Of a stretch of DNA of 32,000 bases, positions 1 through 32,000 are shown one piece after another. The stretch is taken from contig NJBF01000011.1 in the NCBI GenBank assembly GCA_003144275.1, forward strand, positions 60,001 to 92,000, given 5' to 3'. The position numbers were made by a program, and so were the translations under genes. Positions within the stretch are counted from its first letter, which is position 1. The number at the start of each line of letters is the position of its first letter. Source of the DNA: Candidatus Heimdallarchaeota archaeon B3_Heim. GTDB taxonomy: Archaea > Asgardarchaeota > Heimdallarchaeia > Hodarchaeales > Hodarchaeaceae. The notes beneath the pieces are model-generated. The model worked only from the letters and a program-made list of their open reading frames with translations. It was not told the DNA's origin and ran no database searches.

Positions 1-2
1 AA

Positions 3-872
3 AAAAAATTAGACAAGAATGGATTCTTCAAGCTTTACATAAATCAACTAAATCAATTTATTTCAGACACTAAGGGAAAACCTACGAAGGGAAGTACACG
101 GCAATTCGACCCCTTTTTCATACCCCGATCGGGGGATGGAAGGATAGTTCTATTTGGATTATCAAATGTTGGCAAGAGTACTTTAATGAACGCCATAACC
201 AACACGGATGTAAAAACAGGTAGCTATCTTCATACTACACGAGAAGCACTTGCAGGAACTTTGGAATTTCGAGGCGTCAAAATTCAAATAATTGACTTAC
301 CTGGGTTTTTAGACTTCAAAGAAGATTGGAATATCAGTAAACAGATAGTCAGAGTGGCAAGAACTAGTGATTCTATCATATTAGTCATTGATCTTTCAAT
401 GGATATCAAAAGACAGTATAAATTTTTGATGGACCAATTGATCAACTCAAAATTACTAGAAACGGAAGAAGATTCGGAAATTTACAACCTTGGAATTATT
501 GCTACTAAAGGTGATTTACCAACTTCAAAACAGAATTATAGCATCCTAGAATCTCAGACAACAATACCCATACTACCAATCTCCAGCAATAATCCAGAGT
601 CATTAAATAATCTAAAAAGGTATATATATGATCTTCTAGACGTCATTCGAATTTATACGAAACCTCCCCGAAAAGAACCAGCAAAAATCCCATTTATAAT
701 CTCCAATGGATCAACAATTAACGAATTAGCCGAAAAAATTCATAATGATCTTGTAAGACATTTCCGTTACGCGAAAATCTGGGGATCTTCTGTTGAATTT
801 CCTGGTCAACGAGTAGGACCTGATCATCAATTGAATGATGAAGATATTGTAGAAATTACAACAGCTAGATAG
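3..872 (+). CDS. DRG/OBG-family GTPase with C-terminal TGS domain, 5'-truncated by window edge
   Basis: The frame is open from base 3 (KKLDKNGFF...), upstream of the ORF-track ATG at 186. Motifs: G1 GLSNVGKS, G2 region YLHTT, G3 DLPG, G4 TKGD, and TGS signature IYTKPP...KIH...FRYAKIWGSS...GQRVGPDHQLNDEDIVEI. Confidence 0.9.
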   Translation, partial: KKLDKNGFFKLYINQLNQFISDTKGKPTKGSTRQFDPFFIPRSGDGRIVLFGLSNVGKSTLMNAITNTDVKTGSYLHTTREALAGTLEFRGVKIQIIDLPGFLDFKEDWNISKQIVRVARTSDSIILVIDLSMDIKRQYKFLMDQLINSKLLETEEDSEIYNLGIIATKGDLPTSKQNYSILESQTTIPILPISSNNPESLNNLKRYIYDLLDVIRIYTKPPRKEPAKIPFIISNGSTINELAEKIHNDLVRHFRYAKIWGSSVEFPGQRVGPDHQLNDEDIVEITTAR

Positions 873-1012
873 ATACTTCTCGATGTCATCATCATTTATT
901 TCATTTAAAGTCATAAAAAAAAGGAGGTTTGATACACCATAATTCTTGGGGCATATCTTCAGAAATGTTATAACAATCAATTCACTTCACAAAATACCAG
1001 TGGGAAAAACGC

Positions 1013-1774
1013 ATGTGGGAAACGAAAATTACGAAAGTCTCTCCAAATGAACTCTTAATTAGAGGATATCCCCTCGATGAACTCATTGGTTCCATTTCTT
1101 ATGCAGCCGGAATTTATCTAGCATTAAAGGGAGATTTACCAACCAAACAAGAGGAAAGGGTTATTAATGCCATTCTAGTAGCAACAATGGATCATGGAGT
1201 GACTGCACCGTCGGCAGTGGCTGCTAGAACGGTAGCTTCCTGTGGAGTTCCAATTACCACCGCTATGGGTGCTGGAATACTTGCAGTTGGTGATCATCAT
1301 GGTGGGGCTGGTGAAAAATGTATCAAATTCTTAAAAAAGGCATTCGAATATCAGGAAAATGATCAATCTCTTTCAGAATTAGCTAAAAATGTTGTTACCC
1401 AAGCTAAAAAGAAAAAACAACGAATACCAGGTTTTGGACATCGTTTTCATACTGATGATCCCAGGACAAAGAAGCTCCTTCAAGTTGCATTAGATGAGGG
1501 AATTAGCGGAATGTTCGTGGAATTGGCTAAACTGATTGCATCGGAATTATCTACACAATCAAATCGACCGCTACCACTCAATGTTGATGGAGCAATCGGT
1601 GCATTACTCGCTGATATGGGATTCAAAGCTCAAATTGGTAAAGCGTTTTTTGCCATCGCACGTGTAACTGGGTTGACAGCTCATATCTTAGAGGAATATT
1701 CTCAGAGACCCGTTCGGACAATTATTCCTTCAGACGCGAAATATACTGGTGAGGAAAAAAGGCAGATACCTTGA
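1013..1774 (+). CDS. Citryl-CoA lyase / citrate synthase-fold protein
   Basis: N-terminus W-x-T-x-I...IRGY and motifs MDHG, GDHHGGA, IPGFGHRFH, DPR, NVDG. The 253-aa length fits the stand-alone citryl-CoA lyase subfamily. Confidence 0.85.
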   Translation: MWETKITKVSPNELLIRGYPLDELIGSISYAAGIYLALKGDLPTKQEERVINAILVATMDHGVTAPSAVAARTVASCGVPITTAMGAGILAVGDHHGGAGEKCIKFLKKAFEYQENDQSLSELAKNVVTQAKKKKQRIPGFGHRFHTDDPRTKKLLQVALDEGISGMFVELAKLIASELSTQSNRPLPLNVDGAIGALLADMGFKAQIGKAFFAIARVTGLTAHILEEYSQRPVRTIIPSDAKYTGEEKRQIP

Positions 1775-1779
1775 AAAGA

Positions 1780-2772
1780 TTACAAAATTTGTCTTTTGAC
1801 TTCATCTTGATCTTTCAAATGTTCTTGTTTCCAATATGGATCCCGAATAAACAGGTATGCCCCATGAGCAGCTAATGCTCCTTGTGCAGCAGCAACAGCT
1901 GCTAACTGGTAAGGGGTGACAATATCCCCAGCTGCAAAGATGCCCTCTACATTTGTGCGCATTAGGTCATCAACAATAATAAATTTACCAGAGAAATATA
2001 GTCCCAAATTCTCAAAAATTTCAGTATTAGGTTTTAATCCCACAGCAAGAATCACACAGTCTACTTCTAGGTCAAATTTCTCATTAGTATCAACATTTTC
2101 TAGAACTGCTCCTTCTACTCTTTGTTTTCCAGTAATTTCTAAAATATTGGTCTTGAACAGGATTTCTGCAAGCTTGTCGTTGGTAACTTTTGCTAAGTTC
2201 ATTTCAGATGCTCGGAAGGCATCCCGTCTGTGGGCAAGGTAAACCTTGTCAGCAACATTAGCTAAATCAATAACGGCATCAATAGCAGTATCTCCCCCAC
2301 CCACTACAAGAACGCGCTTATCATAGAAGGCTGCAGGCTCAGTGACATAGGGGTAAACACCACGGTTTTTCTTTGAGAATTTAGATTCACCAGGAATACC
2401 TAGCTCGTTAGGTTTCATTCCTGTGGCAATAATAATGGATTTTGCTTGAAATTTCGACCCTTCAGCAGATTCGAGTGTTAAATCTTTATAAATTTTAGTA
2501 ATACGATCCTTTACAAGATGTACACCATGATCAGCTGCTTGTCTTACCCATTCCGAGACTAAATGATCTGCCCGAATACTAGGAGTCCCTGGATAATTGT
2601 AAATCTTTTTATGAGGATAGATGGTAGATAAAAGACCACCCCAGGTACCACCTTCAAACACAGCCGCACGTAATCCTTTACCTGATGCGACTATTCCTGC
2701 CGATAACCCTGCAGGCCCTCCACCTACGATAATTAGATCAAAATTCATAACGCGTTCGTTTTGTTCTGACAT
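1780..2772 (-). CDS. Thioredoxin-reductase-like FAD/NAD(P)H oxidoreductase lacking CxxC (ferredoxin/flavodoxin-NADP+ reductase type)
   Basis: Has GGGPAG (FAD), GGGDTA plus HRR (NADPH) and GIFAAGD. The position of TrxR CATC reads GVYPYVTE. Confidence 0.8.
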   Translation of the reverse strand: MSEQNERVMNFDLIIVGGGPAGLSAGIVASGKGLRAAVFEGGTWGGLLSTIYPHKKIYNYPGTPSIRADHLVSEWVRQAADHGVHLVKDRITKIYKDLTLESAEGSKFQAKSIIIATGMKPNELGIPGESKFSKKNRGVYPYVTEPAAFYDKRVLVVGGGDTAIDAVIDLANVADKVYLAHRRDAFRASEMNLAKVTNDKLAEILFKTNILEITGKQRVEGAVLENVDTNEKFDLEVDCVILAVGLKPNTEIFENLGLYFSGKFIIVDDLMRTNVEGIFAAGDIVTPYQLAAVAAAQGALAAHGAYLFIRDPYWKQEHLKDQDEVKRQIL

Positions 2773-2927
2773 TCATAAAATCCCCTGAATTGGATTATTT
2801 GTCTCTTTTTTTTTCGATGTTATATTATATTACTGCTCTGTTTGTAGTAAAAAATCATTATAGTATCTAATGACAGAAATCTCAAGGAATTTTCCCTCTA
2901 ATTAGACTTTGGTAGGGATAAATGTGG

Positions 2928-2953
2928 AAAAAAATGAAGGAGTTGTTCTCCTT
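2928..2953 (-). terminator. Hairpin plus T-run terminator downstream of htpG
   Basis: Minus strand reads AAGGAG-AACAA-CTCCTT-CA-TTTTTTT, about 25 nt after the htpG stop. Confidence 0.55.
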
Positions 2954-2978
2954 AATATCAAATAATAAAACAAACACT

Positions 2979-4841
2979 TTATTTTTCTAGTATTTGCGTC
3001 ATAAAATCTGTGATACGCGCAATCATGGCAGCTGGATCTTTTAAATTACCTTCTGCTAATTCTTGACTTTCAAGTAACTGAAAACTACACTCTTTTAGTA
3101 ATGAAGATTCAGGTTCAGTTTCAAATAACTGTTTTAACGCGACGACTATTGGATGCGTTGTGTTTAATTCCATTATCTTCGCCTGAGGAACATAATCCTC
3201 GGTCATATACCGCAACATCCGTGTATAAGCAGCTGCCCCTTGCCCAAGTAACCGACAAGGACTATCAGTCAATGAATCCGTAAATCGAACATCAATCACC
3301 CGATCACCCAATATTTCTTTCATACCCACGAGGAAGGGGTCTTTTTCCTCCTCTTCCTTTTCCTTCTCGCCACCTTCTTCTTTCTCATCTGTTGAATCGG
3401 CAGGAAATTCGGGTTCAGCCTGATCAATTGCTTTAAATGCCTTTTCACTGAAAGTAGTCACATGCATCATTAAAAAAGTATCAATAGGTTCATCGAAGAG
3501 GATGATTTCTTGATCAAGTTGTTTAAAATGCTCTAGATGGGGACTTTGTTTGAGGGTTTGGAGATTTTCCCCTAAAAGGTATAAAATGTCCTCCTGTTCC
3601 TCTGGCATACTTTCAACGTATTTAGTAAGGGTAATAGGTTTCTCTTCAGATTTTGAGGTCTTAACTCGTATTAGTCCAAGCAATTTTTCCCTTCGTTTCT
3701 GATCATTAGCAATCCCTTCTTTGATGAAAACTGAAAATTGGTCATACCATGCCAGATATTTATCCTCATCTTCCTCTGCTATCTTTTCTAGCTCGCCAAT
3801 GATCTTTTTGGTTATTGCTTTCGAGATTCGACGGATGGTTCGATCAACCTGGATAACCTCACGACTGACATTTAATGGAAGATCTTCGGAATCAACAACA
3901 CCAAAAGCGAATCGGAGATATTCAGGAAGTAGATCTTTCGCTTTTTCTTGAATGAGGATTTTTTTACTATATAATTTCAAGCCGTAATCTTGGAATTGGA
4001 CAGAGGTCATTGAACGATCTCGTCTACTGGGGATAAAAAGTAAGGCGTTAAACTGGATCGGCGCATCAACGCTCATTCGTATCCTATGAAAAGGTTCTGT
4101 GAAATCCATACTTACTTGCCTGTAAAATTCATTATATTCCTCATCCTTAACCTCATCCTCTGACTGATGCCAAATTGGGGTTTGTCTATTGACGATCTCT
4201 TCTTCTTCTCCAATGCGAATAGGAAAACCAACAAAATCACTATATTTCTTAATGAGTGTTTCTAATTTGTATTTATTCAGAAATTCTTTTGCGTCTTCCT
4301 TCAATGTAAGAATAATCTCAGTTCCACGAGAGGGTTTATCAAAGTACGCAACAGAAAATTTACCAGTGCCTTCAGATCGCCATTCTATCCCTTTCGAATC
4401 GGTCACAAATGATCGTGATCGTACAGTTACGTCAGTCGCCACAATAAAGCTCGAATAAAAACCCACACCAAACTGTCCAATTAAATTAGCTACATCTGAA
4501 GAATCATCGAGTTCTTTGAGAAACTCAAGGGTTCCACTTTGAGCAATAGTCCCAAGGTTCTGAACTGATTCATCATAAGTCATACCAACACCAGAATCAG
4601 TAATTGTGATTGTATTCTCCTCTTCATCAAAGGATACATTGATGGCTAATTCTGCATCGGGATCTAGAATACCTTCTTTTTGTTCAAGCTGCACAATGCG
4701 AAAACGATGCAATGCATCAACAGCATTCGAAATTAATTCACGTAAAAAGATCTCCCGGTTCTTGTAAAGACGATTGATCAAAATATCAAGAACTTTTTGA
4801 ATTTCTGCTTGAAAATCGTATGTTTTGCTCTCTTCACTCAT
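2979..4841 (-). CDS. htpG: Hsp90-family chaperone HtpG
   Basis: FQAE, FLRELISNA, DSGVGM, IGQFGVGFYS, GVVDSEDLPLNVSRE, DSPC and ELNxxHP motifs; 620 aa. Confidence 0.97.
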   Translation of the reverse strand: MSEESKTYDFQAEIQKVLDILINRLYKNREIFLRELISNAVDALHRFRIVQLEQKEGILDPDAELAINVSFDEEENTITITDSGVGMTYDESVQNLGTIAQSGTLEFLKELDDSSDVANLIGQFGVGFYSSFIVATDVTVRSRSFVTDSKGIEWRSEGTGKFSVAYFDKPSRGTEIILTLKEDAKEFLNKYKLETLIKKYSDFVGFPIRIGEEEEIVNRQTPIWHQSEDEVKDEEYNEFYRQVSMDFTEPFHRIRMSVDAPIQFNALLFIPSRRDRSMTSVQFQDYGLKLYSKKILIQEKAKDLLPEYLRFAFGVVDSEDLPLNVSREVIQVDRTIRRISKAITKKIIGELEKIAEEDEDKYLAWYDQFSVFIKEGIANDQKRREKLLGLIRVKTSKSEEKPITLTKYVESMPEEQEDILYLLGENLQTLKQSPHLEHFKQLDQEIILFDEPIDTFLMMHVTTFSEKAFKAIDQAEPEFPADSTDEKEEGGEKEKEEEEKDPFLVGMKEILGDRVIDVRFTDSLTDSPCRLLGQGAAAYTRMLRYMTEDYVPQAKIMELNTTHPIVVALKQLFETEPESSLLKECSFQLLESQELAEGNLKDPAAMIARITDFMTQILEK

Positions 4842-5031
4842 TTAGATACACTATCCTTTGAAAATAGCCCCTTAATGCGAGTTTTAAGGGTGTAGAACAT
4901 ATATCAGATTGAAAATTAATGCTTTATGGATTCTTCAAAGAATAATACAACTTAAAAGGAGTTGTTTTTGGTTTTTGTTTGTTTACATCCGTTAGCCTGC
5001 GATTAAAAATAACAACAAGAGTTGAACAAAT

Positions 5032-5163
5032 ATGAAATGGGAATGCATGATATGCGGTTATGTCTATGATGAAGACGCAGAGGGAGTTAAATTTGAAGAC
5101 CTCCCTGATGACTGGGTATGTCCAGAGTGTGGCGCTCCTAAAGAAGATTTTGAACAAATCTAA
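5032..5163 (+). CDS. Rubredoxin, 43 aa (absent from ORF track)
   Basis: My translation: [43 protein letters not shown]. Two CxxCG knuckles and FEDLPDDW. Confidence 0.97.
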
Positions 5164-5172
5164 TCGTCACCC

Positions 5173-5193
5173 ATTTTCTTTTTTTTCTCCTCC
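5173..5193 (+). terminator. Oligo-T stretch after rubredoxin (archaeal-type terminator)
   Basis: TTTTCTTTTTTTTCTCCTCC begins 10 nt after the rubredoxin stop. Confidence 0.45.
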
Positions 5194-5212
5194 GCTTTGT
5201 GAGGTGTATTCT

Positions 5213-6418
5213 ATGGTATGTATTGAAATCACTCCTAATATTTATTGGAATGGATTAAATGATCGAACGAGTGATCTTTTCGAGGGGATATGGCCGATCA
5301 CCAAAGAAGGTGTCTCCTATAACTCCTATATCATCGCTGATGAAAAGGTTGCATTGATTGACCTAGTTAAAGGGATTAAAACAGATGATTTTCTAAGTCA
5401 GATTGAAGAGGTTGTGGATCCTGCAACCGTAGATTATGTGATTATTAATCACATGGAGCCCGATCATACGGGTATGATTAAGACGATGCAAAAAATAGCT
5501 CCACAGGTAACATTTGTGGGCTCAGAACGAACTAAGCAGATGTTGGATAAATTCTATCACTTAAACACAAATTTTAAGGTTGTAAAAACAGGAGATACAA
5601 TTGAACTTGGAACGCATATTCTAGAATTTTATGATATACCGTTTGTCCATTGGCCAGAGACCATTGCCACCTATGAACGAACTAGTAAAATTCTCTTCCC
5701 GTGTGATGCATTTGGAGGGTATGGCGCATTAGGCGGATCAATATTTGCTGATGAGTATGAGGACTTAGACTTCTATAAGGAGGAAGCATTACGGTACTAT
5801 TCCAATATCATCGCAAAATTTAGTCGTTTCACTCTGAAGGCAATTAATTTGCTGAAAGAATTAGATATTCGAATTATCGCCCCTTCACATGGCCTTATCT
5901 GGCGAAATCCCAAAGAAATTATAGACCTTTATGAGCGATGGGCACGTTATGGAACTGAACCTGAATCTGCAGAAGAAGGCGTAACCTTCCTTTACGCGTC
6001 AATGTATGGGAATACGGAGAAACTTATGGGAGCTGTAGCTCAAGGGTTATCTCAAGAAGGAATCCCCGTAAAAATTTTCGACGTAGCCCGAACACATGTC
6101 AGCTATATACTACCATACCTGTGGAAGTATCGAGGAGTGGTCATTGGTTCACCAACGTATGAAGCAAAGTTGTTTCCGCCAATGGCTTATGTTTTGGACA
6201 TTGCAACATCAAAACGTGTAATAAATAAGGAAGTCATCCGCTTCGGTAGTTACGGCTGGTCAGGTGGAGCTCAACGTGACCTTGAACCGCGGTTGGATAA
6301 GCTAAAATGGAATCTCCTTGAATTTTTCGAATGGCAGGGAGGTCCAACGCTAGAAGATTTCCAAAAGGGGGAAGAATTAGGTAAACGGTTTGCCCAACAT
6401 CTGAAAAATTTCAATTAG
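5213..6418 (+). CDS. fprA: Flavodiiron protein (FprA; O2/NO reductase)
   Basis: Diiron ligands NHMEPDH, HWPE, CDAFG and PSHG, plus flavodoxin domain SMYGNTE/GSPT/GSYGWSG. Start moved to ATG 5213 because of SD GAGGTG at 5201-5206; the track start at 5060 overlaps rubredoxin. Confidence 0.95.
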   Translation: MVCIEITPNIYWNGLNDRTSDLFEGIWPITKEGVSYNSYIIADEKVALIDLVKGIKTDDFLSQIEEVVDPATVDYVIINHMEPDHTGMIKTMQKIAPQVTFVGSERTKQMLDKFYHLNTNFKVVKTGDTIELGTHILEFYDIPFVHWPETIATYERTSKILFPCDAFGGYGALGGSIFADEYEDLDFYKEEALRYYSNIIAKFSRFTLKAINLLKELDIRIIAPSHGLIWRNPKEIIDLYERWARYGTEPESAEEGVTFLYASMYGNTEKLMGAVAQGLSQEGIPVKIFDVARTHVSYILPYLWKYRGVVIGSPTYEAKLFPPMAYVLDIATSKRVINKEVIRFGSYGWSGGAQRDLEPRLDKLKWNLLEFFEWQGGPTLEDFQKGEELGKRFAQHLKNFN

Positions 6419-6528
6419 GAAGGGGTGATTCGCACGCGAATCTTTCGTTAAATTCAGAAAAAGATTCTTACTTACCCTGTTTATCGTCTAGTTTATCCGA
6501 ATATCAATTGTAAGAGTAGTGAATTAAA

Positions 6529-7506
6529 GTGAAATATCGTCAAATGGGTCGCACTGGGTTAAAAATAAGTGAAATTAGTCTAGGTGCCTGGCTAACCTAC
6601 GGAGGAACCGTAGAAGAACTGGGTACCCAAGCATGTATTACTAAAGCTGTTGAGCTCGGCATAAACTTCATAGATATCGCTGATGTTTATGCTCGTGGGA
6701 AAGCGGAAGAAGTTGTGGGAAAAGTCATTACCAAGGAGAATTATGATCGGAAAAATCTGGTTGTAAGTAGTAAAGTGTTCTGGCCAATGTCAGATGGGAT
6801 TAATGACCGGGGACTCTCGCGAAAGCATATTATGGAAAGTATAGATCGCTCACTAGATCGAATAGGGACAGATTATCTTGATATCTATTTTGCACATCGG
6901 TTTGATTATCACACTAAGCTCGAAGAGACACTGCGTGCCATGTCTGATCTGATAGATCAAGGCCTAGTCCATTATTGGGGTACATCTGTCTGGCCAGCAG
7001 TCCAACTAGAACGTGCAGTTTGGATGGCTAAAGATCTCGGACTACATCCTCCCGTTGTTGAACAACCGCGTTACAACATGTTAGACCGATTTATTGAACG
7101 AGATGTCATGGACACCTGTGATCGGAATGGGATTGGGATAGTATGCTGGTCACCTTTAGCCCAAGGGGTGTTAACTGGAAAATATAATGATGGAGTGCCT
7201 GAAAATAGTCGAGCTACAACTAGTAACTTCATTCAGCGTGATTTAACGGAAGAAAATTTATCCAAAGTCCGTCAATTGAAAGATATAGCCACAAGTAAGG
7301 AAATAACTGTCGGTCAGCTTGCCCTTGCGTGGATTCTTCGTAGAAGTGAAATATCATGTGCTATCACTGGAGCCACTTCTGAAGCCCATGTTCTTTCTAA
7401 TGTTACGGCTTCTGATATAACCTTAGATAACCAAACTCTTGAAGAAATAGAAGGCATACTGAACAATAAACCAAAACAACATCCAGTCTATCTCCCACCA
7501 TGGTAA
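6529..7506 (+). CDS. Aldo-keto reductase (Kv-beta/YajO-like subfamily)
   Basis: GRTGLKISEISLG, DIADVY, SSK, YFAHRFD, EQPRYN, WSPLAQGVLTGKY and AITGA motifs; GTG start. Confidence 0.93.
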   Translation: MKYRQMGRTGLKISEISLGAWLTYGGTVEELGTQACITKAVELGINFIDIADVYARGKAEEVVGKVITKENYDRKNLVVSSKVFWPMSDGINDRGLSRKHIMESIDRSLDRIGTDYLDIYFAHRFDYHTKLEETLRAMSDLIDQGLVHYWGTSVWPAVQLERAVWMAKDLGLHPPVVEQPRYNMLDRFIERDVMDTCDRNGIGIVCWSPLAQGVLTGKYNDGVPENSRATTSNFIQRDLTEENLSKVRQLKDIATSKEITVGQLALAWILRRSEISCAITGATSEAHVLSNVTASDITLDNQTLEEIEGILNNKPKQHPVYLPPW

Positions 7507-7654
7507 AAAAAATGAAATAAAAGACAATTTATGCAATTTTTGGATAAATTGAGGTAAGAAAATTATATTTTTTTACGTTGGACTAGAGGGGGTAATTATT
7601 GGGGGAGAATTTTTTCCAGTAACTGCATAAATTGTGATTTAAGATTGGGAACTG

Positions 7655-7822
7655 TTAAGCGGCGGATCGATTAACTTTCTCTGTGGATTTGACTGTTGGT
7701 CTGAGATTCTGGGTATATAATACACCATTATAATTCAGGTATTCTAAGGTGAGTCGAAGGCGAGTCTCTTGATGGATTAAAGCTAGCCGCTCGTCGGAGT
7801 TCAGCTTTGTTGTTGGAGTCAT
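7655..7822 (-). CDS. Microprotein B (55 aa), paralog in the YLxYxG triplet
   Basis: MTPTTKLNSDERLALIHQETRLRLTLEYLNYNGVLYTQNLRPTVKSTEKVNRSAA*. SD-like GAGGAA upstream, TATA (TATAAAAA) at 7857-7864, and the core motif shared with two neighbouring ORFs. Confidence 0.8.
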   Translation of the reverse strand: MTPTTKLNSDERLALIHQETRLRLTLEYLNYNGVLYTQNLRPTVKSTEKVNRSAA

Positions 7823-7920
7823 TTAGTTCCTCGAGATATTACCATTCTCAAACTAATTTTTATATTCCCATAACATTTCCAGAATATAACTAGTTCTGGG
7901 ATCTCTCCTTCAAAGTCTCT

Positions 7921-7954
7921 ATTAAAAAAAGAGAAAAGGAGAAAAGGGAAAAAT
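7921..7954 (-). terminator. Pyrimidine/T-rich terminator after microprotein A
   Basis: Minus strand TTTTTCCCTTTTCTCCTTTTCTCTTTTTTT lies between ORF A and the ORF B promoter. Confidence 0.55.
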
Positions 7955-8043
7955 TGGCCGTCGCTAGTCTTCTTGACCCGACTCAAATTATCAAAAGGTG
8001 TTATTTCAGATTTGTGATGTTAATATGAAGACAAACTGCAATG

Positions 8044-8199
8044 TTAATATGCAGATGAACCAATAATCTTCAGTGAACCTTTCTGATCCTCCGTACTCGG
8101 TTCAGCACGAAGGTTCGTGAATACGGGTCCAGTGTAATTGAGATACTCGATAGTTGACTGTAGTCGTTCTTGTGAAGGTCGTAGTAAGGGACGTGCCAT
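8044..8199 (-). CDS. Microprotein A (51 aa), paralog in the YLxYxG triplet
   Basis: MARPLLRPSQERLQSTIEYLNYTGPVFTNLRAEPSTEDQKGSLKIIGSSAY*. TATA-like GTTAAATA ends 24 nt upstream of the ATG (leaderless geometry); shares the core motif. Confidence 0.8.
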   Translation of the reverse strand: MARPLLRPSQERLQSTIEYLNYTGPVFTNLRAEPSTEDQKGSLKIIGSSAY

Positions 8200-8200
8200 A

Positions 8201-8242
8201 CTAGAAATGTTGTTCTAGATACTATTTAACTGTTCTAGATAC
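8201..8242 (-). promoter_or_regulatory. Promoter of microprotein A: TATA box flanked by 12-bp direct repeats
   Basis: TGTTCTAGATAC at 8211-8222 and 8231-8242 exactly brackets tatttaac (8223-8230). An inverted repeat CTAGAA-N6-TTCTAG lies at 8201-8218. Confidence 0.6.
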
Positions 8243-8274
8243 CTAGGTAGTACGTGGGGAGGAAATTATTGGTG

Positions 8275-8433
8275 TTATACCAAAGGAAAGAGAGGAGAGG
8301 AGGATATTTCGGGAGAAATTGGTGGAATTTCTTCAATTCTTCGTAAATAAAGAGGTCCTTGGTATTTTAGATAGGCGAGTACTTCATTTAGATTACTTAG
8401 ATTTATTGATTCTGTATCAATCATTTTCATCAT
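8275..8433 (-). CDS. Microprotein C (52 aa; start could be M1, M2 or M4), paralog in the YLxYxG triplet
   Basis: MMKMIDTESINLSNLNEVLAYLKYQGPLYLRRIEEIPPISPEISSSPLFPLV*. TATA (TATATAAA) at 8452-8459; shares the core motif. Confidence 0.72.
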   Translation of the reverse strand: MMKMIDTESINLSNLNEVLAYLKYQGPLYLRRIEEIPPISPEISSSPLFPLV

Positions 8434-8611
8434 CCATGATCCTGTATTTGGTTTATATATTTAGAATCCCAAAAAAATACTTAGAGGGGTTTATCTATTT
8501 GAATAATGTGAAAGTTAGTATAAAAACTCGTAGAGGGAGGTTTTTCTATCCTAATTAGTGATTATTCATCCAATGAAGGACGATCTGTAGAAATCTCCAA
8601 GGATTATCTCG

Positions 8612-8633
8612 ACAAAAAAAAGGAGAAGGAAAT
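8612..8633 (-). terminator. Oligo-T terminator after trxB
   Basis: Minus strand TTTCCTTCTCCTTTTTTTTGTC directly follows the stop at 8637. Confidence 0.5.
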
Positions 8634-8636
8634 TAA

Positions 8637-9884
8637 TTAGCTATTACTTAGGTATTCCCTGATTGCAATAGCTCCCGCAGCCCCTTCACCAGCTGCTGCC
8701 ACAGCTTGTTTCACTGATCCGAAGCGACAATCCCCCGCTGCAAAAATCCCTTGGACTGAGGATTGCTGTTGAGACGTGGTGATAAAACCTTGGGAATCAA
8801 GATCAACTCCCTTTAGGAACTTTGTATTGGGTGATAATCCTACGAAAACAAAAATTCCATCTGGATGATAATCTTTTACTTCTCCAGTTTCCGTATGCTT
8901 AACTCTAACAGCCTCAAGACTGTCCTCACCTAGTAGTTCAACAACTTCAGAATTTGCCCAGACTTCTATGCCTGATCGATCTCTTACTTTTTCCTGTAAA
9001 ACAGGAGAAGCACGGGGTTCATTCCCACGGACGAGAATTGTCACATGATCAGCAAATTTCTCTTTCAGAAAAAGAGATTCTTCAAAAGCACTATTACCAC
9101 CACCGATTACAAAAATCTTCTTATTTTTGTAGAAGAATCCGTCACAGGTGGCACAGTAATGTATACTTACTCCCAAAAGTGCGTCAGAACCCGGAACCAC
9201 AAGCTGACGATAATTAGAACCAGTAGCGACAAGAACAGCTGAGCATGTAAACTCCTGAGACTCAGTTTTTGCGACTTTATATTGACATTCATCAAAGGAA
9301 GCATTAGGATGACAGGTACCCACGTTCAAGACTTTTTGAGGGGAGAGAATCTCAACCCCAAACCGTTCGGCCTGTTTTTTAACATTCTCTGCAAATTCTG
9401 CGCCAGTAATTCCTTCTGGAAATCCTGGAAAATTATCCAATCGATTTGTTATGAAGGCCTGTCCTCCAACCGTTGATTGTTCTATTACTAGTACATCATA
9501 CCCATCTCGAGCAAGATAAATCGCTGCGGTAAGGCCAGCTGGTCCTGCTCCTATGATAACCGTATTATAGAATGATTTTTTTGCTCTTTGTGCTAACCCT
9601 AAGAAATCAGCTAGTTCAAAATTACTGGGTTCTACGAATAATTTTCGTTCTCCATCCTTTATTACTTCAACAGCGGGTATTTTTCGTTTTTTAGTCCCAA
9701 AAATTGTTTCATTCGTGTCATACACGAATTGTAAAGCTTTTTTCCCTTCAGCGTCTGGTTTTTCAATGTCAAACCAGCCATAGTGAATTCGCTGTTCACC
9801 TAAATATTTCTTTGTACGTCTACAATCACTACACCAGTTAGCTCCGTAAACATTAACTATTATTTGTTCTTCTGACATATTCAA
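8637..9884 (-). CDS. trxB: Glutaredoxin/NrdH-domain fused thioredoxin reductase
   Basis: N-terminal WCSDC plus IPAV (cis-Pro loop), then GAGPAG, HYCATCDG, GGGNSA and GIFAAGD. Start may be the second Met (9878). Confidence 0.92.
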   Translation of the reverse strand: MNMSEEQIIVNVYGANWCSDCRRTKKYLGEQRIHYGWFDIEKPDAEGKKALQFVYDTNETIFGTKKRKIPAVEVIKDGERKLFVEPSNFELADFLGLAQRAKKSFYNTVIIGAGPAGLTAAIYLARDGYDVLVIEQSTVGGQAFITNRLDNFPGFPEGITGAEFAENVKKQAERFGVEILSPQKVLNVGTCHPNASFDECQYKVAKTESQEFTCSAVLVATGSNYRQLVVPGSDALLGVSIHYCATCDGFFYKNKKIFVIGGGNSAFEESLFLKEKFADHVTILVRGNEPRASPVLQEKVRDRSGIEVWANSEVVELLGEDSLEAVRVKHTETGEVKDYHPDGIFVFVGLSPNTKFLKGVDLDSQGFITTSQQQSSVQGIFAAGDCRFGSVKQAVAAAGEGAAGAIAIREYLSNS

Positions 9885-9896
9885 TCCCTTTCACAT

Positions 9897-11069
9897 CTAA
9901 CTAAACACTTTATCGAACACAGGTATGTATTTTGATAGCATAAAGCGTCCTATGATCATCCGTTGTACTTGGGAAGTTCCTTCGTAAATTTGGTACAGCT
10001 TCGCATCCCGAAATAACTTTTCGATCAAATAATTTGTTGTATACCCATATCCTCCAAAGATCTGTAGCGCATCTGAAGCTGTTTTCATTCCCGAATCCGT
10101 GGCAAATGCCTTCGCACAGCTTGCTGTTACCGTATTGTCCCAACCTTTATCCGCTTCCCAAGCTGCTTTCCATGTAAGTAACCGCGCGGCCTCATAATGC
10201 ATTTTCATTTCAGCAATCATGAATTGAATTGCTTGAAGGTTCGCAATCTCAGTTTCAAAAGCCTTACGTTTCTTAGCATATGCGATTGCATATTCCATTG
10301 CTCCTCGTGCCATTCCACATGCAAATGCTCCAATGGTCGGTCGTGTATGCGCAAATGTTTGCATTGCTAATGGAAATGCCTGTCCAGGTTCACCAAGGAC
10401 ATTTTCTAGGGGTATCCTTACATCCTCCATCCGTAACATTACCGTATTGGAAGCTTTATGACCCATTTTTGGAATCGGTTTTCCGATGGATAGACCAGCA
10501 GTCTCTGTAGGTACCACGACCGCGGTGACGCCTTTATGACGCTTAGTGCCCTCCAGACGGCAAAATAAACTAATAATTTTACTTACTCCCCCGTTCGTTA
10601 TCCACATCTTCCGGCCATTTATCACGAGTTCATCACCCTCAACTCGTGCTGTTGTTGACATTCCCGCTACATCACTCCCCATTCCTGGTTCACTTGTGGC
10701 AAAAGAAGCAAACTGTAATTCTTCTGTAAATGGTCTTAAAAATCTCTCTTTCTGTTCTTCATTTCCCCCTAGGATAATTGGTTCTTGTCCAAGACTATTA
10801 CAGAAAAGTGAAGTGGTTATTCCTGGATCTGCAGCGGCTATTTCTTCCACTAACAAACATGAATCTAATATCCCTAATCCCAATCCTCCATTTTCTTTTG
10901 GTATTGTGATATTAAGCAATCCAGCTTCGAAAGCTTTGTTATAGACATCATAAGGAAATTCCCCAGACAGGTCATATTTTCGGGAGACAGGAATTATCTC
11001 ATTTATTGCAAAGTTACGCGCCTTCTTTTGTAGACTAATTTGCTCTTCAGATAAACTAAAATCAATCAT
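9897..11069 (-). CDS. Acyl-CoA dehydrogenase
   Basis: TSEPGMGSDV, KMWITNG, RKAF, QIFGGYGY, and YQIYEGTSQVQR with the catalytic Glu. Confidence 0.95.
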   Translation of the reverse strand: MIDFSLSEEQISLQKKARNFAINEIIPVSRKYDLSGEFPYDVYNKAFEAGLLNITIPKENGGLGLGILDSCLLVEEIAAADPGITTSLFCNSLGQEPIILGGNEEQKERFLRPFTEELQFASFATSEPGMGSDVAGMSTTARVEGDELVINGRKMWITNGGVSKIISLFCRLEGTKRHKGVTAVVVPTETAGLSIGKPIPKMGHKASNTVMLRMEDVRIPLENVLGEPGQAFPLAMQTFAHTRPTIGAFACGMARGAMEYAIAYAKKRKAFETEIANLQAIQFMIAEMKMHYEAARLLTWKAAWEADKGWDNTVTASCAKAFATDSGMKTASDALQIFGGYGYTTNYLIEKLFRDAKLYQIYEGTSQVQRMIIGRFMLSKYIPVFDKVFS

Positions 11070-11261
11070 GGATAAGACACCTTTAATGTTGTTTTTGTCA
11101 TAGAATACCTACCCTAATTATCTTCAAAAATATTCGCCCAATGATTGCGTAACTCGGTTATGTTTATTCGTAATTATGAGGTTTCAAGTCATAACCTAGA
11201 TTTTATCTAATTGTGAAGTTAGAACCTGAAAAATTACGCTGATTCCAGTTCTTTTCCTATT

Positions 11262-13076
11262 CTATTGTTCACTCTCATCGTATTCTATGGGGTCTAGCTC
11301 ATGAGTCGTTGTAGATGATAATTGTTCTTTTCTCAATTGAAGCTTAAAGGGGAGAAGAGTAAAACAGAGAATGACAATTAAAAATACTACAAACATGAAC
11401 AAAGGAGCCATAAAATTCCAGTCAAACACAAAGAATACTGAACGGGCGAAATTAAGCTCTCCTCCAGTAGTAATATTGTAGCCCCGTGCTAATATTCCAA
11501 GGAACGACCCATATTCCATTAAGCCGACACTAACTAGAAAGCTTAACCCAAAAGATAGTCTGAATCTTCTTAGATAATTTTTTGATTTGTCCTGTCTATA
11601 TTCCAATCCTAGAAGCATACCAAGGGGAATATTAATGAAAACGAGTAGTAATAACATACTCAGAGGTAACCAAAGTGATTGGTCTTCAAATATTGTGGCT
11701 GTTAATAAAATTGCATTTCCTATGTATAGAAAAAACCCAGTAACTATCGAGATAGGGAGGAGATTAGAAAGGTGATTATGTCCTCTAGGAAGCATTTTTA
11801 TGACGACTACACCTAGTATCGCAGCTAATCCACTTATTCCACCAACTATACAGATCAAGCGGACAGACGCAAGTATCCGACTGAGAATATCCTGACCTGC
11901 CCAATTGGTTCCAAAGATATGAGCACCTCCTGGCTCTGCATATGCAGGAAAACCATTTGAAAAATCATCATTTATCGGATCAAAAGGAGTAAGAAATGAG
12001 ATTAGTATAATTACTCCAAGAAAACCCAAAAAACCAATGGTTAGAATTCTTTCACTTGGGTAACGTTTGAAATCTGTTCTAATTTGATTTGCAATCTCAT
12101 TAAGTGTATTAGGTGATGTTTCTACATTATTTCCTTTATTTAATGGAAGAGGAATGAGGCTGATAATGATAAATCCAACAAGAATCATAAAACCATAGTT
12201 ATATATGGAAGCGAATACAACGGGGATATTCATCAGCAATAAACTTGAGTAGAAGTACCGTCCTAGGCCTGGCCAACTGTAAATCGTTTCAAAAATAAAA
12301 TCTCCGAGGAAAATTGATAGATAAGTCGCTTTTAGGGTGGTTCGAATACTCAACTTGGAAGCAATGGTTATTAATCCGATAATGATTGAAAAAAAGCTCA
12401 TACTTAGTACAGGTAGAAAATTACGAGCAGCTGGTGAAGCTTCACTTCTCCATCCTGGAAGAATACGTACTCCTTCCCAGATTAATCCTGGATCAACTAC
12501 TGATAGTAAGACAAGAGGTATTGAAATAAGTAAAATAGGGCTCAGTAAACCAGCTATCCTTAGTATTCCATCTAACCTTCTGGATTTATAAATGTTTAAA
12601 TCTTCTAATACTCTGATTACAATAAATGGAGAAAGGATGATTATTGTAAGAGTTAAGGCTCCACTTAAAATTACTTCTGTGGCACCTGAGAGTGATGAAA
12701 GCTCTTCTGCAATGGCTCCGCTAGTCATCCAGTTCGTACCAAAATCTGCACTTAAATATTTGGTTAAGAGATAAGGAAATGAGAAGGGGAATCTTGGAAG
12801 ATTTAAACTTTCACGAAGGGTATTGTACTGATCTAATAGTGGAATCAACTCTACAGAAGATAACTTTGGTCTAATTGTTCGAGGATCAACTTCTCCACCA
12901 AATATTAGTACTAACAAGTCTCCAACCAAAAGGTTATAGATGAAAAAAAGTACTGTAAATGCAATTAGGAATCCAAGAATTGATGTTAATATAGAATAAC
13001 CAGCATTAATCGCATAAGGCTTTGAATAAATCCTAAATTTCTCATATAGCTCATTTTGTGTAGTTTTTTCTTCCAT
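11262..13076 (-). CDS. Fused DppB/DppC-like ABC transporter permease (divergent)
   Basis: First half has DFG and FETIYSWPGLGRYF (DppB-like). Second half has FLTPFDP...PGGAHIFGTNWAGQDILSRI (DppC-like). Confidence 0.7.
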   Translation of the reverse strand: MEEKTTQNELYEKFRIYSKPYAINAGYSILTSILGFLIAFTVLFFIYNLLVGDLLVLIFGGEVDPRTIRPKLSSVELIPLLDQYNTLRESLNLPRFPFSFPYLLTKYLSADFGTNWMTSGAIAEELSSLSGATEVILSGALTLTIIILSPFIVIRVLEDLNIYKSRRLDGILRIAGLLSPILLISIPLVLLSVVDPGLIWEGVRILPGWRSEASPAARNFLPVLSMSFFSIIIGLITIASKLSIRTTLKATYLSIFLGDFIFETIYSWPGLGRYFYSSLLLMNIPVVFASIYNYGFMILVGFIIISLIPLPLNKGNNVETSPNTLNEIANQIRTDFKRYPSERILTIGFLGFLGVIILISFLTPFDPINDDFSNGFPAYAEPGGAHIFGTNWAGQDILSRILASVRLICIVGGISGLAAILGVVVIKMLPRGHNHLSNLLPISIVTGFFLYIGNAILLTATIFEDQSLWLPLSMLLLLVFINIPLGMLLGLEYRQDKSKNYLRRFRLSFGLSFLVSVGLMEYGSFLGILARGYNITTGGELNFARSVFFVFDWNFMAPLFMFVVFLIVILCFTLLPFKLQLRKEQLSSTTTHELDPIEYDESEQ

Positions 13077-13383
13077 TACGTACCCCTCAAATATAAAGGA
13101 TAATTCAGAATTAATTTCACCTCTTGAGTCGACTAGAGGCTTAAAAGTTTTATCTTCCCAGAAGACTGCATTTTTTCATTGACGAGATTCTTCCTCTATT
13201 AGTTCAAAGGAAAATTTTTTACACCATTTCTCAATGGCATTAATCGATCTATTGTACAATAATACGATTCCTACCTTCCCCTCTCAAGTGTATGCGTTGA
13301 ACAGCAGAAATTATTTAATTTGGAACTATTTGGGAATAAACTGACCTGTTCTCGTAAACAAACATTTCTAAGGGTGTTTTTTC

Positions 13384-14025
13384 ATGAATTCTCTTTCACG
13401 TGGTATTCTAATCGCATTTGAAGGTATCGATGGCTCGGGAAAAACAACCCAAATACACAAAGTTGCGGAGTGTCTACGAGAACTTAATTATCCAGTAACC
13501 GTTACTCATGAACCTAATCCCAATAGTCCGTATTCACAGTTAATTCAGCAAAAGGTGAAGAAGCAACGAGACCAAGTCTCTCCTGAACAAGAGTTGGAAT
13601 GGTATACAGAAGACAGACGATGGGATTTAGAGAACAATATTCTTCCTGCGCTTGAGCGAAATGAACTGGTGTTAGTTGATCGGTATTATATGTCTAGTGC
13701 CGCATATCAAGGTGCTTTGAAAGTTTTTTCATTAGATTATGTTTTAGAGAAGAATTCCTTTGCAAAACGACCAGATCTATGGATTATCCTGGATGTATCT
13801 GTCAAACTTGGTCAATCTCGATTGGGAATGCGCGATAAACGAAACGATGATCAACTTGAAAAAACAGAGTATCAGAAATTGGTCTTAGTCAATTATCAAC
13901 GACTTTCTGAAATGGATCTCGGTGGCCAAGTCGTATGGATCGATGCCAGTATTGAGGAAGCTCAATTAACCCAAGTAATTGGACAGACAATCATTGATTT
14001 TCTGAAGGCATACGTTATCCACTAA
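13384..14025 (+). CDS. tmk: Thymidylate (dTMP) kinase
   Basis: FEGIDGSGKTT, HEP, VDRYYMSSAAYQG and PDL motifs. Confidence 0.93.
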   Translation: MNSLSRGILIAFEGIDGSGKTTQIHKVAECLRELNYPVTVTHEPNPNSPYSQLIQQKVKKQRDQVSPEQELEWYTEDRRWDLENNILPALERNELVLVDRYYMSSAAYQGALKVFSLDYVLEKNSFAKRPDLWIILDVSVKLGQSRLGMRDKRNDDQLEKTEYQKLVLVNYQRLSEMDLGGQVVWIDASIEEAQLTQVIGQTIIDFLKAYVIH

Positions 14026-14499
14026 TTATTTTTTTAAAAGGGCTCGGGCTGCTGTGATATAGACATCTAAATTTTGCAAAGTCTCCTGTTGAAAATTACG
14101 AATTGTTTCAGCAGTTTTTGTGTTATCATAGATAGCGCTGGCTTGTTGTAGGATTTTGATGTCTTTGATGAGTTTAGTAATATCTTTCTTTAATTTCTCA
14201 TCTTTCTCGAATGTCATCCCTCTTACTCTGACTAATAAGGCCAAAGCATCAGTAAATTGTAGATCGTAAACTAAAATTAGCGCCCGAATGAATAGGCTTT
14301 GTGAAATGACCAACTGGGCATTATAATCAGCATTTCTGTCAATACGATTTAGGAACTGTATTGCAGTCTGAACTTGTCCTTCTTCTATGTATGCTTTCGC
14401 CAACATAAAGTTCCTAAAGTCACGTAGCTCCATAAAATTTTGGAGCGCGTTTTCTATACGTTGTAATGAAAGCCTTATTTCACCGTCAAGTAAAGCCAT
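14026..14499 (-). CDS. Hypothetical helical-repeat (TPR-like) protein
   Basis: 157-aa ORF with a TPR-like pattern (LAKAYIEEGQVQTAIQFL; ALILVYDLQFTDALALL). No family recognised. Confidence 0.55.
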   Translation of the reverse strand: MALLDGEIRLSLQRIENALQNFMELRDFRNFMLAKAYIEEGQVQTAIQFLNRIDRNADYNAQLVISQSLFIRALILVYDLQFTDALALLVRVRGMTFEKDEKLKKDITKLIKDIKILQQASAIYDNTKTAETIRNFQQETLQNLDVYITAARALLKK

Positions 14500-14657
14500 A
14501 TTTTAGGTCATTCCAATAGGAATCTGCACTATTCGTGCAAATCTCATGTTTCTCAGAGAATGTTTCTGCATAAAAAGATTTGTATAATTCCTGTTTAAAA
14601 ATTTTGGTAAAAATCGTTGAGTAACTCCCTCTGGATATTATTTACGAAATAGACTGT

Positions 14658-14948
14658 TCACCTTGTTCGCTTGATGATGTGATAACCAAACTTTGTTTTA
14701 ACAGGGATTTGTGTCATCTGATTTTTCTGTAATGCAAACGTTGCCTTTTCAAATTCTTTTACCATCTGGCCTCGGCCAAATTCTCCCAAATTTCCACCTT
14801 TTTTCTTTGATGGACATGTGCTGTGTTTACGGGCCATTTCCTCAAATTTTGCTCCACTATTAATCTCTTCAATGATTTCTTCAGCCAACGTTTTTTTATC
14901 CACTAGTATGTGACGTGCTGTTACTTTGTTAACCATATTTTTCACCAT
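14658..14948 (-). CDS. ppiC: Single-domain parvulin-type peptidyl-prolyl isomerase
   Basis: ARHILV, HSTCPS..KGGNLG.F.RGQMV.EFE and TKFGYHII motifs. Likely start is the second Met (14936). Confidence 0.93.
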   Translation of the reverse strand: MVKNMVNKVTARHILVDKKTLAEEIIEEINSGAKFEEMARKHSTCPSKKKGGNLGEFGRGQMVKEFEKATFALQKNQMTQIPVKTKFGYHIIKRTR

Positions 14949-16207
14949 TCATCGTTCGGGCAATTCTGGTAAGGGGCCAAAATCTTTAATCATTTTCAAA
15001 ATTTCGGTATCGGTGAGGACTTTGTTTTGACTTTTTGCATGGTCAAGAATGATTCTCACCAGATCGAGATTAAACGAGAATTGATGGTACACCAACCACC
15101 AAATCAAATTGCTCCTTCCACTATTAGGCCCGATTTCTATTCTCTGTTCTCTACCTATCCATTCAGCAGGTACTGAGGAATACACTCGATCCTCTAACCA
15201 TGTATCGCCAAGTCTCTTCGCCTTGACCAATGCTGATGCGTGAATGCCAGTCTGGGTTCGGAAAGCGTCTTTTCCAATTACTGGTAAAGAGGGGGGAATT
15301 GGGACATTCGTTACTTCCGACACTGTTTTCGAATATTTGGGTAGTGCATATAATTTATTATCAATCAAGCCAAGCATTTTGCAATTAGTCAGTAATAGCT
15401 CCATTGACAGGTTACCCGAACGTTCACCAAGACCCAAGGCAGTTGCATGAATTCTTGATGTACCAGTTTCGATTGCTGTAAGTGTATTCGCCAAGGCCAT
15501 CCCTCTGTCACAATGTCCATGCCAATCTATACCTACAGTTTCCCCTAGGTCGTGAATGACTGTCTTCGCGAACTCCACAATCTTTTTTGTCCCTTGGGGA
15601 GTTGCATGTCCCACTGTATCGCAAAGAGCAATTCGATTTGCCCCTGCCTCCACTGCCACTGTTATGAGCTTCTGTAAAACCTCAGGTGCAGATCGAGTGG
15701 TATCTTCAGTCACGAATGTAATTTTCTCAATAGACTGATTGACTGCACGAGTAATTGTCTTGGTGACATCATTAATTATTTTCTCAAGCTTCCAGCCTTC
15801 AACTAGTACTCTGATAGGACTAGAGGCAATAAATGTACATACTTCAATAGGTGTTTCAGTTTTACCAATAATATCAACTAGAATATCAATATCTTCTGGA
15901 ATCATCCGTGAAGGGGAATTAGCTTCGATAGAGAGTTTTTCTAGAGTAATTATTTTGCCAGACCCACAACATCTTCATGAAAATTTGTTGAAGCAAAAGC
16001 CATGCCTAGATTCACACTATTTATACCAAGTTGTTCCATTAAACGAATAATCTGCGCTTTTTCCTCTAGAGACGGATGTCTAACACTTGCAGATTGTAAA
16101 CCATCTCGTAGGGTTTCATCTAGAAATTGTAAATCAGTTGGCCCCTTTGGAGTTGACGAGGGATCAACATTCCAATCATAAATTAATTGTGATAAATCTC
16201 GATACAT
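14949..16207 (-). pseudogene. LeuA/homocitrate-synthase-family (DRE-TIM) enzyme split by a 1-nt frameshift near 15953-15956
   Basis: N-part has DETLRDG; C-part has LCDTVG, HGHCDRG and GLGERSGN. One extra A in GCA AAA TAA fuses them as ...LAK-IITLEKLSIEAN... Span is 1259 nt, one short of 420 codons. Confidence 0.85.
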
Positions 16208-16226
16208 ATTAATCCCTTTATGTGAG

Positions 16227-19200
16227 TTATTTACCTGATAATGTTTTCCAGTTAGAGCCTTGCTCTGTGATCCATGTCTTATTCACAAACAGGTGCATTT
16301 TATACCAAATGGTTAAGCCAACAATTTCATCAACACATGCTAAATCGGGGTTTGTCGTAAGCCATTTATAGGCTTCAGGATACATTTCAGCATACGGTGG
16401 TACACCTGTTCCTTTCTCTGAATCCCACCAGTGTCCCGTATGATTCACTATAACCCAAAAGTGTATATCGGGTAAATGGTTTGTGAAATAGTCATTCACA
16501 TCAGAAGTTGAATTTGAAGAGAAAGGATAATTACCTGTTTCTTTGACTTCGTATTCTAGATAATATCGAAGGGCAAATTGAGTACCTCCCTCATTTATTG
16601 CCCATGTACTATAATTATAATCTCCACCATGGTTATTGATATATATCGCCATCTCCTGGTATCGAAGATCGAATATTTGATTGTAATGGACATTAGTAGA
16701 GACATTTACTAACATCCCTGACATAGCGAGGGCAAGAATTATTGTAAGTTGAGGTTTAATCTTTGGTTTCAACCAGTACAACCCAACAATCAACAATATC
16801 AGTCCAACGAAAGTAGCTAGGGGGGCTCCAAACTCCATTACTTCTCCGATCCATGAAAAATCTAATTCGAATAGCATGTCTAGGAAATCATAGACTATAT
16901 AGTCGTATAATCGATACAACCCACCCCCTCCCCTAAACCATGCATCGATAAAGAATTTGTATGCAAACCCAGCAGTAATGATTCCAGGAAACGTTTTCAG
17001 TACATGAAAGCAAAGAAAAATGAATGGGATTAAATAAATGGCGCCGACAAAGAGGTTTCTGAACAAAGAATTTAGATTTCCATTACCCAAAAAAGCGGTG
17101 AGGGGAACGTAAACAAATGTAAATCCGATTTCTAAGAAAAAATATCCTCCAGCTAGCCCTTTTTCAACATTATCAACAGCTAGTAATCGCATTTTCTCAT
17201 ATGAATAGATAAACTCAAAACCTTTGGCTGCAATAGCGAGATAAGGGAGTACAAGGGGAATATAGTAATAATTCAACTGAAACATTGCGGGGAAGAAAAC
17301 AAGAGGAATGACAAGTAACCAAGTGATCAGGGCAGAACCTAATGCGGGATTACGACGTTCTGAAAAGAAAAATGCCCAGAGTCCAATTAGGAAGAATGGT
17401 AGCATGACAACCAACACGTAATCGTTTATTGCACCCCCTAAACTATCAGCTAAATTATACTTGGTTCCAGACGTGTAACGCCACCCAATGTAATAATCAA
17501 AAAATAAAAAGGTATATGTAACGACATCAGGCTTATTAGGATCACCAGCAAGCTCTCCTGGGGTCCGTACCACCCATGGAAAGTTCACAAGATTAGTATC
17601 GATATATTGTATCCAGGCAATAAAGGGATAGAAGCTGAGAATAATGACAATGAGGGTGATTCCAATAAACAGGATATGGGATGAGAATATTGACTGCTCT
17701 GTTTGAGAGCGAATTCTAGCTTTAAGATTGTAAAATTTTATGAGCTTATTCTTAAGATGTGGATAGTAGGACAGTAAGGGAATTAGTAATAAGGAGATAG
17801 CAACACCCATTAACGTTATTGATGAAGCATTTCGATCAAAAACAAGTCCAAGCAGAAGTAATCCAACAAACCAAAACATCAACCAAATCCCCATAATAAT
17901 TAGGGGAAAACTGTCTATTAACTCGTAAATAAAACGAATGAAGGCTCTATCGGAGGAAATAAAATCTAATAACAACCCAAATACAATTAATGCGAGAATG
18001 ATTGTAACAATCGATCCTAATAATGCTCCGATGAGTTCTAATAATGCTAGAATGAAGACCTCGTTATTGAGTGCTTCTAGATTTTCTAGTGTTTCTTCTG
18101 ATAGAAAGAACAATATTCCTTTAATTATGGACATATCATTCGAACTTAAAGCCGTTGCAAATTGTTTGAAAGCATCCTCTAATCGATTATAAAAAAGAGA
18201 TACGATGATATTCCCTGCAAATGCTGCCAATACGCTCGTAAGTCCAGTGAAAAATAACACAAGGTAGTTTCCTTCAACGAACTCATTTTTCCAAAACCGA
18301 AGAAACACAGCAAAACATGTAGAAGCGCTCACGATAGCTATTATTAGACCAGCGACAAGAAGTTGATTGTAAATAACAGCAATAATAAATGAGATGACCG
18401 ATGCAAGTAAGAATACAAAATACGGGAAAAGATTGGCATAGGTTTGTTCTGAGGAAGAAGAACGTTCCTCATTGTCGGAGAAAGAAAGAGAAAATGATTC
18501 ACGAATCTCATATAGAGCAATTTTTAATTGAGAGAAATCAACATGCCGCTCTAAATATCTGAAAACCAAATAGATGGCTATTGATGGTGCAATTAATACC
18601 CCTTGCCATGCTTTCGTCATGACATTTAGTACATTAAGTATTCCTGTTAGTATGATCAATAAATAGCCTTTTTTCAGATTGTTATCAACAAATATCGCAT
18701 CAATGGCACGAATTCCTGCTAAAAAAACTATAGATCCCATGAAAATAACAAAGGGGTCGATATATGCAGTTCGAGAATAGAAATTTAGAAATGAGGCTAG
18801 TGCAACCAGAAGCCCTGCTATAGCATGTGCGCTCTTAGTTTCTTTTTGATGACTGAACAAGAGGTATATCACTACCGCAAGACCAGCCCCACCTATAGCA
18901 TTCATGCCATTTGCCCCAAAAGTGCTTTTTCCAAAGATATTCATGAGGAGCGCGCCAAAAATGAAAGCAAAAGGAGGTTTATCAAATAATTGAAGGGTTT
19001 CATTATTCCCCCTATAATATAAAGGTAAGAAAGGATCTGATAACCCGTCGGCTATTCGTGAAGCAATGGAAACAAACCAACCTTCATCCCACATGTCAAT
19101 AGACGAAGTATAAACTATCTTTAACCAAAAGGCTAAAAGACCTACAATCAGTAATAAACGATATCGTACAAAGTAGTCCCATAGTCTTACCGCTATCTTT

Positions 19201-19262
19201 TCTAACATTTGATTCTTCGGTGATATTGGGGGTGGGTTTTGTTCCTCTTCTTGGGCAGTCAT
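16227..19262 (-). CDS. ArnT/PMT-like (GT-C) multi-pass membrane glycosyltransferase, 1011 aa
   Basis: WDEGWF, DKPP, SRTAYIDP and TKAWQG motifs, many TM segments and a soluble C-terminal domain. Confidence 0.8.
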   Translation of the reverse strand: MTAQEEEQNPPPISPKNQMLEKIAVRLWDYFVRYRLLLIVGLLAFWLKIVYTSSIDMWDEGWFVSIASRIADGLSDPFLPLYYRGNNETLQLFDKPPFAFIFGALLMNIFGKSTFGANGMNAIGGAGLAVVIYLLFSHQKETKSAHAIAGLLVALASFLNFYSRTAYIDPFVIFMGSIVFLAGIRAIDAIFVDNNLKKGYLLIILTGILNVLNVMTKAWQGVLIAPSIAIYLVFRYLERHVDFSQLKIALYEIRESFSLSFSDNEERSSSSEQTYANLFPYFVFLLASVISFIIAVIYNQLLVAGLIIAIVSASTCFAVFLRFWKNEFVEGNYLVLFFTGLTSVLAAFAGNIIVSLFYNRLEDAFKQFATALSSNDMSIIKGILFFLSEETLENLEALNNEVFILALLELIGALLGSIVTIILALIVFGLLLDFISSDRAFIRFIYELIDSFPLIIMGIWLMFWFVGLLLLGLVFDRNASSITLMGVAISLLLIPLLSYYPHLKNKLIKFYNLKARIRSQTEQSIFSSHILFIGITLIVIILSFYPFIAWIQYIDTNLVNFPWVVRTPGELAGDPNKPDVVTYTFLFFDYYIGWRYTSGTKYNLADSLGGAINDYVLVVMLPFFLIGLWAFFFSERRNPALGSALITWLLVIPLVFFPAMFQLNYYYIPLVLPYLAIAAKGFEFIYSYEKMRLLAVDNVEKGLAGGYFFLEIGFTFVYVPLTAFLGNGNLNSLFRNLFVGAIYLIPFIFLCFHVLKTFPGIITAGFAYKFFIDAWFRGGGGLYRLYDYIVYDFLDMLFELDFSWIGEVMEFGAPLATFVGLILLIVGLYWLKPKIKPQLTIILALAMSGMLVNVSTNVHYNQIFDLRYQEMAIYINNHGGDYNYSTWAINEGGTQFALRYYLEYEVKETGNYPFSSNSTSDVNDYFTNHLPDIHFWVIVNHTGHWWDSEKGTGVPPYAEMYPEAYKWLTTNPDLACVDEIVGLTIWYKMHLFVNKTWITEQGSNWKTLSGK

Positions 19263-19427
19263 AACTATCCACCCATCTGTTCAGTGCATTCATTTAAGTT
19301 AGTTTTGCCCTCAATCTGTTATGGATTCCTAAGTAGTAAAGAGGCAAAAAGAACTTTCTTAAGGGGTGATACTTTATTATTCGGTTGTCCGTTGATGTGA
19401 GAGATAAGGCAAACGAGTCTACTAATT

Positions 19428-21245
19428 ATGAATACGTTCCAATTAGAACAAGTAGAAGAGATGATAAGCCAAGCAAACTATCGTGATGCTCTGAATGCGA
19501 TAGAGAGCTATGAAAAATTAGATGAACTGTCTGACGATGAGCAACTGACATTAAAATACTTGAAGAGCACTCTTTATTTACGGAAGGGATTATTTAAGGA
19601 GGGAAAGAAGTATTCTGAAGAATTCCTTGAAGCAAGTCGTGATTTACTCAATCCTGCTCGAGAAATAGATGCCCTGGTTTCTCTTGGAATGGCTATAACT
19701 ATTTTAGGTGACCCAGATAATGGATTAAATTTTGCAGGTAAGGCAAAAAGAATACTAACGATGCTTACTAATGATCCTACGACCGAGCTATCAAAAAAAG
19801 AGGCAGATCTTCTTCATCTTAAAGGAATTATTCTTCGATTTAAAGGAGAGGATGTTAAGGCGCTTAAAATGTTCCAACAAAGTCTTTTATTGCGTGAAAA
19901 AGTTGGTGATGGTATAAAAATAGTCGATTCACTTTATGAAATAGGTGTTATTCATTATTATAGTGTTAGACCAGAAAAATGTTTGGAATGTTGTCAAAGA
20001 ACTCTTGAAATTAGTAACGCAACCAACAACAAAAGAGGAATTGCGCTGGCCAAAATAGGATTCGGTGCGATCCATAGAATAAATGGAGAACATAGTAAAG
20101 CACGAAAGCTTTTTCAAGATAGTTTAAAGATTGGTGAGGAAATTGATGATCAAAGGATTATCAGTTTGTCTCTTCAATTCATCAGTACAGTTTGTTTTGA
20201 TATAGGGGAGCTATCCATAGCCTTGGAATATATTGAAAGATGGAAGTTCCTGGTTGAAAAAACTGGTAACTTTGGAGAAGAAACTATGATCTATAATAAT
20301 CTTGGTGCTACATACACCTATGCAGGAGATGTCAACCGAGCACTAGAACATTACCAAGTAAGTGTCAAGAATTTAGAGAAGATTGGTAACCAGAGAGCCA
20401 TTATTATTTCCCTTGTTAATGTTGGTGAAATTCTTTCAATAATGGGTAAAAACAAACCATCCAGGGAGTATATTGAAAGGGCTATAGAATTGGCTAGACA
20501 GAATAAGTATGATTATGGACATTTATTTGCTCTTTATGCAATGATTCGATATTTTAACAATTCCATCAGCTCTGATGCTTTAGACGAATATTTACTAGAG
20601 CTTAAAGAGATATATGATCGTCATATTGAAACTCCAGCCATAAACCAGCAATACCGTCTTGCAAAAGCAATTATATTGAAATCTAAAGGCAGATTAGCCG
20701 ATAAAATGGCAGCGCAGAAAATTTTCCAACAGATCAGTGAGGAAAAATGTGTCCATCTTGATAATACTGTTGATGCATTGATAAACCTAAGTGAATTATT
20801 GTTATTTGAATTAGAAACTACTGGAAACAAGAAAGCGTTAGCAGAATTAAATAAAATCTCGAATAAATTGCTTACTCTAGCGAAAACCCAATATGCTTAT
20901 CCATGCATGGCTGAAGCATATCTTATTCAGTCTAAACTGAAATTGATCGAATTTGATATTGATGAATCACAACGTTTACTATCACAAGCTCATCTTATTG
21001 CACAGGAGAAGGGGTTAAACAGACTGAGCCAAATTATTTCTATTGAGGAAGAATCCATGCTCAAGCTATTCAGCACTTGGGAGAAAATCCTGGATCAGAA
21101 CCCCTCTATAAGCGATATAATAAAAATTTCGCGAGTGGAAGATCTGATTACTGGGGTTATTCGAAATAAAATATATCAGAACGAAGAAGAGGTCATCGCT
21201 TATGCTGATAAAGCTCTTCAGATTGCGAAAGCATGGAAAACATAA
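19428..21245 (+). CDS. Tetratricopeptide-repeat protein
   Basis: Roughly 40-aa helical repeats, e.g. NNLGATYTYAGDVNRALEHYQVS and NVGEILSIMGKNKPSREYIERA; 605 aa. Confidence 0.85.
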   Translation: MNTFQLEQVEEMISQANYRDALNAIESYEKLDELSDDEQLTLKYLKSTLYLRKGLFKEGKKYSEEFLEASRDLLNPAREIDALVSLGMAITILGDPDNGLNFAGKAKRILTMLTNDPTTELSKKEADLLHLKGIILRFKGEDVKALKMFQQSLLLREKVGDGIKIVDSLYEIGVIHYYSVRPEKCLECCQRTLEISNATNNKRGIALAKIGFGAIHRINGEHSKARKLFQDSLKIGEEIDDQRIISLSLQFISTVCFDIGELSIALEYIERWKFLVEKTGNFGEETMIYNNLGATYTYAGDVNRALEHYQVSVKNLEKIGNQRAIIISLVNVGEILSIMGKNKPSREYIERAIELARQNKYDYGHLFALYAMIRYFNNSISSDALDEYLLELKEIYDRHIETPAINQQYRLAKAIILKSKGRLADKMAAQKIFQQISEEKCVHLDNTVDALINLSELLLFELETTGNKKALAELNKISNKLLTLAKTQYAYPCMAEAYLIQSKLKLIEFDIDESQRLLSQAHLIAQEKGLNRLSQIISIEEESMLKLFSTWEKILDQNPSISDIIKISRVEDLITGVIRNKIYQNEEEVIAYADKALQIAKAWKT

Positions 21246-21267
21246 TAAGCACTAATAATGCGAAAGG

Positions 21268-21690
21268 TTGGTTTTGAAATTGCCGTTTTGGGTTTATATG
21301 TTACTCGTAGGAAAAAAATCCAGTGGATATAATCGTAAAATTTACACGGGGTACACACATCATCTTGTGAATCGACTTACCCAACATATTGGCTTAAATA
21401 GTGTAAAAGGTGCACGGATAACTCGTAAACAGCCAATTGAGCTTGTGTATCTGGAAAAATTTTCTTCTCGTAAACTGGCTCTGAAGCGTGAGTGGGATTT
21501 CAAACATACAAGTCCAATAAATCAAAAACCGAATAAGCTTAGTCTAATAAAAGAGTTCCAAACAAAGAATGCGGACATTTTAAAGGATTTAAATACGACT
21601 TTTGAGGAACATTATCAATTTCTTGAAACTTTGACAATTGAAATCAAAAAAATTGAAAAGGGATTTGAGCGACGATTAACACCAAAATAG
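21268..21690 (+). CDS. Stand-alone GIY-YIG nuclease-family protein
   Basis: WVYML...IYTGYT...RLTQH...GARIT...ELVYLE...ALKRE matches the GIY-YIG layout. TTG start; helical C-terminal extension. Confidence 0.85.
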   Translation: MVLKLPFWVYMLLVGKKSSGYNRKIYTGYTHHLVNRLTQHIGLNSVKGARITRKQPIELVYLEKFSSRKLALKREWDFKHTSPINQKPNKLSLIKEFQTKNADILKDLNTTFEEHYQFLETLTIEIKKIEKGFERRLTPK

Positions 21691-21765
21691 TTATTTATTA
21701 GCATAATTCAATACTTATTTTAAGACGGGTTATGATTATAACCTATTGGAAGTGAGTTCGAACCT

Positions 21766-23103
21766 ATGGTAGATCCTTTGTTAATTGGTGCCTTCTTTAT
21801 TCTTCTGATATGTCTGATCATGATTATTCGTTTCACAGAGATCATTCCATACCTTTATATCTATTTTACTGCCAGGAAAGATCTTCCAGTCAAACTTCCA
21901 AGTGATTTTGGATTAGAAGCTACCTCCATCTCTTTTCCTGTTAAAGGTAATTTACAGAAAGCTTGGTTTTTTCCCAGTAAGCAAGAAAATGATGCTACCA
22001 TTCTTATGATCCCAGATTGGACAAATGAACATTCTTTAGAAAACAGTTTGAAAACATCTGGAGTATTTCAAATCATGGGATTTAATGTCTTACTCCCTAT
22101 TATTCATAACATTGATGAATCAACGCGTCTTCTTCTAAAGAAGAATTTTTCAACTCGATATTATTCGCTAATAATCCTAAAGGCGTATGAATACCTCATC
22201 TTACGTGATAATCTTAATAAACGGAAAATTGCTGTGTACAGCCAATCATTCAGCACACTATTAGTAAGTACCTTAGTAAAAGATCAACCGATCCGAGCTG
22301 TCATTCTCGATAATGGACCTGTTTCGTTAAATATTCTAATTGCTCGTAAATTACCCTATGCGGGTTTTGGTGTCTCTCTCTTAAGATTCTTGACCCGTTT
22401 GATTTTGTGGCCTTTCACGTGGAGAACACGATGGAATCTAAAATATTCTCTCTCCATGCTCCATTCCTGTCCTACGTTCCAAATATCAGTTTTTGATCAT
22501 AAAAATATGCCTAACAAGAATATTTTCAAAATTTTTACGTCCTTATATAAACCTAAGCAGCTTTGGCTTGAAGATGCTCTTCTACCATCTGGTGGGATTC
22601 GGGATACTTGGCCAGATGAATATTTCTCACAGTTAAATTACTTCTTCAACCGATGGTTAAACAAAGAACCCGCTCCTGAGTGGCATTGTGAACTGCAGGT
22701 TTCAAAGCTTGGGAAAAGAGAATTTTCCGCGTCACTTAGAGTTTCAGCTCTCCCTCCTCAAATGGAGCATATTCCCCTTCGTATAACATTGTCTGATAAA
22801 AAAAATCGACTAGTCCATGAACGAGTATGGTTTTTAGGGGCAGAACAAACATATGAATTTCAACTACCATTTCGTCCTAGCTTTAATTCATTATTACCCT
22901 ATTTAAATGTCGAACGCGTCAATAATAAGAGTATTCCATGGGTAAAGCTTGATGCTGAAGAAGCGTTAAAATACACAGTTCATACAATTGTTTCTCTCAA
23001 GCTATCTGAATTGATAGAATACGAAAAACGGTACTTTAAGACCAAAAAAAGGATTTCAACTGATATAGCACTTGAAAATACGGAAGAAATTACGATACCT
23101 TAG
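21766..23103 (+). CDS. Membrane-anchored alpha/beta-hydrolase-fold protein (divergent) with C-terminal beta domain
   Basis: N-terminal TM helix, P.DFGL...I.F, LQKAWFFP, ATILMIP, elbow-like AVYSQSFS, then AVILDN. Confidence 0.55.
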   Translation: MVDPLLIGAFFILLICLIMIIRFTEIIPYLYIYFTARKDLPVKLPSDFGLEATSISFPVKGNLQKAWFFPSKQENDATILMIPDWTNEHSLENSLKTSGVFQIMGFNVLLPIIHNIDESTRLLLKKNFSTRYYSLIILKAYEYLILRDNLNKRKIAVYSQSFSTLLVSTLVKDQPIRAVILDNGPVSLNILIARKLPYAGFGVSLLRFLTRLILWPFTWRTRWNLKYSLSMLHSCPTFQISVFDHKNMPNKNIFKIFTSLYKPKQLWLEDALLPSGGIRDTWPDEYFSQLNYFFNRWLNKEPAPEWHCELQVSKLGKREFSASLRVSALPPQMEHIPLRITLSDKKNRLVHERVWFLGAEQTYEFQLPFRPSFNSLLPYLNVERVNNKSIPWVKLDAEEALKYTVHTIVSLKLSELIEYEKRYFKTKKRISTDIALENTEEITIP

Positions 23104-23395
23104 CATAGTGGCATGATTCGCAAAACGGATTATCTTGATCGAATAATGTGCAGTGAAAAATTGACCTATCTGTACTAGTTCTTGTAAAATAAAGACATTC
23201 TAAATTATATTTTTTCTGCTCCACTTCTTCTAGGTTTCCGACTACACCTTCACTAAAATAACCGCACTGATTTGGGCATTTGCTTATCCACTCATGATAT
23301 GTAACGCAATAAGAAAGGGATTTGCCAGGTGTGGCAATTAATGCGGTACATGGTTTGAATGCTAAATTGTTCATCTCATTTCCCAAGAAGGCCAC
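23090..23395 (-). CDS. Small Cys-rich protein with two Cys4 repeats
   Basis: C16-x13-C30-x9-C40-x3-C44 and C67-x14-C82-x9-C92-x2-C95. Start may be Met8 (23374). Confidence 0.65.
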   Translation of the reverse strand: MAFLGNEMNNLAFKPCTALIATPGKSLSYCVTYHEWISKCPNQCGYFSEGVVGNLEEVEQKKYNLECLYFTRTSTDRSIFHCTLFDQDNPFCESCHYAKVS

Positions 23396-23518
23396 CTTTC
23401 ATTTCTAGAGTGCGGATCCATTGTTATAAGCATCACGTTTTCTGGTTTAATTTTGAGTATATATGCTCTGAATATAATCAGTATTAGAGGAACTCATGAT
23501 CTTTGAGGATTTAACAGG

Positions 23519-23977
23519 ATGACAAGTTTGTTACAGGATCCCCATTTAGTTATCTACGACAACTTATTTTTCGGATTATCACTGGGTAAGTACGATATCA
23601 ATTTGATTAAGGAGTTTGAATGGATTATAGAAGAATTTGTGTTAGTTAGACAAGTATACAAAGATAGGGTACCTCAATTAGAATTGATATTACCTTACTA
23701 TACAGTAAAAGCATTTACTATGATATCCAAGAGTAAAAACAAAAGATTCCTTGAAAATAGTGGTTTATTCATTCAGTTCATCAATTACTCAGATCTAACA
23801 AATCGAGAATTGATTGGATTAGGTCTAAGAATTACTTCGAATACTAAAATTACCTTACAAACCTTCGGTGCCTCTTCTGAGGATCGTATTCAAAAAATTA
23901 TGTTTCTCCTTTCAAGAGGTTTATTGAAGTCTCTATTTCACAGGATAGAACATGAAGATATTGAAATAATTATTTAA
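23519..23977 (+). CDS. Hypothetical protein
   Basis: 152-aa ORF with no competing ORF; no motif recognised. Confidence 0.6.
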   Translation: MTSLLQDPHLVIYDNLFFGLSLGKYDINLIKEFEWIIEEFVLVRQVYKDRVPQLELILPYYTVKAFTMISKSKNKRFLENSGLFIQFINYSDLTNRELIGLGLRITSNTKITLQTFGASSEDRIQKIMFLLSRGLLKSLFHRIEHEDIEIII

Positions 23978-24089
23978 CAATGGGTGTACAATGTCCTACT
24001 TAACATCAGTAATATTGGAGCAGTATTTGTTTTGTCCTCGATATTTTTATTTGTATAGGATAAGCGGAATACGGGGGAAATGATTCTTA

Positions 24090-24956
24090 ATGGTTGAACT
24101 ACTAGATCTTGTTGTTCAAGGCCTTAGTGATTTCATACATTGGTACACTGTAGGCGTTCAGGGAGAGGATCTTGTAGATTTTTTTGTTAAACAATTTTCT
24201 TATTACTTGTTGCTCCAAATCATTCTTTATTTTCTCCCCTTCTTACGAAGGATATTAGTTATTTTTTTTCTTCCCTTCCGATGGATTCATGTCTATCTTC
24301 ATGTGTACACAGCTAAACAAATTTTAAAGGAAATTGAATCTCGTAAGGAGTTAGGAGAAAAAGAACCAGTTATTGATACAGGGAGTCTCCGTGCATCTTT
24401 AATTTCAGGTATAGATGTTTCAGACGAGAATCCTGGATTACTTATGGGTTTTAATCGATTTGAATATGCAAGACGAGTAGCCTTCGCACCCAATAAACTT
24501 GCTTTTGCAATGTTGCTAGGCTATCTTATTGTGACCCCATTGATCTTTGCTGATACAGGTATTCTTTCATCTCAAGTGGGAGGAATGGTCCATTTGTACC
24601 TCTTTATCGGGATTTTTGGGGTATTAATGCCTAGTATTAACGATTGGTATTTTATGATTCATGCTTTGATGATAAACCTCCAAATTAGACCATTTTGGTT
24701 TTACAACGCTATAATTGTGTATGTTGTTTTCACGTTTGATACGCTTTGGAGAACACAGAATTTTTTTCTCTCCATTCTTTTGGGAACATTATGGTTTGTA
24801 GTATATGTTATTGGTTTATTTGTGGTAGGATATATCGCTCAAGGTGGGAAAGTAAAAAAACCAGTTTTTTTCTGGGTACCTACTGAAAAACCGATACAGA
24901 AATTCACAAAAAAGGCAGATATTGATTTCCTCTCTCTAGAAGACCTAGATTACTAA
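24090..24956 (+). CDS. Integral membrane protein, probable M50/DUF3267-like metalloprotease homolog lacking the catalytic Glu
   Basis: LP-x3-IHVYLH in place of HExxH, then AFAP and MPSIND; several TM segments. Confidence 0.5.
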   Translation: MVELLDLVVQGLSDFIHWYTVGVQGEDLVDFFVKQFSYYLLLQIILYFLPFLRRILVIFFLPFRWIHVYLHVYTAKQILKEIESRKELGEKEPVIDTGSLRASLISGIDVSDENPGLLMGFNRFEYARRVAFAPNKLAFAMLLGYLIVTPLIFADTGILSSQVGGMVHLYLFIGIFGVLMPSINDWYFMIHALMINLQIRPFWFYNAIIVYVVFTFDTLWRTQNFFLSILLGTLWFVVYVIGLFVVGYIAQGGKVKKPVFFWVPTEKPIQKFTKKADIDFLSLEDLDY

Positions 24957-24967
24957 GCTGGATTTAA

Positions 24968-25687
24968 CTATCCTAAATCCTTATCTCTATCCAAAAACAG
25001 TTCAATAGTGGTTGATCCAAGAAATTGATTGTATACATAGAAATCTAGTGAGGATCCATTACTAGATTTATGCAATACTGATTTTGTCATACAAAAAGGA
25101 TCTATTAATCTATCTTTACTTGCTAATTCCTTTGAAGCATCGGAAAAAGCATGATGAGCAATGATGATAGGTAAGTTTCTTCTAATAGCGATTTTTCTAA
25201 GATCTAACATAAAATTAAAGATATTTCGTGTCCATTTTTTCTTAGATTCGCCAAAAAGCTCAATAAGTTGCATAGGTGAACCAAATATTGTGTCTAAAAT
25301 TAGTAGGGAAATATCTGAATACTGTCCCTCAACAATTTTTTTAATTAGGATGATATTCTCTAAAAGAGAATTTGGGTGGAAAAAATTTACTTGATCCAGA
25401 AATTCTTCACAATTCAAAGTTCTTTTGAGATTCAGATATCGAATATTTCCTGAAAAATCCGAATAAATAACATTCGCATTCCGATCACTAATGAGTATTG
25501 AGTTAATTGCCTGTTGACAGAACCACGATTTCCCGACTCCCGATTCACCTAAAATCGAATGAATTTGTCCTGTACTAAGACCCCCTATAAGATTATCAAT
25601 AATATCAATACCCATCGTGATTTTAATGGATTTTTCTAGCTCTTCATTTATTTCTTGAAGACTTTTAACTCTATCAATGGTTTCCAT
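24968..25687 (-). CDS. RecA/RadA-superfamily ATPase (RadB/Rad51-paralog-like, no N-terminal HhH domain)
   Basis: GIDIIDNLIGG, Walker A GESGVGKS, IYSDF, Walker B LLILD, and LRKIA...PIII. Confidence 0.85.
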   Translation of the reverse strand: METIDRVKSLQEINEELEKSIKITMGIDIIDNLIGGLSTGQIHSILGESGVGKSWFCQQAINSILISDRNANVIYSDFSGNIRYLNLKRTLNCEEFLDQVNFFHPNSLLENIILIKKIVEGQYSDISLLILDTIFGSPMQLIELFGESKKKWTRNIFNFMLDLRKIAIRRNLPIIIAHHAFSDASKELASKDRLIDPFCMTKSVLHKSSNGSSLDFYVYNQFLGSTTIELFLDRDKDLG

Positions 25688-26139
25688 TATGAGTCAACTA
25701 CAAAGCGTGTGCATTCGTTTGCTGGAAACAGATCTTTGGAAACGATAACAATAACGACCATTGAAACTGCTAATTTTTTAAGGTATGTCCAATTTTCATG
25801 GTTGTTAGTACACAATGGCGGATAATTCACAATCAGCGAAGAAAATCCATTTTTCAAGTATGTTGAAAGCTCATTTGAACCAAGAACTTGCTTATAATCC
25901 TCAATTGACAATATTTCCATAAAAGAAAACTTATTTTCCAAGGATTTATACCGACGAAGTATATGGTAAAAATAAGGTAACGGAACTACTCGGAAATCAA
26001 TCCATAATATTTTGGGAATCACCCATTCTTCGATTCTAGCAGTCATTAGAAGACTCACACACTTGTAATAATCCCCTATCAAGACATTTGGTTGAGTTAA
26101 TGTCGTAGATTGTTGATGAGAATTCACTGGGTTCTTCAC
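25687..26139 (-). CDS. Hypothetical protein, possibly an inactive RecA-fold paralog
   Basis: KILWIDF, SSLIVNY and LKKLA..VVIVIVS follow RecA core strand order, but there is no GxxxxGK. TAATG overlap with the ATPase gene. Confidence 0.5.
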   Translation of the reverse strand: MKNPVNSHQQSTTLTQPNVLIGDYYKCVSLLMTARIEEWVIPKILWIDFRVVPLPYFYHILRRYKSLENKFSFMEILSIEDYKQVLGSNELSTYLKNGFSSLIVNYPPLCTNNHENWTYLKKLAVSMVVIVIVSKDLFPANECTRFVVDS

Positions 26140-27194
26140 ATTTTTCCTAAGTCTGAATCTATGATTCGATCGTCTTTTTCAGAAAGTTCCTCCTGATAGA
26201 CATAATAATATGGAATCCCAAACAGAATGAAAATCAGTACTGGAATCATTATAAATCCAGGAATGGGATGACTAACCGACTCTAAATTGTTATTTAATGT
26301 GTTAATTTCCTTCAGAAGGCCATAAGCTCTAATAGAAATACTTATTGTAGAATAATCATCAGTAGAGGAAATTATCGGGATAATATAGAGATTAATATGC
26401 CAAATCTGGTTTTCAAGATCGACTTTATTGACTGTTGAATTTATTCTTACAACATTCCCATCTATGGCATGATTTCTTCCCGTTCCAAGTGCTATGTAAT
26501 CAAATTGTCCACCTTTAATAGTAATTTCAAGAATTGATGAAAGATACAAATTATCAGGAATATCCACAGGAAGTAGACTTTTTGTAAGTATTTTTTTACC
26601 AAAAAATGATATTTGTGACGGTTGAAGAGCATATTGGAAGTTGCTAGACAAAATCATCAAAGATTGTTCACTAAGGGGTTGTACAAGATCAACTGCATGA
26701 ACAGTTGCCGAAAATATTATGAAATTATATTCCACTTCGCGCCAAGATATGAGGGAGTCTAGATACATGGAAACAGAAACGGAGAGTATTTCTTGATATG
26801 AATAATTTAGCGGAATCATCAATGCCTGAGGTTGATCAAACTGATAAACAAGACAATTCTTAAGGCCTTCTCTTTCATTACTTGAAAAAACGTGATCTGT
26901 GATAATATCATTAATTTTGATTGTAGTTAAGATAGTATCAATTGGTTCTCCAAAATTTTGAATGGATAAATTTAGAAATAACTTATCCCATGGTCTAGAC
27001 AAGACAATAAAACGATTAAAAGTTAATTCTGGCTTATCCATTGTATAATTAAAGTTCAAATCATACGAACTAGATTTACTCTCTTGTTGCTGGAGTGTCT
27101 TGGCCAAATCTCCTTTACAAATTACTGTTATTCCCTGGATAATAATTAATAAGATACCTAAAGTGATAATTTGTTTCTTATCTATCAGAAGCAT
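26136..27194 (-). CDS. Secreted/membrane-anchored protein (N-terminal signal or TM, C-terminal TM)
   Basis: Hydrophobic N-terminus, beta-rich body, and IPGF followed by a TM and an acidic tail. Confidence 0.7.
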   Translation of the reverse strand: MLLIDKKQIITLGILLIIIQGITVICKGDLAKTLQQQESKSSSYDLNFNYTMDKPELTFNRFIVLSRPWDKLFLNLSIQNFGEPIDTILTTIKINDIITDHVFSSNEREGLKNCLVYQFDQPQALMIPLNYSYQEILSVSVSMYLDSLISWREVEYNFIIFSATVHAVDLVQPLSEQSLMILSSNFQYALQPSQISFFGKKILTKSLLPVDIPDNLYLSSILEITIKGGQFDYIALGTGRNHAIDGNVVRINSTVNKVDLENQIWHINLYIIPIISSTDDYSTISISIRAYGLLKEINTLNNNLESVSHPIPGFIMIPVLIFILFGIPYYYVYQEELSEKDDRIIDSDLGKM

Positions 27195-27197
27195 TCT

Positions 27198-27764
27198 TCA
27201 ATAACTCCAAAATAATGAAAGGAACATTCTTGCACAATTTAAGGAAAAAATGAATAACCCCAGATAACCCAAATTCTTATTTACTCTTGGATCATTGAAC
27301 GGGATTCGAGCAATACGTATTCGTTTTGTATTTCGGGGGAGGGTCCAATGAAACTTGTAATGCTTAACAGGATGATTACTAAAGACAGATCGTTTTCCTA
27401 AAGGTAATCCCCCGGGATTTAATGAATCTATTAATAAATGTGAAAGCCAACTTATTGTAAATAATATTATTACAACTTCTAAAATTGTTACATTAGATTT
27501 CTGTCCAAGATAAAGGAAGGGAAGGAAATAGAAAACTGTCCAAGGAGAGTGTGTAAGAGGATGTCTATTCCTTGTTAATAAAACACCCTCATTTTCATAT
27601 TGAACATTAACATATCGATCTATGATATTCGGAACCAAACTGAACAAACTGGTAATCGTTGATAGTACCATAATTATCCAAGAGGAGAACATCTCCTCTA
27701 CTATCAACATCCCATATAAATTTGTAAATCCGAGCGAGAATAGATAATGAGTAATATTTTTCAT
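27198..27764 (-). CDS. Membrane metal-dependent hydrolase (YdjM/DUF457-like)
   Basis: THYLF, PNIID, RHPLTHS and SHLLIDSLNPGGLPL match the family H...PD.D...HR..THS...SH...D..T..G layout. Confidence 0.8.
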   Translation of the reverse strand: MKNITHYLFSLGFTNLYGMLIVEEMFSSWIIMVLSTITSLFSLVPNIIDRYVNVQYENEGVLLTRNRHPLTHSPWTVFYFLPFLYLGQKSNVTILEVVIILFTISWLSHLLIDSLNPGGLPLGKRSVFSNHPVKHYKFHWTLPRNTKRIRIARIPFNDPRVNKNLGYLGLFIFSLNCARMFLSLFWSY

Positions 27765-27769
27765 TTAAT

Positions 27770-30700
27770 TCACGGTTCCCTTTTTCGAAGAACTGTATTA
27801 CCGAGAGCGACAAGACTAGCAAAAAGTCCTCCTCCGATACCTATTTCGATCAAGTCATTTATACCTGTATCCAAATTAACCTCTTTTCGAGTACTTGTCT
27901 GAGAAGTTAGATCCGGTGGGTCTGTTGTATCTATTGTTCCAGAAGTAGTAGTAGTGGTTTGATCAATCGGACTCTGGACGTATAAATTCGTTAAAAATTC
28001 CGTTGTTTCTTGATTTATATCATCTATTACTGATAATTGAAGAACATAGGAGCCTTGAGTTAAAAAGAAATCAACGGATACGTACGAATTATTTATCTGA
28101 GTGAATGGAAATTCGACACCATTAATGTACAGAAAAGCTTCTATTCCATCAAAATCATCAAATACTTGGACGTTTAATCGATAGAGGATCCCAGTGGATG
28201 TGTTATCAAGGATTACTAGGGATGATGCTCCTATCTTTGGAGGAGAATCCGTTGAGTTAAAAAACCCAAAAAACTGACTTGAATGTCCATAAATATCGAA
28301 TACAGTTAGATTATAATTCCAAACATTCGGAGTTAACCACGGAGAAGTGAATTGCCAGATTTGATAGCTTCCTGTTGTTGATTCATAAATTAAAGTTCCA
28401 TCAGCAATGAAAACTTGAGACCCACTTTCGATTGCTAGAAAGGGATTATCAGTAGAAAGTGATGCATTTACCTTCTCAACTCGAATTTCAAGATTAAACC
28501 CATTTCTTTCGAATTCTGATTCCACTACAATGATATGGGGGGCATACCACAGAATTTCAAAATCTCTGCTAGCAGAAGGCTTGTCATCCCATGGATACCA
28601 TATGTCTAACCTAAGAGTGTAATTTTGTGGGTTGCAGTAAACTTGTGTGTACCATTGATCACCAAAATAATTACTTAAACTGTAATTCATACCATCAAGC
28701 GTTACCTGGACAAGATTAAGGTCAAGAGTTTGTGAATCGATCGTTGTTCTTAATTCATAATAAGTCGATTCCCATGAAACGGACAGAGAATTGATAGTTG
28801 GCTGTGGTGGATACCAACTTTCAAGAAATAGTCTAAAATCGTACTTATTTTCAGCTGTGTGGGCATACAAAGAGATTTCCCATTGGCCAGGGGAAGGAAA
28901 CTGAAATTGAATTCGATAATCCCGCTGAAACGCATCCCATTCCAACACCCCAAAATGGCTCCCATTCAAATATATTCCGACTTGTTCGAAATATGGATTT
29001 GATAATATCTCTGTACTTAGGAGATAGTTTCCAGCAGAGTCAATTTCTGTGAGATACGAATTAGTTAAAAGATCAACTTTTTCTACCACAGAAAAATTTA
29101 CTTGCGCTGATATAAAGTTCCCAGCAGAGTCAAATGAATAAGCATTGAGTGAATAACTGCCAATGGGTAAATACAGTACTAATGATGTAGTATATGTCTG
29201 ATTAGTATTATTTACTTCTGGAATACAATATAGGATTGTTTGACCATCTGAATTGATGGATAAAGGTATTTTTTCAATATAGGTGTAATTATAGGGGGAA
29301 AAAATCGTTAGAGAAGGAGCAATTGTATCAATATTGAAAATTGAGGTTTTAATGACAAAATTCTCAGCAGTATCTCTAACCTGAATAGTAACGTTGTGAT
29401 TTCCTTCAGATAAGTCAGTTAAAACGAAACCTGAGCTTCCAACGATTGAAGTATCATCTAAAAAAATAAATACAGTTTCTTCATCGGTTAAAAATGAAAG
29501 TGAAATAGAATTCGTTTTGTATGACTCATTCTTTGGACTTATAATTACTAATGAAGGCGCAGTTGAATCAATCCTGAATGATGAAGAAGCATAAGATAAC
29601 GCCCCATAGGAATTTTCACCATAAACATGACAAGTATATAACCCCTCAGGTAAGTCACGATATGCAGTATCCGTCCACGAGCTATTCGTTTGATCAAGAG
29701 GTTCAATAAAGTACCAATAACTCACAGCATCTCCTCGGAAAGATAGCTCTAATATAGATCCATGAATAGAGTTGTTGACAGGTGAAAGAATTTCTATCGT
29801 AGAAGGTAAAGAATGAATTACAATTGAAAATTGAGGACTAAATGAGGTATTGAAATAATCTTCGAATTGTAAAGGCACTTTTACAGAAACTGTATAGATT
29901 CCAGGCTGATCAAATGAAATTATGAAATCGAAGATACCTGCACCATTTGTAGAATCAACCCCATTCTCCATCCCACCCATCAGTAGAATCGTATCTACTC
30001 CCATGATAGGACCCGAAACTTCTCCTATAACATTACCATCAATATGAATTGACATATTCACAAAAGCTTCTCCAGGAATGCTTACAGAAATAATTAGGTC
30101 TTCAAAAATTGTTACTTGATAATGAAGAATCCGATAATAGACGTATGTATCATTACTAATTATGGAAATTTCTTTTACTCCTCTGTTATTGAAGCTATAT
30201 GAGTATGAATGTTTTCCTGCTGGTGACCAGTCTCTCCATAATTGACCCCCCATCCAAATCTGATAAACTTCCGTACAGTTAACTGTAAATAAATAATTAT
30301 CATTTACATTTCCATAATCACCACCGATTACTTCAATGTCAGCAGTACTGTACATGAATGTATGATCATATTTAGTATTCGTACCATTGAGATTTGAAGC
30401 TCGTAAAGATAATCCACCTTTGTAATAAGGTGTTGTCCAATTATAATTTCCTAGTCCAGAAGCATTCAATGCGATTACGGCGATAAAATTCCAGGTACTC
30501 TCTCCATCCCGTTGCCAATAAAGGGAAATATCTTCATTCAACCCACCTTCTAGTTCTATCATTGTCCAGTGATTTGAGAGGATGGATCCTTGAATCATAA
30601 CTGAAAGAGGAGGACGAATCGTGATAGAAAAAATTGCTGGACTAATTGACTGTAAATAAAAAGCTCCTACATTCCCTTGATAGCTGCATTGTAAGATATG

Positions 30701-32000
30701 TACTCCTATTTGGGATGATACTGTCACAGAATAGTCAAAGAAAAATAGTCCTTCTACATCAGAGGTGACAAAACCCAAAAATTCTCCAGTCGTCGTATCA
30801 GTAAAGTGGATTGCTTCATTGATTACAGCTTTTCCACCTTCGTCAAGCAAATACCCCCAAAGACGGCATGATTGCCCATTAATCACTTCTGTTGAATTTT
30901 GATTCAGAGAACTAAAATGGGGAACCGAAAACACAGTTAATTTTAATGTAGTAGCTCCTTCATCATAATTTTCGGAATTATAGAAATGGACAAGGAGGTA
31001 AATATCACCTAAGGAGTGATCATTACAGATGTGATAATTAAAAATAAGTCCTGATACGCAGCTCTGAGTATCAATAATAGTAGAATTACTGTACTCCAAT
31101 GAGACTAACCCCTCATTAATTGTTACACCTCCCGAGTGAACTGTCACTTGAATCTGAGTATCTGTGTTTCGATTAATCCCTCCGCTTTCATAAGTCAAAT
31201 CAAACTCAATTAACCCCTTAATAGATACTAGAATTATACTTGAGACTGCGAGAATATTTGGTGTTACATCAAATACTCGGAGTGAAAATTCATGGTTTCC
31301 GATGCTGATTCCTTCTGGAAGAGGATAATTAAAGGCCACATATCCATCTGAGTTAGTAAATTTATTCATCAATGAAATATTCCCATCAGTTAAATCTCTG
31401 AATTCTACTTGACACGTAACGGGAACAGTATGTATATCTTCTAATGTGATGTAGGCTTCGAGATGAATTGTTTCATTTTGCCTATAATCTGAAGAATTCA
31501 AATAATATTGGATCCGAGCACGATCCTGTATTGTAATAGTTGATGAGACATTAGCATATAACTCGTACTGGTCATTTTTTAGCTCCGTGTAAATCGTTAG
31601 TTCACCCAAGGGAATTGAACTTTTAGGTGAAAACACTATTTGATTATTTCGACGATAAATCACTTTTTCTGTAAGAATCATTGGTTGTGAGCCAAGTAAA
31701 TAGTATATTGAGAGCAATAATCCATTTGGATTATCTCCAAGAATTGTGGTATTGATAAAGACTGATTCTTCGGTCCGTTGAAGTTTTGTCGTATTAATAG
31801 TCTGGTAAAGCCAAAATCCCGAGCTCAAGACCGTTACATTGACAGGGTTTGATGTACAGGGAGATGTTTGGCTTTGAGAGCTACCAGTATAGCTCGCATA
31901 AAACTGTGATTTTCCGACAACAGAAAACACAGGAATATTATAATCAAACTCAAGCGTCAAAATTGCAGGATCAGTCCCTGGATAATAGTTTTCTAATGGA
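27770..32000 (-). CDS. Very large cell-surface protein with Ig-like repeats, Thr-rich linker and C-terminal TM anchor; 5'-truncated
   Basis: The frame is open beyond 31960 to the window end (PLENYYPGTDPAILTLEF). Repeats IDSTAPSLVIISPKNESY / IDTIAPSLTIFSPYNYTY, QTTTTTSGT linker, TM then RKR, and many NxS/T sequons. Confidence 0.85.
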   Translation of the reverse strand, partial: PLENYYPGTDPAILTLEFDYNIPVFSVVGKSQFYASYTGSSQSQTSPCTSNPVNVTVLSSGFWLYQTINTTKLQRTEESVFINTTILGDNPNGLLLSIYYLLGSQPMILTEKVIYRRNNQIVFSPKSSIPLGELTIYTELKNDQYELYANVSSTITIQDRARIQYYLNSSDYRQNETIHLEAYITLEDIHTVPVTCQVEFRDLTDGNISLMNKFTNSDGYVAFNYPLPEGISIGNHEFSLRVFDVTPNILAVSSIILVSIKGLIEFDLTYESGGINRNTDTQIQVTVHSGGVTINEGLVSLEYSNSTIIDTQSCVSGLIFNYHICNDHSLGDIYLLVHFYNSENYDEGATTLKLTVFSVPHFSSLNQNSTEVINGQSCRLWGYLLDEGGKAVINEAIHFTDTTTGEFLGFVTSDVEGLFFFDYSVTVSSQIGVHILQCSYQGNVGAFYLQSISPAIFSITIRPPLSVMIQGSILSNHWTMIELEGGLNEDISLYWQRDGESTWNFIAVIALNASGLGNYNWTTPYYKGGLSLRASNLNGTNTKYDHTFMYSTADIEVIGGDYGNVNDNYLFTVNCTEVYQIWMGGQLWRDWSPAGKHSYSYSFNNRGVKEISIISNDTYVYYRILHYQVTIFEDLIISVSIPGEAFVNMSIHIDGNVIGEVSGPIMGVDTILLMGGMENGVDSTNGAGIFDFIISFDQPGIYTVSVKVPLQFEDYFNTSFSPQFSIVIHSLPSTIEILSPVNNSIHGSILELSFRGDAVSYWYFIEPLDQTNSSWTDTAYRDLPEGLYTCHVYGENSYGALSYASSSFRIDSTAPSLVIISPKNESYKTNSISLSFLTDEETVFIFLDDTSIVGSSGFVLTDLSEGNHNVTIQVRDTAENFVIKTSIFNIDTIAPSLTIFSPYNYTYIEKIPLSINSDGQTILYCIPEVNNTNQTYTTSLVLYLPIGSYSLNAYSFDSAGNFISAQVNFSVVEKVDLLTNSYLTEIDSAGNYLLSTEILSNPYFEQVGIYLNGSHFGVLEWDAFQRDYRIQFQFPSPGQWEISLYAHTAENKYDFRLFLESWYPPQPTINSLSVSWESTYYELRTTIDSQTLDLNLVQVTLDGMNYSLSNYFGDQWYTQVYCNPQNYTLRLDIWYPWDDKPSASRDFEILWYAPHIIVVESEFERNGFNLEIRVEKVNASLSTDNPFLAIESGSQVFIADGTLIYESTTGSYQIWQFTSPWLTPNVWNYNLTVFDIYGHSSQFFGFFNSTDSPPKIGASSLVILDNTSTGILYRLNVQVFDDFDGIEAFLYINGVEFPFTQINNSYVSVDFFLTQGSYVLQLSVIDDINQETTEFLTNLYVQSPIDQTTTTTSGTIDTTDPPDLTSQTSTRKEVNLDTGINDLIEIGIGGGLFASLVALGNTVLRKREP

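Follow-up and report, generated by a model that had tools for sequence, protein, structure and literature searches.

Three tandem microprotein genes under purifying selection belong to a family confined to one genus of Hodarchaeales

Three adjacent open reading frames of an Asgard archaeal genome, here called C, A, and B, are protein coding and evolve under purifying selection. They lie in a 32,000-nucleotide stretch of DNA (the window), and we have hardly any doubt that the three are genuine genes under selection and belong to a family not described before. On the evidence of profile and database searches, this family is new to databases and confined to a single Hodarchaeales genus (Heimdallarchaeia, Asgard).

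The trio is located between an AKR gene (positions 6529 to 7506, plus strand) and a gene for a Grx/Trx-fused TrxB (8637 to 9884, minus strand). The positions and the minus-strand orientation that a sequence-only reading of the window had given for the three frames agree with the ORF list (Table 1). That reading had also called the genes unannotated, which is true of the track available to it, but relatives are recorded as "hypothetical protein" by NCBI and JGI. Its ungapped alignment of a 15-residue core was correct on recheck; the consensus common to all three proteins is L-x3-[IL]-x-[YF]-L-N-Y-x-G-[PV]-h-[FY], with Val replacing the expected Pro in B. The match between A and B continues beyond the core (QERLQSTIEYLNYTGPVFT-NLR / ETRLRLTLEYLNYNGVLYTQNLR; BLASTP E = 4e-7), and A is similar to C at E = 8e-4. 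As had been noticed, the tails are rich in Ser, Thr, and Pro, and conserved residues use different synonymous codons (TAT/TAT/TAC for Tyr, CTA/CTC/CTG for Leu, and GGA/GGA/GGT for Gly); a direct-repeat search found no DNA-level repeat linking the three genes. The resemblance among A, B, and C goes far beyond chance. The profile search suggested by the same reading, made with a profile of these three sequences only, recovers homologs with open frames of 40 to 75 aa in 19 of the 21 genomes of the genus, each with 2 to 5 copies. Translation of C probably begins, as in its relatives, at the fourth codon, ATG 8424 (MIDT...), the one start common to all orthologs; the product would then have 49 aa.

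TABLE 1 Genes and noncoding elements of the trio (positions are those of the window)
Feature	Positions	Strand	Length	Sequence	Remarks
Distal element of C	8518-8535	minus		CTCTACGAGTTTTTATAC	∼90 nt upstream of C; invariant in 4-species alignment
TATA box of C	8452-8462	minus		AAATATATAAA	Center ∼25 nt before first ATG; conserved in 4 species
Microprotein gene C	8275-8433	minus	52 aa	Core LNEVLAYLKYQGPLY	Pro/Ser-rich tail, end ...PLV
Operator-like pair of direct 7-mers	8236-8253	minus		GTACTAC-ctag-GTATCTA	Directly 5' of TATA box of A
TATA box of A	8223-8230	minus		GTTAAATA	Center ∼27 nt before ATG 8199; conserved in 4 species
Second copy of 12-mer	8211-8222	minus		GTATCTAGAACA	In TATA-to-ATG gap of A; exact direct repeat D5
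Microprotein gene A	8044-8199	minus	51 aa	Core LQSTIEYLNYTGPVF	Acidic linker, C-terminal KIIGSSAY
Conserved 18-nt element	7966-7983	minus		AGTCGGGTCAAGAAGACT	3' region of A, upstream of B; near-invariant in 4 species
T-rich tract	7924-7953	minus		TTTTTCCCTTTTCTCCTTTTCTCTTTTTTT	Conserved as T/C-rich tract in sister species
Conserved element	7871-7887	minus		ATATTCTGGAAATGTTA	5' of TATA box of B; 3 of 4 species identical, the fourth with a single change
TATA box of B	7855-7866	minus		AATATAAAAATT	Conserved in 4 species
Shine-Dalgarno-like sequence	7828-7832	minus		GAGGA	6 nt before ATG of B; TAGAGGAACTAAATG conserved in 4 species
Microprotein gene B	7655-7822	minus	55 aa	N-terminal extension SDERLALIHQETRL, core LRLTLEYLNYNGVLY	Tail end RSAA

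Four sister species carry 1:1 orthologs of C, A, and B, in the same C-A-B order. Between these orthologs, synonymous sites are near saturation (dS of 0.5 to 1.6), and whole-gene dN/dS ratios range from 0.05 to 0.24 (0.06 to 0.21 for C). The constraint is strongest in the core (0.01 to 0.06; 0.01 in C), followed by the N terminus (0.11 to 0.20) and the tails (0.14 to 0.26). Ratios this far below 1 across homologs bear out the proposal that selection acts on the protein, and A, B, and C are true paralogs. The same data bear on whether the frames might be chance ORFs, a DNA repeat, a noncoding RNA, or a regulatory region rather than genes. They are short, sit in AT-rich DNA of intergenic appearance, and lack good-quality RNA or protein evidence; however, all three are under purifying selection and stay open across the genus, the copies share no DNA repeat, their promoter and Shine-Dalgarno signals are conserved, and a search of Rfam at E values up to 1 returned only a subthreshold hit to ylbH (18 bits against a cutoff of 50). 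We therefore consider a nongenic origin extremely improbable.

The claim that each frame has a TATA box of its own is upheld by the comparison of the four sister species, in which each gene retains its own promoter with a TATA box upstream of the ATG. The distance between TATA box and start codon implies that the mRNA of A is leaderless and that the mRNA of C is leaderless or has a very short leader. The Shine-Dalgarno-like sequence of B has counterparts in many family genes of other species, where GTGAGGA precedes the ATG. The distal element of C includes a second TATA-like box and is unique in the genome at ≤2 mismatches, bar one unrelated site; the 18-nt element in the 3' region of A and the element 5' of the TATA box of B are also unique in the genome. 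We rejected the 18-nt element as an RNA structure, since its pairing does not exceed a 4-bp stem and shows no covariation. The T-rich tract is likely the archaeal oligo-T terminator of A.

The operator-like pair next to the TATA box of A recurs genus-wide. In 10 species, the intergenic DNA of which is otherwise unalignable, one family gene per array has the same arrangement, GTAYTAC-N4-GTATCAC, on the 5' side of its TATA box. The 12-mer that precedes the ATG of A duplicates the second operator box in a species-specific manner and is not conserved in the sister species. When all 3.95 Mb of the genome was scanned for the operator by position weights, one comparable site was found, inside a coding region, and no second promoter. 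A regulon sharing the operator or the three other conserved elements was rejected on the basis of position-weight and mismatch scans of this genome.

A 219-nt contig from a library labeled metatranscriptomic covers positions 7955 to 8173, over gene A, and stops at the edge of the T-rich tract; it is a weak hint of transcription. Two libraries with this label, both flagged as probably DNA, gave contigs only, from which expression, strand, and level cannot be established.

Our working definition of the family is a protein of 37 to 75 aa with the consensus core; A, B, and C have this length and motif and occur in the genus. A later profile of 29 members matches A, B, and C with E values of 5.6e-18, 9.5e-14, and 4.4e-12, respectively. 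Among 73 members, two Leu residues and the Gly of the core are kept in 72 or 73 and the Tyr in 68. A-type proteins are the most widespread in the genus, with tails that end in SSAY, SSAF, or AAF, and a B-like subfamily with an extended N terminus is present in other species of the genus. Rare long relatives have either 97 to 107 aa with a C-terminal CxxC-x17-CxxC, in other species, or 120 to 126 aa with an N-terminal helical extension. A Rosetta-stone idea was rejected: the additional domains of the long forms, from the N terminus of P0049 and the C terminus of P0052, matched nothing in the source genome by tblastn.

Profile matches, which within the genus are open frames of about 40 to 66 aa, are absent from 378 other Asgard genomes outside the genus. 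When every one of 1.84e9 protein representatives was read, 47 clusters matched, nearly all of 37 to 66 aa and none embedded in a larger domain; outside the genus, the 29-member profile found nothing in this set except two translated tandem-repeat artifacts. These two large matches, P0038 and P0046, were rejected as relatives. A single-protein scan of genome contigs found the close relatives again and nothing else, and searches for a viral or mobile origin turned up no relative in IMG/VR patterns or phage records. The statement that no family is recognizable was likewise correct. In Pfam-A and NCBIfam, A and C have no match at E values up to 10, and B has only a 7-residue chance match to PTS_EIIB (13 bits versus a cutoff of 27); PHROGs yielded nothing below an E value of 0.24, the best E value of a PDB profile search was 0.83, and an ESM Atlas feature search gave no usable match. 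Could the trio nevertheless be a fast-diverged offshoot of a known small-protein family or domain, its homology hidden by short length? Mostly disordered proteins of ∼50 residues quickly lose detectable similarity, and the longer forms hint at a modular past. Against this stand the lack of any true relative beyond the genus, the negative database searches, and the situation in sister genera, where the AKR ortholog is present and no related small ORF was found beside it. We consider such an origin rather improbable.

Structure prediction agrees with the earlier description of one short helix, a YxG(P) turn, and a disordered tail. In an AlphaFold2 model of A based on 29 sequences (overall pLDDT of 67), residues 10 to 20 form a helix with pLDDT values of 81 to 88 and the rest is disordered. 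Hydrophobic residues at i, i+4, and i+7, together with Tyr, Tyr, and Phe, make this helix amphipathic. A homodimer prediction for A from a 29-row alignment scored 0.00, which gives no verdict either way, and for a relative's zinc-ribbon form of 97 aa, the AlphaFold2 model was uninformative (pLDDT of 45). The family has a median GRAVY of -0.39, and A, B, and C contain no Cys; thus, they are cytosolic and are neither membrane nor zinc-finger proteins. Membrane microproteins and type I toxins are recognized by a hydrophobic transmembrane segment of ∼18 to 22 residues, and the sole hydrophobic stretch here is the 15-residue amphipathic core; the two CxxC/CPxC pairs typical of archaeal zinc-finger small proteins are absent from all three. 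At the other end of the proteins, an SSA[YF] tip recurs across the genus, the tips are paralog specific (...SSAY in A, ...SAA in B, and ...PLV in C), and the tails are under selection.

Taken as a whole, these features are best accommodated, at slightly less than even chances in our estimation, if the trio encodes tightly regulated regulatory or adaptor microproteins. The three separately transcribed genes would give rise to soluble polypeptides of ∼50 residues, each with four parts: a short polar N terminus, an amphipathic helix ending in the core motif, a disordered linker of polar or acidic character, and a short, paralog-specific tip at the C terminus. The helix-turn-aromatic core may fold upon docking to a common cellular partner, and the selected but divergent tails may confer a different output or a different lifetime on each paralog. 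We advance the docking step tentatively, from the pattern of conservation and the predicted disorder; the tail or tip is a putative second functional element. The same pattern would be expected from self-assembly, from a precursor peptide, or from binding of a nucleic acid or small-molecule ligand.

Self-assembly belongs to a view in which the proteins are self-sufficient and have no specific partner, acting either as homo- or hetero-oligomers formed through the helix and the aromatic turn or as hydrophilic, disordered bulk stress protectants. The amphipathic helix, the hydrophilic and disordered composition, and the coresidence of several paralogs per genome would suit it, as would the setting of the source-genome genes among HtpG, FprA-like, AKR, and TrxB genes. 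We find it unlikely: a near-invariant, position-specific motif exceeds the needs of a bulk protectant, a helix of 11 residues is short for a stable coiled coil, and the stress-gene surroundings are not conserved in the genus. The last point also disposes of the proposed link to a redox/heat-stress region, which is incidental. The flanks conserved genus-wide are AKR and thymidylate kinase, and TrxB adjoins the trio in the closest species only. AKR itself was rejected as the leading candidate for a functional partner, since it is convergent with the microprotein genes, is transcribed separately, and either carries an internal deletion or survives as a mere stub in two species (G011 and G015) in which the microprotein genes are intact. 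Other family loci have unrelated neighbors (TruA, a NOG1-like GTPase, and an epimerase at one; a metallo-beta-lactamase at another). Across all locus types, the neighbors comprise AKR, Tmk, TrxB, ACAD, TruA, GTPase, epimerase, and metallo-beta-lactamase, and no operon partner or recurrent functionally linked neighbor was found among the family loci.

The neighborhoods bear equally on the suggestion that the genes encode RiPP-like precursors, for which we found no contextual support. Here, the helix and YLNYxGPhF would be a leader for a remote maturase, and the Ser/Thr-rich tail or the SSAY/SSAF tip would be the modified core. A conserved N-terminal part joined to a variable C-terminal part, tandem multicopy genes, and the recurrent aromatic tip would fit this scheme, and the source genome has three PqqD/RRE-like domains and four SPASM radical-SAM enzymes. 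However, no maturase, protease, or exporter is present at any of the three or more family locus types, no YcaO match was found in the source genome (94% complete), and the single RRE-rSAM-SPASM fusion, on contig C54, adjoins a precursor-like ORF of its own with Cys/Ala repeats. The proteins themselves also tend to argue against it: they are devoid of Cys, each gene has a private promoter, and the tails, although they differ by paralog, are moderately conserved between species rather than hypervariable as a leader/core precursor would have it. MftA, the mycofactocin precursor, is recognized by a C-terminal ...GVY and by mftB and mftC as neighbors; none of the three tips ends this way, and no rSAM or RRE gene is adjacent. 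We give the precursor reading little credence. The two stand-alone PqqD-like proteins of the source genome are encoded at L035 1483-1824 and L037 1279-1743.

No part of archaeal genomes is charted less well than their small proteins, and Hodarchaeales have been proposed to be the closest relatives that eukaryotes have. Because the family is cleanly defined, strongly selected, and limited to a single genus, with a sharp aromatic motif and private promoter elements, it is tractable for the study of new-gene birth and fixation in Asgard archaea and of regulation by motif-bearing microproteins. A bolder form of the adaptor reading, which we regard as a long shot, is that a possibly de novo-born, motif-bearing set docks through its core on a eukaryote-like Hodarchaeales machine (e.g., trafficking, cytoskeletal, ubiquitin, or proteasome-type components), with the tips serving as tethered ligands or degrons. 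If true, eukaryote-style motif-based regulation would have arisen in the closest archaeal relatives of eukaryotes; without a function, the family is a well-documented orphan, not the discovery of a mechanism. Members of Hodarchaeales have now been cultured, and transcriptome and proteome data exist (bioRxiv 10.1101/2025.02.26.640444). Expression and partners are directly testable in these strains, if they carry the family.

Among known systems, the trio invites comparison with prokaryotic regulatory microproteins, for example the small non-membrane proteins that ribosome profiling and peptidomics revealed in Haloferax and Methanosarcina, and small protein regulators of bacteria. Like these, A, B, and C have ∼50 aa, their own promoters, leaderless or short-leader mRNAs, and a lineage-restricted distribution; they are too small for catalysis and are presumed to bind a larger protein. 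Unlike these, they are encoded in tandem arrays of several copies that share a near-invariant aromatic motif, and their sequences are unrelated to those of any small-protein family described so far. Many archaeal small proteins are Cys4 zinc fingers, and most characterized bacterial small protein regulators have a transmembrane helix; the trio has neither. With RiPP precursor families in which leaders are conserved and multicopy genes are scattered (Nif11/NHLP-type, prochlorosins, and MftA), it shares a conserved N-terminal segment followed by a more variable C-terminal one and the occurrence as tandem paralogs, but it differs in the absence of a maturase, of Cys, and of a double-Gly or other cleavage motif, as well as in tails conserved between species. 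Prochlorosin-type precursors are encoded by scattered genes; MftA ends in Val-Tyr, and the A-type proteins resemble it in their recurrent C-terminal aromatic residue. The ribosomal stalk protein P1/aP1 and the C-terminal tail of bacterial SSB link a docking helix through a flexible, acidic tether to a conserved tip at the C terminus. The trio proteins are much shorter and have no sequence similarity to either, their tips differ between paralogs, and no evidence points to the ribosome or DNA as their platform; what they have in common with P1/aP1 and the SSB tail is the layout, in which an N-terminal anchor that is structured or able to fold is followed by a disordered, polar or acidic linker and by a short, conserved tip of hydrophobic or aromatic character.

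Three minus-strand ORFs, C, A, and B, lie between the genes for an aldo/keto reductase (AKR) and TrxB, and they are almost certainly real protein-coding genes. The sequence-only reading had described them as paralogs, and that observation is confirmed: the remade alignment joins their cores without gaps, and in BLASTP, A matches B at E=4e-7 across 23 residues and C at E=8e-4. The claimed use of different synonymous codons at conserved residues is likewise seen in the nucleotide sequence, and no repeat at the DNA level connecting the three was found. A profile built from these three sequences matches only these copies in their own genome, but open frames of ∼40 to 75 aa in 19/21 genomes of the same genus. 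In four sister species, C, A, and B each have 1:1 orthologs in unchanged order, with dS of 0.5 to 1.6 and dN/dS of 0.05 to 0.24 in all three genes (pairwise Nei-Gojobori), indicating purifying selection. Because dN/dS is low in the 15-residue core (0.01 to 0.06), the N termini (0.11 to 0.20), and the tails (0.14 to 0.26), selection spans the whole ORFs, beyond the motif. No Rfam family was found within the region, and the chance that the ORFs are not genes at all is negligible.

From the fetched loci and profile searches, we assembled 73 distinct small members (median, 51 aa). The consensus comprises a short polar N terminus, frequently MSQEP..., the core E-x-L-x2-[TI]-[IL]-[ED]-[YF]-L-N-Y-x-G-[PV]-[LIV]-[FY]-x-R, a polar or acidic segment, often PSDxExxD, and a variable tail commonly ending in SSAY, SSAF, or AAF. 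The Leu, Leu, and Gly of the motif are present in 72 to 73 of the 73 members and the second Tyr in 68. Rare longer relatives occur in other species: some (97 to 107 aa) add a C-terminal, zinc-ribbon-like CxxC-x17-CxxC to the core, and others (120 to 126 aa) carry an N-terminal helical extension of ∼90 aa before it. In one genome of the genus (G017), the two long forms stand in tandem.

Coordinates of the microprotein genes, their neighbors, noncoding elements, and related loci (window positions unless a locus, L, is named)
Feature	Position	Strand	Sequence or remark
AKR	6529-7506	+	borders the 1.13-kb gap hosting the three ORFs
Microprotein B	7655-7822	-	55 aa
TATA-like box of B	7855-7866		AATATAAAAATT; conserved GAGGA precedes ATG
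Invariant element of B	7871-7887		ATATTCTGGAAATGTTA; directly 5' of TATA box
T-rich tract	7924-7953		conserved; follows 18-nt block
18-nt block after A	7966-7983	-	AGTCGGGTCAAGAAGACT; conserved
Microprotein A	8044-8199	-	51 aa
Exact 12-mer direct repeat	8211-8242	-	GTATCTAGAACA; flanks TATA box of A
TATA-like box of A	8223-8230		GTTAAATA; ∼27 nt upstream of ATG
Operator-like pair	8236-8253		GTACTAC-ctag-GTATCTA; 5' of A
Microprotein C	8275-8433	-	52 aa
TATA-like box of C	8452-8462		AAATATATAAA; ∼25 nt upstream of first ATG
Invariant block of C	8518-8535	-	CTCTACGAGTTTTTATAC; ∼90 nt upstream of C
TrxB	8637-9884	-	borders the gap
604-aa ORF	11262-13076	-	no Pfam family; between acyl-CoA dehydrogenase and Tmk genes
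Thymidylate kinase (Tmk)	13384-14025
Longer family members	L019:1285-1575, L015:1285-1605, L019:1620-1997	all -	other species of genus
Likely RiPP locus, contig C54	L041:2739-3170, 1414-2793, 653-1486	all -

Each ORF had been credited with its own TATA box, and the TATA-like box of each gene is indeed conserved in the four-species alignment; its spacing in A implies a leaderless mRNA. In ten species whose intergenic DNA is otherwise unalignable, a direct pair of 7-mers, GTAYTAC-N4-GTATCAC, lies directly against the TATA box of a single family gene in each array. The upstream copy of the 12-mer repeat coincides with box 2 of this genus-wide operator; the downstream copy is a species-specific duplicate that sister species do not share. 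By weight-matrix scan, no other promoter in the whole genome has the operator, and three other conserved noncoding blocks are each unique in the genome. Since these elements lack counterpart promoters genome-wide, the microprotein genes look tightly and privately regulated; the same whole-genome search for a regulon gave no functional clue. The blocks upstream of C and after A, both unique in the genome, are nearly invariant in four species, and no RNA structure is supported in either. No sequencing run recorded as RNA contains the stretch. Among four runs compared with it, one library labeled metatranscriptomic, and flagged as probably DNA, has a 219-nt contig covering 7955-8173, i.e., most of A and its 3' region up to the T-tract edge; the flanking AKR and TrxB are not covered there except for a 47-nt partial match. 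At most, this hints weakly at transcription of A.

Across the genus, the main locus reads AKR, two or three microprotein genes, Tmk; the genome studied here and those most closely related to it have three more genes between the array and Tmk, for TrxB, an acyl-CoA dehydrogenase, and a 604-aa protein. The proposed redox/heat-stress setting reflects this genome's gene order and is not a trait of the family, whose conserved flanks are AKR and Tmk. The microprotein genes and AKR are convergent. AKR lacks residues 162 to 263 in one genome (G011, L012:757-1395); in another (G015, L014:1169-1346), all that is left of it is a 28-residue N-terminal and a 29-residue C-terminal stub. The adjoining microprotein genes are intact in both, an observation that speaks against their depending on AKR. 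Other loci of the family are flanked by TruA/NOG1-like GTPase on one side and an epimerase on the other, or are situated close to a metallo-beta-lactamase; no operon neighbor traveling with the family was found across its loci. In G004, an array adjoins a 443-aa RRXRR and HNH protein of a mobile-element-linked type (L031:168-1496, +). At its N terminus, TrxB itself has a glutaredoxin/thioredoxin-like domain (∼100 aa; Pfam Glutaredoxin, E=9e-5) that includes a CSDC motif, making it a low-Mr TrxR fused to its likely redoxin partner.

A 29-member profile finds 2 to 5 matches in each of the 19/21 genomes of the genus (the two others are 71% and 80% complete) and none in the 378 other genomes of the phylum, including two further genera of the same order. 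Sister genera have an AKR ortholog at 64 to 65% identity, and no related small ORF was found beside it. Among 1.84 billion cluster representatives, the profile has 47 matches at E≤1e-3, nearly all of 37 to 66 aa; two long matches were rejected as translated tandem repeats. Judged by these searches, no relatives of the family can be detected beyond one genus; it either arose inside the genus or diverged beyond recognition. As the sequence-only reading held, no known family is matched (Pfam, NCBIfam, PHROGs, and PDB sequences); ESM Atlas gave no usable match, and IMG/VR and phage records gave nothing. Hidden homology to a known family is improbable. "Unannotated" applies to that reader's track alone, because some relatives are annotated as hypothetical proteins; one member is called as a 49-aa CDS in GCA_020348965.1. 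Close relatives bear the public names "Candidatus Hodarchaeales archaeon," "Candidatus Hodarchaeota archaeon YT1_021," and "Candidatus Heimdallarchaeota archaeon MAG_8," which put the genus within Hodarchaeales/Heimdallarchaeia. In G013, the locus occurs on two contigs (C141 and C45; L007 and L028) with A and C copies 94 to 100% identical, probably through strain heterogeneity or a split/duplicated assembly of the MAG rather than real duplication.

What might these proteins do? RiPP-like precursors had been suggested, and the genome encodes two stand-alone PqqD-like proteins; however, no family locus contains a maturase, the genome yielded no YcaO match, and the sole RRE-rSAM-SPASM enzyme lies on a different contig, next to a Cys/Ala-repeat precursor-like ORF of its own. 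We therefore consider this role doubtful. That contig's likely RiPP locus (C54:47656-50832) starts with a 143-aa ORF ending in GGGGCACACAGCACACAGGGR. Immediately after it comes a 459-aa enzyme that combines an N-terminal PqqD/RRE domain with a SPASM domain, and a class I methyltransferase is next. Self-assembly or a bulk protective role also seems unlikely.

AlphaFold2, with a 29-sequence alignment, predicts a single helix in A (residues 10 to 20; block pLDDT, 81 to 88) ending at YLNY, with low confidence elsewhere; the model of the zinc-ribbon long form is unusable. The family is hydrophilic (median GRAVY, -0.39), its proteins have no transmembrane segment, and Cys is absent from A, B, and C. 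The earlier proposal of one amphipathic helix plus a YxG turn binding a shared partner agrees with this helix, but analyses of neighbors and regulon found no partner. In these proteins, an almost invariant Tyr/Asn/Gly/Pro/aromatic turn caps a short amphipathic helix; the tail that comes next is disordered yet under selection, with paralog-specific C-terminal tips. Such a pattern is expected where a segment becomes folded as it binds a larger partner. We tentatively favor, as the likeliest mechanism, that the helix-turn segment would fold upon binding and dock onto such a partner, and that the tail or tip may be a second functional element, e.g., a tethered ligand or stability signal.

Selection, distribution, conserved promoters, and the genus-wide operator make this family more solid than most such findings. 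The host lineage is of high evolutionary interest, and strains from it are now in culture, with omics data available; if the core targets a eukaryote-like machine, interest in the family would rise sharply. Within the library searched, no paper connected Hodarchaeales or Asgard archaea with such small proteins. The family is undescribed, and it belongs to a kind of finding that is already known, the lineage-restricted microprotein family.
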